Positions 1 through 64,000 of a DNA stretch of 64,000 nucleotides are shown here, piece after piece. Positions within the stretch are counted from its first letter, which is position 1; each line of letters starts with the position of its first letter. The DNA is from Candidatus Binatia bacterium (GTDB taxonomy: Bacteria; Desulfobacterota; Binatia; UBA9968; CAXXLF01), in NCBI GenBank assembly GCA_963664015.2, contig CAXXLF010000002.1:832001-896000 (forward strand). Direction: 5' to 3'. The translations under genes and the position numbers were made by a program. The notes under the pieces are model-generated. The model was not told where the DNA came from and made no database searches. It was given only the letters and a program-made list of their open reading frames with translations.

Positions 1-2
1 TC

Positions 3-242
3 GAGTAGGGCAAGACTGCAGGAAAAACCTACGAAAATGGCAAGATCCATCTGGTGCATCCAGAGAACTGGAAACGCGGACGAAAGTACAACTCGGAGAG
101 AAAGTGGGTCAATACCGTTTACCATGAATTAGCCCACTACTTTTTTTGGGCTGATGCTGAGACGAAGGCCGACTCCTTTGCCCTGCGCATGGTGAGGGGC
201 TTGAATAATAATCATAAAAATCATAAAAATAACGGCAGATAG
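3..242 (+). CDS. C-terminal part of a small HExxH (zincin-like) hypothetical protein; runs off the window start, in-frame TAG at 6-8 (possibly pseudogene)
   Basis: Frame 3 reads E*GKTAGKTYENGKIHLVHPENW...VYHELAHYFFW..ETKADSFA; HELAH motif with a downstream E. Confidence 0.5.
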
Positions 243-294
243 ATTCTTTCCTTAATGGATTCTCTTCCTTGTGCCCCCCTTGATCTGACCTTCT

Positions 295-3195
295 ATGGAA
301 TATAAAGAAACCCTCAACCTCCCCAAAACGCGCTTCCCCATGCGCGCCAACCTTCCCCAGAATGAGCCCCACCAGGTCGAAAAATGGCTGCGGGACGATG
401 TCTACTCAAAGATGATTCAGGGTCACAAGGGAAGCAAAAAGTATATCCTTCACGACGGCCCTCCTTACGCAAACGGTCATATTCATCTCGGCCATGCCCT
501 TAACAAGATCCTCAAGGACATGATCGTTAAGTACAAGAACATGACCGGGTTTTATTCCCCCTACGTCCCCGGTTGGGACTGTCATGGCCTGCCCATCGAA
601 CTGCAGGTTGAGAAAAACATCGGTCGCGCAAAGAAGCAAGCCATGAGCAAGGCGGAGATTCGAAAGCTCTGCAAAGAATACGCGGAGAAATTCATCTCAA
701 TTCAGCGCGAGGAGTTCAAAAGGCTGGGGATCCTGGGAGACTGGGACCATCCGTACCGGACCATCGACTATCAATACGAAGCAGCAGAGATCAAAGAACT
801 GGGAAAGTTCATCTCGAGCGGCTCCCTCTTCCGGCAAAAAAAACCCGTCTACTGGTGCCCCTCCTGCGTAACGGCCCTGGCCGAGGCCGAGGTAGAGTAT
901 GAAGACCTTGTTTCTTTGTCGATCTACGTCAAGTTTCCCGTAAAGGACTCCAAGGGGAAATTCCCTCTGGATAGTAACAAGCCGGTATTTTTTGTCATCT
1001 GGACCACGACACCCTGGACCTTACCTGCCAACCAGGCCATCGCGGTCCATCCTGAGATGCGCTACGCCATGGTAACGACAGCGGCCGGTAATTTGATAAT
1101 GGCCCAAGAGCTGCTTCCCGCATTAATGAAGGTCTTCGGTTTCGAGGAGTCCGACATCACGATCGCAACCCAGACCTGGACGGGGCAAGACCTGGAAGGC
1201 GTCGGATGCACCCACCCATGGCTAGACCGCGAAGCCCAGGTCATACTGGGCGATTTCGTGACCCAGGATCAGGGAACAGGGTGCGTCCATATTGCAACCG
1301 GCCATGGGCAGGAAGACTACGAAGCCGGGCAGCGATACGGACTCGACGTATACGCTCCCGTCGGCCCCGATGGCCGCTTCACACAGGAGGCGGGAGACCT
1401 TGCCGGAGAGTCGGTTTTCAAAGCGGACCGGCTCATCATCGACAAGCTTCAAGCCAAACAGGCCTTGCTGAAGGAAGAGCCCCTGTCCCACAGCTATCCC
1501 CACTGCTGGCGCTGCAAGAGACCGGTCATCTTCAGAGCCACCGAGCAGTGGTTCATCTCCATGAAAGAAAACAACCTGCGCCGCCTCGCCCTCACAGCGG
1601 TGGACCAGGTTAAATGGATCCCCCCCTGGGGACGCGAGCGCATACGCGGCATGTTGGAGAGCCGGCCCGACTGGTGCATCTCCCGGCAACGTTGCTGGGG
1701 GGTTCCTATCCCGGTCCTGTACTGCGAAAAGTGCCAGAATTCACTCCTCACCCAGGCCCTTTGTGATCACGTGTCCTCGATCTTTGCCCAGGAAGGGTCT
1801 GATGCCTGGTTTCTTCGTACCCCAAATGAGTTGGTTCCTGACCATCTCCAATGCAGCAACTGTGGAGGGAAGGAATTCTATAAGGAAGAGGACATTCTCG
1901 ATGTCTGGTTCGATTCTGGGGTGAGCCATGCGGCGGTGGTAGAACGTTATCCGGAACTCGGAGGCACCGCCGATCTCTACCTGGAAGGTAGCGATCAGCA
2001 CCGGGGGTGGTTCCATACGTCCTTGCTGACATCCGTCGGCACCCGAGGCCACGCTCCCTATAGGAACGTTCTTACCCACGGATTTACACTGGACGGGTCT
2101 GGCCGTAAGATGTCCAAATCCCTAGGCAACGTGATTGCTCCCCAGGACATTATCAAGAGTTCCGGTGCCGAGATTATCAGACTATGGACCGCCGCTGAGG
2201 ATTACCGAGACGACGTTCGAATATCCAAGGAGATTTTGAACCGCCTGGTTGAGGCATACCGCAAGCTGCGAAACACGGCCCGTTTTCTATTGGGGAACCT
2301 ATACGACTTCAAACCCGAATCCGACAGGCTCCCACTCCGGGATCTCGAGGAACTGGACCGCTGGATCCTACACCGCACTTACGGCCTGCTCAACCGGTGC
2401 CGCCAGGCCTACGAGGATTTCGAGTTCCACATCGTTTACCATTCGCTCAACAATTTTTGCAGCGTGGACCTAAGCGCCCGCTACCTGGATATCACGAAAG
2501 ACCGACTCTACTGCAGTGGAGCTACGTCACGGGAGAGGCGTTCGGCCCAGACGGCTGTCTATCAAATCCTCGACGTCCTGGTCCACCTCATGGCTCCCAT
2601 CCTCTCCTTCACCGCGGAGGAGATTTGGGAGCAGATGCCCAAAAAGAGCGATACAGGCGATAGCGTATTCATGAGTCAATTCCCCGCTTTGAATAAGGAC
2701 CAGCTTGACGAGAAACTGGGTAGCAAATGGGATGAGATATTCAACATTCGGGGCGAGATACTCAAGGCCCTCGAAGCCACCCGCAACAACGGTACCATTG
2801 GCCACTCCCTGGATGCCAGGGTCACCCTCTACCCTAGCCTCTACGGGGAAGAGACAGCCCGGTATATCAAAGATAAAGGGATTCCATGGGATGACGTGGC
2901 CATTGTCTCTCAAGTCGAGATTGGCAAAGCGGAAAAGTCATGGTCGACGGAAGACGCCCCAAAGGTCGAACAAGGTAGTTCGGAGCCTGTGGGCCCGCCA
3001 GACGACACGGGAGTCCACAACACCGCCGTTCGATATTATAGCCCGGTCCTGGGCGGGCGCATTGAGGTCTCCAAGGCCCAAGGGCCAAAATGCGAGCGAT
3101 GCTGGAAATATACGAAAGAGGTCGGTAAAGACTCCCGTCACCCGGCAACCTGTGCCCGTTGTTCGGAGGTCCTACGGTCGGGAATATCCACTTGA
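295..3195 (+). CDS. ileS: Isoleucine--tRNA ligase
   Basis: HDGPPYANGHIHLGH (HIGH), GWDCHGLPIE, WCISRQR, KMSKS, C-terminal CERC...CARC zinc finger; followed by lspA. Confidence 0.98.
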   Translation: MEYKETLNLPKTRFPMRANLPQNEPHQVEKWLRDDVYSKMIQGHKGSKKYILHDGPPYANGHIHLGHALNKILKDMIVKYKNMTGFYSPYVPGWDCHGLPIELQVEKNIGRAKKQAMSKAEIRKLCKEYAEKFISIQREEFKRLGILGDWDHPYRTIDYQYEAAEIKELGKFISSGSLFRQKKPVYWCPSCVTALAEAEVEYEDLVSLSIYVKFPVKDSKGKFPLDSNKPVFFVIWTTTPWTLPANQAIAVHPEMRYAMVTTAAGNLIMAQELLPALMKVFGFEESDITIATQTWTGQDLEGVGCTHPWLDREAQVILGDFVTQDQGTGCVHIATGHGQEDYEAGQRYGLDVYAPVGPDGRFTQEAGDLAGESVFKADRLIIDKLQAKQALLKEEPLSHSYPHCWRCKRPVIFRATEQWFISMKENNLRRLALTAVDQVKWIPPWGRERIRGMLESRPDWCISRQRCWGVPIPVLYCEKCQNSLLTQALCDHVSSIFAQEGSDAWFLRTPNELVPDHLQCSNCGGKEFYKEEDILDVWFDSGVSHAAVVERYPELGGTADLYLEGSDQHRGWFHTSLLTSVGTRGHAPYRNVLTHGFTLDGSGRKMSKSLGNVIAPQDIIKSSGAEIIRLWTAAEDYRDDVRISKEILNRLVEAYRKLRNTARFLLGNLYDFKPESDRLPLRDLEELDRWILHRTYGLLNRCRQAYEDFEFHIVYHSLNNFCSVDLSARYLDITKDRLYCSGATSRERRSAQTAVYQILDVLVHLMAPILSFTAEEIWEQMPKKSDTGDSVFMSQFPALNKDQLDEKLGSKWDEIFNIRGEILKALEATRNNGTIGHSLDARVTLYPSLYGEETARYIKDKGIPWDDVAIVSQVEIGKAEKSWSTEDAPKVEQGSSEPVGPPDDTGVHNTAVRYYSPVLGGRIEVSKAQGPKCERCWKYTKEVGKDSRHPATCARCSEVLRSGIST

Positions 3196-3692
3196 CCCCT
3201 AAAAGTAAGTTCGTCGGGTTTCTGGTACTCGGGATCGTTCTCCTGGATCAATGCGCAAAGTATGTGGTCGCGTCGGCCATCCCGCTAAACACCTCCATCC
3301 CTGTCATCGAGAATCTCTTCAACCTGGTCCACATCCGTAATCCGGGAGCTGCCTTTGGGTTCCTTGCAGGTAGTCGAGGCTTTATACGCTTGACGTTTCT
3401 CGTCTTGTTTTCCCTTGCCGCTATGGCTTTTATTGTCACCCTGATCAGACGGTTGGCCGAAAAGGAAACGTCCTTGATCCTGTCTCTTGCCTTTATCCTC
3501 GGCGGGGCCTTGGGCAACCTGATCGACCGGGTCATCTATGGTGAGGTTGTTGACTTCCTGGACTTCTACTGGTCCGGTTACCATTGGCCTGCCTTCAACG
3601 TGGCGGACAGCTTTATCACCGTTGGGGTGTTGTTGACCCTGGCACGCTTGATGGGAACAAAAGGGAACGACCCCTTTGCCCAGCCTAATTGA
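3192..3692 (+). CDS. lspA: Lipoprotein signal peptidase II
   Basis: DQxxK, NPGAAFG, GGALGNLIDR, VVDF, WPAFNVADS; TTG start overlaps the ileS stop (TTGA). Confidence 0.96.
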   Translation: MTPKSKFVGFLVLGIVLLDQCAKYVVASAIPLNTSIPVIENLFNLVHIRNPGAAFGFLAGSRGFIRLTFLVLFSLAAMAFIVTLIRRLAEKETSLILSLAFILGGALGNLIDRVIYGEVVDFLDFYWSGYHWPAFNVADSFITVGVLLTLARLMGTKGNDPFAQPN

Positions 3693-3772
3693 CCATCGCG
3701 CATTTTTACACCGCTAACGACAATACGGCAGGAGGAGTCATTACCTTATCATCCATTATGGCAGGTCCACCG

Positions 3773-4534
3773 ATGAGGTTACAAAACAAAATATGTATGA
3801 TTACGGGTGCCGGCCACGGGATCGGGAAAGCCTACGCCCGGAGATTTGCCCAAGAAGGCGCGCAGGTGGTCATCGCTGAAATCGATCATCCGGCAGGAGA
3901 ATCGGCAGCCGCTGCACTGGGTGAGATAGGGATTGCTGGCTGGGCACGGGCCACAGACGTCACAAACTATCAGAGCGTGGAAGGCCTAGTGGGGGAGACC
4001 CTGGACCGGTTCGGCAAGATCGATGTGCTGGTCAACAATGCGGCCATCTACGTAACTGAGCGACTCTGGAAGGGCCCGGTCGAAGAACTTGCGATTGAGG
4101 AATGGGATAGAGTCCTGGAGGTCAATCTCAAGGGGGTTTTTCTGTGCTGTCGCGCGGTCATCCCGGTCATGAAACGGCAGAAGAGCGGCAAGATTATTAA
4201 CATCGCCTCAGGCACCTTCTTCGGCGGCTCTGGGAATATGCCCCACTACACGGCGTCCAAGGGCGGAGTCGTCGCGCTAACACGGGTAATGGCGCGACCA
4301 CTAGGCCCATGGGGTATCAATGTAAACAGCATGACCCCGGGATCGACAATGAGCGAAGAGACAGTCACGGATGCCGTACGCCAGCAACGCGAGTCGAGCG
4401 CCCGTGACCGGGCCTTTAGCCGCGTCGAACTTCCCGAGGACATCACCGGCACCGCGCTTTTCCTCGCAAGTTCGGATAGCGACTTCATGACCGGGCAGCT
4501 GATCGTGGTAGACGGCGGCAGTAACATGCATTAA
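3773..4534 (+). CDS. SDR family NAD(P)-dependent oxidoreductase
   Basis: TGAGHGIG, NNAAI, YTASK (YxxxK), VNSMTPG, GQLIVVDGG. Confidence 0.93.
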   Translation: MRLQNKICMITGAGHGIGKAYARRFAQEGAQVVIAEIDHPAGESAAAALGEIGIAGWARATDVTNYQSVEGLVGETLDRFGKIDVLVNNAAIYVTERLWKGPVEELAIEEWDRVLEVNLKGVFLCCRAVIPVMKRQKSGKIINIASGTFFGGSGNMPHYTASKGGVVALTRVMARPLGPWGINVNSMTPGSTMSEETVTDAVRQQRESSARDRAFSRVELPEDITGTALFLASSDSDFMTGQLIVVDGGSNMH

Positions 4535-4629
4535 CCTACGCTCCACCACCCGCAGTAGAACAGGCCAAATCACAGGACCCGTCCACCTCAAGGCGCAGGC
4601 CTAAACTGAATGAGATTATGCCACCCTCC

Positions 4630-4661
4630 TGTTTGACAAACATGCCTAACAGGCGGAAAAT
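4630..4661 (+). promoter_or_regulatory. Putative sigma70 promoter with overlapping palindrome
   Basis: TTGACA (4633-4638)-N17-GAAAAT; TGTTTG-A-CAAACA palindrome at 4630-4642. Confidence 0.3.
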
Positions 4662-4801
4662 TTTACGAAATGCGCATTATTAACAACACCCCCAGGCCAA
4701 TAGAATGAAAATACCAGCAGCTTTTGCCGTATCAGACCGTTCTGCTCACTTAACCTGATAGATTTAGGCATTATTGCGTATGGATGTGAACTGGAAGTGG
4801 A

Positions 4802-5002
4802 GTGCTCAGGGACAAACCGGCCGGCCTAGTCGGAATCGTGATGGTGTCTATGGGAGGGTTGCTGGTTTTGGATCGGCACAACACCGTAGGGGTTATTGGG
4901 TCTGATCCCTTGGGACATGCTGGGACTGCAATGGTGGCGTTAGGAGTACTGTTTCTACTTGTAGCTATACGTGGACGGATTATTAGACCTAGATTTGGAT
5001 GA
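4802..5002 (+). CDS. Small two-helix membrane protein, hypothetical
   Basis: 66 aa with two hydrophobic segments and a basic C-terminus; no family recognised. Confidence 0.35.
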   Translation: MLRDKPAGLVGIVMVSMGGLLVLDRHNTVGVIGSDPLGHAGTAMVALGVLFLLVAIRGRIIRPRFG

Positions 5003-5030
5003 AACCATGACCGGCCGGGAGGGATAGGTG

Positions 5031-5507
5031 TTAGAACATTCCGGGGAGCCAACGCTTTACCCGGGCCCGATACTCGGCATAGGGCTGTCCAAAGAGATCA
5101 ACCAACCGCTTCTCGTCATCCAGAACTTTAGAATGGGTCATGGCCGCGACAACAATTGTTAGAACCCCTACCGCAAGCGAAGTGAACGTCAGAGCAAGAC
5201 CCGTGAGAAAAACAATCTGTCCAAGGTAAATGGGATTGCGTGTCCAGGCGTAAAACCCGCTGGTCACGAGACGGTCGGGCGGGCTTTCGGACCCGGACCG
5301 TCCTCCACCCTGCTTCCTTCGGTAGTTACTGCACAAACGATACTGCAAATAGCCCCACAGCATTATGGGGAGAAGTAGCGGTTGGATATCCAGCCGGTCC
5401 TTGTTTAGAGCAAACTCCCAGAGGATCACCAGTACGGGGTAAACGAGAAAGGTCCGAGATGGGGAGGAGCGGACCAACTTGAGGGTTCGATCTTTGAACG
5501 ACGCCAT
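5031..5507 (-). CDS. Isoprenylcysteine/phospholipid methyltransferase (ICMT/PEMT) family membrane protein, paralog 1
   Basis: LVTSGFYAWTRNPIYLG and DEKRL..LFG..Y.EYRARVKRW motifs. Confidence 0.85.
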   Translation of the reverse strand: MASFKDRTLKLVRSSPSRTFLVYPVLVILWEFALNKDRLDIQPLLLPIMLWGYLQYRLCSNYRRKQGGGRSGSESPPDRLVTSGFYAWTRNPIYLGQIVFLTGLALTFTSLAVGVLTIVVAAMTHSKVLDDEKRLVDLFGQPYAEYRARVKRWLPGMF

Positions 5508-5628
5508 CAATCAACAAGAATAACAAAAGGCTCAGGAGTAGTTTAGCGTATCTGACCGTTGACGCAACCGCCGAGCCGCGCCGGCAATGCACGAACCATA
5601 GTCTGCACACCAAAGCGCCTTTGAATGC

Positions 5629-5727
5629 GCGGGGCAACATAGCATTCGTGTCAATGATCAGTTCCGAGTGGGTTTTCGTTGGACGGACACCGGCGCCGAA
5701 GATGTCGAGATCGTGGATGATCACTAA
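5629..5727 (+). pseudogene. higB: 3' remnant of a HigB (RelE/ParE family) toxin
   Basis: AGQHSIRVNDQFRVGFRWTDTGAEDVEIVDDH* directly upstream of higA; in-frame TAG at 5599 and no N-terminal two-thirds. Confidence 0.8.
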
Positions 5728-5739
5728 CGGAGGATGAAA

Positions 5740-6054
5740 ATGCGTAAGCTCAAACCTGTAACACCCGGCGAACTCTTGCTGGAAGAATTTCTGAAACCGA
5801 TGGGGATCAGCCAGTACCGACTAGCAAAGGAGATCGGCGTGCCGGCACAGCGTATCGGCAAAATCATAGCTGGCAAACGCTCTATTACTGCTGACACGGA
5901 CTTACGTCTATGCCGGTTTTTCGGTCTCTCCAACAACTACTGGCTGCGTGCCCAGGCATCCCATGACACGGAAGTCGCGGAACGCGCTTTAGGTGCCACG
6001 CTGACAAGAATCAAACCTTGGCCACACACCGATTCTAAGGAATCTGGGTCTTGA
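5740..6054 (+). CDS. higA: HigA family addiction-module antitoxin (HTH-XRE)
   Basis: PVTPGELLLEEFLKPMGISQYRLAKEIGVP..RI..I..GKRSITADTDLRL..FFG...YWL..Q; GGAGG SD at 5729-5733. Confidence 0.92.
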   Translation: MRKLKPVTPGELLLEEFLKPMGISQYRLAKEIGVPAQRIGKIIAGKRSITADTDLRLCRFFGLSNNYWLRAQASHDTEVAERALGATLTRIKPWPHTDSKESGS

Positions 6055-6241
6055 CCCACGCAGGAACACGGACCTTTTGCAAGCCGACCTTGCCCACCCG
6101 CTCTGGGCCGATTTCGCGTCCCCTTTGAGTCTAGATCCGAATTAAATTCTCTTTTAAACAAATCCTTATTTTAACGGCCTGTTCAGTCGGGCAAACATTC
6201 TATTTTTCTAGCTCTTCGTTGCAGCGTAGGCTAGACATTTC

Positions 6242-6718
6242 TCAAAACAGCCCTGGCAGCCATCGCTTCACTCGGTCCTTATACTCAAGATATTCCGGGC
6301 CCAAGAGTTTGGCCAGACGTTTCTCGTCATCAACGACCCGGCGATGAAACCAGACCGCCGTCGCAATGGTGATAAGACCGGCGAGGAGCGACTTGAAGGT
6401 CAGGCTCAACCCGATGAGAAAGATGACGTGTCCCAGGTACATGGGATTACGCGTCCAGGCGTAGAGACCAGTAGCCACTAGATGCTCGGGTGGCCGGCCT
6501 ACCCCGGGCCCTCCCCCGCCACGACGCATCCTGTAAACCCCGCACAAGCGGTACTGCAAGTAACCCCAGACCATGAAGAGAAGAAAGGGCGGCTGGACAT
6601 GAAACCTTCCCTGGGTTAAAAGTAACTCCCAGGTTAGAACCAGAACCGGGTAAAGGATAAAGCTCCGGCCAGGGGTCTGCCGTACCAGTTGAACTGTGCG
6701 ATTCTTGATCGATGCCAT
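6242..6718 (-). CDS. ICMT/PEMT family membrane methyltransferase, paralog 2
   Basis: LVATGLYAWTRNPMYLG, DEKRL..LLG.EYLEYKDRVKRW; collinear with 5031-5507. Confidence 0.87.
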   Translation of the reverse strand: MASIKNRTVQLVRQTPGRSFILYPVLVLTWELLLTQGRFHVQPPFLLFMVWGYLQYRLCGVYRMRRGGGGPGVGRPPEHLVATGLYAWTRNPMYLGHVIFLIGLSLTFKSLLAGLITIATAVWFHRRVVDDEKRLAKLLGPEYLEYKDRVKRWLPGLF

Positions 6719-6797
6719 CAGAGCGTGCGGATAAGTCCTCACAGAAACCTTAACCTTCGCGATAAAGCCAGGTCAAGTCATCGGTAAAGGTTCTTAA

Positions 6798-7220
6798 ATG
6801 AAAATGTTTTTTATGAAGAGATCTGTCTCGGTATTGGTATTGCTTTTTTCGATCTCGGCGTTGGCCGTCGGTGGCTGTAGCCGCGGCCTGACAACAGCAC
6901 GGGGAGTTGTAAAGGAATTCCTCGATCATCACTATGTTCACATCGACCTGGAAAAGGCACAGCAATACTGCGTCGGGCTAGCCCTCCACAAGGTCAAGGA
7001 GGAGATTCGCTTGACCCACGGATACGCCATCGACGCCTCGACACGGAAGCCCAAGATCTACTATCAGCTCTTGGAGGAGAAGGTGACAACCGCGCGCGCA
7101 TCATTTCTCTACCAAGCAACCATACAAGCGGAAGACGCCCCCGAATTCACGCGCCGCTGGCTGATTGGAGCGAGGAAAGAGAATGAGCAGTGGCGCATCT
7201 CCAACTTCAAAGAATACTAA
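6798..7220 (+). CDS. Hypothetical lipoprotein
   Basis: Basic N-terminus, hydrophobic stretch, lipobox-like AVGGC; ends WRISNFKEY. Confidence 0.65.
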   Translation: MKMFFMKRSVSVLVLLFSISALAVGGCSRGLTTARGVVKEFLDHHYVHIDLEKAQQYCVGLALHKVKEEIRLTHGYAIDASTRKPKIYYQLLEEKVTTARASFLYQATIQAEDAPEFTRRWLIGARKENEQWRISNFKEY

Positions 7221-7239
7221 CCAAACAGCATCAAAAGCT

Positions 7240-7538
7240 ATTAACCGCAGATTTACGTAGATGGACGTCAAAGGCAAGGCGCAAAGGGCAGAGCGTAAAG
7301 CGTAAGAAGAAAGCAAGCAGAACGCAGCAGCCATTTGGCAGCATGCAGGAAAGACAGTGTTAAGTGGAAAAGCTGTCAGCGATCAGTCTTAAGCTCTGAA
7401 ATCTCTTGCTGCCAGCTGCTTACTGTTTTTCTAAATTCTGTAGTCCGTAGTCCCGTAGTCGGTAGTCAGTGGTCCCGAATCCGCAAGACCGCTACGCCCT
7501 TTGCGCCATGCGCTTAGCGATTTAGCCTCTGCGGTAAT
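7240..7538. repeat. Nested inverted-repeat element with short tandem units
   Basis: ACCGCAGA/TCTGCGGT at the ends; GGCGCAAAGGGC (7278-7289)/GCCCTTTGCGCC (7496-7507); TGGCAGCA (7336)/TGCTGCCA (7407); GTAGTC-like units at 7440-7470. Confidence 0.75.
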
Positions 7539-7610
7539 ACTCTTAAATCGATTTCTTTATGAGTCCATCGGCGGAAGTATGCTGTTAAGTTATTAGAGAA
7601 AACTGGAATG

Positions 7611-7646
7611 CAAAAAGGGACGGTCCCTAATGGCCGTCCCTTTTTG
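7611..7646. terminator. Bidirectional rho-independent terminator after the UbiD gene
   Basis: CAAAAAGGGACGG...CCGTCCCTTTTTG perfect 13-bp inverted repeat with A/T tails. Confidence 0.85.
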
Positions 7647-7664
7647 AAGTTTGGAATTACTCGG

Positions 7665-9239
7665 TCATCGTCCGGTACGGGCCAGGGAGAGGACCCAACC
7701 CTTCATGCGCGACTTGGCATTCTGAATATCTTTATCGGAGAAAAACTTTGTCGCATCGACTTTATCGACCGCATAGACAGGGCGGAGGAAGTCGCTTTCG
7801 TAACCGAAGGGCACCGTCGCATCGATTCCCATGCCACCTTCGAAACGGGTGTTGGATGCCGTCCATTCTTTCCCACCTGCCGTCATACGCTCTGCGGGCA
7901 TAAAGGTCTGGCCCCGGCCGCCGGGAATGGGATTGAGAATATCCGTATGGGGATTGACACGGGTAGTGAGACACCACATGACGTCGTCCATATCGTAAAG
8001 ATCGCAGTCCTCACTGACCGCGATGGCGATTCGTGAGCCCTGGGAAGTCGACAGGATGGCCGATAAGAAGTTCCGTTGCCATCCCTCCTCGATCTGGTTT
8101 CGCTTTTTCACTTGAATGATCGCACCGCCCCAGTCGGTCATGCAATAAGGGATATTGACGTCCTGGACAATGCCCGGCTGCATGCGCTCCAATAGCTCAT
8201 ACATGGCCCCTTCGCGAACCGTAGTGTCGATATTGTGGTCGTCCAAGGTGTGCACGCCCAGGGCAAAAATGATGGGTTTGGATTCGGGTTTACGCATAGT
8301 AACGGCAGTGACGTGGAAGGTCGGAGCCTTGTACGCTTTACCCATGTAACCTGCCCACTCGGGGTGGAAGTGGTACCGGCCCTGAACATCTGCTTTCTCC
8401 GACTCGGCGGTTTCATAACGCCGATCACGGGGATTGACGTATCCCTCAAGCACCACCTCACAGTCAGCCAAGGCCAATGCATCCACCGTGCGGGCCTTGA
8501 CCACACGCACAGGAGAGCCCTGCGCGGCCCCGGCGACGGCAAGCTCATCGCAACCCTGGGGCAACACCACATAGTCGAACCCTGCCCCCGCAAGAAGGGT
8601 ACAGGAGGGGGGCACGCCGAAACACATGGTGATAGGCACAGGCTTGTCGTCCTTGTAGTATTTGGAGACGACCTGCCACATATGGGAGCCGGGAGAAATC
8701 TGGAACGTCCCAACGTTACCCCAACGAAAATTCATGCGGTTGTAGCCCAAGTCCGTACCACCGCCGAAATACTCACCGGAGATAAGCCGGTTGCCGGAAC
8801 CAACGGTCAGTTCGGGTTCGTACTCGGTATGGCGAATGGGTACCATGTAGTCGTTGACTTCCTTCGGCTTCTCAATGACGTGCTCCTGGGAGGGAGCGTC
8901 CTTTTGGTCGACCAACACGGGGGGAATCCCATGGTTAATTGCGTCTGCAAGTCTCTTGGTACGCTCCGTGTCATCCTTCCAGCCAAAAAGCTTATTGATA
9001 ACATTCATATCGCCAAACAGGTTGGTAACCACCCGATGGTTGGGTTTACCCTTGACGTTGTTAAACAGAATGGGACAGCCACCGTCCATTTGCTTCTGTA
9101 GAGCGACGATCTGCAGACTCGGATCTACTTCCGTGTCGGTCTCAATCAAATCACCCTCGGACCTAAGCCAATCCAACATCCCGCGCAGATCGGTGATCGG
9201 TTTGGCGCCTGTATGAACCTCTTTCCTTGCCTTACTCAT
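7665..9239 (-). CDS. UbiD-family prFMN decarboxylase, (iso)phthaloyl-CoA decarboxylase-like
   Basis: YNRMNFRWGNVGTFQISPGSHMWQ, FHPEWAGYMGKAYKAPTFHVT, IPYCMTDWGG, ends GWVLSLARTGR; these match my recollection of phthaloyl-CoA decarboxylases; start moved to MSKARK. Confidence 0.85.
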   Translation of the reverse strand: MSKARKEVHTGAKPITDLRGMLDWLRSEGDLIETDTEVDPSLQIVALQKQMDGGCPILFNNVKGKPNHRVVTNLFGDMNVINKLFGWKDDTERTKRLADAINHGIPPVLVDQKDAPSQEHVIEKPKEVNDYMVPIRHTEYEPELTVGSGNRLISGEYFGGGTDLGYNRMNFRWGNVGTFQISPGSHMWQVVSKYYKDDKPVPITMCFGVPPSCTLLAGAGFDYVVLPQGCDELAVAGAAQGSPVRVVKARTVDALALADCEVVLEGYVNPRDRRYETAESEKADVQGRYHFHPEWAGYMGKAYKAPTFHVTAVTMRKPESKPIIFALGVHTLDDHNIDTTVREGAMYELLERMQPGIVQDVNIPYCMTDWGGAIIQVKKRNQIEEGWQRNFLSAILSTSQGSRIAIAVSEDCDLYDMDDVMWCLTTRVNPHTDILNPIPGGRGQTFMPAERMTAGGKEWTASNTRFEGGMGIDATVPFGYESDFLRPVYAVDKVDATKFFSDKDIQNAKSRMKGWVLSLARTGR

Positions 9240-9425
9240 AACAATCCCCCAACAATAATGATTTCTTAAAATAAGATTGTACAACAACTAAACCAGATTC
9301 AATGGGATTTCAACCGGTTGATGCCGGGATAGACCTGCGGCAAAACACTTTTTAGGGCTTGTGAGCGTACCCGGGATTTCGATTGCTACCCTTCCACACA
9401 GTCTCCTCTGATTGCCCCCCTTTGC

Positions 9426-9454
9426 TTGACATTTTACCCGGTGCTTGCTACGTA
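9426..9454 (+). promoter_or_regulatory. Putative sigma70 promoter of the CoA-transferase pair
   Basis: TTGACA-N17-TACGTA with TG extended -10. Confidence 0.35.
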
Positions 9455-9574
9455 GGGAGCAGCTCTAAGGTTCCTTTTTTTAAGCAATTTTTGTTATCCT
9501 GACCTTTCTACCCGAGGCTCGATCTAAATTTATGGGCAGGGCGTCTACTCCCTGCCTTTTTTCTATAAACGCAA

Positions 9575-10834
9575 ATGGCTGACAGAGAAACGGGGCTCCT
9601 TTCACCCTACCGTGTTCTAGATCTTACCGATGAGCTGGGCTTTCTGTGCGGTAAGATCATGGGCGACCTCGGAGCCGATGTTATCAAGATCGAACGACCG
9701 GGCGGTGACCCGGCTCGGATGATCGGGCCTTTCTTCCATGATCAGGCCGATCTGGAAAAGAGCCTCTACTGGTTCGCCTTCAACAACAACAAACGAGGCA
9801 TTACCCTCAACCTGGAAAGCGTTGAGGGACGAAAGCTCTTCGGCCAGTTAGCGGCCAAGGCCGATTTCGTTCTCGAATCCTTTACTCCCGGATATCTGGA
9901 TGGGATCGGTCTCGGTTATGAAGACTTAAACCGAATCAATCCCCGATTGATCGTTACCTCCATCACGCCCTTTGGCCAGACGGGCCCCTACAGCCGGTTC
10001 AGCGCGACCGATATCGAGATCATGGCCATGAGCGGATGTATGTCTCTTAGCGGAGATCCGGACCGGGCCCCAGTCCGCATCACCTCTCCTCAGTCTTACC
10101 AGTGGACCGGGTCCTACGCCGCCATGGGCACCATGATCGCCAACCACCAGCGCCAGCAGACCGGCGCCGGCCAACAGGTAGACGTCTCGGCACAATCGTG
10201 TCTGTTGTGGGCCTTTTCCCATGCCCACACCTTCTGGGATCTGAATCGTACTCTGGAAAAGAGGGCTGGATCCTTCATGACTGGACGGAGTATTACGGGT
10301 GCCAAGATGCGTGTCTTCTGGCCCTGCACGGACGGTTATCTCAACTTTATCATTTACGGCGGTGAGGCGGGACGCAAGACCAATCAAGCACTAGTGGAAT
10401 GGATGGAGTCAAAAGGAATGGCACCGGAATTTCTCAAGCAAAAGGATTGGAAGACTTTCAACATCGCCCAGGTCACTCAGGAAGAGATCGATACCATGGA
10501 GGAACCCATTGCGCGCTTTTTTAAAGGCGTCACTAAAGTTGAGTTCCTCGAACAGGTGATTGCCAGGGGCATGCTAGGCTACCCGGTGTCAACAGCAAGC
10601 GAGATCGTGCAGGATCCCCAATTGGAGGCCCGCGGGTTTTGGCAGGCGCTGGATCATCCAGAACTGGGCACATCCGTAATCTACCCAGGCGCTTTTTCTC
10701 AATTCTCCGACGCCCAGTGCCCCCTTCGTCGTCGTGCTCCCCTCATCGGTGAGCACAACAATGAGGTTTACGTGAAGGAAATGGGGCTCAAACCGGCCGA
10801 GATGGACCAGCTCAAAGAGAACGGAATCGTGTAA
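9575..10834 (+). CDS. Class III (CaiB/BaiF) CoA-transferase, subunit 1 (BbsE-like)
   Basis: LSPYRVLDLT...LGADVIKIERPGGDPAR, NNNKRGITLNL, SITPFGQTGPY, APLIGEHN. Confidence 0.92.
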   Translation: MADRETGLLSPYRVLDLTDELGFLCGKIMGDLGADVIKIERPGGDPARMIGPFFHDQADLEKSLYWFAFNNNKRGITLNLESVEGRKLFGQLAAKADFVLESFTPGYLDGIGLGYEDLNRINPRLIVTSITPFGQTGPYSRFSATDIEIMAMSGCMSLSGDPDRAPVRITSPQSYQWTGSYAAMGTMIANHQRQQTGAGQQVDVSAQSCLLWAFSHAHTFWDLNRTLEKRAGSFMTGRSITGAKMRVFWPCTDGYLNFIIYGGEAGRKTNQALVEWMESKGMAPEFLKQKDWKTFNIAQVTQEEIDTMEEPIARFFKGVTKVEFLEQVIARGMLGYPVSTASEIVQDPQLEARGFWQALDHPELGTSVIYPGAFSQFSDAQCPLRRRAPLIGEHNNEVYVKEMGLKPAEMDQLKENGIV

Positions 10835-10839
10835 AACTG

Positions 10840-12054
10840 ATGAAAGCGTTACGAGGAGTCAAGATCGTCGAGTTCGCAGCCTTTGCTGCGGGCCCTGTCG
10901 TCGGCAAACATCTGGTCGACTATGGGGCCACCGTCGTTCATGTCGAAGCCAACGCCCGTCCCGACGGGTTTCGAACCCATTATCCTCCCTACAAGGATAA
11001 CGTCTACGGCCTCAACCGTTCGGGGCTTTTCTCCCTGTGCAACAGCGGGAAACTGGGCATCACATTAAATCTCAAGAAGGCACCCCAAGCAACGGAGCTT
11101 GCACGGAAGATCGTCTCTTGGGCCGACGTCGTCATCGAGAACTTTAGCCCCGGTACCATGAAACGACTTGAGCTGGACTATGAGAGCCTGAAACCAATCA
11201 AACCGGAACTGATTATGCTGAGCAGCTCCAACCTCGGGCAAACCGGTCCCCATGCCAAGCACCCGGGATTCGGCTCCCAGCTCTCATCCCTCGCAGGCTT
11301 TACCAACTTGACCGGCTACCCTGATGGACCTCCGCAGATCCTCTATGGCCCCTATATCGATTACATCGCTGTTGGATACGGCGCTGTGGCCATCCTGGCC
11401 GCCCTGGACCACCGTAAGCGTACCGGTAAAGGCCAGTATATCGATCTGGCCCAGTACGAAACCGGACTCCACTTCATGGCCCCCGTACTCTTGGATTACC
11501 GGGTTAACGGACGCGCGGCCACCCGCAACGCCAACCGCGACCTTCACATGGCTCCCCATGGCGTCTTTCCCTGTCAGGGAGAGGACCGCTGGTGTGTACT
11601 CAGCGTTAATTCCGATGAACAGTGGCAGTCCCTGTGTGAGGCCCTGGGAAAACCGTCCTGGGCCCAGGATGGGAAGTTTCAGACGCTAGCGGACAGAAAA
11701 GAACACGAAAACGAATTGGAGCAGAAGATATCCGAGTGGACACGGCAACGGACGCCGCAAGAGGTCGTGGAGAAGCTCCAGGCCGCGGGCGTATCCGCCG
11801 GTGTCATCAATACCATGAAGGATGTTTACACGGATCCTCAACTCACCCATCGGGGTCAATGGGTTGAGTTAAATCACCCGGAGATCGGCGCCATGCATTA
11901 TCAACGCCCCCCCTTTATTCTGTCCAAGAGTCCGGCGGGGCCCCAACAACGGGATCCCCTGCTGGGCGAACACAACGAGTATTTCTTTAAGGAACTGTTG
12001 GGCCTCCCACCCAAAGATTACGCCGAGCTGGTAGATCAAGGCGTGATCGATTAA
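10840..12054 (+). CDS. Class III CoA-transferase, subunit 2 (BbsF-like, carries the catalytic Asp)
   Basis: AAGP, ADVVIENFSPG, GQTGP, GPYIDY, GKGQYIDLAQ, PLLGEHN; 5 bp after subunit 1. Confidence 0.92.
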   Translation: MKALRGVKIVEFAAFAAGPVVGKHLVDYGATVVHVEANARPDGFRTHYPPYKDNVYGLNRSGLFSLCNSGKLGITLNLKKAPQATELARKIVSWADVVIENFSPGTMKRLELDYESLKPIKPELIMLSSSNLGQTGPHAKHPGFGSQLSSLAGFTNLTGYPDGPPQILYGPYIDYIAVGYGAVAILAALDHRKRTGKGQYIDLAQYETGLHFMAPVLLDYRVNGRAATRNANRDLHMAPHGVFPCQGEDRWCVLSVNSDEQWQSLCEALGKPSWAQDGKFQTLADRKEHENELEQKISEWTRQRTPQEVVEKLQAAGVSAGVINTMKDVYTDPQLTHRGQWVELNHPEIGAMHYQRPPFILSKSPAGPQQRDPLLGEHNEYFFKELLGLPPKDYAELVDQGVID

Positions 12055-12141
12055 CTGCGCCCTGTAGACCTTACCTTCACAGGCTTGACAAATGATCCGT
12101 GGATCCATAGAGGTGGGAATCGGCACTGGGAAGGCCAGGAG

Positions 12142-12615
12142 ATGAGTGCAATTGATGAGATCCGTTTGACTGCCGCAGCACGGGATGAAATCTCAGGACA
12201 CGCGCAGGATACTTTTCCCGAGGAGTGCTGCGGCGTGATCCTCCACAGGTTAGGGCAGGACCGAGTACACCACTGTAGCAATATTCAAAACAAACTTCAC
12301 GCCCTGGACCCTCAAACCTATCCTCGTGACGCGACCATCGCCTATGCTATGGATTTCAAAGAGCTCGAGGCGATCCTGAGAGAGGCCGAGAAGAGTGGGG
12401 CCGCCATCAAGGCCTTCTACCACTCTCACCCGGGACACGGGGCCTATTTTTCTGAAGAGGATAAAGGATTTGCCTGCCCCTTCGGAGAAGCAACCTACCC
12501 GGACACCGCTCAAATCGTTATCTCCATCTACAACCGCGTGGTAAAAGAAATTTGTGCTTACGCCTGGGCCGAGCAGCAGAAGGACTTTATCCAGATTCCC
12601 GTGGTGAAGTCCTAG
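12142..12615 (+). CDS. JAMM/Mov34 (M67) metallopeptidase, Mec-like
   Basis: PEECCG ... FYHSHP....YFSEED; AGGAG SD before ATG 12142. Confidence 0.9.
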   Translation: MSAIDEIRLTAAARDEISGHAQDTFPEECCGVILHRLGQDRVHHCSNIQNKLHALDPQTYPRDATIAYAMDFKELEAILREAEKSGAAIKAFYHSHPGHGAYFSEEDKGFACPFGEATYPDTAQIVISIYNRVVKEICAYAWAEQQKDFIQIPVVKS

Positions 12616-12620
12616 CGCCG

Positions 12621-13487
12621 ATGAAATTTTCGGAGCACACTTTCAATAATCACGGCCTGGAAATCCATTACGTTGAGTGGAGAAGCGGCAAAGCCACCCC
12701 CTTTATCTTAATCCATGGTTTTCTCGATCACGCCCGGAGTTGGGACCCTTTTGTTGCTGCCCTACAAGCGGAATTCCCAACACCGAGACGAATCATCGCG
12801 CTGGACTGCCGCGGGCACGGGGATAGCGGTTGGGTCGGGGCCGGCGGATACTACCACTTCCCCGATTATGTCAGCGACCTGAATGCTCTGATCACAGAGC
12901 TAGCGGTTCCTTCGGTGCACCTTTTGGGCCATTCCATGGGTGGAACGATCTCCTTTCTGTACACAGGGACCTTCCCTAAGCGGGTAAGGAAACTCATCTT
13001 GGTGGAAGGGATCGGGCCCCACGGCCTGCCCTTTACCACGGCACCTCGCAGGATGGGAAAATGGATCGCCGAGGTGCAGCGGATAGGTCACAAAAGGCCC
13101 GTCGAGTACTCGAACTTGGAAAAAGGTGCCCAACGGCTCCGGCGAAACAATCCAAGACTGAACCCCGACCTGGCATTGCACCTCGCGCGCAATGGGATGA
13201 AACAGACAACCGGCGGCCAATGGGTATGGAAATTCGATCCGCTGCACCGGACCACATCCCCACAGCCCTTCTATACGGAACAGGCACTCCAATTTTTGCA
13301 CCGCATCGAGTGCCCGGTCCTATTGGTCACAGGGGAGGAAAGCCGGCAAATTCCCCGCGCGGACAAAAAGCAGCGAATTGAAGCCATAGCCAACCGAACT
13401 CTCGTAGGAATTGAACACGCCGGCCACATGATTCACCATGACAACCCTACTGGGCTGGCCCGGGCGGTGGCCGATTTTCACGTCTAG
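12621..13487 (+). CDS. Alpha/beta hydrolase
   Basis: HGFLD, DCRGHGDS, GHSMGG nucleophile elbow, AGHMIH. Confidence 0.92.
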   Translation: MKFSEHTFNNHGLEIHYVEWRSGKATPFILIHGFLDHARSWDPFVAALQAEFPTPRRIIALDCRGHGDSGWVGAGGYYHFPDYVSDLNALITELAVPSVHLLGHSMGGTISFLYTGTFPKRVRKLILVEGIGPHGLPFTTAPRRMGKWIAEVQRIGHKRPVEYSNLEKGAQRLRRNNPRLNPDLALHLARNGMKQTTGGQWVWKFDPLHRTTSPQPFYTEQALQFLHRIECPVLLVTGEESRQIPRADKKQRIEAIANRTLVGIEHAGHMIHHDNPTGLARAVADFHV

Positions 13488-13544
13488 ATGCCCACCGGTT
13501 GAACTCAGATTTGAATCCTGTTAGTGTCGATTTAAGAGGCTAAT

Positions 13545-13809
13545 CGTAGCTCAGGATAAGAGATTATTTTACGGCTGAGCGAAAAAGTCACCCACAAACA
13601 ATACCTTCAATGGGGTGGTGGAGGAGGTCATGACCTCCTCGGTCCCAGGCGGTACCTGCCTAACGCGGATTCGTTTCCAAGACGGTCGGCTTCGAGTTTT
13701 CGATAACGAGTTAGACAGCGACAGGTGCTGTTACTATTTTGGAATGCAACGCTACTGGAACTCCTCAAATCGGATACGAACCGCGCGCGCTAAACTGTTT
13801 TCTCAGTAA
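13545..13809 (+). pseudogene. Frameshifted DUF3553-like small protein
   Basis: Frames join to LF-LRLSEKVTHKQYLQWG-GVVEEVMTSSVPGGTCLTRIRFQDGRLRVFDNELDSDRCCYYFG; start codon lost. Confidence 0.5.
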
Positions 13810-13853
13810 CCCCTACCCGCTTTCTAGGCGATGGGGACCTGGGATAAGGGGCT

Positions 13854-14213
13854 ATGGTTATGACTTTCACCACAAAACAACCCATCATTTTAGCAGCTTT
13901 GATTGGGCTCTTTCTGGCCGGCCCGATGGAAATTCGTGCCGAGGATTGGCGTGAAAATGCTGGGGTAGGAGTGGGCGTCGCAGTTGGCAATTTATTCTAT
14001 GTACCCATCAAGGCAACCCTTGCCGTGTTCACCGTCCCCCAGAGCCTGATAGCCTTCGTAACCACGGGCGGAGACACGGAGGTCGCAAATTAGATATTAG
14101 AGGACGGCACCGAAGGACCCTGGGCGATTACCCCCGAGCTGGCACGAAAAAGTATTGGCCAACGTCTCTACGCTCTAGACGAGAAGGCCATGGCACGGGA
14201 TTCCGAACAGTAA
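13854..14213 (+). pseudogene. Secreted/membrane hypothetical protein with an internal TAG
   Basis: Signal peptide, hydrophobic segment, ...GGDTEVAN*ILEDGTEGPWAITPELARKSIGQR...; frame stays open 39 codons past TAG 14091-14093. Confidence 0.55.
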
Positions 14214-14243
14214 CCACGTGCCACAGCGAGCCTCTCTTTTTCT

Positions 14244-14981
14244 TCAGGCCTTAATATTCTTGTTATAAAGATCGATTGTTCTCGTCCACGCGTCTTTAGC
14301 CGCGTCCGGATGGTAGCGCCCCGCGTTGGTGTTGTTGTTGAAGGCGTGTTGGGCTCCCGGGTAGATCTTACCATCGAAGCTCTTACCGAACTTCTTCATA
14401 GCTTCGGTCAAAGGCTCGACGCCAGGTGTAATGTTTTTATCCTCCGCCCCATAATTACCGATCACAGGACAAGCAATATTCTGAACCGAGTCCAAAGGAT
14501 CCGGGTTGCGACCATAATAAACAACCGCTGCATTCAGATCTTTGCACTTGGTTGCGAAATTTAGGGACTGCCCTCCACCCCAACAAAACCCCACAACGCC
14601 GACACGACCGTTAACGAAGTTGAGCTTTTTGAGATAATCGACTGTGCTGCTCAGATCTTCAACGACCCCGTCGTTGGTCAGCTTGCGAATCGCTGCGATG
14701 GCGTCGTCCTCGGTCTTGAACGAAGGCGTGCTGCCTAATCGCGAGAGCAAATCCGGCGCTACCGCGACAAACCCATCTTTTGCGAACCTACGGGCCACGT
14801 CTTTGATATGATCGGCGAGCCCCTTATTCTCATGAATAACGATTACGCTCCCCAGGTTCTTCCCGTCTTTGGGGCGTGTGACGTAAGCCTTAACACTTCC
14901 AGCTTTACCTGCGTACTCGACCATTTCCGAAAACAAGCTCGCATCGTCAGCTGGTACAATAAACGGTATTGCATCTGCCAT
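14244..14981 (-). CDS. Dienelactone hydrolase family protein
   Basis: VIHENKGL, APDLLS, GFCWGG, YPGAQHAFNN; AGGAGG SD. Confidence 0.93.
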   Translation of the reverse strand: MADAIPFIVPADDASLFSEMVEYAGKAGSVKAYVTRPKDGKNLGSVIVIHENKGLADHIKDVARRFAKDGFVAVAPDLLSRLGSTPSFKTEDDAIAAIRKLTNDGVVEDLSSTVDYLKKLNFVNGRVGVVGFCWGGGQSLNFATKCKDLNAAVVYYGRNPDPLDSVQNIACPVIGNYGAEDKNITPGVEPLTEAMKKFGKSFDGKIYPGAQHAFNNNTNAGRYHPDAAKDAWTRTIDLYNKNIKA

Positions 14982-15059
14982 TTCAATCTCCTCCTTTCAA
15001 TAACTCCTATCGATAAAGGCCGTTGTATAGCCGAACCCCATAGCAAATGCTAGGGGAAT

Positions 15060-16625
15060 CTACTTTCCCCCGAACCCTCCGCCCCCGGCCGTTTCCATAA
15101 GAATACGGTCCCCCGATTGGACCGTCATGCTAACCTTTCCCGGAAGCGGTATCGTCCGTCCGTTGCGAATCAAGAGGTTCTTTCCCTTTTTTCCCTCTCA
15201 TCTCCCTTGATGCCATAGGGGGCTATTCGTCTTCTTTCTGTAAGAAGCGTACATTCAGTTACCGTCAAGAATTCCAGCTCACGGACTAATCCATCTCCAC
15301 CGGGGTGTTGCCCCGAACCACCCGAACCCCGGCGAAGCGAATAGGCCGTCACCCGGAAAGGATAACTATTTTCCAGCGCCTCGATGGGAGTATTCATGGT
15401 GTTGGTCATATGAGTGTGCACCCCGGAGGCCCCGGGACCCACAGCCCCCCCTCCCGCCCCACCACCGACCGTTTCATAGTACGAAATATTCTTCCCTCTT
15501 ATCGGGTCAGTGCCGCCCACGGCCATATTATTCATGGAACCGGAGCTAGCGGCCGGTATGCGAGTAGGCAATGCCTTGGCAAAAGCCCGGAACAGGACAT
15601 CCACGATACGTTGGGACGTTTCAACGTTACCCCCGGCCATCGCGGCGGGAGAACGGGCATTCACTAGGCTCCCCTCGGGGCTCGTCACCCGTATAGGCCG
15701 CATGATGCCACCATTGGCCGGGATCGGAAAGCGGCTGATTGTTTTGAGGACATAGAAGACACAGGAAAGTGTAATGGCGTCGTTCGCATTGAGGCACCCC
15801 TCGACCTGAGCTGCCGTACCAGTGAAGTCTATCCATGCCCGGTCATCCCTGATCGTGACCGCGACTCGAATGAGAATCCCCTTCGTGCCCAGCCCGTCAT
15901 CGTCAAGGTAGTCCTGAGCGACAAAGGTTCCGTCAGGGATCTCTCTCAGGGTTGTTCGTATCAGTCGTTCCGAATGGTCCCGCAGGGTTTTCATTTCACG
16001 GGAAAGGCGTTCTACGCCCAGATCTCTGACCTCCGATGCAACACGTTCGGCCCCTATTCTTGAGAACCCCCCACTGGGCCTTCAGATCCCCTTCCCGCTC
16101 CGTTGGCGTGCACACATTGTTGAGCAGCAGATCCCAGAGTCCCTGGTCAATTCGCCCGCCACGGATGAAGGTGATCGGTGGGATCCGAATCTCCTCTTGA
16201 AAAATATCTCTGGAAAGCGGCATAGAGCCGGGGGGATACCCCCCCACGTCTGCATGATGGGCTCGATTAGCGACATAGGCAATGGGAAGAGCCTTCTTTC
16301 CCACAAAGACCGGAGTTACCATGGTTACGTTGGGCAGATGAGTACCTCCCACATAAGGGTCGTTGAGTACGACCACATCACCGGGATTCATAGGCGCTCA
16401 CCCTAGGGCTGCTTGCACGGAGAGCGGAGTCGAGCCCAGGTGAACCGGAATGTGAGCCGCCTGAGCCACCATCTCTCCACGAGCATCAAAAGTTGCACAG
16501 GATAGGTCTTTCCTTTCCGTGATGTTGGGAGAATAAACGGTGCGACAGAGCATGATCCCCATTTCCGCCGCGATGGCACTCATCCTGTTGGAAAAGAGGG
16601 CCAGTTGTACAGGATCGAATTTCAT
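15060..16625 (-). pseudogene. Hydantoinase B/5-oxoprolinase subunit, disrupted
   Basis: FDPVQL..YSPNITERKD.SCA, HIPVHLGS, NDPYVGGTHLP, NRAHHADVGG, HTHMTNTMNTPIE, ETAGGGGFG; TGA at 16398 plus frameshifts near 16050 and 15190. Confidence 0.88.
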
Positions 16626-16781
16626 AGCCTTCCCGTTGTGCTAATTGCTAATATGGTTCGTAAAAACAACCCGTATGGGACAGAAGCGGGAACAGAAATG
16701 TTCACCCGAATTGCCTAGAATGCATATAGCGAGAACCATTCGACCTCGCAAGTCCTTGAACCCTGATTATTGAAAATAGCT

Positions 16782-17495
16782 ATGAAGTTACATCGATTCC
16801 CCTTGCTCGCCATGGTGGTCGTCGGTTTTATGATCTCCGCGTGCGCCCTGATCAAGGCCCCCTATGAAGTCGCCAAGGGTGTGGTCAAAGGAACCCTCTG
16901 GGTGGGAAAGACTACCTACAAGGTCGGGAAGTTGACCTATCAGGTCAGTGCCGGCGGCACCAAGGTGATCTATAAGATTGGCAAGTTCACCTACGTGGTG
17001 GCCAAGGCTCCCATCGAGTGGCCATTCGCCAATGAAGACATTGAGTCCATCGACGGGCTCCCACCCAAAGAAGCCATCCGCCAGGGCCGGGTCAAGAACG
17101 CCCCATACACGGTCAAGGGGAGAAAGTACTATCCCTTATCCGTTAAGCAGGCTGAGCATTATGAAAAGACTGGCATCGCCTCTTGGTACGGATATGAGAC
17201 GCGTAGGAAAAAAGACGGGCATATGACCGCCAACGGTGAGGCCTTCGATCCCAACGGGCTTACGGCTGCCCATAAACACTTACCCCTTCCCATGTACGTG
17301 AAGGTTACCAATCTTGAGAATGGCCGCTCCATCATCGTCAGGGTTAATGACCGCGGCCCCTTCCCCAGTGATAACAACCCCAGATCCGGCGATCGGATCA
17401 TTGATTTGAGCCTGGGAGCTGCAAAACGGATGGGGTTCCACAAAAAAGGAACAGCCCGGGTCCGAGTTGAAGCCCTCGAGCTTAGACGGGGCTAA
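16782..17495 (+). CDS. rlpA: Septal ring lytic transglycosylase RlpA family lipoprotein
   Basis: Lipobox ISAC; PYTVKG..Y, GIASWYG, TANGE, TAAHKHLP, VRVNDRGPF, RIIDLS. Confidence 0.9.
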   Translation: MKLHRFPLLAMVVVGFMISACALIKAPYEVAKGVVKGTLWVGKTTYKVGKLTYQVSAGGTKVIYKIGKFTYVVAKAPIEWPFANEDIESIDGLPPKEAIRQGRVKNAPYTVKGRKYYPLSVKQAEHYEKTGIASWYGYETRRKKDGHMTANGEAFDPNGLTAAHKHLPLPMYVKVTNLENGRSIIVRVNDRGPFPSDNNPRSGDRIIDLSLGAAKRMGFHKKGTARVRVEALELRRG

Positions 17496-17607
17496 CCTTG
17501 GCTCCCTGCCCCGCTTCACCTAAAAAACATATTTTTATTGGACCTGATCTCTCCCATTCCATGCCTCCCTCTGGAACTTGCTTGCGCCTTCTGGCATGTA
17601 AAGGGAG

Positions 17608-18759
17608 ATGGAAGCGAAGCTGACTGTCCGGGTGATCAGTAAGATCAGCGAGGTCAAACGCGAGGCATGGGACGGCCTTCTCGACGGGGCCTCCCCATTC
17701 ATGAAGTGGGATTGGCTGGAGAGCCTGGAGCGGACCGGATGCGTCGGCGCAAAAACCGGCTGGCTTCCCCAGCACCTCCTTTTAGAGAAGGACGGCAAGC
17801 CCGTTGGGGCCTGCGCCCTGTATTTGAAATCCCATAGCATGGGAGAGTTCGTTTTCGATCATGAGTGGGCTTGGTTTGCAGAGCGGGCGGGAATCCAGTA
17901 CTACCCCAAGATGCTTGTCGGGGTCCCCTTCACACCTGTCACCGGCAAGCGATTCCTGACGGATCCTAAAGAGAACCGTCGGCAACTGATTGGCCTCATG
18001 GGGCAGACCCTTATCCAGGTATGCAAGGAAAACAAGATTTCTTCGGTCCACGTTAATTTTTGCCTAGAAGAGGAACTGGAGCTTCTCAAACCTCTAGGAT
18101 TTATGCCCAAGATGGGGCTTCAGTTTCACTGGCAGAACCGAGAATACCAATCCTTCGACGACTACCTCAGCTCTTTTCGCAGCGACCGGCGCACCAAGAT
18201 CAAGAAGGAGCGACGGGAACTGTTAACGCAGGGGATCACGGTCAGGTCGGTGGAAGGAGACGATTTGACTTCGGAACTCCTTAAAACCATGTTCGAGCTC
18301 TACAAGGGCCATGTGGACCAACACATGTACGGGCAACAGTATCTAAACGTGCGCTTTTTCGAGGAACTCTCTCAGCGCTTCCGCAACCACCTCTGCCTCA
18401 TCGTCGCCGAGAGGGATTCTCGGGTTATCGCGGGAACCTTGAATGTCCAGGACGATGCGGGGCTTTACGGTCGCTACTGGGGGGCCTTTGAGGATCACCG
18501 TTTTCTCCACTTCAACGTCTGCTATTACGCCGCCATAGAGCACTGCATCCAGAAAGGACTCAGCCGTTTCGAGGCGGGAGCCGGAGGGAGTTTTAAGTCA
18601 CTGCGCGGGATGGAGGCGCAACAAACAGTGAGCACACACTATATTCTGGACCCACGGTTTCGCCAGGCCTTGCAGTCACACCTGAAAGAGGAAAAGGCTT
18701 ACACGGTTTCCAAGCAGGAAGCACTGTTGGAGAAAAGTCCCCTGAAAAAGCTAGAATAG
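17608..18759 (+). CDS. FemAB-like GNAT protein (DUF482 / peptidoglycan biosynthesis-recognition family)
   Basis: LYLKSHSMGEFVFDHEWA, YYPKML.GVPFTPVTG.R, LYGRYWG, LHFNVCYY, FEAGAGG. Confidence 0.9.
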   Translation: MEAKLTVRVISKISEVKREAWDGLLDGASPFMKWDWLESLERTGCVGAKTGWLPQHLLLEKDGKPVGACALYLKSHSMGEFVFDHEWAWFAERAGIQYYPKMLVGVPFTPVTGKRFLTDPKENRRQLIGLMGQTLIQVCKENKISSVHVNFCLEEELELLKPLGFMPKMGLQFHWQNREYQSFDDYLSSFRSDRRTKIKKERRELLTQGITVRSVEGDDLTSELLKTMFELYKGHVDQHMYGQQYLNVRFFEELSQRFRNHLCLIVAERDSRVIAGTLNVQDDAGLYGRYWGAFEDHRFLHFNVCYYAAIEHCIQKGLSRFEAGAGGSFKSLRGMEAQQTVSTHYILDPRFRQALQSHLKEEKAYTVSKQEALLEKSPLKKLE

Positions 18760-18760
18760 G

Positions 18761-21007
18761 TCAAGAATCGCCGAACGAGAAGATGAGCTTATCGTCCTTC
18801 TCATCGATCTCAACCTTGCCGCCGTTTTGAAGTTTCCCAAATAGGATCTCGTCAGCCAGTACCCGTTTAATCTCGGTCTGAATGACTCGAGCCATGGGCC
18901 TTGCCCCAAAAGCCGGGTCGTAGCCCTTTTTTGCCAGCCAACGGCGACCGGCCCCAGTCAGTTGCAGGTAGACCTTCTTTTCGTTGAGCTGGATATCGAG
19001 CTCCATAACAAATTTATCGACCACCCGTTCGATCACCTCTGGGCTCAGCGAGTGAAAGAAGACGGAGGCATCGAGACGGTTGCGGAATTCGGGGCTGAAC
19101 ATTTTTTCCATTGCCTCTTTGCCCTTACCCAGGTTGGTGGTCGTACCAAAACCCAGGGGGGCACCGCTCATTTCCCGCGAACCTGCATTGGTGGTCATGA
19201 TCAAGACGATGTTTCGAAAATCCGCCTTTTTACCATTGTTGTCTGTCAGCGTTGCATGATCCATCACCTGAAGCAGGATATTGAATAAATCCGGATGGGC
19301 TTTCTCAATCTCATCAAGCAAGAGCACCGCATAGGGGGTTTTGGTCACGGCGTCGGTCAGAAGTCCGCCCTGGTCAAATCCCACATAGCCCGGAGGGGCA
19401 CCGATAAGACGGGAGACCGTATGCTTTTCCATGTACTCACTCATGTCGAACCGGATAAATTCGACGCCCAACGTATGGGCAAGTTGTTTGGCCACTTCGG
19501 TCTTTCCCACACCGGTCGGACCGCAGAAGAGAAAACAGCCGATGGGCTTCTCCGGTTGGCCCAGTCCAGAGCGCGACAACTTAATGGCGCTAGCTACCAT
19601 ATCGATAGCCTCGTCCTGGCCAAAGACCGTCAGCTTGAGGTCCCGATCTAAATTGCTCAACTGTTCTTTATCGGATACGGACACACTGCGAGCTGGGATT
19701 TTTGCCATCGTGGCAATGATCTTTTCAATGTCTTTTGGGCCGATGATTTTTTTACGCTTTTCCGGCGGCAATACCTTAACCGATGCCCCAACCTCATCAA
19801 TGACGTCGATGGCCTTGTCCGGTAAACGCCGATCGTTGATGTGCTTTGCGGAAAGCTGCGCCGCCGTCCGTAAAGCCGGAGCACTATAAGTCACACCGTG
19901 GTGCTTCTCGTAGTGCCCCTTCAGGCCCTGGAGAATACGATAGGTTTCTTCGACGCTAGGCTCCGGGACTTCGATTCTCTGGAATCGGCGCGCCAGGGCC
20001 CGGTCCCGCTCGAAATAGCTCTTGTAGTCATGGTAAGTGGCAGAGCCAATGCATTTGAGCTGACCGGAAGAAAGGGCCGGCTTCAGGATATTCGATGCGT
20101 CCATGGAACTGCCGCTGGCGGCACCGGCACCGACAATGGTGTGGATCTCGTCGATAAAGAGGATCGACTCGGGTCGCTTCTTGAGCCCGTTCAAAACACC
20201 CTTTAGACGCGCCTCAAATTCACCTCGGAACTTGGTGCCCGCAAGTAAGGCCCCCATATCCAAGGCGTAAATGACAGCCCCCTTGAGTGCATCGGGCACC
20301 TTCTGCTGGTAGATCCTCAATGCGAGCCCCTCGGCAATGGCGGTTTTTCCCACTCCGGGATCGCCGACGTATATGGGGTTGTTTTTCCTCCTGCGACAAA
20401 GAATATGGATCGTTCGCTCGATCTCGTTGTCTCGTCCGATCAAGGGGTCGATTCGGCCTTGGCGCGCTTCTTCCACCAGGTTGACAGTAAAGGACTCAAG
20501 GGGGTCCCGTGACCGTCTCGGGCTTTCCTCCTCCTGCTCCTCGTCGTTTTCCAACTCCGGTGGCTCATCATCCGCAACCTTGGAGATTCCGTGGGAGACA
20601 AAGTTGATAACGTCGAAACGAGTGATGCCCTGCTTCTGGAGAAGATAAGCCGCATGGGACTCGGGTTCACGAAACAGTGCAGCCAGGATGTCACCACCAC
20701 GAATCTCGGACTTCTCGGCGGATTGGGCATGGAGGATGGCCCTTTGCAGGACCCGGTGAAAGCCAAGGGTTTCCTGGGGCTTGCGCTCCATAGGCTCGGG
20801 CAGCTTCTCTAGATGGCCCTCGAGAAACTCTTCCAGGTCTTTCCTTAATTGCTCCACATCGCCCCCGCACTGGACAATGGTACGTTTCGATTCCTCATCT
20901 TGCAGCAAGGCGAACAGCAGGTGCTCGATACAGACAAATTCATGACGGCGCTGTTTCGCTTCTTGAAATGCCAGTTTGAGGATCTTTTCGAGTTCCTTAG
21001 CAATCAT
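18761..21007 (-). CDS. clpA: ATP-dependent Clp protease ATP-binding subunit ClpA
   Basis: Two AAA+ modules ([16 protein letters not shown]), [25 protein letters not shown], 748 aa, downstream of clpS. Confidence 0.97.
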
Positions 21008-21008
21008 C

Positions 21009-21335
21009 TCAGGCCTCTTCCATAGTACATTTTAAAGGGTATTCATGCTGACGGGCGAGATCTTCCACCATAGAGACCTTAGTCTCGGCCACCTCGTATG
21101 TGTAGACACCAGCGATACCGAGGCCGTTTTGATGGACATGCAACATAATATGAATCGATTCCGTTTGATCTTTGTGGAAGACGTATTGGAGAATTTGAAC
21201 GACAAATTCCTTTGTCGTGTAATCGTCATTGTGCAAGAGGACCTTGTATAGAGGTGGTTTCTTGAGCTTTTTCTCGGTTTCCTTTTCGGTCTCAAGAACG
21301 ACCTCCCGATCAACAGCGCTCTCTTTACGGCTCAT
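21009..21335 (-). CDS. clpS: ClpA adaptor ClpS
   Basis: PPLYKVLLHNDDYTT.EFVV, IMLHVH..G, AETKV, YPLKCTME. Confidence 0.96.
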   Translation of the reverse strand: MSRKESAVDREVVLETEKETEKKLKKPPLYKVLLHNDDYTTKEFVVQILQYVFHKDQTESIHIMLHVHQNGLGIAGVYTYEVAETKVSMVEDLARQHEYPLKCTMEEA

Positions 21336-21427
21336 GGCTTGCTCTGATTGGCTTTCATTCTATTTTTACGAGATCGTCCGCACTTTGTCAAAGAGGAAAA
21401 AGCGTCCTTGATTAGAAGACCTGACGC

Positions 21428-21835
21428 CTATGATTTCTTCCATCGGACCGTTTTTTCCCGAACCGGAATACCGTCTCCGAGCAGGGTTCTTCCACCCTTT
21501 GGGAATCCCTTGGGGGGAACGGCGCCAACCACGGCAAATATCACGTCCCGTCGCGATTCGTTGCCGATGGCTCGATTCACCCTGGGTGAGACTCGAACAA
21601 CCGTCCCCTCGGGCATGGGATGACGCCGACCGTCGAGGATTATGGTCCCCGTCCCTTTCAGTGTCATGTAGACTTCTTCCTGGACCTTATGGCGGTGTAA
21701 GAAAGGCCCACCCTCCCCTGGTTTGAATCGAACGAGACTCATGCCCACTGCCTTGCAGTCCATCGGGCGAGAGAGAAAATGACGCCCCTTCACCTTGCTT
21801 AAAGGCAAGTATTGTTTTTTGTACTTGGTCTTCAT
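21428..21835 (-). CDS. Cupin domain protein
   Basis: PGEGGPFLHRHKVQEEVY..LKG motif. Confidence 0.82.
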   Translation of the reverse strand: MKTKYKKQYLPLSKVKGRHFLSRPMDCKAVGMSLVRFKPGEGGPFLHRHKVQEEVYMTLKGTGTIILDGRRHPMPEGTVVRVSPRVNRAIGNESRRDVIFAVVGAVPPKGFPKGGRTLLGDGIPVREKTVRWKKS

Positions 21836-21856
21836 GATGGGAGAACTCCTATGTTG

Positions 21857-22620
21857 TCAGTTATCCCGAGGGACCTGTCGTAACATGCCTTCGATATTGA
21901 GGGATAGATAATCTTTGTACCGGCTCCATTCCCTGTATTTTCCATCGTGATCGCCCGCTTGATCTCGGCTTCGGATTTACCCTGCCGCGCATAGGCAACG
22001 ACTTGGCCCCAGAGCTCTTCCATATAACCACGAAATGCTCGGACATCGGCTTTACCCCCTTTGGGCCCGTGGCCGGGGACTAGGGTTTCAAAATCCAGCG
22101 CCTCGACCCGTTTTAAAGATTCAATCCACGGGTCAATATAGGAGTCGCTCAGGTCCCGGTACGGGAGACTCTTCACCGGTATGAAATCCACTGCGAACAG
22201 GGTCTTTTGGGTGGGGAAGCGCATGACGATGGAATTATCCGAATAGTTTTTACGAACAATGGCCTCCTTGGCCTTCTCATGGGCGACGACAACGGCGGTA
22301 TCGGCAAAGACCTCACCACCCGAGATATGGTCCGCATGGTCATTACTAAAGATCAGGAACTTGACCGGCTGGGCAAAGCGACGGGTCAGCTCCCCCTTGA
22401 GCCAGCGGGCGGCTTCCTTGTTAACGGGATCCGTGGGGATGATGCTATCGGGGGTAACCAGAAAAACCGAATAGTGGAAATTGTTAGGAAAACGATACAG
22501 GTCCCCGGAGATCTGGGTGATCGCCCGCTCCGCCCTACTCTGCGCCAATCCAGCAGACGCGGTGACCAACTGCAGGCTGATAACGATCGCTGCGAGTAGT
22601 CTAGCGGGGTCTCTCACCAT
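21857..22620 (-). pseudogene. Secreted MBL-fold metallo-hydrolase, degraded
   Basis: Signal peptide; SNDHADH (HxHxDH altered); LVPGHG; apparent internal deletion after KEAIV; 1-bp loss near 21940, with the shifted frame giving KYREWSRYKDYLSLNIEGM..* at 21857. Confidence 0.65.
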
Positions 22621-22621
22621 T

Positions 22622-24316
22622 TCAACGATTTCCGTTGTGGGGGAATCCGGTCACCGCCCCATCGGCAGCGGAAGAGACGAGCATCGCATATTTGGCCATA
22701 ACACCACTGGTATAGTGCGGCGCCGGCGCGCTCCATTGGCCACGTCGAAATTGTAACTCCTTATCCGAGAGTTCGACATCCAGGCTCCGCCCCTCGACAT
22801 CAAAAATCACCATATCACCGTCGCGCAAAAGTGCGATAGGACCGCCGTTGGCAGCCTCCGGAGCCACATGGCCCGCCATAAGACCGTGGGTCGCACCGGA
22901 GAAACGACCGTCTGTAAGCAATGCCACCGAATCTCCCAGTCCTGCACCAACGAGGGCCGCCGTAACGGCGAGCATCTCCCTCATTCCTGGCCCCCCTTTG
23001 GGCCCTTCATAACGAATCACCACCACATCCTCTGCCTGGATTCGACCCGCCTGGACTGCCTCGAAGGCATCCTCTTCACGGTCAAAGACACGGGCGGGGC
23101 CGCGGTGCTTGATCCGCTCGTGGCCCGCTACCTTGATTACACATCCCTCGGGGGCGAGGTTGCCTTTCATAATCACCAGCCCGCCGGTGGACTTGAGCGG
23201 ATTCGAGAGTGGGCGAACAACCTCCTGGCCCGGTGTTTCTACTGCCTGCGATGCCTCCTCGCCGATGGTCCGGCCGGTTACCGTCATGGGTTGGCCGTTC
23301 AGCATTCCCCCCTCAAGGAGTCGACGTGCCACGAGCTGCATCCCACCGGCCTTGTAGAGGTCTGTCGCCACGAAACGTCCACCCGGTTTGAGATCTGCAA
23401 GGAGCGGAGTGCGATTGCTTACACGATCAAAATCCTCGATGGTCAGACCGATTCCAGCCTCACGTGCTACGGCCAGCAGGTGGAGAACCCCATTGGTAGA
23501 ACCTCCAGTGGCCGCGATGGCCGCGATGGCGTTTTCCAGGGCCGGCAGCGTGATGATATCTTTGGGAACCAGGTTCCATTCCAGCAGTTTCATAACCAAT
23601 TGACCGGCATTGAAGGCCTCATCGTCCTTGCGGGTGTCCATGGCTGGGACGCTCGCACTTCCCATGGGCGAGATGCCCATCAGCTCGAAGGCCGTGGCCA
23701 TCGTGTTGGCGGTGAATTGCCCCCCACAGGCCCCCGGGCCCGGACAGGTTTGTCCCTCGAGCTCTTTTAAATCACTATCCGTCATTTTGCCGGCTGCGTG
23801 TGCCCCGACCGCTTCAAAGACATCCTGAATCGTCACATCCTTCCCACGGAAGCTTCCCGGCATAATAGACCCGCCGTAGAGCATCAGGGAAGGGATATTT
23901 AAACGGGCTAGCGCCATCACCGTGCCTGGGATCGTCTTATCACAACCGGAAAGCGCCACTACGGCATCAAAGAGGTGACCACGGACCACAAGCTCGATAG
24001 AATCGGCTATCACCTCACGACTGACCAGTGACGCCTTCATCCCCTCGGTGCCCATAGTGATACCGTCAGAAACGGCTATCGTATTGAACTCGATGGGCGT
24101 TCCTCCAGCGGCGCGGATCCCCTCTTTAACCTTTGCCGACAGACGCCGCAGGTGATAGTTGCACGGCATCACTTCGATCCACGTATTGGCCACCCCAACG
24201 AGCGGGCGGGCAAGGTCTTCATCCGTAAAGCCGATCCCCTTGAGCATGGCCCGGGCCGGAGCTCGATCGGGTCCATCGGTGATCATGCGGCTGCGCTCTT
24301 TGAGGTTGTGCGCCAT
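22622..24316 (-). CDS. ilvD: Dihydroxy-acid dehydratase
   Basis: [61 protein letters not shown]. Confidence 0.97.
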
Positions 24317-24337
24317 TCTTCGTTCCCCCTTAGTCTT

Positions 24338-25360
24338 CTAAGCTGATTCGTCCAACCACATGAGCTTGGCCGGATTGTCCTTGAGCATCATCCGAATCTG
24401 TTCCGGTTGGATCCCATACGCAAGCAGCGCGCGGAGAAACACTCGCATACCATCGATGGCATCCATATGCAGCACCTGGCCGAAGTCGCTTCCTATAATA
24501 CAGCGCTCGGGACCGATCGCCTGGATCGTCCGTATGGTCTCCATAGGATCCGCCACCGGTTGATAGAGGCTGGGGATCATAGGTTGACAATAGGTACCCA
24601 CATAAACACCGAGGTCGGCCAACTCCTTCATTTCATCAAGCAAAAGCTTATTGAGTTCCAGCAGCGGATGATCCAGGGTAGCACGAACACCCAACTCCCT
24701 TGCCAATTTGGCGAGCGGAAGTAGTTCCGGAAAATCCGTGTGGCCGAAGCCAACCCCGACCTTACGCTCGGCGGCCATCTTCATGATCTCCACCACGTCA
24801 GGCAGCACCTGCCCGTCCTCGCCGACCAATTTCACGCCTGCCTTCTCAGGATGGCCGGCACTACGCCAGAATCCATAGGAAGTAAAGGTGGGGAACCAGA
24901 TCATCTTGAAATTGGGGTACTGGAGGGCCACGCGAATGTACTCGGGGTTCATTCCATGACATGTCCCGGCTCCACCATAGACCTCGACACGGCGCTCAAG
25001 CTCTCCTCGTTCTACCAGGGAGTCGACATGGCGCTGGACAAGGTAGGCAGCGCTACAGCTGATATTCCAATGGTCCTTGAAGGCTACGGCACGCATTCCG
25101 GATTTGGAGGCTTCGATGGCGACTTGAATCATATCCTGGGACCGTTGGACAAAATCCGGATAGGCGTGGATATGGCAATCAATAGCCCCTTGCAAGAACT
25201 CATTTTCGATCCCCGGATAGATCTTAAGCATCTCCGGGTTATCCTTGAGCATCTGATAAAAATAATCCTTGGCATTGAGTTGACGGACCCGTTCCACACT
25301 GAGAGTACGCCCAACCATCAATTCGGCTGCTGCAGCGGCATCGGCGGCAAAATCACACAT
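24338..25360 (-). CDS. Amidohydrolase-superfamily TIM-barrel protein (DUF6282-like)
   Basis: GAIDCHIHAYPD, AVAFKDH, IWFPT, GHT, DHP, GSDFGQ, KDNPAKL. Confidence 0.75.
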   Translation of the reverse strand: MCDFAADAAAAAELMVGRTLSVERVRQLNAKDYFYQMLKDNPEMLKIYPGIENEFLQGAIDCHIHAYPDFVQRSQDMIQVAIEASKSGMRAVAFKDHWNISCSAAYLVQRHVDSLVERGELERRVEVYGGAGTCHGMNPEYIRVALQYPNFKMIWFPTFTSYGFWRSAGHPEKAGVKLVGEDGQVLPDVVEIMKMAAERKVGVGFGHTDFPELLPLAKLARELGVRATLDHPLLELNKLLLDEMKELADLGVYVGTYCQPMIPSLYQPVADPMETIRTIQAIGPERCIIGSDFGQVLHMDAIDGMRVFLRALLAYGIQPEQIRMMLKDNPAKLMWLDESA

Positions 25361-25636
25361 GCGACCATTCCCCTTTCAGAAGACTAATCTCGGTTTATGG
25401 CCGCTTCAGAGAAATCAATTCCTCTCTAGCGTCCTCCATCGGCGTAGCAAAATCGCTGTATAAAATCTAGAGCCATTAACCGGCCACCGCCATCTACCTC
25501 AAAAAGGGGTAGGTGGTCGGCTAGGCTTGCAGGAGTTCAGACCGCCTCGCTCCCTACCTTTTGCCCCCTTACCTATTGAATTAACCATCAGGATCATATT
25601 AGTTTGTCCTCAAAACCCACGGTAGGAGGTCGGAAT

Positions 25637-26656
25637 ATGCCCACCATCGATGCGGACGCGCATGTCATCGAAACCGAGCGCACATGGGAATTCATGGACG
25701 AATCGGAGAGTCGATTCAGACCGGTTACGGTCGCGTCCACGACGGACTCGGGGAAGCAGCATTGGCTCATCGACGGTAAGGTCTTTAACCGTGGCAGCAA
25801 TGTGGGGAAAGACACCTCGGAGGCCTCACGGGAAATGAAGGATATCGAGGCAAGATTGAGGCACATGGACGAGTTGGGCATCGACGTTCAGGTCCTTTAC
25901 CCTTCCATGTTCCTTAGACCCATGACCAATCGCCCCGAAGTCGAACGGGCCCTGTGCAAAAGCTATAACCGCTGGCTTTCTGAGATCTACAGAAAGGGGG
26001 AGAAACGCCTGCACTGGGCAGCCATCCTCCCCCTCCTCAAAATTGATTACGCCTTAACAGAGCTCAAGTGGGCCAAGGACAATGGCGCTTGTGCTATCTT
26101 TACCCGCGCCATCCCGGAGGACCGGCTTCTCACGGACGCCTATTTTTACCCGCTTTACGAGGAAGCGAGCAGACTCAATATCCCTGTTTGCGTCCACGCC
26201 TCCACCGGAAGCTTCGACTGGAACGGGGTTTTCGAGCGGGAAATCGGTTTCGGAAAATTCAAGCTACCCGTGGTTTCGAGCTTCCACTCCATCGTCTACG
26301 AAGGTCTCATGGAGCGGTTCCCAAAACTCAAATTCGGATTCATTGAGGTGAGTGCTCAATGGGTGCCTTACGCTATTCACGACCTCAACAAACGGTTTGA
26401 AAGGAAAGGCGCACACCTCAGCCCGGACTTCATGCGGGAGATGCGGCTTTATGTGGCCTGTCAGACCGATGACGACCTTGCCTATATCCTCAAGTACTCG
26501 GGAGAGGACAATATACTCATCGGCTCCGACTATGGGCATGCAGACACGGCCACAGAAATCGAGGCCCTACGCAGTCTAAAACAGAAGGGCGAAGTTCCAG
26601 CTACGGCTATCGGAAAGATACTGGCCGATAATCCGAGCGCCCTATATAACCTCTAA
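25637..26656 (+). CDS. Amidohydrolase_2 family protein (ACMSD/LigJ-like)
   Basis: IDADAHVIE, MDELGIDVQVLYPS, YNRWL, VCVH, GSDYGHAD, DNPSALY; GGAGGT SD. Confidence 0.9.
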   Translation: MPTIDADAHVIETERTWEFMDESESRFRPVTVASTTDSGKQHWLIDGKVFNRGSNVGKDTSEASREMKDIEARLRHMDELGIDVQVLYPSMFLRPMTNRPEVERALCKSYNRWLSEIYRKGEKRLHWAAILPLLKIDYALTELKWAKDNGACAIFTRAIPEDRLLTDAYFYPLYEEASRLNIPVCVHASTGSFDWNGVFEREIGFGKFKLPVVSSFHSIVYEGLMERFPKLKFGFIEVSAQWVPYAIHDLNKRFERKGAHLSPDFMREMRLYVACQTDDDLAYILKYSGEDNILIGSDYGHADTATEIEALRSLKQKGEVPATAIGKILADNPSALYNL

Positions 26657-27810
26657 TCGGGTTTTTACCGTTGCGTACACCCACACGAAACCCGAACCGC
26701 CGGGCCACAAGGGCGACTCCAACCGTCATGGCAATCATCACAAGACTTACGATGCCTGCAGCCTCCAGCTCGGCCCCATTCGAATGGGTCATCAGTTCCA
26801 ACGCAAGGATTGAGAGTGTCACTATTCCACGGCTGGCCAAAAGGATGATGCCGCTCGTCGCCTGCGCTGCCAGGACGAAATTAAACGCCCCTACCAGGAC
26901 CAATATTGGCATGATCAGCGGGAGACAGATTCTAAAGTAAGTCCGCCACCAACCAGCCCCGGATAGCCTTGAGGCCTCTTCCAGCTCTTCTCCCATCTGG
27001 AGGAATATCCCCTTAAACAACTGGGCACTGGTCATTTTACCCTGTAGTAACGTCACCAGGATCAGCGCCCAGATCGTACCGAAGATGGGCTTCAACAACG
27101 GTGGCCCCAGGAATAGCCAGAGCAAGCCCAAGCCGGCCAGGATACCGGGGATCGAGGCGGACATCCAGAATAGGGAATCCAAAATGCCCCGCATATGCCA
27201 TTTAGTGCGCACGAGCACGTAAGCGACAATGGAGAACAGCAAGGGAGAAATCAAGGCGGTGCTGCTGCTTAACAGGACCGTGTTCTTCAGTGCCTGGAGA
27301 AGAAACCGATCCTGGAGCACCTCTCGCCAATGGTGGAGGCTCCATACGGTGTTGAGTTGGAAGAAGCCGACCCGGGTCATGAAGCTCCCTCAAACCAATA
27401 TCAACACGGGGACTACGGTAAGAAAAACAACCACAGATATGACCAATCCGGTCGCTATTGGCTGAAACCATCCCAAGTGAATCAACCCCGGTTTATACGC
27501 CTAAGTCACCGTGGTGTATTGACGTCGCTGCAGAAGCCAGCGCTGCACTGGGATGATGGCGGCGATGAGAATGATGGTGACACTGGCTAGGGCCGTTGCC
27601 TGCCCATACTGGGGCGGATCAAAATCCCGAATCTGCTGAAAGATCTTGGTGGAGTATACGAAAAAACCAATAGACGTGCCCAGGATTCTTTCGGTCTCAA
27701 AACTCTGGAAGACGCGGACCACGTTTAACATGAGAACGACCATCATGTATGGGATCATCACGGGCAGGAGTACCCTCATCATGGTGCCGAAAGTGGTTGC
27801 CCCGATGCAA
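26607..27810 (-). pseudogene. Fe3+/thiamine-type ABC permease, 5'-deleted, with internal stops
   Basis: ELEEASRLSGA EAA loop, multiple TM segments; in-frame TAG 27501-27503 and TGA 27390-27392. Confidence 0.82.
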
Positions 27811-28248
27811 AACCACCATTGCTCCTGTCCCACGCGTTTTTCTTGAGGACCTCGGGATGAATCAAAAGGGGCGTGATGGGTTCGATAACTTTGGCAGGGA
27901 TGAGCCGAGTATTGGCATAGGTAATGCCGCCCATCCAAACATCAAGGATAAAGCGACCGGCTCATCGCTCGGCCAGGCCCCGGTCCGACTGCTGCCGGGA
28001 GGACCCAGTGGAAGACACGACCTTGATCTTGTACTTGTCCTCAAACTGCCCGATAAGCTTCCACACCCCACGACCGATACCACAGCAGATAAACGCAACG
28101 ACCTTTTCTTCTTTTTGGGCCTTCTTGAGTAGCTTTGCCCACTTTTCATCAAACAAACCTTGCTGGGTAAATCCTGCTGTGGGTGCGGCCAATAAGACCA
28201 CAAGGCCTGTAAGAATAGCGCAGAAATTTATTAATCGTCGTAGCTTCT
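27811..28248 (-). pseudogene. ABC substrate-binding protein N-terminal remnant fused by deletion to the permease
   Basis: Signal peptide then WAKLLKKAQKEEKVV..FEDKYKIKV...LAER*AGRFILDVW; AAGGAG SD but AAG where ATG is expected; TGA at 27962. Confidence 0.7.
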
Positions 28249-28269
28249 TTTTTTTCTCCTTATAAGACT

Positions 28270-29490
28270 CTATTTTGCCTGGTCGACAGATGTGCTGCCG
28301 AGTGGAGCGAGCTCTCGAATTCCGCCCTTCTTCACTTCCGGAGCCCGATCGGCCCTCGTCTGTTCCAGTCCACTGTCAATGTTGGTATCGATTATGGGTT
28401 GATTGGGATCCCGTGAAAATCCATGTATGGGGTCAAGCCCGGCTTGTACCCTTTCGATGTTCTCTTTCAACATCTCCCTTAGCATCACGATCCCTTTGTC
28501 CGAGGTGGCCAGGCGCTCTTTGGTTCGGTCAGCAACGGGTCCCTGGGTTTCCCAGGCCATATGATCCTGCGGAATTACGTGATGCAGGGTATACTTTGTA
28601 TAGGGATGAATCTGATTGGCCGGCTCCTTGTATGGCTCCTTGTACTCCACCGGTGGGTCTTCCGAATCAACGACGGGCTCGCCGTTAGTCGGAATGTTAA
28701 ACATCACGTGAATATGCATGGTATGCTCGTCATCGATGGGTACACGAATCTGGGTGCTTGCCCCTTGTCTAAGAATATTGGGGAAGATTACGGGATGTTC
28801 ATCCAACATGCCATTTTTATAAAGCCGTTTTTTGATAATGCCGTAGGGGACCGTATAAAATTCGAAATTGTCAACGTCATCGATAAATCCCCGGGTCGTG
28901 CTCTTTGGTTTTCTCCCTTTCCTACCGGCAAATTCTTGATGAAGAACCTGCAGATGTGATGGATCCGCAGAGTTCTCCATGGCCTGCAACCAATTGCAGT
29001 CCAACTGAGGGTGAACCACGATCTTGCGGTTACCGTCGATACGGAACAACGTATCGTACTTCGGGATCTGGGGGGCGGGCTCAGGGCCCATGTAGGCCCA
29101 GTAGAGGCCCACGAGCTTCTGTACGGGATAGGCCTTTTGTTTGATTGTAAGCCGGAACTTGCTCTCCGCAGGTTCGGGTGGAGTTTCTAAACAATTCCCC
29201 TGCGTGTCATAGAGCCAACCGTGATAGGCGCAGGCGATACCCCGCTCTTCGACCCGACCATAAACAAGCGACGCGCCACGATGGGCACAGCGGTCTTCCA
29301 GGAGCCCCACGCGACCTTTCTTATCCCTGAAAAGAACCAGGTTTTCACCCATGATCCGGACAAACTTGGTCGGGTTTTCCTCGGTCAGTTCCTTGGCGAC
29401 GGCGACCGGTTGCCAGTAACGGCGCAGTAGCTCTCCGGCTGGCTGGCCCGGTCCGACCCGAGTTAGGAAGTTGTTCATCGCTTGAGTCAT
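28270..29490 (-). CDS. Rieske non-heme iron oxygenase alpha subunit, phthalate 4,5-dioxygenase-like family
   Basis: LTRVGPG.PAGELLRRYWQP, CAHRGASL..CAYHGW, NWLQAMENSADPSHLQVLH, RVPIDD, QDHMAWETQG, ERL..SD.GI. Confidence 0.9.
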   Translation of the reverse strand: MTQAMNNFLTRVGPGQPAGELLRRYWQPVAVAKELTEENPTKFVRIMGENLVLFRDKKGRVGLLEDRCAHRGASLVYGRVEERGIACAYHGWLYDTQGNCLETPPEPAESKFRLTIKQKAYPVQKLVGLYWAYMGPEPAPQIPKYDTLFRIDGNRKIVVHPQLDCNWLQAMENSADPSHLQVLHQEFAGRKGRKPKSTTRGFIDDVDNFEFYTVPYGIIKKRLYKNGMLDEHPVIFPNILRQGASTQIRVPIDDEHTMHIHVMFNIPTNGEPVVDSEDPPVEYKEPYKEPANQIHPYTKYTLHHVIPQDHMAWETQGPVADRTKERLATSDKGIVMLREMLKENIERVQAGLDPIHGFSRDPNQPIIDTNIDSGLEQTRADRAPEVKKGGIRELAPLGSTSVDQAK

Positions 29491-29576
29491 TTGCACTGTG
29501 TTGTCTCCTTTTTTCATTCCAGGCGAATTTGAGAATCCATCCGCCCTCTGCCATCCATTCCTGTCTTCTTGGCTGA

Positions 29577-29705
29577 AATGAAGCCTCCGCGGGCTTTCGC
29601 CCGTGATATCCTTCCTTCATCTATGGGCTTACCCTGCCCTTCCTGCCTTCGTAGTCGCAGGCTACTACGGTGGAGTATGCCGCGCATGGTCTTCTGCGAA
29701 GGCGA
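29577..29705. mobile_element. Degenerate palindromic MITE/REP-like element (IS200/IS605-end-like hairpin)
   Basis: AATGAAGCCTCCGCGGGCTTTCGCCCGTG ... CTTCTGCGAAGGCG with internal CGTAGT/ACTACG hairpin; no transposase. Confidence 0.45.
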
Positions 29706-29947
29706 ACAAAAAAAGCCAGCAAAGCTTTACCTCGATTGGAAAAGCAGCTGACTCGTTCTGGATTTACTTATCTCTCCCTCCCGTAAACCTTTCAGGCCCC
29801 CTTGTCAGGCCTCAGGTATCGTTGCAAGGATTCTTCCAGGCGCGGATCAGTCGGGTTTGATAGGCGCACTATGATACACATAGGGAACTCTGTCAAGAGA
29901 GGCTTGGCTCTTTCAAAATAGCAAGCTAAAAGCCCAAAAAGCATAAC

Positions 29948-30289
29948 TTAACTGAGCACCCCGTCCTCATGCCAGCGGGTTATCGTCGCTTCGTCGTATT
30001 CCAATACGGCACGGAGGATGGAATCCGTGTCATGACCCAGAGGGGATGGCAGGCTTAACAGATCATCGGCCATGCCTTGGAAGTTCAACGCACTGCGGGG
30101 CGCCTCGAAGGGCTCGATGGGCGATTGGGAAAACGGTAGTTCCGCGCGCAAGGGATCGCCTTCGGGTGGTTCCACTTTGACCACGTCCATTCCGAGATCG
30201 CGCAGAAGTCTGCCGCATAGCGCCCCCATACCTGCACAGAGGTCCAGAACCCGCAAGCCTGGAAGTAGCCTGGAGAATGAAGCTTCCAT
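29948..30289 (-). pseudogene. Class III CoA-transferase remnant (N- and C-termini joined)
   Basis: LPGLRVLDL..MGALCGRLLRDLGMDVVKVEPPEGDPLR joined directly to ...PLGHDTDSILRAVL...HEDGVL; only 113 aa. Confidence 0.8.
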
Positions 30290-30690
30290 TCTTATCTTTG
30301 AAATGTTCAACAGAACAACTTCAACAAATTGTTTTCGCGCCAAGAGCCACCAAATTAAGATCCTAAATCCGAAGCACGAAATCCTAAACAATACCAAAAC
30401 TTCAAATCATTAATGTTCAAAACTCTTAAGAAACGCTCGCTCTGGCATTTCTCGCAAAGACGAAGAATCGTGCCCCCTAAGGCAAACCTGTTGATGCTTT
30501 TGTTTTGCATTTCGGTTATTCGAAATTGTTTCGAATTTCGGAATTCGAATTTATTTATACTTGGCGTCCTTTGCGCCTTTCCCTCGACTTTGCTCGGGAC
30601 CCTGAGCCTGTCGATGGGTCGAAGGGTGCGCAAGTCGTCTTATATCCGATCCCCTAACGCAAATTCAGGAAGAAACTTTCAAATTATCTT
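30290..30690. repeat. AT-rich nested palindromic repeat element
   Basis: CGCCAAG/CTTGGCG; AAATCCGAAGCACGAAATCCTAAACAA versus TTGTTTCGAATTTCGGAATTCGAATTT; REP-like CCCTCGAC..GCTCGGGACCCTGAGC..GTCGAAGGG at about 30581-30626. Confidence 0.7.
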
Positions 30691-30693
30691 TAA

Positions 30694-31795
30694 TTAGCGT
30701 TGCTTGCGTTTCTTCATCAGGTTTTGCGCCAGCCTCCAACGCAAACCCTCTGTAGCCCCCTCGGTGATCCGAATGCTGCGCAACTGCCGATACCACCACT
30801 CCAGAGGCAGATCCTTGGTCAACCCAACAGCGCCGTGGACCTGAATGGACCGATCGACAATGCGGCTAGCCATCCCAGTGCAGGGTATTTTTACCATACA
30901 GGAGAGATCGCGCACATCTGCGCCCCGGTCGTGGCGCCAGGCGCATTCATAGACCAAAAGCCGCGCGGCGTGGAGTTCCATCGTTGAATCGGCGATCATA
31001 AACTGGACCGCCTGGCCCTCGGACAGTGGATGCCCGAAGGTCACGCGGGTTCGAGCGTAGTCCATCATCATTTCCAATGCGCGCTGGGCAATCCCCAGAG
31101 GACGCGCCCCATGGCCCTTAATGCGTCCCTCCTGGATCCACCCCTGCCCCAGGGAGAAGCCCTGGCCTACACCGCCGATCACGTTGGCCGCACTGACGTT
31201 CGCGAACCACCCCCGGACTGTTCATATCCACCATGAAGCAGGTGATACCGCCGCGGGCGCGCTTTTCCGGATCCGTTACGGCCATGACCTAGGCAAAATC
31301 CGCCTGTCCGGCCCTGATAATAAAGCGCTTGGTTCCGTTCAATACAAAGGTATCCCCATCAGGAATGGCACGGGTCCGCATGCTCGCCGTATCACTGCCG
31401 GCATCGGGCTCGGTTTGGGCAAAGCAGACCCGGACCTCTCCTCTCAAGACGGGGAATAGGAATCGTTCCTTTTGCTCCTCATTGCATTGGAAGAGGACCG
31501 GACGGACGTCCGGGCCAAAGAGCTGATTACCGCGAAAGGGAAGCGCCGCCGTTCGGGCAACTTCTTCGGCAATGGCACAGCGGGTCAGCAGATCGAGACC
31601 GGCCCCACCGTACTCTTGAGGGACGTCAAGGTGCCAGAACCCAAGCGCCTTGGCCTGAAGCGGTTCCAACAGCTCGGGAGGCATCTCCTACCCTTCCGGG
31701 CGAAAGCCGGGTTCGAGAGGGATCACTTCACGGTCAATAAAATCCCTTACCGTTTGTTTTACCAGTCGTACTTCTTCAGGCAGCTCAAAGTCCAC
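30694..31795 (-). pseudogene. Acyl-CoA dehydrogenase, disrupted
   Basis: VDFELPEE.., EYGGAG, CFAQTEPDAGSD, LNGTKRFI, RVTFG.PLS, QVHGAVG, ITEGATE; TAG at 31688 and 31289; deletion near 31205. Confidence 0.88.
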
Positions 31796-31839
31796 TTCCG
31801 GCCCCTCGTGAGACGAACACTATCGCACCACCGCACCCA

Positions 31840-32667
31840 TTACTTGTTTCGCTTGTAGGATTCCAGACCAGGACGGTAGGTCTTTTCGTCGAGGAACTGC
31901 TTCATGCCTTGCTCACGGCCGCGCTCACGGTCCAGTTGCCTGATCTCGATGCTCTTGGCCGAAAGATAATCCGCCGCCTGGTGATAGTCCATGGTACGGA
32001 CCGTCTTGAAGGCCTGCTTGCAAACACGCAGGGCCCAGGGATTTTTCTCCATGAGCTTTCCGGCTAGCGCCACGGTCTCATCCCGTAGCTTCGCCCTTGG
32101 GACAGCGTAATTCACCAAGCGGATCTCGGCGGCCTTCTTTCCGTCAAAGCTATCCCCGGTCATCGCATAGTAAAGCCCGTCCCGGTAGCTCACGACGTCG
32201 GCGAACACCTTGCTCACGAGCCCCCCTGGAAGGATGCCCCAATTGATCTCGGAGAGTCCAAAAACCGCGTCCTCTGCCGCTATGGCAAAGTCACAAGCGA
32301 TCAACGGCGTAAAGGCCCCGCCGAAACAAAAACCGTTGACCATGGCAATAGTCGGTTTTGGAAAGACATTGAGCTTTTCCCAACGCCATTGCTGGCTAGA
32401 CCACCCCGCGCGCCGGCGCTCTTTGGGGTTGTTGTCCAACGCTCGAAAGTACTCTTTCAGGTCCTGCCCAGCGCACCAGCTCTCGCCGGCACCCGTTAAA
32501 ACCAGGACCCGCGTCTCCTCATCCGTTTCCAGATCCGTAATCGCATCGAGCATGTCATAGTGCATCTGCGGGTTCATGGCATTACGCTTTTCGGGACGAT
32601 TGAGAGTAACCCAGGTAATACCGTTTTCCTTCTCCACCTTGATCGTTTCATAAGAATTGGTCGCCAT
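31840..32667 (-). CDS. p-Hydroxycinnamoyl/feruloyl-CoA hydratase-lyase (crotonase family)
   Basis: NRPEKRNAM, AGQDLKEYFR, WRW, LSEINWGI.PG, YYAMTG, GREQGMKQFLDEKTYRPGL. Confidence 0.9.
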   Translation of the reverse strand: MATNSYETIKVEKENGITWVTLNRPEKRNAMNPQMHYDMLDAITDLETDEETRVLVLTGAGESWCAGQDLKEYFRALDNNPKERRRAGWSSQQWRWEKLNVFPKPTIAMVNGFCFGGAFTPLIACDFAIAAEDAVFGLSEINWGILPGGLVSKVFADVVSYRDGLYYAMTGDSFDGKKAAEIRLVNYAVPRAKLRDETVALAGKLMEKNPWALRVCKQAFKTVRTMDYHQAADYLSAKSIEIRQLDRERGREQGMKQFLDEKTYRPGLESYKRNK

Positions 32668-32861
32668 AGTTTCATTCCCCTTTTTGTGAGACTTCAAACG
32701 CACTCTATGGGAGAGCAAACTTCAATGTCAAGACGCCGTCGAGCTGCAGCTCTGTTCCTCAAGTTCATTCAGCACTTAAGGCCTCTATTTTCCGTCCCGA
32801 CCCACCCCCCCATCACGGCTCCTTTACACGCGCTATTAAGAAGATTAGCCTTGGGATCATC

Positions 32862-34703
32862 ATGATCGATACCACACCCAACTACGGGATGGACTGGGAT
32901 TTAGCAAGCTACTTCTCCGAGTTCAACGGGCCCGAGATGCGCAGCTTCAAAGAGACGCTGCAAAAGGATTTGGCGGTGCTCCGGGAGCGGTCAAGCGCCC
33001 TCCCCCCTTTGAATGCCGAGACCGTAGCCCAATGGGCTCAAATCCTGACCGAGCACGAGGAGATCTCGACCCGTTTGTCCCACCTGAATTCTTACATCAG
33101 CTGCCTCACCGCCGCCGACACGCGAGTCGAGGCTTATCTTCAGGAACAGGCGGCATTGGCCTTGATCAACGCAGAATCGGCAAAGCTGCGGGTCGACCTG
33201 CTCAAAGCATTCAAGGAATCTTCCGAGTCGACTTTTTCCTCCCTCTTGGAGCGTCCCACCATGAAGGGGAGCGAGCACCACCTGCGCCGTCTAAGGAAGG
33301 AATCCAAGCACAGGATGGAGCGGGTAGAGGAGGTCCTCGCCACCGACCTTGCCGTCAATGGCCTACACGCATGGGGGCGGCTCTACGATACGCTTTCAGG
33401 AAAATTAGAATTCGACATGACCTATCCGGATGGCCGCTCCCAGCGCCTTCCCATTTCCCAAAGGCGCTCCCTGACCGAAAGCCCGGACCGGCTCGTACGC
33501 AAGGCCGCCTTCGACGGAGGCAACGTGGCATGGCAGGGAGTCGCTGACACCGCCGCCGCAGCCCTCAATGCCATATCCGGGACCCGGTTGACCCTCAACC
33601 GGCATCGCGGTGTGAATCATTTTCTCGATGTCGCGCTTTTTCAGTCGGGCATCAGCCGCAACACCCTGGAAGCCATGTTCGATGCGCTATACTCCCAACT
33701 GGATTTGCCGCGGCGTATCCTTCGCCTCAAGGCCCAAGCCATGGGCGTCCCATCGGTAGCGTGGTATGACCTGGGGGCCCCACTCCCGCTCGCGGACCAG
33801 GACGAGCTGCCGTGGGAAAAGGCCACGGCTCTGGTTCATTCCTCTTTCACCCAGGCCTACCCGGCCCTGGGCGAATTCCTCGGCAGGATCATCGAACGTC
33901 GTTGGATCGACTGGCAACCACGCCCAGGCAAACAGCCCGGAGGATTTTGCACAGGTTCGCAACTGGTCAAGGAATCCAGGATTTTTATGACCTACAATAA
34001 GTCCATGGGCGACGTGCTCACACTCGCCCACGAGACCGGCCATGCCTTTCACAGTCACATCATGCGGGATCTGCGGCCCTATGCCCGGCGCGGCCCCATG
34101 ACCTTGGCCGAAACGGCTTCGACCTTCGGGGAGATGATTCTGATCGACGGCATGTTAAAAGATCCGGAAATCACTGCGGCCCAAAAGGCCCTTGTGCTGG
34201 ATATGGAGACGGGACATGGGGCCATTTACCTTCTGGACATCCCTGTTCGCTATGAGTTCGAAAAAAAACTCTACCAGGAACGCGACCGCGGCGAGGTGAG
34301 CGTCAGCAGGCTTAAAGAGCTGATGGTCGAAACACAACGGGAGATCTTAAGCGACGTCCTGGAAGTCGGCGGGGAGGATCCCTACTTCTGGGCCTCGAAA
34401 CTCCACTTCTACATCACGGGGGTTACTTTCTATAACTTCCCTTATACCTTTGGATTTCTCCTGAGCAGGGGCCTCTTCTCCATGTTCAGCAAACACGGAG
34501 AAGAGTTTCTGCCACGATACGAGGAGTTCCTCCGTTCCACGGGTAGCGACACCCCGGAAAACATCGCCCGTAAAACCCTCGGCTGCAACCTGGAATCGAG
34601 TGAATTCTGGATCGAGGCTATCAACACACTCGTGGAACCGCTCAAGCAACTCGAGGCCCTCTTGCCCCAGCCCCTCCCCGGTGCAACGGGACAAGGCCGT
34701 TAA
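32862..34703 (+). CDS. M3B oligoendopeptidase (PepF family)
   Basis: WDL N-terminus, PRPGKQPGGFC, LAHETGHAFH, LAETASTFGE, FYNFPYTFG. Confidence 0.93.
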   Translation: MIDTTPNYGMDWDLASYFSEFNGPEMRSFKETLQKDLAVLRERSSALPPLNAETVAQWAQILTEHEEISTRLSHLNSYISCLTAADTRVEAYLQEQAALALINAESAKLRVDLLKAFKESSESTFSSLLERPTMKGSEHHLRRLRKESKHRMERVEEVLATDLAVNGLHAWGRLYDTLSGKLEFDMTYPDGRSQRLPISQRRSLTESPDRLVRKAAFDGGNVAWQGVADTAAAALNAISGTRLTLNRHRGVNHFLDVALFQSGISRNTLEAMFDALYSQLDLPRRILRLKAQAMGVPSVAWYDLGAPLPLADQDELPWEKATALVHSSFTQAYPALGEFLGRIIERRWIDWQPRPGKQPGGFCTGSQLVKESRIFMTYNKSMGDVLTLAHETGHAFHSHIMRDLRPYARRGPMTLAETASTFGEMILIDGMLKDPEITAAQKALVLDMETGHGAIYLLDIPVRYEFEKKLYQERDRGEVSVSRLKELMVETQREILSDVLEVGGEDPYFWASKLHFYITGVTFYNFPYTFGFLLSRGLFSMFSKHGEEFLPRYEEFLRSTGSDTPENIARKTLGCNLESSEFWIEAINTLVEPLKQLEALLPQPLPGATGQGR

Positions 34704-34754
34704 TTCACTATCACCCAGCTTGTTCCCCGGCCCGCAATCTGGTGAAATACAGGT

Positions 34755-35504
34755 ATGAGAATCCTCATTTCCAATGACGACGGCATCCAGTCCGAGGGGC
34801 TGGTGGCCCTTGAAGAAAAACTCAGCAACCTAGGTGAGATCTTCACCGTGGCGCCGGACCGGGAACAGACCTCAATGAGCCACGCCCTGACCCTGCACCG
34901 TCCACTGCGTGCAACAGAGATAGGCCCCAACCGCTTTGCCGTGGATGGAACCCCCACCGATTGCGTCAAGTTGGCGCTGACAGGACTCTTGCCCGTTCGA
35001 CCTGACTTAGTGGTGTCGGGAATCAATAAGGGACCCAACCTCGGCGATGACGTTATTTACTCGGGAACGGTTTCGGCAGCCATCGAGGGAACCCTCCTGG
35101 GAATCCCCTCCATGGCCGTCTCGTTGGCCGCCTTCAAGGACTTTTCCTTCGATGCGGCTGCGGATTTTGCCGCCCAATTAGCCACCCGCATTCTGCAAAA
35201 AGGACTCCCCCCGGGAACCCTCATAAACGTTAACGTCCCCGCCCTCCCCACCCTGGAGATCAAAGGATGGCGATTGACCCGTCAGGGAAAACGGCACTAC
35301 GCGGAAAAAGTGGTAGAGCGAGTCGATCCGAGGGGAAGAAAGTACTACTGGATCGGCGGTGACGATATGGGGTTTGCAAAGGAAGAGGGAACCGACTGCA
35401 TGGCGGTCAATGGAGGATTTATTTCCGTCACGCCCCTACACGCTGACATGACAAACCACGGCTCCTTTCAGGAGATCAAGTCCTTCATGTTTCCCTGGCC
35501 ATAG
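34755..35504 (+). CDS. surE: 5'/3'-nucleotidase SurE
   Basis: ILISNDDG, DGTPTDCV, VVSGIN.GPNLGDDVIYSGTV.AA.EG. Confidence 0.96.
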   Translation: MRILISNDDGIQSEGLVALEEKLSNLGEIFTVAPDREQTSMSHALTLHRPLRATEIGPNRFAVDGTPTDCVKLALTGLLPVRPDLVVSGINKGPNLGDDVIYSGTVSAAIEGTLLGIPSMAVSLAAFKDFSFDAAADFAAQLATRILQKGLPPGTLINVNVPALPTLEIKGWRLTRQGKRHYAEKVVERVDPRGRKYYWIGGDDMGFAKEEGTDCMAVNGGFISVTPLHADMTNHGSFQEIKSFMFPWP

Positions 35505-35752
35505 CCCGAGTCGAGGCTTTCCTACCTATCAGTCCAATCCTGACTCCCCACTTTAGGGGATATTGCGGTCTAAGTGCATCGGTAAGGCGTGTTTGACTGT
35601 CATTCAATCGCGGCGCACATTCCCGCAATTGGACAAGGGTAGGCTAAAGATTAAATTATTTAGAATGAAACCGTCACAGATCAAGCGCACCGCGGATCCC
35701 TTAGAAAGATTCCGAATGCTACGGGGCTCGGTTTCGTAAATGCACGGGGCGG

Positions 35753-36820
35753 CTACCCGGTTGGCAGACCGTGTTTTTTGTTAAGTTTGCGCAGGGAGTC
35801 CTTGACCTCACTGGAAGGTGAGGTGGTCTCGAGCACCAAGGCCTCCGTCTCTTTCGCCCCCTGGACAACCCATCCCTCACCGAAGAAGCGGGTTGTCGCC
35901 TTTTTGAAATCCGGGTCCTTGGCAAGCTTTAGGTAGGCTCCTCGGACCATCCTGGTAATGTTATCAGGTGTGCGCCGAGGGAGAAAGACAGGCTTGTCCA
36001 GATCGCATGGTCCGGCAAAGAATTTATAAGCCTGCCGTGGCACCCCGTTCGGCCGCTTGGTCCCCATTAGTTCCTCAAAAGCCTGAAGGTTTGGAAAATC
36101 CTTTCTGCGTATCGATCCCACCACCGATACGATGTCGACCAGATTGCTTTTAACCAGACTATTCATAATCGGAACGTTTGCCGTTGCCATCATCTCGATT
36201 TCACCCTGCTGAAAGGCCAGCACCATTTCTCCGGTGCCCGCGTACCCGTAGATAAAGCGGACGTTCCACCCCAACTGCTCCGCACCCCAAAGGGTCGTTG
36301 CCAGCCAATCTCGGGTACCGTCGGAATCTCCAACTACCACCGGTTTGGCATTTGGATCTCGAAGGCGAGCGTGGGCATCCTTACGGATCATGAGAACACT
36401 CCCACCTCGATTGATCGACCCTACGGCACGGAACTCACGCGGATCGTACTTAATCTTCTTGCCCCCTCTACGGAACTGGGTCACCGTCGCCGACGAGGAT
36501 TGAAAGATATCCAGGCCGGTGGACTTGGCGACAGGGTAAAAGTAATTATTGGCAAGGACCCCGCCACCCTCGGGCATATTCTGTACGACACTCAAAGGAT
36601 TGCCGGGCAGATATCGGGGTAAAAACCGAGCCACGACCCGAGCTGCGGAATCGGTTCCGCCCCCGGCACTGGAGTTCACGAGGATCTTGATTGTTTTCTC
36701 TTTAAAAAATGATTTCCCCGATTGGGCGGTTGCCCGGGAAGTCTGGATCAGGGCCCCCAACGCAAACACCGCTAGCGAAATTATGATAATCACACTAGGA
36801 CCTCTTCTCACGGTATTCAT
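35753..36820 (-). CDS. Bug/TctC-like tripartite tricarboxylate transporter substrate-binding protein
   Basis: Signal peptide, TIKILV.SSAGGGTD..AR, LPGNP..VVQNMP.GGG, GY.GTGE..LA..QGEI. Confidence 0.85.
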   Translation of the reverse strand: MNTVRRGPSVIIIISLAVFALGALIQTSRATAQSGKSFFKEKTIKILVNSSAGGGTDSAARVVARFLPRYLPGNPLSVVQNMPEGGGVLANNYFYPVAKSTGLDIFQSSSATVTQFRRGGKKIKYDPREFRAVGSINRGGSVLMIRKDAHARLRDPNAKPVVVGDSDGTRDWLATTLWGAEQLGWNVRFIYGYAGTGEMVLAFQQGEIEMMATANVPIMNSLVKSNLVDIVSVVGSIRRKDFPNLQAFEELMGTKRPNGVPRQAYKFFAGPCDLDKPVFLPRRTPDNITRMVRGAYLKLAKDPDFKKATTRFFGEGWVVQGAKETEALVLETTSPSSEVKDSLRKLNKKHGLPTG

Positions 36821-36849
36821 TCAACTACCCTCCTCCTGCATTCCCGAAA

Positions 36850-36870
36850 TGATTCTGAATACCAGAATCA
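36850..36870. promoter_or_regulatory. Perfect 8-5-8 palindrome, candidate operator
   Basis: TGATTCTG-AATAC-CAGAATCA, 30 bp upstream of the tctC-like start. Confidence 0.45.
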
Positions 36871-37118
36871 ATCAGAGAGTTATCCTCCGCTGCAGAATAT
36901 AAATCCTCGAGTGTTCTCTTATTCTCTTGGGTTATGGAGTCAACCCATGTCGCCGCCGAGGCCGGGGCCAGGGCTGGGACCGTAAATTTCCAACTCTTGG
37001 TAGGTCCATTGTGCTGCAGGGATTACAATTTGGAGGTGGATCAGTGCGAACTTTCCTAAAACAATATTTGGACAGTAGGATTATGCCCGGATTGCTATAA
37101 TACGGCTTGCGACCTTTG

Positions 37119-38365
37119 CTATTCCGCTGCTCCCATCCTGGACTTTTTTGTTCCCGGCTCGCGGGTGAACAAGAGCGCAATCATCGCGAGGAAATAATAA
37201 GTAGCAATGAGGGAAAAGGCGTACCCGAACCCATATTTGTGCATCATCCATCCCGTAAGGAGGGTCCAAAAGGGCCCGGACATAAAACCGATCGCGTAGT
37301 TTAGGCTGAAGGCCGCATCCATGGCCTGCTCGTCCACAATGTCGGTGAGCAGCGTCTGCGTCAGGGATTGACGGGAATGAACCGCGAGCCCGTAGAAGGA
37401 CAGGCTCACCAGTAACCAGCCGGACATGCTCGTCATCCAACCGAGCCAGGTTGTCGAGATAGCAGACACCAGGAGCGACAGCTGGAGGGTACCAACCCGG
37501 CTGAACCGATCGGATGCCCAACCCCAAAGCATAGGCGCCACCAATCCTGCAAGCTGGAGCAAGGTAAACAGGAATGCGGCATATGTCACATCCAAATTCA
37601 AATCGTTCACAAAGTGGGGGACGAGAAAAGTCGTATTGATGCCGCCACTCATGCCCGCCGCTCCGACCATGAGCACCATGGAGATAACCATAAAGTTACG
37701 ATTCTTGAGGCAGCTCTTGTATGCCTCCCAGCCCTGAAAGGCTCGTCCCCTCTTGCCCTCCCCTAGAGTGGCCACGGGAGTTTTAGACTTGACCGCGTCA
37801 CCGAATAGAAAGTAAGGCACAGCGGTGAGGAAACTGATCCCCCCGAAAATCCAGAAGATCGTTCGCCAGTCTACATAGAGAATCAGAATACCGGCCGATA
37901 GGGGTGCAAGCAGCGATCCAATACTTCCCGAAGTCGTATGAAGAGCGAGGGTTCGGCCCGCGCCTCCGGATAGTGGGTTGCCAGCATGGTGGAACCCACC
38001 GAATGTTACGGACTCGAACCGATGCCGGAGACGATTCGGGTGACCAGGACAAACGGATAACTGACCGCAAATCCCATCGGGATCACCGAAATCCCGACGA
38101 TAAATTTTCCAGTGCCCAAAATAACGCCCCGTTTCACATACTGGACGATAAGACCGTAAAGGGCTTGCAGGAACTGACCGACCATGTTCCGAAAGGTGCT
38201 GATGATACCGATCTGTACGTAGCCGAATCCCAGATCCCGCATGAGCAGCGGGAACACCACGGACATCATGGAGGTCTGAAAATGATTCACCAGATGGAAT
38301 GCGCAAACAATGCTAAAAATGTTTTTGCGGGAGAGGCCACCGTGGTTTTGATCCGCACTTGTCAT
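37119..38365 (-). pseudogene. MFS transporter, disrupted
   Basis: HLVNH..FPLL.RDLG, GIGSSP*H, GWASDRFSR; TAA at 38006-38008 and frameshift near 37958. Confidence 0.85.
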
Positions 38366-38449
38366 GGTTAATACCGACTCAGCGTTTCGGACGGTCGTTC
38401 ATCACAGATTCCCAGAAATGCTCCAAGATCCTATTCCCTGGCAACGCTG

Positions 38450-38494
38450 AATTCAACCAATTCGACTCATTCGTCTAATTCATCTAATTCAATT
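38450..38494. repeat. Five imperfect 9-bp tandem repeats
   Basis: AATTCAACC AATTCGACT CATTCGTCT AATTCATCT AATTCAATT. Confidence 0.6.
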
Positions 38495-38573
38495 TGCCTG
38501 TTATGAATTTAGATTGAAATCGACCGACGAATGCAATAGGTTTACCCTGGTCAGGCTCCAAGGAGGCAAAAAT

Positions 38574-40802
38574 ATGTCGTACCGAATCATAGGCCAACCA
38601 ACGCCTCGGGCCGAGTCTTCGAAGGTCACCGGTTCTGAACACTACACTAGCGACGTCCTCCTCCCGGGGACCCTTTGGGGCAAGGTGCTACGCAGTCCTT
38701 ACCCCCATGCGCGCATCGTCCACATGGACACCTCTCGTGCCGAGGCCGCAACCGGCGTACGAGCAATCCTGACCGGGAACGACGTGCGCGGGATCCTCTA
38801 CGGCCGGAACTACCGGGACCTGTCGGTCCTGGCTCAGGACCGGGTGCGATTTGTCGGCGAACGAGTGGCGGCTATCGCCGCCGACGAGCGCGACGCGGCC
38901 CAAGAGGCGCTAGACCTCATCCAAGTGGATTACGAAGAGCTCCCAGCCGTCTTCGATCCCCAAACAGCCCTCGCAGAAGGGGCCCCGATTATCCATCCGG
39001 AGGTCAACACCTACCTGGGGCTGCCCCGGCCCCTGGAGAAACCGTCCAATGCCTACGTCCACGATCTCCACGAACAAGGGGACCTGGAGACGGGGTTTGC
39101 CCAGTCGGACTTGATTGTAGAGAACACCTTTACGACCCCTCGGGTGCATCAGGCCTTTCTGGAGCCCCATTGCTGCATGGTCTGGATCGATGAACAGAAA
39201 AGGGTCCAGATCTGGTCCTCCAGCAAGGCGCCTCACGTTCTAAAAGAAAGCATGGCCGACGCCCTGAAGATTCCCCCCGAACGTATTCGGGTCAACCCCG
39301 TATCCATTGGTGGGGACTTTGGCGGTAAAGGCGGGGCCCTCGACGAGCCTATCGCCTATTACCTCGCCCAGCGTTCCGGCCGGCCGGTAAAGATGATCAT
39401 GGATTACCAGGAGGAGTTCATGGCCGGAGACCCACGCCATGCGGCCATCTTCAAGATGAAAACAGGCGTCAAACGAGACGGCACTCTCGTGGCCCACCAG
39501 ATGGAGGCCTACTTCGACAGCGGCGCTTATGGCGGACTCAGGCCCGGAGCCAGTATCAATGGAGCCAGTAAAGGCGGCACCTGGTACCGCTGCCCCCATG
39601 CCCGCATCTCGGTCAAGCGGATCTACACCAACAACATGCCCGGCGGACAGATGAGGGCGCCGGGAGAGCCCCAGTCGTACTTCGCCGCCGAATCCCATAT
39701 GGACTGTGTCGCGCATAAACTCGGGATAGACCCACTGGAGTTCCGGCGAAAGAATCTCATTGAAGAAGGAGACAGGACGCTGAATGGAGACCTCTACCAG
39801 GGGGTCAGGGCCAAGGAGACCCTGGAGGCTGCGGTGAGAGCAGCCCGCTATAACGCTCCTAGGTCGCCCAACGTCGGGCGAGGAATCGCTATGGGCCACC
39901 GGGCTCCTGGAGGAGGATTTACCTCCCTTGCGATCGAACTGAATCCCGACGGATCCGTCGTCCTGCACACTGGGGTCATAGAACAAGGGACCGGTACCTA
40001 TACCACCCACAGGCAAATCGTGGCGGAGGAATTGTCCCTTCGCCCCGATGATATCCAGATCAAGATCCTCGATACCGATTCGTCCCCTTTTGACTCGGGT
40101 ATCGGTGGCAGCCGAGGAACTCGCACCGCCACCCAAACGGCTTTTGAAGCTGCTATAGAAACCAAACAGGAGCTATTTCGCATGGCGGAAGAGCACCTGG
40201 GATGGTCTCGGGCAGAATTGACCCTGGTGGGCAGGGATATCGTTCGCAAGAGAACACGAGAGCGCCACCGTTGGGACCGACTCCTGGCCCGGGCGGGCCG
40301 TTCCATCTTCAAGCAGGTCATCAATCAGGACCGGGGCCACGCCCCGTTGACCGCCTTCACCGCCCAGGTTGCCGAGGTCTCGGTGGATCCCGAGACCGGA
40401 AAGGTTCAGCTCCTTCACTTTACGACGGCTCACGACGTGGGGACGATCATCAATCCGATCGGCCACCAGGGACAGATAGACGGAGGAGTCGTTCAAGGCA
40501 TCGGCTTTGCACTGACGGAAGAGCTCCACGTAGACGGGGGTCGCGTGGGGACACTCCACTTCGGGGATTACAAGATTCCTACAGCAAGAGATATTCCTAC
40601 GCTAAGAACCGTGATCGTCAAAGGCAAAGATGGGGTGGGGCCGTACAAGGCCAAAGGAATCGGTGAAAACCCCAACACGCCGGTGGCCGGGGCGATAGCC
40701 AATGCGGTGGAAGACGCCGTGGGTGTCCGTATTCGCGACCTTCCCGTCACAGCCGAGAAGGTCTGCAAGGCCCTACATGCAAAGAAAGTAAATACGATCT
40801 AG
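38574..40802 (+). CDS. Xanthine dehydrogenase family molybdopterin-binding large subunit
   Basis: KVTG..Y, LRSPYPHARI, HQAFLEP, GGDFGGK, MRAPGEPQ, GQIDGG..QGIG, AKGIGE; AGGAGG SD. Confidence 0.93.
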   Translation: MSYRIIGQPTPRAESSKVTGSEHYTSDVLLPGTLWGKVLRSPYPHARIVHMDTSRAEAATGVRAILTGNDVRGILYGRNYRDLSVLAQDRVRFVGERVAAIAADERDAAQEALDLIQVDYEELPAVFDPQTALAEGAPIIHPEVNTYLGLPRPLEKPSNAYVHDLHEQGDLETGFAQSDLIVENTFTTPRVHQAFLEPHCCMVWIDEQKRVQIWSSSKAPHVLKESMADALKIPPERIRVNPVSIGGDFGGKGGALDEPIAYYLAQRSGRPVKMIMDYQEEFMAGDPRHAAIFKMKTGVKRDGTLVAHQMEAYFDSGAYGGLRPGASINGASKGGTWYRCPHARISVKRIYTNNMPGGQMRAPGEPQSYFAAESHMDCVAHKLGIDPLEFRRKNLIEEGDRTLNGDLYQGVRAKETLEAAVRAARYNAPRSPNVGRGIAMGHRAPGGGFTSLAIELNPDGSVVLHTGVIEQGTGTYTTHRQIVAEELSLRPDDIQIKILDTDSSPFDSGIGGSRGTRTATQTAFEAAIETKQELFRMAEEHLGWSRAELTLVGRDIVRKRTRERHRWDRLLARAGRSIFKQVINQDRGHAPLTAFTAQVAEVSVDPETGKVQLLHFTTAHDVGTIINPIGHQGQIDGGVVQGIGFALTEELHVDGGRVGTLHFGDYKIPTARDIPTLRTVIVKGKDGVGPYKAKGIGENPNTPVAGAIANAVEDAVGVRIRDLPVTAEKVCKALHAKKVNTI

Positions 40803-40867
40803 TGCCACCGCACTGACCAGCAAACCCGTTCTGCCTAGAATGGTGTAATCCATATACGCAGCCTTGG

Positions 40868-41746
40868 CTACGAGCCAAGGCGCAGGAAAGCAACACCCAT
40901 GACCGCAAGCAGGCTGGCCAGTACAACCCGTTGCGTGATCTGTTCCAATCCTCGTAAAAATACCGCACTCAAGAGCACGGTAATGAGCGGCACGGTTTCC
41001 ATTATGGGTGTGACACGAACAACCTCGCCATAGAAGAGCGCATAAAATCCAATGATCCAAGCCGCGATTACGAATACGGTGGAAAGGACAAAGCAAAGGA
41101 AACTCCTTTTCTCATACGTCAGGGCGCTACGAGTCGATCCGGATGCCGCTAGTAAGGCCAAGGAAAACAGGAAGCCGCCCGTGGTACCGATTGCCGCGCC
41201 GAAAATAGGTGCATTAAACACTAAGAGGCCAGCCTTACGGAGAACCTCGGAGCCTCCCCGAACTGCTGCGGCTGCAACTCCTAAGAGAAAGCCTCGGTTA
41301 CGTAGCATACGGAAGTCGAAGCCTTGTTTTTCATTCTTAGGCACGGCCAGGAAAGCAGCTCCCATGGTGAGACACATCCCCAACATCTTTAAAGGCGTAA
41401 GTTTCTCATCAAAAAACGCCACGGAAATCATGGAGACAATCAGTGGGAAGCTGTTGGTAGCGGTGGATGACAGGGATACCCCGATCCGGGAAATAGCGGA
41501 GTAAAGGAAAAAACGGAAGAGGCCTGGGGCAAGCACTCCCGCCGCCAAAAAATAGGGCAGAGAGCGGACGCTCCATACTTGCAACGGGTAGAAGATGATG
41601 AGCAAGGTAAGAAAGACAAGAAACGTTACCGTGAGGGAGACTATGACCGCTGTAGTCGAATTGGAGCCAAAAGCCAGCCCCTTACGCACGGCTATATTGC
41701 TCAACGCGTACCTGAGTGCGGTGATAAAAGATAACGACTCGATCAT
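40868..41746 (-). CDS. DMT/EamA family transporter
   Basis: About 10 TM segments, duplicated F.EKL / FLRGLE halves. Confidence 0.85.
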   Translation of the reverse strand: MIESLSFITALRYALSNIAVRKGLAFGSNSTTAVIVSLTVTFLVFLTLLIIFYPLQVWSVRSLPYFLAAGVLAPGLFRFFLYSAISRIGVSLSSTATNSFPLIVSMISVAFFDEKLTPLKMLGMCLTMGAAFLAVPKNEKQGFDFRMLRNRGFLLGVAAAAVRGGSEVLRKAGLLVFNAPIFGAAIGTTGGFLFSLALLAASGSTRSALTYEKRSFLCFVLSTVFVIAAWIIGFYALFYGEVVRVTPIMETVPLITVLLSAVFLRGLEQITQRVVLASLLAVMGVAFLRLGS

Positions 41747-41970
41747 GGCTTAACCCAAAGCACTCAGGATACTTGGAATGGTCTTTTTGCCAAACCACCG
41801 GTTGGTTTGACTAAAGGGATCAACCACTATAGTAAAAGGCTCAAATCAATCCAAATGGTATAGTTAAGATCTAGGAGCTGATCGGTTGTTTCTATGATTC
41901 CACCGAGCGGGGAGAGGCAGGCAAACTTTTGGCATCCCTATCGGCGGATCATCGCTACTCGCCCCCCTTC

Positions 41971-42867
41971 ATGAACATCATAATCATAGGCAATCCGATA
42001 GCGGGACGGGGGAAGGCAAATCGCCAGATCGAGAGCCTGCCAAAGATACTCGAGCGACAGGGTCACCGAGTCACGACGTTTTAAACTCAAGCCGCGGGAG
42101 AAGCGGGACGTTGGGCCAGCCATGTCAAGCCCGACACAGGGGCCGTTGTCGTCGCCGGTGGCGACGGAACCCTAAACGAATTTCTTAACGGTATTCATGA
42201 TCCAAGTCGCGTACCCGTTGCCCTATTGCCCACCGGCAGCGCCAACGTCCTCGCCCATGAGCTAGGGTTGCCTTACGAGCCCGAGCAAATTGCCCGAATG
42301 ATTGATCGGGGAATGGTGCGGAGGATTGATATGGGGCAACTCGGTAATCGCCGTTTCCTGCTGCTGGTCAGCGCAGGCATTGATGCAATGGTTACCGAGT
42401 CGATCCAACGGAGCCGGAGGGGCACCCTTGGCTATAGCGGCTATCTGCTCCCCCCCCTAAAAGTGATCGTTCATTATCGTTTCCAAAAGCCTGAGGTCAC
42501 GGTCGATGGTCGGGAACCTGTGAGTGGAACTCTCGTTATGGTCAGTAACGTTCAAAACTACGGAGGAATTTTTAGTATTACGGATCGCGCTCGTAGCGGT
42601 TCTGGCCACCTGGATATCTGTGTATTCCACCATGGGACTATTCTAGCGCTGATTCGGTATGCCTTCTATGCACTTCGCCGCAGGGTATCGTGCCTGGCCG
42701 ATGTGACCTATCTTACGGGGAAGACCATTCGAATTGATTCTGAAGAGCCCGTTGCCGTAGAAGTAGACGGGGACTATTTCGTTACGACTCCGGCCGTGAT
42801 CGAGCTTAAACCTGCCTACGTTCCCATCCTCGTCCCTCACACGCCGCCGAACCAATGCATTCCATAG
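41971..42867 (+). pseudogene. Diacylglycerol/lipid kinase (YegS/BmrU family) with one premature stop
   Basis: MNIIIIGNPIAGRG, VAGGDGTLNE, PTGSANVLA, AGIDA, VEVDGD; TAA at 42082-42084. Confidence 0.82.
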
Positions 42868-43607
42868 ACGATGAGAAAGCCAAAGATCAATCCAAGTCCA
42901 ACGGCGAGTTTGTAGGGGCCATGGTGCAATTCGGGCATGAGTTCGGCAACGGCTATAAAAATGAATGTCACTGCAGCCAGTCCGATGATGTGAGGCAGCC
43001 AGCCCGGGACACCGACTAATACGACGCCGAGCATTGCCCCTACGGGGGTGAGAATGGCCAGGGCGGCAACGGCGATGACGACCTGCCGCCGTAACCATCC
43101 ACCGGCTAAAAACAGTACAGCAGCCGCGAATCCGTCAGGAAACTGGTGGATCAGCACCGCAGCCCCAGCCGTAAACCCTGTCGCCTGCCCCACCTGAAAG
43201 GCCGCAGGCAGGGTAAGACCGTCCACAACGCGATGCACCGCTAGAGCCGTAAAGGCAACCAGGGGAAGATTGGGTGCCAGTCGCGTGAAATGGGTATCTT
43301 TGTGGTCGTGTCTTTCCTCGCCACCCCCACCATGACCGTGGACATCTACCGCCCATTCGACGCCATAGAGGGCCAGAAACCCCAGTGCCATGGTCAAACC
43401 AACCGACTGGCTGGCCGCCATGGCCTCCGGGACGAGGTCGACAAAGGCCGTAGTCAGAAGAACGCCCGCCGTAACCCCAAGCAGGAAATGAAGACGCCGA
43501 CCCGTGGCCATTTGGCCCGCTAAAGGCAACAGGCCAGCGGTGAGTGTGATGACGGCTGCGATTCCTGATACCCAAATGGGGGTGCTATATGCAGCTGAAT
43601 TAATCAA
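42837..43607 (-). CDS. ZIP family divalent metal transporter
   Basis: AGVLL..AF.DLVPEA, His-rich loop, HRVVDG, IHQFPDG, FIFIAVAELMPE. Confidence 0.9.
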   Translation of the reverse strand: MINSAAYSTPIWVSGIAAVITLTAGLLPLAGQMATGRRLHFLLGVTAGVLLTTAFVDLVPEAMAASQSVGLTMALGFLALYGVEWAVDVHGHGGGGEERHDHKDTHFTRLAPNLPLVAFTALAVHRVVDGLTLPAAFQVGQATGFTAGAAVLIHQFPDGFAAAVLFLAGGWLRRQVVIAVAALAILTPVGAMLGVVLVGVPGWLPHIIGLAAVTFIFIAVAELMPELHHGPYKLAVGLGLIFGFLIVYGMHWFGGV

Positions 43608-43795
43608 GAAGCCTATATAGCAAATCGGCGAGATTCATGACAACAATATTTGTCGCAGTGTCGCGTTTGTACACGTTCGACCACCTTACGCCGCCCTCTG
43701 AATCCACATCTCCATTGTCTCACACCCCGTAGCTGTCTCCCGCCCTGTCCATCGGTTCCGCAACAAGGCCAAACCTGTTATACGTGGCGCACAAG

Positions 43796-44182
43796 ATGGC
43801 GGGACAAGAAGACAAGATTCGGCTGGACAAGTGGCTATGGGCGGCGCGCTTCTTTAAGACGCGATCCTTGGCAACGGAGGCCGTCGCCGGTGGCAAGGTA
43901 CACCTCAACGGCGCTCGCACGAAACCTGCCCGGGAAATACATATCGGGGACCAATTGACCATCCGGCGCGGGCCTTACGAATGGACAGTCGTGGTTCGTG
44001 ACCTTACGTCCCAGCGCGGACCAGCAAGTGAGGCTTTCCACTTGTACGAAGAAACGGAGCTAAGTAAACAAACCCGCGAGGGAGCAACCGCCCAAGTACG
44101 GGCCCAACAGTGGCGGCCCCCCCACTCGGAGGGACGTCCTTCTAAAAAAGACCGCCGTGACCTGAACCGCTTCCGGGGCTAG
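43796..44182 (+). CDS. hslR: Ribosome-associated heat shock protein Hsp15 (S4 domain)
   Basis: RLDKWLWAARFFKTRSLA, RGPASEA..LYEET, GRPSKKDRR. Confidence 0.93.
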   Translation: MAGQEDKIRLDKWLWAARFFKTRSLATEAVAGGKVHLNGARTKPAREIHIGDQLTIRRGPYEWTVVVRDLTSQRGPASEAFHLYEETELSKQTREGATAQVRAQQWRPPHSEGRPSKKDRRDLNRFRG

Positions 44183-44197
44183 AAATAAGTTGGGCGG

Positions 44198-45451
44198 TCA
44201 AATCCCCTCCAGGAGGGCCATTCGGACAAGGGCGATGGCGTTCATGCTCATCCGCGTGCGATCCGGCCGGCCGCGGCCGGCCATGTTAGTGGTTCGGCTC
44301 TTGAAATTCCTGCCATCGGTAATGGAGATAAAAGTCTGACCTCTGGCCATGTTCTCCGATTTGTCCGCTGGATCCGTAACCCCATGGAGTGCAAGTCCTA
44401 GATCACTTTTAGCTTGGGCTCGGACGGACCAGGCGAGTTCGTTGGTCAGGTTGACCGGGTCTTCCAGTAATTCATGGGTCCGGCCCGGCTGGCGCGAAAA
44501 AGCCAGTAACCTCTCAATGGACGGTATGCCAGCCCCAATGGTCCCTTCGACAAAGTGCTCAACGCTGGCCTGCTGAAGACGTTCAGCCACCAGGCCACCG
44601 GTCAGATCCTCGTAAACCGCAATCGTTCTCGTCTTTTCCCGCATCAACTTGGCAACTGCGTCTTCCATCGTTTCATCGTCGATGGCAAAGACGTGTCCCC
44701 CCAGCAAGTTTCGTACCTCCGATTCCACCGGTGATATGAGTTTCATGGCTTCATCAACGTTGGGCGCCTTGGCAGCAATACGAACATCGACCTGCCCCGG
44801 GTGTGCCAGCACCCCCACCGTCGGGTTGCTCGAGTTGGCAATGAGATGACCGATACGGTCATCCACGCTGCTCTCACCCATCTCCCCGACCTTGAGGACC
44901 CTATAGGTGATGACTTCAGACAGGTCAAATTTTTTCCGTAAGTAGGGAATCACCTCATGATCAAAGAGCCACTTGAGCTCGAAAGGGACTCCCGGCAGGG
45001 CATAGACGACGCCCCGCGTATCTTCCACGATGAAAGAGGGGGCCGTACCGTTTGGATTTTCAACCGGGATCGCTCCCTCGGGAAGATAGGCCTGCCTCTC
45101 GTTGTTGGCTGTCATGGTCAGTCCTCGGCCGCGGAAGCGGTGTTCTACTTGTTCCATCAATAGGGAGCTACGCAACAATTTGCGGCCAGAAACCTCGGCG
45201 AGAATCTCCCGTGTCAGATCATCCTGGGTGGGTCCGAGCCCTCCGCTCGTAATCACGATATCCGAACGCTCAAGGGCCCGCGTGATGACCTCTTTCATCC
45301 GACCCGGATTGTCGCCCACCACAGTCTTAAAATACAAGTTGATGCCCAGGGCGCTGAGGCGCTGGGCCATCCAGGCCGAGTTGGTGTCGACGATTTGTCC
45401 CAGCAGGAGCTCGGAACCGATAGCAACGATCTCGGCGTTCACGGATGCCAT
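44198..45451 (-). CDS. cinA: CinA family protein (MocF domain plus degenerate PncC-like domain)
   Basis: IGSELLLGQIVDTN, VVGDN, GGLGPTQDDLTRE, NPNGTAP, LPGVPFE; C-domain YEDLTGG. Confidence 0.85.
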   Translation of the reverse strand: MASVNAEIVAIGSELLLGQIVDTNSAWMAQRLSALGINLYFKTVVGDNPGRMKEVITRALERSDIVITSGGLGPTQDDLTREILAEVSGRKLLRSSLLMEQVEHRFRGRGLTMTANNERQAYLPEGAIPVENPNGTAPSFIVEDTRGVVYALPGVPFELKWLFDHEVIPYLRKKFDLSEVITYRVLKVGEMGESSVDDRIGHLIANSSNPTVGVLAHPGQVDVRIAAKAPNVDEAMKLISPVESEVRNLLGGHVFAIDDETMEDAVAKLMREKTRTIAVYEDLTGGLVAERLQQASVEHFVEGTIGAGIPSIERLLAFSRQPGRTHELLEDPVNLTNELAWSVRAQAKSDLGLALHGVTDPADKSENMARGQTFISITDGRNFKSRTTNMAGRGRPDRTRMSMNAIALVRMALLEGI

Positions 45452-45581
45452 GATTAGTCTCCTCTTGGGATTTCCGGAGCCACAGCGGGATTGGGTTCCT
45501 TACCGGGAATCATCTCAGTCACTCTATTCAATGCCGGCGCCCTGAAGTCAAGCCAGAGGGAATAGAGCGTGGGAATGAGAA

Positions 45582-45790
45582 TCAAAATAAATAGCGTAAA
45601 AAGGCCAATCCACCGAGGACAGCTGACCCTAGACCGCGATAGAGTTCAGAACCGGCACCGCGGGAAACGACCAAAGGTAGCATGGCAAAGACTGTGGTTG
45701 TACTGGTCATAAAAATAGGGCGGATCCGGCTATGGACACATTTTAAAAGCGCCTCCTGAGGCGGCTCGCCGCTACGGATAAAATTGCGCG
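45582..45790 (-). pseudogene. C-terminal fragment of an AcrB/RND efflux permease
   Basis: SRIRPIFMTSTTTVFAMLPLVV..GAGSELYRGLGSAVLGGL. Confidence 0.8.
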
Positions 45791-46603
45791 TTTGATGGAC
45801 GGGCACAACGGAAGCCGATATTATGATGCCCCGACCGGTAGTTTCGGGAGAGATCTCGGCCTCGCTGAGTTGTCGTCAACTCCTCCGGCTGTGAATAGTG
45901 GCCGCCCCCCACGAGTGCCGCGAACAGGCCCGGGCTCAGCCGCCTCACGACCATCGAGAGCATCGTACGGGTACGATCGATAGATACTGCTCACCCATTC
46001 CCAGACGTTTCCGCTGAGATCCAAAACACCATCAGGACTGGCCCCTCTGGGAAAACTCCCCACGGGAGCGGTTTCATTCCAACCCGCTTGGAACTGTCCC
46101 CGGCTCAAGTCCGGCGGGCTAGCCCCCCACGGGAACCTGCGCCCATCGGTTCCACTGGCCGCCTTTTCCCATTCGGCCTCGGTGGGCAGGCGCCTTCCCG
46201 CCCAGGCGCAGTACTTTCGCGCACCCGACCAGGAGACTTCAACCACCGGATGATGACCGTAACCCGGGTCTGCCGCCCATTCTCCGTCTGTCCAGTGAAT
46301 GCGCGCGTCATCGTCATCGATGTCATAAAACCTCTCCCCCTCGGATCCGGTTGGTCCCATGGCGTTGAGGAATACAGCAAACTGACGGATGGTCACCGGT
46401 GTGCGATCGATGAAACACGCCGGTAGCTCTACACGATGGCGCGGTCTCTCATCCGCCGGTCCCGAATCGCTCCCCATCGTAAAGGGGCCCGCAGGGATAG
46501 GGATCAGCGGCGTGAGCCCACCCTTTCCATCCTGCCCGTAGCTAACACCCCAGGGCACCAAGCAAAGGAGGAGTACTTGAACTAACACAGTGAATCGACT
46601 CAT
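45772..46603 (-). CDS. Secreted FGE-sulfatase (SUMF1/EgtB/PvdO) domain protein, frameshifted at a G6 run
   Basis: IPAGPFTMGS, ERPRHRV, RRLPTEAEWEKAA, DLSGNVWEW; removing one G at 45905-45910 restores RGG...NIGFRCAR. Confidence 0.82.
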
Positions 46604-46756
46604 GGTCTTTATGCATCCGAGATAAGAGGCAGCCATCCTAGCATTTCACAACTCCGCACACCACGCTCTTGAGTACACGTCATTTAATTTTCCATATTGA
46701 CTCGACCCCAATTGGCCTCTATAGTTGTTACAGAATCCGGTCGCCCAACCGTTCTC

Positions 46757-47914
46757 ATGCCCAGTTCAATGCCAGCAGACATTACCTTTCAACGCCGCGG
46801 AACCGTCGAAGGTTTTTTTGGACCTCCTTGGAGTATGTCCCATCGCGCTGACCTGTTCGTCTTCGGCCAAAGACACGGCATGAATACTTACCTCTACGCG
46901 CCAAAGGATGACCCCTACCATCGGGAGCACTGGGAAAAACCCTACCCGGAATCTCAGTGGAAGGAGTTGTTAAATCTTATTACCCTGGCACATCAGCATT
47001 GGATCGACTTCGTTTACGGTTTCCATCCTGGGAAGAATCTGCACTTCACCGCGGACGAACCTATCGACTGGTTGCTGCGTAAAGCCAAACTCCTCTATGA
47101 CGCTGGAGTGCGGACCTTCGCGGTCCTATTTGACGACATTCCCTCCTCCTTGGAATTTTCCGAAGACAAAAAGCAGTATCAGGGAAGTCTCGCTCGAGCC
47201 GAAGGTCAATGGCTCAAGCGCATCCTGGAACAACAGCCAACCAGCTGGAATGGGGTCGAATGGTGGATCTGTCCATCCTATTATACTGAAGACCCACTTC
47301 TCGCCCGCGTCTTCGGCAAATTTGAACCCTCGTTTCTGGAGACCCTGAGCCAGAACTTACCCGCTCCCGTGGCCTGTTTCTGGACCGGTCCGTTGGTTGT
47401 CTCTGAATCCATTAGCCTGACCCATGTGCAAAAGGTCATCAATGCTCTAAACCATCGCCTGATCTTATGGGACAATTACCCGGTCAACGATCTGAGCATG
47501 AGCATGGAGATGCATCTGGACCCAATCACAGGCCGGGACCCGCGGCTACCAGAGCAGGTCTATGGTTATTTGAATAACCCCTTGGTCCAGGCCTCTTTAA
47601 GCTTGATCCCCCTGGCCACGTGCTTCGACTTCGCCGCTAACACCCGAACCTACGACCCGGAGCGTAGCTGGGAGCGCGGCGTGACCGAGTGTTTCGGGAA
47701 AGAGGCCCTTATCCACTGGCAGGTATTGCGCGAATTCTATAATAGGATCAATCCATTAAAAGAAAAAAAACGCCCCATCCGCCTGACCGCTGAGGAGCGC
47801 TCGGCTCTCGAACGGGCCCACGGTTACCTGTTGGAACATGGGAACGAACCCTGGGTTAGAGAGTTTGCTCCCTGGCTTGCGATCTTAAAAGCGAATCTGG
47901 GAGTTGATCAATGA
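46757..47914 (+). CDS. GH84 O-GlcNAcase/beta-N-acetylglucosaminidase catalytic-domain protein, no signal peptide
   Basis: RGTVEGFFGPPWS, MNTYLYAPKDDPYHR..W, FAVLFDDI (catalytic DD), CPSYY, FWTGP.V, ILWDNYPVND. Confidence 0.92.
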   Translation: MPSSMPADITFQRRGTVEGFFGPPWSMSHRADLFVFGQRHGMNTYLYAPKDDPYHREHWEKPYPESQWKELLNLITLAHQHWIDFVYGFHPGKNLHFTADEPIDWLLRKAKLLYDAGVRTFAVLFDDIPSSLEFSEDKKQYQGSLARAEGQWLKRILEQQPTSWNGVEWWICPSYYTEDPLLARVFGKFEPSFLETLSQNLPAPVACFWTGPLVVSESISLTHVQKVINALNHRLILWDNYPVNDLSMSMEMHLDPITGRDPRLPEQVYGYLNNPLVQASLSLIPLATCFDFAANTRTYDPERSWERGVTECFGKEALIHWQVLREFYNRINPLKEKKRPIRLTAEERSALERAHGYLLEHGNEPWVREFAPWLAILKANLGVDQ

Positions 47915-48024
47915 CCATAAGTATCTTAAAGTTACAAAATTCAATCTACGAGCAGGATCCGTAATGGGCTCAAACGTCGGCTGAAATTTTTTTACCGACG
48001 CCTCCTTGCCTCAATCAAACCATC

Positions 48025-48981
48025 GTGAAGATCCAACTCGTAACACCCGCACCGGCCGACGCTCGAAACGGCAATCGCATGACGGCTTTGCGATGGGCCA
48101 GAATCTTACAACGGCAACGCCACCATGTCATCATTTCGGGCCGCTATTCGGGCCGACCTTGCGACCTCGTGATCGCCCTCCATGCGCTACGCAGTTACGA
48201 ATCGATCCGCCACTATCGGGATCTGCATCCGACAGCGCCACTGATCGTTGCCCTAACTGGCACGGATCTCTACCGGGATATACGCACCAATTCCCATGCA
48301 AGGGAATCCCTTGAACTGGCCACTCGACTCGTTGTGTTGCAGAAAAAGGCCAAGGATGATCTTCCCCGCCATCTCCATCAAAAGACACGAGTCATCTATC
48401 AGTCAGCGCCACGACTTCAGGGTACACCTCCGGAGAGTGAGCGGATCTTCAAGGTCTGCGTAGTCGGACATATGCGATCCGAGAAAGACCCCATGCGCAC
48501 CGCCATGGCCGCCCGTCTTCTTCCTTCGACCTCCCGAATAGCAGTCCTCCATATCGGCCGCGCCCTGACCGAGGACTTCCATCACCGCGCCGGACGGGAG
48601 GCCAAGCGAAACCCACGATATCGGTGGCTCGGGGACCTGCCCCATTGGAAGACTCGCAGGATATTGGCCGGATGCCATCTCTTGTCCCTGACATCGAGAA
48701 TGGAAGGGAGTTCCAATGTGCTCTCTGAGGCCATCGCCTCATCGGTCCCGGTGGTCGCCTCTAAAATCGCTGGACTCATAGGCACCCTGGGGGATCAGTA
48801 TTCAGGATACTTCCCCGTGGGCGATACTCGAGCGCTGTCTCACTTGCTCAGAAAAGTTGAGAACAACCCCAAGTTTTATCGTGAGCTCAAAAAGCACAGT
48901 AGGCGGCTATTTTCCCTGGTGGACCCCCGGGTTGAATACAAGTCGTGGTCCAAGCTCCTGAAAGAACTCCGCAAGCCATAA
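48025..48981 (+). CDS. senB: SenB-type selenosugar synthase (TIGR04348-like GT-B glycosyltransferase)
   Basis: TPAP...NGNRMTALRWA, IALHALRS, LTGTDLYRD, VGHMRSEKDP, SRMEGSSNVLSEA, GLIGTLG..Y.GYFPVGD. Confidence 0.85.
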   Translation: MKIQLVTPAPADARNGNRMTALRWARILQRQRHHVIISGRYSGRPCDLVIALHALRSYESIRHYRDLHPTAPLIVALTGTDLYRDIRTNSHARESLELATRLVVLQKKAKDDLPRHLHQKTRVIYQSAPRLQGTPPESERIFKVCVVGHMRSEKDPMRTAMAARLLPSTSRIAVLHIGRALTEDFHHRAGREAKRNPRYRWLGDLPHWKTRRILAGCHLLSLTSRMEGSSNVLSEAIASSVPVVASKIAGLIGTLGDQYSGYFPVGDTRALSHLLRKVENNPKFYRELKKHSRRLFSLVDPRVEYKSWSKLLKELRKP

Positions 48982-48986
48982 GGCTC

Positions 48987-49005
48987 GTGCCACCACTCTT
49001 GGCAC
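48987..49005 (+). terminator. Hairpin right after senB (no U-tract)
   Basis: GTGCCA-CCACTCT-TGGCAC. Confidence 0.3.
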
Positions 49006-49370
49006 TGGGACCCGTTATGGAACAATGATCCGCGACTCTACAGGGGAACCCTCGATAAAATTTGATCTGTCGTTCAACCTGCCAGTTTGACCTATTCAAC
49101 CAATTCCACAGGCTCACGGTCATCGTGAGGTACTTGAACCATGAGGTTCTCGACAGGTTGCCCCCTCGAACCATCCATTCACCCCATTCACGATCCGTCT
49201 CCCAAAGGACTATCTGTCAGTCTCAATTATGAACCACTGTGGCCGTCCTCGGGCTGACAGTTAAAGTTGGGCTCCGCTTTACTCGGTCAGTCCCGAGGCC
49301 ATCAAGGGTCAATTCGGCACACGACGGTACAGGACCGAATTCCGATACCCGCGGGCTCACGGTGTCTGCA

Positions 49371-49388
49371 TAGGCATATATTTTGCCT
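49371..49388 (+). promoter_or_regulatory. Possible sigma54 -24/-12 site or short palindrome
   Basis: AGGCAT-ATATT-TTGCC has GG-N10-GC spacing, upstream of the lipoprotein gene. Confidence 0.25.
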
Positions 49389-49511
49389 CGATATTGACGG
49401 TTAGAACATCGCCAGGTGACCGGTATCGAAAGTGCGTCATCACTTGCTGATATGATGAGACGAATTTTACATTACCTTATTTGAGTTACCCTAGTACCAA
49501 GGAGGCCACCG

Positions 49512-49832
49512 ATGGAAAAACTTATTACGATGGTTTTAGCATTTTCCCTCTTTCTCCTGGGAGGATGCGCTACTTTTCGGAGCCTGCAGGCAGACAGCAG
49601 CATAGCCTGGAAAAAGACCAAGAGTGTGTTCTCAAGAGGTTCCAGCACCGATAACGCAACGGTTCGCGCCGCGCAAGTAAAATTGAAAGCCCGAGGATAT
49701 CACTCGGGCTCGGTGGATGCTGTCATGGGTCCCCAGACCGTACATGCGCTGCGCCGATACCAGGCAGCCAATGGGCTCAGAATCACCGGTGAGGTCGACG
49801 AGGGGACCCTGGTCTCCCTTGGAGTGCAATGA
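49512..49832 (+). CDS. Lipoprotein with a peptidoglycan-binding (PG_binding_1) domain
   Basis: Lipobox LGGC; VRAAQ..L..RGY..GSVDAVMGPQT..ALRRYQAANGL.ITG; AGGAGG SD. Confidence 0.88.
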   Translation: MEKLITMVLAFSLFLLGGCATFRSLQADSSIAWKKTKSVFSRGSSTDNATVRAAQVKLKARGYHSGSVDAVMGPQTVHALRRYQAANGLRITGEVDEGTLVSLGVQ

Positions 49833-49974
49833 AGCCTACACGGGCTTACGCCCGTGGTAATCTTCCTTTCTTCGGCGGAATCCGCCGAAGCAGCCGATTA
49901 GGCTGCGAAGGCGGATAAGTCCAGGTAGCCGCCGCCCTCTTTTTAAATCTTTTACACACGGCGTTTCGTGACTT

Positions 49975-51956
49975 TTAATGCACCGTTTTGCTTCTGGTGA
50001 GTTGCAAGTTCCTGTTGGAATCCACCTTTGCCGCCATCCCGGTGGCACGACAACGGTAGAGCTAAACTCGTAGATCACCGCAGGCCCATCAACCCTACTC
50101 CCCGTATTCAGTCTCTCGCGCTGGTAAACGGAACAACGGCGCATGGGTCCGGAGAAAAACACACTCTTGTTACCCAAGAACCCGGGTTGTTTCCTGTCCC
50201 TCCCCCAACACCCCTGCCCGCCTTTATCGATTTACCCTTACCTTCGATACGTACCATCAAGGTGACTAGCTCTATATCCTTCCGAGGGTCACTGTGACCA
50301 AAGCGAGACTCGTGCAGCTGATGGAACCGGCCGACAAAACCCTTTTTCCACGGGATCGTCAACTTGTAGGCCTGTCCCACGTAACGGACATCCACCCAGA
50401 AGCGAATCTTTACCTTGCTTCTTTCCAGGCCATCCCGTTGCATCTCTTTTAACCCCAACTCTTTCAAGACCAACAGCCTTCCATTAATCTTTCTGTATTC
50501 GGGCCGCGACTCAAGGATTGACAAGGAAAAATCCCTGACCAATGGGGTGACGGCCATTCCCCAAGCGGAAAAGAGACCGGGCCAAAGAGGGATGAGCAGA
50601 CGAAATATACCAAGACCCTCCGCAAGCTCCGCCGCGTGAAGGCCACCGGCACCACCAAAGGCAAACAGGGTAAAATTTCTGGGATCCAGACCCCGTTCGA
50701 GAGTCACAGCCCGGATTGCACGGTCCATATTACTGTTTACCACCTGTAGAATGCCCCAGGCGATCATCTCAGAATCCAATCCAACTTGTCGCGCTAACTC
50801 TCTCATACTACTTCGAGTTCGACGGAGTTCAAGTGCGATCCGACCGCCCAGAAAACGCTCAGGATCCAAACGCCCGAGAACAAGGTTGGCATCGGTAACT
50901 GTTATATCGCGCCCCTTGCCATAACAGACGGGGCCCGGTTCCGCACCCGCGCTCTCGGGTCCCACTTTCAATGCACCGCCCGCGTCCAACCTAGCAACGG
51001 ACCCCCCTCCGGCACCGACAGTGTGAATATCCACCATGGGGACCTTCACGGGAACACCTGCCACCACCTTCTCAGCGGTCAGGGGAATTTCTCTCTCCAC
51101 AGGACACACATCGGTCGATGTCCCGCCCATATCGAGACTAATGATCTTTCCAATCCCGGCCTGCCGGGCTAACTGATGGGCGGCAACGACCCCGAGAGTA
51201 GCGTCCTTACGGATTGCTCACGGGCCATACGTGCAGTCATGGCTCCCCCCATTGGACTGCATGACCCGGAATTCCCCCGTGAACTTTTTACTCCCCCGTT
51301 TGAATACCCGATCTAAGTCCAGGATATGGCGGAAAATGGCAGGCGTCACCTAGGCGTTGAGTACCGTCGTGGAAAACCGTTCGTACTCTCGATACTCGGG
51401 AACAATCCTATGAGATAAAGATACAGGGAGCCCCAGGGCCCCAAGTTCTCGAGCCACCCTCTTCTCGTGGGTCGGATTTCGATAGGAGTGAAGGAAACCC
51501 ACTGCCACCGATTCCACGCCCATATCCCGAATCCGTATTTTGACTTGCTTCAGTTCCCTGAGGGAGAGTGAAATAAGGACGCGACCATCGGCCAGAATTC
51601 GTTCCTTCACGCCAAAACGTAGGGAACGGGACACCAAGGGCACAAGTGGCCTTGGTTCAAGTGCGTAAAGATCAGAGCGAGCCTGGCGGCCGATCTCGAT
51701 CAAGTCTTCAAACCCTCGGGTCGTCAGCCACGCCACCCTTCGCCCCATTTCGTTCCAACAAGGCGTTGGTCGCCACCGTGGCTCCATAGGTAACCCGTAT
51801 CATTCCTGCCTGATCGATGAGTTCTTTCATGCCTGTCAATACGGCACGGGCGGGGTTGCCGGGGGTCGACGGCACCTTGTGGACAGCAATCCCCTTCGTA
51901 CCGAGCAGGACAAAATCAGTAAATGTTCCTCCAGTATCAATCCCTAAAAGAACCAT
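49975..51956 (-). pseudogene. Hydantoinase A/5-oxoprolinase ATP-binding subunit, disrupted
   Basis: GIDTGGTFTD, KVPSTP, GFLHSY.NP.HE, EYREYERFSTT, DMGGTSTD, VGAGGGS, FGGAGGLHA; TAG at 51350 and several frameshifts. Confidence 0.9.
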
Positions 51957-52210
51957 TGACTCGACATGCTTCTTATGTTTCACGATTGCACTATTCTAAC
52001 TTTTCTAACCCGGTTGACGAGTTGAGGAGCACGCCGAACCGGTTTCGACAGACGCGTGCGCCGGCAAGAGCGAGTCAATCGGGTCAACCGGGCAATGACC
52101 GGGCCCACGATTCAATTTTGTGGAAGATAGATTCGACTTCCAGGCCAAGAGCCTGGACACAGGACAATGGATTTGGAGAGGGCGAATTTTATTATTAATA
52201 ATTAGGTTGT

Positions 52211-52570
52211 CTAGCTTGAAGATGCCGTGGATTCGGAACTACTCCCCTTGGCGGGTTTATCGTCAGCCGAGGCCTTTTTTTCTGAGGACGTGCTGGTGTC
52301 AGCCTTTCCGTCCCCCTTGCTTGAGGCCGTCTGGGACTCTTTCCCATCATTTGAGGCGGCATTGGACTCCTTTCCCTCCTCAGAATGGGTCCCTTTTTTA
52401 GCATAATCGGTAAGATACCAACCAGTCCCTACGAGCTTGAAAGTCGTATTGGAGATGAGTTTTTTGACCGGGTTTCCACAGGTGGGGCAGGTTTCCATGC
52501 TCGGTTCGGTGATTTTCTGGGTGATTTCAAACTCACCGCATTTTTGACAGCAATATTCATAGATTGGCAT
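52211..52570 (-). CDS. FmdB family zinc-ribbon protein
   Basis: [31 protein letters not shown], low-complexity S/K/E tail. Confidence 0.88.
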
Positions 52571-52684
52571 CTGTAAGGCCCTCGTAAAACGATCTCTATT
52601 TTTAAGATAGTGCCTCCAAGACTGATTGTCAATGAGACCCACCTCCCCTGTTTCGGACTCAGGAAATACCCTAAGCGTTGGGGA

Positions 52685-53812
52685 TCAATGAGAAACCGGC
52701 TGGCCGGCCTCATTCTTACGCCAGACGCGGACAGCATTTTCCGGAAGATTGACGAAGACCTTCTGGCCTGAGGAAAAGAATTCCCCCACTGAGGTATAGA
52801 GTGTGAAACTCATTGGCCCAAAGCGGAGATGACACTCGTAACGATCACCAAGGAAGACGGCGGTATCCACCTCGCAAGGTACCTGATTGAATCCCTCTCC
52901 TTCCTTTACCTTACCAACACTAACCTCTTCCGGCCGGACGGCAACCACTACAGACTCACCGCTCTTCGGTGAGAATTCGGTTGCTGGGCATTGGATTTGG
53001 ACACCGGCCTCTCCATCCAATCCGACAACCATTCGCTCCGACTCTCTCTGCATCACGCATCCCTGCATCCAAATGACGCGGCCCAGAAACTCCTGGACAA
53101 AGGAAGTCGCGGGATTCGTGTAGACCTCGTGAGGCGCCGCGAGCTGCTCGATCTGGCCGTGGTTCATCACGGCCAAACGATCCGAAAGAGTCATGGCCTC
53201 GACCTGATCGTGGGTCACGAAAACAACCGTGATGGAAAGCCTGCGTTGCAGCGCCTTTAGCTCCACACGCATCTGCTCCCGCAGCTTAGCATCCAGGTTG
53301 CTGAGTGGTTCATCGAGCAGGAGGATCTTGGGAGAGTAGATGAGAGCTCTGGCAAGGGCCACCCGTTGCTGTTGCCCACCGCTCAGGAGCAAAGCCGGTC
53401 GATCCTCGAGGCCGTCCAATCCCACCAGACTCAGAACCGATTCCACCTTATCTTGCACCACATTCCCTTTGATGCGTCGCACCCGGAGAGGATAGGCCAC
53501 GTTTTCGAAGACGTTTAAATGAGGCCAGATGGCATAAGACTGGAAGACCATTCCCATCTCCCTTTTCTCAGGGGCGAGCAATATCCGCTTTGATATCGAG
53601 ACTACAGGTGTTCCCTCAACCTCAATCTCACCGCCATCGGGTTTTTCGAAGCCGGCTATCATGCGCAGGGTTGTGGTCTTTCCACAACCGCTGGGGCCCA
53701 GCAGGGTCAAGACTTCCCCCCTGGAGACATCGAATTCGATGTTATTGACTGCCGCCACGTTGCCGAAATTTTTTGTAAGACCCGTCGCCCTCAAAAATGG
53801 TTGTTCTGCCAT
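52685..53812 (-). CDS. ABC transporter ATP-binding protein (PotA/FbpC-like, TOBE domain)
   Basis: GPSGCGKT, VFQSYAIWPH, LSGGQQQR, LLLDEP, VTHDQ. Confidence 0.93.
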   Translation of the reverse strand: MAEQPFLRATGLTKNFGNVAAVNNIEFDVSRGEVLTLLGPSGCGKTTTLRMIAGFEKPDGGEIEVEGTPVVSISKRILLAPEKREMGMVFQSYAIWPHLNVFENVAYPLRVRRIKGNVVQDKVESVLSLVGLDGLEDRPALLLSGGQQQRVALARALIYSPKILLLDEPLSNLDAKLREQMRVELKALQRRLSITVVFVTHDQVEAMTLSDRLAVMNHGQIEQLAAPHEVYTNPATSFVQEFLGRVIWMQGCVMQRESERMVVGLDGEAGVQIQCPATEFSPKSGESVVVAVRPEEVSVGKVKEGEGFNQVPCEVDTAVFLGDRYECHLRFGPMSFTLYTSVGEFFSSGQKVFVNLPENAVRVWRKNEAGQPVSH

Positions 53813-54022
53813 CTCGATTGCCTATCTCTTTCCTAGTGAAATATTTTTCGCACTCTGGGGGCAGGCCCCCTAAATGTTTCCCCGACCCCGCAATCGGAGT
53901 CCCATTAGATATCAAACCCGATGAAAGTGTGCAAGTTCTCATTTTCTCAGGTCATTAAATGACTCAACCCTGCCACCTCTAGCTTGTCGGGGGGTCCCTT
54001 TATTCTAACTCGTATACCTAAT

Positions 54023-56299
54023 TTAGGGAGAAGAAAGGGGGAGGCCCAGACCTCGGAAGACCTTCTCGGACGTTATGGGAAGTTCCATCAGGCGGACACC
54101 GGTAGCGTTATAGACGGCGTTGGCAATGGCCGGTGCGACGATGCCAATGCCCGACTCGGCCACCGGCTTGGCGCTAAAGGGGCCCGGCCCCTCATACACC
54201 TGAACCCTGGAAGTACTCAAGGGTGGAACGTCCCATATGGTGGGGATCTTATAGTCGCCGTGACTCAGGGTCAGAACTCGACCGTCTTCCACCACAAGGT
54301 GTTCCATGAGGGATTGTCCCGTTCCCTGAATAATGGCGCCCTCGATCTGGCCTTGATGGATCAGTGGATTGATGATCCTGGAAGAATCCATAGTGAAATA
54401 GAGCTGACGAACCCTGATCTGGCCCGTTTCCACATCGACCTCCACGTCAGCGATCATTGCCTGAAAAACATACACCTCAGGCCGGCTACCCTTGCAGTGA
54501 CCGAAACCACGAAGCGGACTTTTAGCAGTCAGACGAGCAATGGATAGTAGGTCCAAGGACCGTTTTTTGGCTCCTCGCGTCCAGGCCCGCCCCGTTTCCC
54601 ATTGGACCTCATTTTCATCGAGTTTCCATGCTGAGGCAGCTTGCTCGCGCAGCTGTTTGATGAGGGAGTGGGTGGCACGAACAACTGCCTGCCCTTCTAT
54701 ATAAGTCCCCCTTTGTCCCCGCACCCCTTCATCGTAGGTTCCGGTATCGGTCCCCTTGACGTCGATCTCAACTCGCTCCGCCTCAATCCCTAGGAGTTCG
54801 GCCGCGACCTGCCGATGCATGGTATAGGCACCCACCCCGACGTCACGCACTGCAGTCGCCAAACGTAAGGTTCCATCGGGATCCAAAAACAGTTCGACAC
54901 TGGATTCTCCCGTACCAATGTGCCGAAAGCCCAGGGCCAGGCCTCGCCCTGTAACCACTCGCCCCTGGCCTTGTCCCCTCCGTCGGGGGCCCGGGCGCCG
55001 CTTTGAGACCTTTGCCACCTGACGTAGAACATCCAGAGCACGGGGGTCCCGTAAGGGCTCATCCGTAGGCTTGGCGTCTCCTTCTCGCAGCGCGTTGATC
55101 ATGCGAAATTCATAGGCGTCGATACCAAGCGCCTCGGCCATCATATCCATGTGACTTTCAACGGCAAAAAGGGTCTGCACCTCTCCCGGGGCCCGAAAGA
55201 ATCCGGTGGGCACCTGATTGGTGTAAATACTGTAACCCTCCATTCGCACGTGGGGGGTGCGGTAACAACCCGCCAGCAGAAAAGTCCCATTAAGGCCATT
55301 GCGTGGCGTGCGTGCCGCATAGGCTCCGCCGTTGTAGTAGACCTTACCGTCCCATGCCCAAATTCTCCCGTCCCTCTTCACACCAGTTCGAAGCACGACC
55401 ACGGCCGAATGACGTGGTTGGCCGTCGAGCAACTCCTGGGTATAGCTCTCCTGAACTCGTACGGGCTGACCCGACGCGCGGGCGAGATAATAGTTGCAGA
55501 GGATATCGTCATAGCCCAACTTGCCGCCGAAGGAGCCCCCTGTGGAAACCGGGTGAACGACGATCATCTCTTCGGGCAAGTCCAGGTGTGCTGCCAACTT
55601 GCTACGCACCATAAAGGGGGCCTGATGGCAGTGCCAAACGGATATCCTCCCCTGACTGTCGACTTCCACGAGTCCCGCTCGTGGCTCTATGAAGCTCTGA
55701 TGCACCATGGGAATGGTAAAGGTGCTGTCGAACACCTTATCACACTCGCCAAATCCTATTTCGATGTCTCCCTTACCTGCCCGCTCCACCGATTGGACGT
55801 TTTTCAACACGGGCTCCTTGTGCATCCCTTCGTACTCGTCGTAGTTGGGGTGGAGCAGCGGGGCCCCAGGCTTTAAGGCCTCCAGCGGTTCATATACGGC
55901 TGGCAGTTCTTCGTAATTGACCTCTATCAGACTCACGGCCTCCTCGGCGAGGTCCTTGTCGAGAGCAGCAACCCCAGCGACCTTCTCTCCGATATAACGC
56001 ACCCGATCCTGTGCGAGGGCGGGCATATCCTCAAGGCCGAGCCCCTCCAGCCGCGGTGAAACGTCTTTCCCGGTGATAACCGCCTTGACACCGGGGATTT
56101 TGAGCGCACGGCTCGCATTGATATTCAGGATACGGGCATGAGGATAGGGGCTACGTAGAAACCCGCCCCAGAGGGTGTTGGGACGCTTCACGTCTGCGGT
56201 GTAAACACAGGAGCCGGAAACTTTGCTCAAGCCCTCCACTCTTGGGAGCCCAAGACCTACGGCGTGAGCCTTGGCGCGTCTGTCATTGGATACGGACAT
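54023..56299 (-). CDS. Xanthine dehydrogenase family molybdopterin-binding large subunit (second copy)
   Basis: LRSPYPHARI, HQSFIEP, GGSFGGK, FRAPGEVQ, GQIEG..IQG, AKPVAE. Confidence 0.92.
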   Translation of the reverse strand: MSVSNDRRAKAHAVGLGLPRVEGLSKVSGSCVYTADVKRPNTLWGGFLRSPYPHARILNINASRALKIPGVKAVITGKDVSPRLEGLGLEDMPALAQDRVRYIGEKVAGVAALDKDLAEEAVSLIEVNYEELPAVYEPLEALKPGAPLLHPNYDEYEGMHKEPVLKNVQSVERAGKGDIEIGFGECDKVFDSTFTIPMVHQSFIEPRAGLVEVDSQGRISVWHCHQAPFMVRSKLAAHLDLPEEMIVVHPVSTGGSFGGKLGYDDILCNYYLARASGQPVRVQESYTQELLDGQPRHSAVVVLRTGVKRDGRIWAWDGKVYYNGGAYAARTPRNGLNGTFLLAGCYRTPHVRMEGYSIYTNQVPTGFFRAPGEVQTLFAVESHMDMMAEALGIDAYEFRMINALREGDAKPTDEPLRDPRALDVLRQVAKVSKRRPGPRRRGQGQGRVVTGRGLALGFRHIGTGESSVELFLDPDGTLRLATAVRDVGVGAYTMHRQVAAELLGIEAERVEIDVKGTDTGTYDEGVRGQRGTYIEGQAVVRATHSLIKQLREQAASAWKLDENEVQWETGRAWTRGAKKRSLDLLSIARLTAKSPLRGFGHCKGSRPEVYVFQAMIADVEVDVETGQIRVRQLYFTMDSSRIINPLIHQGQIEGAIIQGTGQSLMEHLVVEDGRVLTLSHGDYKIPTIWDVPPLSTSRVQVYEGPGPFSAKPVAESGIGIVAPAIANAVYNATGVRLMELPITSEKVFRGLGLPLSSP

Positions 56300-56561
56300 G
56301 ACATGCGAGTAACACAAAATCGCAAGTGGGGTCAAACATCAGTGGGGGACCGAATGAACAACGACTCCGGTGAGGGCGCGTTGAGAGATGGTTCAGGAGT
56401 TATTCAGACAGCGGCGACGGGAGGTTCCGACGGGTGTAGCGGGACCGCACCGTCACAGGTTTCTCTGCTTAGATGGCCTCTTCATCAAAATAACTACGTG
56501 TCTCGATTCCGAGCCATGGGGGCGCGACAAAGAAGGGCTCCATGAGCTCCAGGTTGAGGTC

Positions 56562-57995
56562 CTAACTGTCCTGGCGAAGGTTCTTAGGAGCCGAATATTC
56601 CAGCTGAGCCCCATCATCCGTATTGGTCACGGCTCCATCGGAAAAGGCTCTGAGTTCCTTCGTCCCCATGCGGTAGAACCTCAGGACCAAGGTGATATCG
56701 CTCAGGTTCAACTCTTGCAGATCTTCCTTCAACGTTGGATGGCTAGAATAAATCTGTCGTAAGGCTTCGACATCGAAGACCTGATTGATACTGCTTCCCA
56801 CCAGCAGGAAGCCGTCGTCTTCAAACTCCCCCATACGGAGACATGGCTAAAGGTTTCACCAAAAGCACGAAAAACCATCCGGAGGTCATCCAGTAATATG
56901 GAATAGTTGTGTATCCATTGGGCAAAAATGCCATCTTTATTGAGTTTAGACTTTGCGGCCTCATAGAATTCCCGTGTGTAGAGATTAGCGATTTCCGAGA
57001 TCCAGGGATTCGAAGGCTCGGAGATAATCACGTCGTAGTGTTTAGGACTGGCGAGGATATAGTTACGAGCGTCGGTTAAGGTAATGCGAACCCTTGGGTT
57101 TTGCAGGATGTTGCCGTTCAAGTCGTTGAATATTTCGGCCGCCTCAAGGATAGCCGGCTCTATCTCCATGACCTCGATCTCACGAACGGGAAAATCGCTG
57201 ACAGCTTTAACGTCACCAGCAGGGTGGTAAATGAGTAGATTGAGCTACTGATAACCATAGTTAATGCACAAGTCCAACTGTTCTCGTAGAGCAGGGCGGA
57301 AAATCCAGAAAATCCAATTTAGAGGAGAAGCACCGACCCCAACCAGGAAGGTCGGTTGCTGGGTTCGTTCTGCAACGATGGGTCGCCGGGGGTTCTCAGT
57401 TCGTCGGACTCATCCTTAGCCGGCGTCCAGTCGATGGCAATGATTACCCTGGCCACGGTCAGATTCAATGTCGCGGCCAGATAAACAGTCGAACGCATTT
57501 CCAGAGCAGGGATTAAACTGTAGCCAGCAGCATCACAACCGACTACCGCACCGATGGTGTTGATTGCATAGAGGTCCCCGAGTCGACGCCCGAGAACATT
57601 CAAATTGCGTATAAGAAAACGACTGAGGATAGGGAGCGTGGCCCCCATGAGCAGAGTAGGAACCATCAGGAAGACAAAGGACAGTAGAAAGAGAATCAGA
57701 TTGAAAGCTAGGGGCAAGGACTTGTTAAGGGAAGAGAGAGGAATGTACACGCCTCTCACAAGATAAAAGATCCAGGGCACGAGCAACCCATAAAACCCCA
57801 CGCCACCTCGAGGAAACCATAAAAGAGAAAGTTATTCTTTCCCCGGTCCGCTATCCGGCCAAAGAGATAACTTCCCAAGGCCAGGCCGGCCATAAAGGCG
57901 GTCAGAACCGTGGCCACGGCGTACGTGGTGTTACCAAAGACCTGGGTCTGCATCCGGGTCCAAACCACTTCGTAGATAAGACCCGACATGCCGGA
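56562..57995 (-). pseudogene. Fused membrane/spermidine synthase (SpeE-like) protein, fragmented
   Basis: SGMSGLIYEVVW.R, PTLLMGATLP, LYAINTIGA, EIEP, DARNY, YDVIISEPSNPW, NTDD..LEY across four frames; large central deletion near 57215. Confidence 0.85.
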
Positions 57996-58017
57996 GGATT
58001 GAAGGATTCGAGCGCAC

Positions 58018-58035
58018 AAAGCCCCTTACGGGGCT
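58018..58035 (-). terminator. Putative terminator of the UbiD operon
   Basis: Minus strand AGCCCC-GTAA-GGGGCT followed by TT (short U-tract). Confidence 0.4.
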
Positions 58036-58127
58036 CCGCCTATTAGACGAGGCTGGGTTCCGCTCACCTATTCTCAACGGCCACGCTTGAACGCGAATTC
58101 AGCGGTATGCGACAGGTGGGATCGTCT

Positions 58128-59561
58128 TTACAGTTGTGATTGCCACTTGGCCAGCATTTGGGCCTTTTGGGCTGGGGTGGACTCAGCGACTACGGGGAAT
58201 TCATTACGCCATTCATACGGTCGAGTCGCATCGATAATGGCCCGCGACATCCCATAGTCACGGCGCTTTCTTTGCTCCGGCGAAATCATAGGATCGAGGG
58301 GACCGCTCAGGCACCGGCGAAGGATTTCGATATCCTGAGCCGGGTCACTCCGCGTGCACACCGCCCACATCACCTCAGGCAGATCTCTTGGGTTAATGTC
58401 TTCATCGACCACGATCACGTAACGCCCCATGTATGCACCACCCCGGGATTGGCAAACGATCGACGCCGCCTGCCGCGCATGACCGGGATAGAGCTGCTGG
58501 ATGGAAATGACGTTGAGCATATGACCACCACCTACCTCGTGGAACCAGACCCCCTTCACCCCAGGTATCCCCGCGCCCTCAAGCTGTTCGTAAATGGCCG
58601 CCGAGCGCAGGATGGACTGCATGTAGACCTTTCCCGAAGGGGGTTTGACGGGAGGTGAACCCAGGAGGATGGGATCGTTGCGGTGATAGAGGGCTTTGAC
58701 CTGAACCACAGGTTCTGGCCGGGCACCGCTACCGTAATACCCCGTCCACTCGCCGAATGGTCCCTCTGGTCTTCGGTCTTCGGGCATCACGAAACCCTCT
58801 ACCACGATCTCGGCATCCGCCGGTATGGGAAGCCCTGTCACCGGACCGCGAATCACCCGTACCGGTTCGCCCTTGATCCCTCCCACGAACTCCAGTTCGA
58901 ACTGGCCGTGGGGCATACCCCAGCTGGCCACCATGTGCAATAAGGGGTCGGCGCCAAACACCGCCACAACGGGCATGGGTTCATTGCGGGCAAACCACTT
59001 GTCCCGATGAATCCCGCCGTCATGACTGGGGGAGATATAGACGAAGATGTGGTCTCGATCGTGCACCATGACACGGTAGGCCCCCATATTGAGGGAATCG
59101 TTTTCCGGATCCCGGGTAATGATCGCATCTCCCGTGCCCAGATAGCGCCCACCGTCATGCTCGTGCCAGCGGGGCGTCGGGAACTTCCACATGTCGATCT
59201 GATCGCCGCGCAGCACGTTCTCCAGGATGGGGCCCTCGTCGACGTATTCCACTGGAGCCGGACGAATGGAACGGCGCTTCTCGCGCCATGCGGCGATGAG
59301 GCCGGGTTCGTCCAGATCCGTGGGAAGCCCCAGAGTCAAGGCGGCCCTTTTTCGCGAACCCGAGTCGTTGATCAGGATCCGATAACCGGAAGGGTAGTCC
59401 TGAATATCGTCGAAGATCACCGCCGGCTGCTGGTTGGCCCGCATGATGTGCTCCGCCAGCACTCCGATCTCTACGTCCCAGTGGGCCCCCTTGAGCACTT
59501 TGAGCTCACCCATACGCTCCGTATGTTCCAACCATGTTCTCAAGTCGTTGTACTGTAGCAA
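58128..59561 (-). CDS. UbiD family decarboxylase
   Basis: YNDLR.WL, HEHDGGRYLGT, NMGAYR, EGPFGEWTGYY, WAVCTR.DP, IDATRP; TTG start with GGGAG SD. Confidence 0.92.
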   Translation of the reverse strand: MLQYNDLRTWLEHTERMGELKVLKGAHWDVEIGVLAEHIMRANQQPAVIFDDIQDYPSGYRILINDSGSRKRAALTLGLPTDLDEPGLIAAWREKRRSIRPAPVEYVDEGPILENVLRGDQIDMWKFPTPRWHEHDGGRYLGTGDAIITRDPENDSLNMGAYRVMVHDRDHIFVYISPSHDGGIHRDKWFARNEPMPVVAVFGADPLLHMVASWGMPHGQFELEFVGGIKGEPVRVIRGPVTGLPIPADAEIVVEGFVMPEDRRPEGPFGEWTGYYGSGARPEPVVQVKALYHRNDPILLGSPPVKPPSGKVYMQSILRSAAIYEQLEGAGIPGVKGVWFHEVGGGHMLNVISIQQLYPGHARQAASIVCQSRGGAYMGRYVIVVDEDINPRDLPEVMWAVCTRSDPAQDIEILRRCLSGPLDPMISPEQRKRRDYGMSRAIIDATRPYEWRNEFPVVAESTPAQKAQMLAKWQSQL

Positions 59562-59608
59562 TGTCTTTCTCCCATAGGTCCGCCGGGCATCCTCAGCGAG
59601 TCGGCTGT

Positions 59609-60478
59609 TTATACCTGTTTTCGATACCAATCGATGATTTCGCTTCCAGTGGCGAACCAGACTCGCTCGTATTGTTTCATGTGCAGCAGAGCTTTCTTTA
59701 AATAACCGATTCTCAAGGGCTGTCCCGTAATGAAGGGATGGAGCGGAATGCCCAAAACCCGTGGGCAGCCCTCGCTGTCCGTGTACAGGGTTTCGAACTG
59801 GTCGCAAACGGACTCGTAGTATTCTCTCCCTGTATAACCCTTCCTGATGATGAGCGGGATGTCGTTGATCTCCATGCAATAGGGCAAGGATGTCATCTCG
59901 CCCTGCTCGACCTTCATGGGGAAGGGTTGATCGTCGTGGCACCAATCTCCAACATAGTTGACGCCCGCCGCCGCGAGCAGATCCGGTGTGTGGTGTGTCT
60001 CCGCGAGCCCCGGTCCAAGCCACCCTCTGGGCCGCTCTCCCGCGAAGCGCTCGATGGTGCTAAGGGTTTTCTCGATGACTTCCTTTTCCTCCTCCAGGGG
60101 AAGGTTTGCTAAACTCTGGTTGTTGGTCACCCCGTGCCCCATAAATTCCCAGCGGCGTTTTTTCATCTCTTCGAAGACCTTGGGAAACACCTCACAGACG
60201 TCAGAATTTAATGCCACGGTGGCCCGAATACCCAACTCATCCAGCACGTCGGCAATGCGCCAGAGCCCGACACGAAGGCCGTACTCTTTCCAAGTATAGT
60301 TGACCACGTCGGGGAGCGTACCCCGGACATTAGGCGTAATGGCTACGGCGCTCAGCATGTCAAAGTAATAGACCTCGACATTGGGTATGACCCAGACGGC
60401 AAGGGTCTTGCCGTCTGGCCAGGTAAACGGCTTGCGCTCGAAGATCAGAGAATCTTCGTATCGATCAGAACGTTTCAT
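59609..60478 (-). CDS. Polysaccharide deacetylase-fold protein (PuuE/allantoinase-like CE4)
   Basis: WPDGKTLAVWV.PNVE, EYGLRVGLWR, EFMGHG, PRGWLGPG, DDQP, PY..EIND, LHPFITGQP.R. Confidence 0.88.
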   Translation of the reverse strand: MKRSDRYEDSLIFERKPFTWPDGKTLAVWVIPNVEVYYFDMLSAVAITPNVRGTLPDVVNYTWKEYGLRVGLWRIADVLDELGIRATVALNSDVCEVFPKVFEEMKKRRWEFMGHGVTNNQSLANLPLEEEKEVIEKTLSTIERFAGERPRGWLGPGLAETHHTPDLLAAAGVNYVGDWCHDDQPFPMKVEQGEMTSLPYCMEINDIPLIIRKGYTGREYYESVCDQFETLYTDSEGCPRVLGIPLHPFITGQPLRIGYLKKALLHMKQYERVWFATGSEIIDWYRKQV

Positions 60479-60506
60479 AGCAGGCCATCACAGCTGGGAT
60501 TGAGCG

Positions 60507-61562
60507 TCAGTCCCCGGATTCCTCCCGATAGAGCTCTACGGCTTTCAGCAGAGGCGCATCCGTGACGCTGAACAGAATAGTCTCGTCTTTGACGAGATTT
60601 CGGTGGCTGTGCCGGGCCCAATTGGGAACCACAAACCCGTCTCCCTTGGACCAGCGCAGAACCTGATCCCCGACGTGGGTTTCCCCTTCACCTTGAACCA
60701 CGTAATAGACGGCGCCGGAAGTATGACGGTGCGCCTTGGTTTGTTCCGCCCCCCTCAGCATCTGGATATGACACCCAATAGTGGGAAAGGCCGGACCGCC
60801 GGTGATGGGATTAACGTATTCCAGGATAACCCCATCATAGGGGCTCCCCTCTTTAGCCGCCAACCGCTTGAGCGTCTCGTAAGTGTCTTTCCATTTATAC
60901 GCAACGGGCACCCCGACCCTGGCCTCAACGGTGCTCCACTGGGGCCGCGCCCAACCAACCCGCAACCGGGTACTGTCCGCCTCTTCTACCATCTCCTGCC
61001 CTTCGGTTGGTGACTGCTCGTAAAAAATGGCATTAGTGTTTCTTACAAAGGGAGTGTCAATGGCGTCCAACCAGATGGGATAGTCATCAGTCGGGTTCTC
61101 ATGATGGTGCCACGCGCCTTGGGGAGTGAGAATTAGGTCATTGTCCTCCATGTAGAATTTCTCGCCGTTTACCACCGTGTAAACATTGGGATTACCTTTG
61201 ACCACGAACCTCAAAGCAGACATGGTATGACGGTGCGCCCAGGCGGCCTCCTGGGGCCGCAGCATCTGCATCCCGACGCGCACCGACAGAATGGTCCCCT
61301 TGGAGGGCAATGCGGGGTTAGTGAACAGGATACTGCGCCGCCCGCCCTCCTTCAGCCCCAGCACCTCACAGGCCTGGCGCATCATGTTGAGCATCATGGG
61401 CCACTTCCATATATGAGGGACGCCACCGGGACTTGGCTCCGGCTGGCGTGGAATCTGCCATTCCCCGACTAGGTGAGCCGCTTCCAGTTCCTGCTCGAAG
61501 CTCTTCAAGCCCTCCGTTTGATCGGATAGAACATAGGCCCCGTCTTGGACAATGTTAGCCAT
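60507..61562 (-). CDS. Gentisate 1,2-dioxygenase family bicupin ring-cleavage dioxygenase
   Basis: RR.I...NP.L, AHRHTMSALRF, LTPQGAWHHH.N, WLD.ID.P, EYVNP.TGGP, AHRHT. Confidence 0.88.
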   Translation of the reverse strand: MANIVQDGAYVLSDQTEGLKSFEQELEAAHLVGEWQIPRQPEPSPGGVPHIWKWPMMLNMMRQACEVLGLKEGGRRSILFTNPALPSKGTILSVRVGMQMLRPQEAAWAHRHTMSALRFVVKGNPNVYTVVNGEKFYMEDNDLILTPQGAWHHHENPTDDYPIWLDAIDTPFVRNTNAIFYEQSPTEGQEMVEEADSTRLRVGWARPQWSTVEARVGVPVAYKWKDTYETLKRLAAKEGSPYDGVILEYVNPITGGPAFPTIGCHIQMLRGAEQTKAHRHTSGAVYYVVQGEGETHVGDQVLRWSKGDGFVVPNWARHSHRNLVKDETILFSVTDAPLLKAVELYREESGD

Positions 61563-61704
61563 CGTATTGACCCCCTATCATTGATACGTCCCGCTTGTGC
61601 TACCTCGATCAGCCATCCGGTTCATTTTATGCAATTGGCGTCCACCCACAACTTTGATGGTTACCCCACGCCCCGGTCGCAGGGGGGGGGCACTTGACCC
61701 GATC

Positions 61705-63120
61705 CTATTTGAAGCCATAGTTCTTCCAGTTTTCATGGACGGTCTGGATGTACTTCCTTGGCATCCGTGAGACCTCTGGATAGGCGTGTTTACGGGTCGC
61801 ATCGATAGACACCTTGCTGCCGATCCTGCGCTGTGGATCGTGTTCGGGGATGTCGACCGGCGCCGTAGATGGATCCAGCCCGATGGAAATCACGTCGTTT
61901 GCCACCATGAGATCTTTCCCCGGTTGGGACCGAAAGCTCATAGCCCACTCCACCTCGAACGGGTCTCGTATATCGATATCGTCGTCCACAACAACCAGGT
62001 ACTTGGGTTCCTTGTTCATCAACGACCAGGTCGCCCAGGTCACTTCCTTGACCTGTTGGGAGTGCTCTTTGCGAAGCGCAACGATGATCCATCCTGTAGC
62101 GCCGCCGCTCTCCGGGAAATGCACATCCGTTACCGGCAATCCGAGCACACCGCTCAAATGCCGACGCAAGGCGGCTGCGCGCCCCACGCTGCGGATGCAG
62201 CTGGACTCGCTGGGCGGCATCTGGCTGAGAAAGGCTTGATAGACGGGACTGTGCCGCCGGGTCATGCAGGTCAATTCAATTACCGGGGCCAGCCCATGGA
62301 CCCCCATATAGCCGGTGTATTCTCCGAAGGGTCCTTCGTCCTCACGAACACCGTGCCGCATCACACCTTCCAGCACTATTTCCGCGTTGGCCGGTACCTC
62401 CAGGTCAACGGTTTCGCATTTCACCAAGGGTACCGGCTCGCCGCGAAGCCCGCCGGCGACTCGGTACTCGTCGATCCCGTACGCGAACTTCGTAACCGAC
62501 GCTAACGTAACCGTGGGGTCGGCACCGATTACGATGGCCACGGGCATATCCTTACCCATGGATTCGTACTTACGCAAATGCCGCATGGCGTGTTTTTCAT
62601 GGCCCATGTAAATCCCCAGACGATTCGGCCCCTTGACCTGCAACCGATAGGTCCCAATGTTCCGGTTGCCGGACTCGGGCTCTTTTGTAACTATCAGGGG
62701 CGCCGTGATATAGGGGCCTGGATCACGGCTTGGCGTCCAAATGGCATGGGGTAGAATCCCTATATCCAACTCCGAACCCTGGTAAATGACCTCTTTGCAC
62801 AGGCCCGTCTTAACGAGCTCCGGTTCGATGGGCTCTCGCTGAGCCCTTTCCCAGACTGCCGGGATCTGGTCGAGCGTGGTAGAAAGGGCCATCGCATAGA
62901 TTTCCGGCGACCCGCCGACTGTCCCTACGACCAACGGAAACTTGCTCTTACCCACATGATCGAAGCATAGGGCCGTACGTTCAGGCCACGAGAACCGCTC
63001 AAACATGTTCCGCGTGACAGCAGCTACTTCCCAGGTGGGATCGACTTCTCTCTTGATATGATGCAGCTTCCCGGCTTCCTCCAGACGAGCAAGGTATTCT
63101 TGTAAATTGCTATAAGCCAC
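61705..63120 (-). CDS. UbiD family decarboxylase
   Basis: RDPGPYIT, NIGTYRLQ, VPANAEIVLEG, EGPFGEYTGY, PPSES, LDPS, IDAT. Confidence 0.92.
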   Translation of the reverse strand: MAYSNLQEYLARLEEAGKLHHIKREVDPTWEVAAVTRNMFERFSWPERTALCFDHVGKSKFPLVVGTVGGSPEIYAMALSTTLDQIPAVWERAQREPIEPELVKTGLCKEVIYQGSELDIGILPHAIWTPSRDPGPYITAPLIVTKEPESGNRNIGTYRLQVKGPNRLGIYMGHEKHAMRHLRKYESMGKDMPVAIVIGADPTVTLASVTKFAYGIDEYRVAGGLRGEPVPLVKCETVDLEVPANAEIVLEGVMRHGVREDEGPFGEYTGYMGVHGLAPVIELTCMTRRHSPVYQAFLSQMPPSESSCIRSVGRAAALRRHLSGVLGLPVTDVHFPESGGATGWIIVALRKEHSQQVKEVTWATWSLMNKEPKYLVVVDDDIDIRDPFEVEWAMSFRSQPGKDLMVANDVISIGLDPSTAPVDIPEHDPQRRIGSKVSIDATRKHAYPEVSRMPRKYIQTVHENWKNYGFK

Positions 63121-63183
63121 CGTAAAAGAACCTCCTAGAAACGATCATCACAACGGGCATCCATCCAAGGGCACGGCCAAGGT

Positions 63184-64000
63184 TCAGGGCTCACCGTAGT
63201 ACCGTACAACATTGTCGTAGAGGATTTTTTTCTTTTGTCCATCGGTGAGGTCCTTGTTGTCAAGGATCTCTCCAGCAGCGTTGTCGCGCATCTCCGGGTG
63301 AGGCATGTCAGAAGCGAACATGAGGTTGTCCTCGCCCATGAGTTCGATCTCCGCTGTCAGCACTTCGTCATCCCCTTCGCAGGTGACGAAGAATTTACCC
63401 GACCGGACATATTCTACCACCCGCTTAGGCGGCGTATCCGTTGCCACCGGCGCACCGCGGCGCTGGGCCATCTTTCGGAAGCGCTCCATACGTGGGATCA
63501 CATAGAGGAGCCATTCGGATCCGAATTCCAAGAACGCGAACTTGAGACTCGGATAGCGGTCCATGAGCCCTCCCCCAATGACAGCGTAGAAGCCCAGATA
63601 GACGGGAAACGTCATGCCGATAAACTGTCCCGAGAACATGGTCCGGCTCAGGTCCCACAAGGGTGGATAGCTCATCCCGAAATGGATACTGAGAGGCAAC
63701 CCTGCGCGAGCCAACTCGTCGTAAACTGGATAAAAGAAAGGGTCCGAGAGAAGCCGGTCGCCGGCCGTGCCAAAGACCACCGCCGCGGTCGCTCCCAACT
63801 CTTTCATTTCCGCTATCGCGGCGCAGGCCTCTTTCGGATGCCTCATTGGGATGAGCCCTGCCCACTTGAGCCGCTTGGGATTCGCCTTGCAACTCCGTCC
63901 CATATAGCGATTGAACGACCGGTATATGGCAGCTTCCAGCTCAGGATCACTGCTCATCGTCGCATATAGGGTAGAGGGGTACATGACCGAATAGTCGATT
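63184..64000 (-). CDS. Amidohydrolase_2 family protein, 5' end outside the window
   Basis: IDYSVMYPS, FNRY, LSIH, FLEFG.EW, MFASDMPH, ILYDN..RYY. Confidence 0.88.
   Translation of the reverse strand, partial: IDYSVMYPSTLYATMSSDPELEAAIYRSFNRYMGRSCKANPKRLKWAGLIPMRHPKEACAAIAEMKELGATAAVVFGTAGDRLLSDPFFYPVYDELARAGLPLSIHFGMSYPPLWDLSRTMFSGQFIGMTFPVYLGFYAVIGGGLMDRYPSLKFAFLEFGSEWLLYVIPRMERFRKMAQRRGAPVATDTPPKRVVEYVRSGKFFVTCEGDDEVLTAEIELMGEDNLMFASDMPHPEMRDNAAGEILDNKDLTDGQKKKILYDNVVRYYGEP

Follow-up and report, generated by a model that had tools for sequence, protein, structure and literature searches.

What does a GH84 beta-N-acetylglucosaminidase do beside the selenosugar synthase SenB, at a locus that carries neither senA nor selD? 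The question is raised by two neighbouring genes in a 64,000-nucleotide stretch of a Candidatus Binatia genome (assembly GCA_963664015.2, contig CAXXLF010000002.1, positions 832,001 to 896,000), which was analysed as a whole and is referred to here as the window. The initial annotation took the pair for a system that makes and cleaves selenosugars outside the selenoneine pathway. In published descriptions, three enzymes make the selenium antioxidant selenoneine, and the sugar carrier leaves unaided. A GlcNAc hydrolase kept before senA-senB across an order would point to a missing step, to proofreading or salvage of a selenoether, or to recycling of the selenosugar.

The GH84 and senB genes

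Two co-directional open reading frames 110 bp apart, both of full length against their homologues, were found as initially annotated (Table 1). Logan contigs agree with this arrangement: those of three runs from two studies, one of which runs may be the source sample, cover positions 46185-49100 without difference, and in a third study a seawater metagenome yielded a contig of about 97% identity that spans the same GH84-senB junction. A 3-nt deletion in a relative's contig (47982-47984) falls within the spacer, where a promoter and terminator scan revealed no terminator-like site on the + strand. The longest GH84 reading frame starts with TTG at 46697; ATG at 46757 and ATG at 46769 are further options, the latter aligning with the consensus start of the homologues. 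The TTG lies within TTGACT, the first hexamer of a promoter-like element, and the five promoter-like sites counted in the region compare with 2.4 ± 1.7 in shuffled sequences, a count not above the shuffles. No listed RNA run contained positions 46600-49000 of the window.

Table 1. Features of the GH84-senB region, in coordinates of the window
Feature	Position	Strand	Remarks
GH84 beta-N-acetylglucosaminidase gene, sen-linked clade	46757..47914	+	385 aa; PF07555
GH84-senB spacer	47915..48024	+	110 nt; position of senA in most relatives
senB, selenosugar synthase	48025(GTG)..48981	+	318 aa; TIGR04348
Promoter-like TTGACT-17-TATAGT upstream of GH84	46697..46725	+	10/12 matches; weak
Divergent FGE-sulfatase-domain gene	45799..46636 (ORF 45821-46636)	-	PF03781, 161 bits; leader-like N-terminus; frameshifted near 3' end

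A profile search assigned residues 34-337 of the first protein to PF07555 (NAGidase) with 277.5 bits against a gathering score of 25, the match spanning profile positions 1-286 of 295. This was the sole Pfam domain, so that no CBM is present, and in the translation, read by eye, the N-terminus enters the barrel directly and has no hydrophobic leader. The enzyme is accordingly predicted to be a cytoplasmic, leaderless and compact single-domain protein. Its motifs LFDDIP, KDDPYHRE and WDNYPVND have their counterparts in the aligned sequences of Clostridium perfringens NagJ and Thermobaculum terrenum OGA; LFDDIP, which contains the catalytic Asp-Asp pair, is matched by WDDI in NagJ and by FDNV in the D120N mutant of structure 5DIY. 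The pair corresponds to Asp174/Asp175 of human OGA, and GH84 enzymes are retaining, specific for beta-GlcNAc and dependent on the 2-acetamido group and this pair, as described in the consulted part of PMC4263850. Such specificity matches a beta-GlcNAc selenosugar of the SenB type. Among the best 80 of 197 confirmed loci of this GH84 clade, collected from public genomes, FDDI, WDNYPVND and VEGFFG were each conserved in all 80, and the catalytic apparatus of the window enzyme is intact.

Among solved structures, T. terrenum OGA (5DIY) is nearest, both in sequence (E 2e-65) and in fold (TMq 0.82). An AlphaFold model (pLDDT 80.8, pTM 0.82) retrieved exclusively GH84 proteins as top matches in Foldseek, and the predicted fold is a (beta/alpha)8 TIM barrel that leads into a helical C-terminal part. 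One position sets the clade apart: in the EGF(Y/F)G loop, Phe replaces Tyr at 80 of 80 loci (best 80 of 197), whereas NagJ, CpGH84B and TtOGA, aligned with the window enzyme, carry Tyr. This aromatic residue is the equivalent of Tyr10 of OgOGA (PMC2973230), and stacking could be preserved despite the substitution. The barrel with its helical C-terminus, the DD pair and the sugar-binding motifs are common to bacterial O-GlcNAcases (T. terrenum OGA, NagJ, BtGH84 of B. thetaiotaomicron and OgOGA of Oceanicola granulosus). Unlike these, the window enzyme is compact and leaderless, has Phe in the loop, is encoded in a selenometabolite cluster and has no OGT partner in the genome.

The second protein scored 399.1 bits against the SenB equivalog TIGR04348 (cut-off 300; profile positions 1-309 of 310), as no other gene of this genome did, and aligned over its full length with the Variovorax paradoxus SenB structures 8FBX and 8JJQ (E 3e-58). 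All the motifs by which it had been recognised were found in its translation (GNRMTALRW, ALHA, TGTDLY, RSEK and MEG). The catalytic and selenophosphate-pocket residues reported for SenB (N20, T23, H58, R61, T83, T85, R155, K158 and E231; PMC10891094) have the equivalents N17, T20, H53, R56, T78, T80, R151, K154 and E227, counted by hand on the alignment. Over 61 senB-bearing loci these residues were conserved, the exceptions being T/S at T23 and R/K at R61. The EGGAHV motif, called 'highly conserved' (PMC10891094), reads EGSSNV here and at most Binatia loci, with the Glu kept; EGGAHV itself occurred, among the SenB copies surveyed, only at a Burkholderiales locus (L056).

Selenoneine genes in the genome and in its relatives

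The absence of senA and selD from the window was confirmed, and both were located elsewhere in the genome. A full senA lies on another contig (G000:C1:689356-690696; NF041186, 483 bits, cut-off 420), the possibility that the initial annotation had named as one half of a case against its own proposal. The selD gene (378.8 bits) contains an in-frame TGA of the selenocysteine type, adjoins selB and lies about 430 kb from senB on contig C2. Selenophosphate for SenB can thus be expected from within the genome, not from an adjacent gene. An egtD-like gene reached 284 bits, below the cut-off of 290.9, and orthologues of cluster-associated MFS, VOC and alpha/beta-hydrolase genes are also present. Although senA, senB and senC are not co-localised, senB standing alone in the window, the whole selenoneine pathway is predicted to be encoded, with senA, selD and egtD dispersed. 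The proposal of a system outside that pathway is therefore not upheld, nor does the genome lack selD. For annotation, a senB without adjoining senA or selD need not signal a new pathway, and the partners are to be sought genome-wide.

The arrangement was tabulated from gene coordinates in 40 relatives belonging to three families of one order. GH84, senA and senB shared one strand and a region of about 5 kb in 33 of them, and two had a GH84-senB pair as in the window, so that the linkage recurs in 35 of 40 and is not unique to this genome. In two of the remaining relatives the pieces were on separate contigs, one had senA-senB with no GH84 found, and two lacked both GH84 and senB. As the usual order is GH84-senA-senB, the window pair represents a sen cluster minus senA, which apparently left the cluster once in this lineage, one change on the tree.

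A similar picture emerged from the clade set, to whose best 80 of 197 loci the following counts refer. Both senA and senB were found at 57 loci, 56 of them ordered GH84-senA-senB, and senB without senA at four, giving 61 senB-linked loci and supporting the initially suspected tie between the GH84 enzyme and SenB chemistry. Five loci had senA only, each ending at a contig end. The flanks of the trio vary (SDR, GFO oxidoreductase, LysE, desaturase, egtD, MFS), while the trio is constant; egtD precedes GH84-senB directly at one locus (L043) and lies 3 kb upstream of GH84-VOC-senA-senB at another (L062). In the phylum sample, senB was found in 37 and GH84 in 38 of the 41 genomes from the order, against 0 and 1, respectively, of 150 others. 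The single outside case (G183) belongs to another GH84 subfamily (33% identical, 623 aa, EGYYG, with AMP-ligase and methyltransferase neighbours).

A spread of the trio over several phyla is not claimed. In the GH84 tree, built by a quick method with SH-aLRT as its sole support measure, loci labelled Verrucomicrobiia, Syntrophobacter, Thermodesulfobacteriota or Myxococcota stand beside near-identical Binatia rows, and only a Burkholderiales/Betaproteobacteria subclade appears distinct. Because most loci come from one class, and several MAGs labelled as other phyla stand with Binatia in this way, the cases are far from independent.

From the trio linkage, the confinement of senB and this GH84 clade to the order in the phylum sample and the lack of an OGT in the genome we conclude that sen clusters of the Binatia type have GH84 as a conserved accessory gene. 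The enzyme might instead be a cytoplasmic beta-N-acetylglucosaminidase or protein O-GlcNAcase of the ordinary kind, its position reflecting inherited synteny without a functional link. The O-GlcNAc hydrolase of T. terrenum is its nearest relative of solved structure, its catalytic motifs are the generic ones of GH84, synteny can persist by descent within what is mostly one bacterial class, and six of the 80 loci (best 80 of 197), each followed by 4 kb or more of sequence, had no sen gene nearby. Five genomes whose GH84 has no sen neighbour were searched; senB was located elsewhere in three, including an unpublished one (G193, L088), and was not found in two. We regard this explanation as rather improbable: no GT41 O-GlcNAc transferase (PF13844) was matched in the 97.3%-complete genome, the same profile being positive in 2 of 14 control genomes; the trio is constant amid varying flanks; GH84 clade and senB are both order-confined in the phylum sample; the Burkholderiales subclade again occurs near senB (L056) or in senB-bearing genomes; and the change from Tyr to Phe in the loop is invariant.

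Possible substrates of the GH84 enzyme

The conservation of GH84-senA-senB suggests an undescribed enzymatic step of sugar removal or sugar recycling in selenoneine synthesis. Tentatively, and with less than even confidence, we read the window pair as the core of a Binatia-type sen cluster with relocated senA, whose GH84 enzyme, as a dedicated accessory of the pathway, would most likely hydrolyse the beta-Se-GlcNAc bond of hercynyl-SeGlcNAc. SenA would couple the selenosugar made by SenB to hercynine, giving a selenoxide, which cellular reductants would reduce to the selenoether hercynyl-SeGlcNAc before elimination takes place. By its 2-acetamido-assisted mechanism, the cytoplasmic GH84 enzyme would then hydrolyse the beta-Se-GlcNAc bond, yielding selenoneine and GlcNAc and rescuing flux from a dead-end product. 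The chemistry has a precedent in the consulted sections of Kayrouz et al. (bioRxiv 10.1101/2022.04.13.486033): SeGlcNAc is preferred by SenA, the selenoxide that SenA forms eliminates or is reduced, and the hercynyl-SeGlcNAc selenoether was detected in vitro with DTT. The wider proposition, that the enzyme is a natural Se-glycoside hydrolase and that thiol-rich cells make selenoneine mainly via selenoxide reduction followed by enzymatic deglycosylation, we consider doubtful. If true, a step at present regarded as spontaneous would have its own enzyme throughout a large group of bacteria not yet cultured, and a glycosidase that naturally acts on a selenium-linked substrate might serve as a tool for higher selenoneine yield in engineered strains.

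Several observations speak against hydrolysis of the selenoether. According to the same sections, organisms with canonical senABC produce selenoneine although no GH84 lies in the cluster, and a further enzyme is considered unnecessary by the authors, elimination being spontaneous (bioRxiv 10.1101/2022.04.13.486033). T. terrenum OGA, the nearest enzyme of characterised function, has been described as hydrolysing protein O-GlcNAc.

A search of main texts found no paper linking GH84 to selenoneine or SenB, in agreement with the initial remark that no described senB-GH84 system was known. A table of PMC13674229 names no glycosidase among the gene families co-encoded with NHISS genes.

The comparison with the senABC clusters of V. 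paradoxus and Amycolatopsis palatopharyngis (Kayrouz et al., bioRxiv 10.1101/2022.04.13.486033, as far as consulted) is close. SenB is orthologous, an orthologous SenA is encoded elsewhere in the genome, SelD would again supply selenophosphate and an EgtD-like enzyme hercynine. Unlike senABC, the Binatia-type cluster is led by GH84 and has no selD/senC within 10 kb of it (0 of the best 80 of 197 loci; tblastn, E 1e-10); the window genome moreover has dispersed senA, selD and egtD, and its SenB differs at the sugar-site motif (EGSSNV vs EGGAHV). A functional analogy, and no more than that, exists to the trimming by EgtC/EgtE in ergothioneine synthesis, where the donor carrier is likewise removed after an iron enzyme has formed the C-S or C-Se bond. 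EgtC and EgtE are an amidohydrolase and a PLP lyase, unrelated in fold and chemistry to a glycoside hydrolase, and are described as supposedly absent from the sen pathway in the part of the preprint considered (bioRxiv 10.1101/2022.04.13.486033).

The split trios bear on a second candidate substrate. GH84 might cleave free SeGlcNAc to GlcNAc and selenide, SeGlcNAc being a buffered, non-toxic store or overflow that is drained when SenA or hercynine is limiting. In every case of a split trio, senB is the gene beside which GH84 remains, in the window and at L038, L039 and L043 among Binatia and at L056 of Burkholderiales, where senB, an ArsR-rhodanese regulator and GH84 stand together without senA; no sufficiently flanked locus among the best 80 of 197 combines GH84 with senA alone. 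Action on the product of SenB itself would account for this pattern no less well. In Binatia, on the other hand, it is the trivial outcome of removing the middle gene, and a single loss, one change on the tree, explains the pairs. Neither senB nor GH84 was found in two genomes (G001 and G003), of which G001 retains senA; their assemblies consist of 500 and 640 contigs, and the joint absence may reflect one deletion or one unassembled contig. Accumulation of free SeGlcNAc in cells was reported for an ovsA deletion mutant in the consulted part of PMC11030361. A synthase and a hydrolase of the same sugar in one operon would, however, form a futile cycle costing UDP-GlcNAc and ATP, and cleavage of free SeGlcNAc is in our view unlikely. 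Our best guess at the substrate remains hercynyl-SeGlcNAc, with SeGlcNAc as the main alternative, and cleavage of a Se-glycoside is itself presumed.

The ovoselenol (ovs) pathway, as presented in the consulted part of PMC11030361, uses the same SeGlcNAc donor from SenB and likewise releases the sugar after selenoxide formation. It employs another iron enzyme, OvsA, and a methyltransferase; the senA of the window genome scores as SenA. The sugar released by OvsA is 2-acetamidoglucal, 'analogous to SenA reactivity' (same part of PMC11030361), and GH84 might hydrate this by-product of selenoxide elimination to GlcNAc, so that the sugar is reused and an inhibitor of hexosaminidases is disposed of. 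N-acetyl glycals are tight-binding inhibitors of hexosaminidases (Santana et al. 2016, as cited in the consulted part of PMC6017319); 2-acetamidoglucal would therefore fit the active site of a GH84 enzyme, and its accumulation could do harm. Tight binding suggests inhibition over turnover, however, no hydration of 2-acetamidoglucal by a GH84 enzyme was found in the literature consulted, and canonical sen and ovs clusters do without such an enzyme. Hydration of the glycal thus appears improbable, and hydrolysis of the selenoether is retained as the tentative reading.

The divergent gene upstream of GH84

An open reading frame with an FGE-sulfatase domain, overlooked by the initial annotation, runs divergently upstream of GH84. 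Its best NCBIfam match was NF041186 (SenA), with 93.6 bits against the cut-off of 420 and covering model positions 170-326. A hidden or split SenA was considered and rejected: besides the low score, only the C-terminal domain is present, DinB_2 is missing, the N-terminus is leader-like and the gene is frameshifted. Compared with a homologue, the reading frame changes within 45905-45939, and the sequence is identical in the contigs of three runs. Divergent FGE homologues at most 3 kb upstream of GH84 were found at 27 of the 72 loci with at least 1.2 kb of upstream sequence, drawn from the best 80 of 197.

The GH84 and SenB enzymes

Both genes were found as the initial annotation had described them, as two open reading frames running in the same direction with 110 nt between them. 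PF07555 is the sole Pfam domain of the first (277.5 bits), and the second reached 399.1 bits against TIGR04348 (cut-off 300). The coordinates of these and further features are listed in the table. The window corresponds to G000:C2:832001-896000; the genome G000 comprises 3.5 Mb in two contigs, and the public genomes closest to it are MAGs that carry the label Candidatus Binatia. Positions 46185-49100 were reproduced exactly by contigs from three public runs, and a ~97% identical contig from a seawater metagenome bridged the GH84-senB junction. Homologues of the GH84 protein are ~381 aa long and, by consensus, begin where the 385-aa reading has its second Met, so that the true start is probably ATG 46757 or 46769 and not TTG 46697; there is weak evidence that this TTG coincides with the first hexamer of a sequence resembling a promoter.

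Location of the features described in the text
Feature	Location	Strand	Remarks
GH84	window 46697 (TTG)/46757 (ATG)-47914	+	ORF, PF07555
senB	window 48025-48981	+	ORF, TIGR04348
senA, full	G000:C1:689356-690696		NF041186 483 bits (cut-off 420); DinB_2 + FGE architecture
selD	G000:C2:1311116-1312213 (L119 8117-9214)		in-frame TGA at active-site position; directly after selB
Trio in relative G017	G017:C33: GH84 55471-56373, senA 56627-57892, senB 57926-58855
senA, full, in relative G001	G001:C211:776-2068		484 bits
FGE-sulfatase-domain gene	window 45799-46636	-	divergent to GH84; leader-like N-terminus
Hydantoinase/oxoprolinase (caprolactamase-alpha-like) fragments	window 50108-51130 and 51350-51787	-	each matches profile parts only
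Spermidine-synthase-like fragments	window 56729-57169 and 57319-57801	-
Molybdenum hydroxylase large subunit	window 38514-40802	+
Molybdenum hydroxylase large subunit	window 54023-56335	-

Sequence alignment of the GH84 protein with NagJ from C. perfringens and the OGA of Thermobaculum terrenum revealed counterparts of LFDDIP with its DD pair, KDDPYHRE, the CPSYY tyrosine and WDNYPVND. FDDI, WDNYPVND and VEGFFG were each present in all 80 GH84-clade loci examined (the best 80 of 197). The predicted model consists of a (beta/alpha)8 barrel and C-terminal helices (pLDDT 80.8), with the T. terrenum O-GlcNAc hydrolase as top structural match (TMq 0.82). In contrast to characterised GH84 enzymes, the whole sen-linked clade has the Tyr of EGFYG replaced by Phe; the equivalent Tyr10 of Oceanicola granulosus OGA is described in PMC2973230 as stacking on the sugar and its N-acetyl group. 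No GT41 O-GlcNAc transferase was found in G000. The second protein aligned over its full length with the solved SenB of V. paradoxus (E 3e-58) and, by its sequence, is a true SenB. It retains the equivalents of N20, T23, H58, R61, T83, T85, R155, K158 and E231, and differs from described SenB by EGSSNV instead of EGGAHV and by Glu at V157.

Conservation with senA and the rest of the pathway

The proposed link between GH84 and SenB proved to be real and conserved. We searched 40 relatives from one order and three families for SenB, GH84 and SenA and tabulated the coordinates; in 33 of them the three genes lie on the same strand within ~5 kb, as in G017. In G002 and G004, which belong to the window's own family, GH84 adjoins senB and senA is distant, as in the window, and in G009 and G016 the pieces are split over different contigs. 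G023 (93% complete, 880 contigs) has senA-senB with GH84 not found, and neither GH84 nor senB was found in G001 and G003. The same-family genome G001 (95% complete, 500 contigs) has kept a full senA.

We screened 185,579 species genomes with a GH84-clade profile and confirmed 197 loci. The 80 best of these were searched by tblastn with the G000 proteins; hits were accepted from 150 bits for SenB, and from 140 bits for SenA if they covered its N-terminal part. Among these best 80, 57 contained both senA and senB, in the order GH84, senA, senB in all except one. Four had senB without senA, namely the window-like L038, L039 and L043 and the Burkholderiales locus L056, with a divergent senB 2.3 kb from GH84. 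Five had senA without senB, each with a contig end within 0.9-4.2 kb. Neither gene was detected in 14 loci; eight of these have less than 2.5 kb of downstream sequence, including L082 and L107 with a sub-threshold senA start at the contig end. The remaining six, with at least 4 kb of room, are L048, L057, L063 and L110 (Burkholderiales or Betaproteobacteria), L088 and L095; a whole-genome search of five of them located senB elsewhere in three, one being the unpublished genome G193 with L088, and did not find it in two. In a quick GH84 tree the window clusters with L038 and L039 (SH-aLRT 98). Because the four 'pair' loci need one change on this tree, senA apparently left the cluster once in the window's lineage. 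Judged from these gene orders, the GH84-senB adjacency of the window is a remnant of a conserved GH84-senA-senB trio.

We also sampled 150 other genomes evenly across the phylum; none yielded a senB, and PF07555 was found in a single one, G183. The G183 protein was rejected as a sen-linked GH84 (33% identity to that of the window, 623 aa, EGYYG, unrelated neighbour genes). Thus senB and the GH84 clade are common in the order, whose members are non-independent relatives, and neither was found elsewhere in the phylum sample. Several loci labelled Verrucomicrobiia, Udaeobacter, Chloroflexota, Syntrophobacter or Myxococcota (L062, L074, L087, L091, L099 and others) carry GH84 near-identical to that of Binatia-labelled MAGs; on the GH84 tree, for instance, the branches of L087 and L084 measure 0.01 and 0.03; the taxon labels or binning of the non-Binatia-labelled loci look unreliable.

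The initial annotation had reported senA and selD as absent and placed the pair outside the selenoneine pathway. The absence holds for the window but not for the genome, where a full senA directly follows an rpoD-like gene on the other contig and a selD, by its features a selenocysteine-type one, lies beside selB. An EgtD-like methyltransferase, the potential hercynine source, scored slightly below cut-off (284.3 versus 290.9 bits) and is 59% identical to the EgtD adjoining GH84-senB in L043. Orthologues of three sen-cluster companion genes are likewise dispersed in G000 (MFS, 74% identity; VOC, 52%; alpha/beta hydrolase, 57%). With senA, selD and the EgtD-like gene all in G000, GH84-senB belongs to a sen-type selenoneine system and the proposal of a separate one is abandoned. 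Compared with the published senABC cluster, this system additionally includes a GH84, lacks a clustered selD and is dispersed in G000; a selD homologue within 10 kb of GH84 was found by tblastn in none of the 80 loci. A literature search covering articles without their supplements retrieved no relevant paper linking GH84, N-acetylglucosaminidase or glycoside hydrolase with selenoneine, SenB or selenosugars, and no glycosidase appears in the main-text table of PMC13674229 that gives the gene families encoded together with NHISS genes.

Candidate substrates of the GH84 enzyme

GH84 cleavage of beta-GlcNAc is described as relying on the 2-acetamido group and the DD pair (PMC4263850). The SenB product is reported to be beta-SeGlcNAc, and SenA to favour SeGlcNAc (bioRxiv 10.1101/2022.04.13.486033). 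The SenA selenoxide is described as undetected; its reduced form, the hercynyl-SeGlcNAc selenoether, was detected in DTT-containing reactions (same preprint). For the sister pathway to ovoselenol, PMC11030361 reports release of the sugar as 2-acetamidoglucal and SeGlcNAc build-up in an ovsA mutant. GH84 chemistry and these pathway products together point to three candidate substrates with a GlcNAc-shaped part.

We rank the selenoether first because its cleavage would convert a dead-end product into the pathway end product: hydrolysis by GH84 would yield selenoneine and GlcNAc. Selenoneine should, by inference, be a very good leaving group. Human OGA reportedly cleaves thioglycosides. Free SeGlcNAc, whose hydrolysis would give selenide and GlcNAc, is a close second, since GH84 tracks senB in split arrangements and in Burkholderiales. 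The third candidate is 2-acetamidoglucal, which GH84 might hydrate to GlcNAc.

Flanking genes and other genes of the window

Flanking genes vary by locus while the trio persists. The GH84-senA gap of L044, L049, L051, L062, L076 and L092 holds a two-domain VOC/glyoxalase-like protein, an alpha/beta hydrolase and sometimes an NMT1-type binding protein, and in L043, L044, L051 and L062 senB is followed by an opposite-strand MFS gene with weak Acatn similarity. A LysE exporter and a fatty-acid desaturase are often located upstream in extended clusters. L043 shows the order egtD-GH84-senB-(MFS), and L062 contains egtD, LysE, GH84, VOC, senA, senB and MFS. In the Burkholderiales MAG locus L056 (6684-11128), senB with the canonical EGGAHV, an ArsR-rhodanese fusion, a fatty-acid hydroxylase and GH84 lie within 4.5 kb, without senA.

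Within the window, the hydantoinase/oxoprolinase and spermidine-synthase-like genes are seemingly fragmented and may represent pseudogenes or assembly indels. The two molybdenum hydroxylase large subunits belong to the xanthine dehydrogenase / 4-hydroxybenzoyl-CoA reductase family and scored below every equivalog cut-off. Either may be a candidate for use of the labile selenium cofactor; selD is present in the genome. The FGE-sulfatase-domain gene is frameshifted between 45905 and 45939, with its conserved C-terminal 47 residues in another frame, and this sequence is identical in contigs of three runs. Among the 72 loci with enough upstream sequence, 27 have a homologue of this gene next to GH84, on its upstream side and in divergent orientation.
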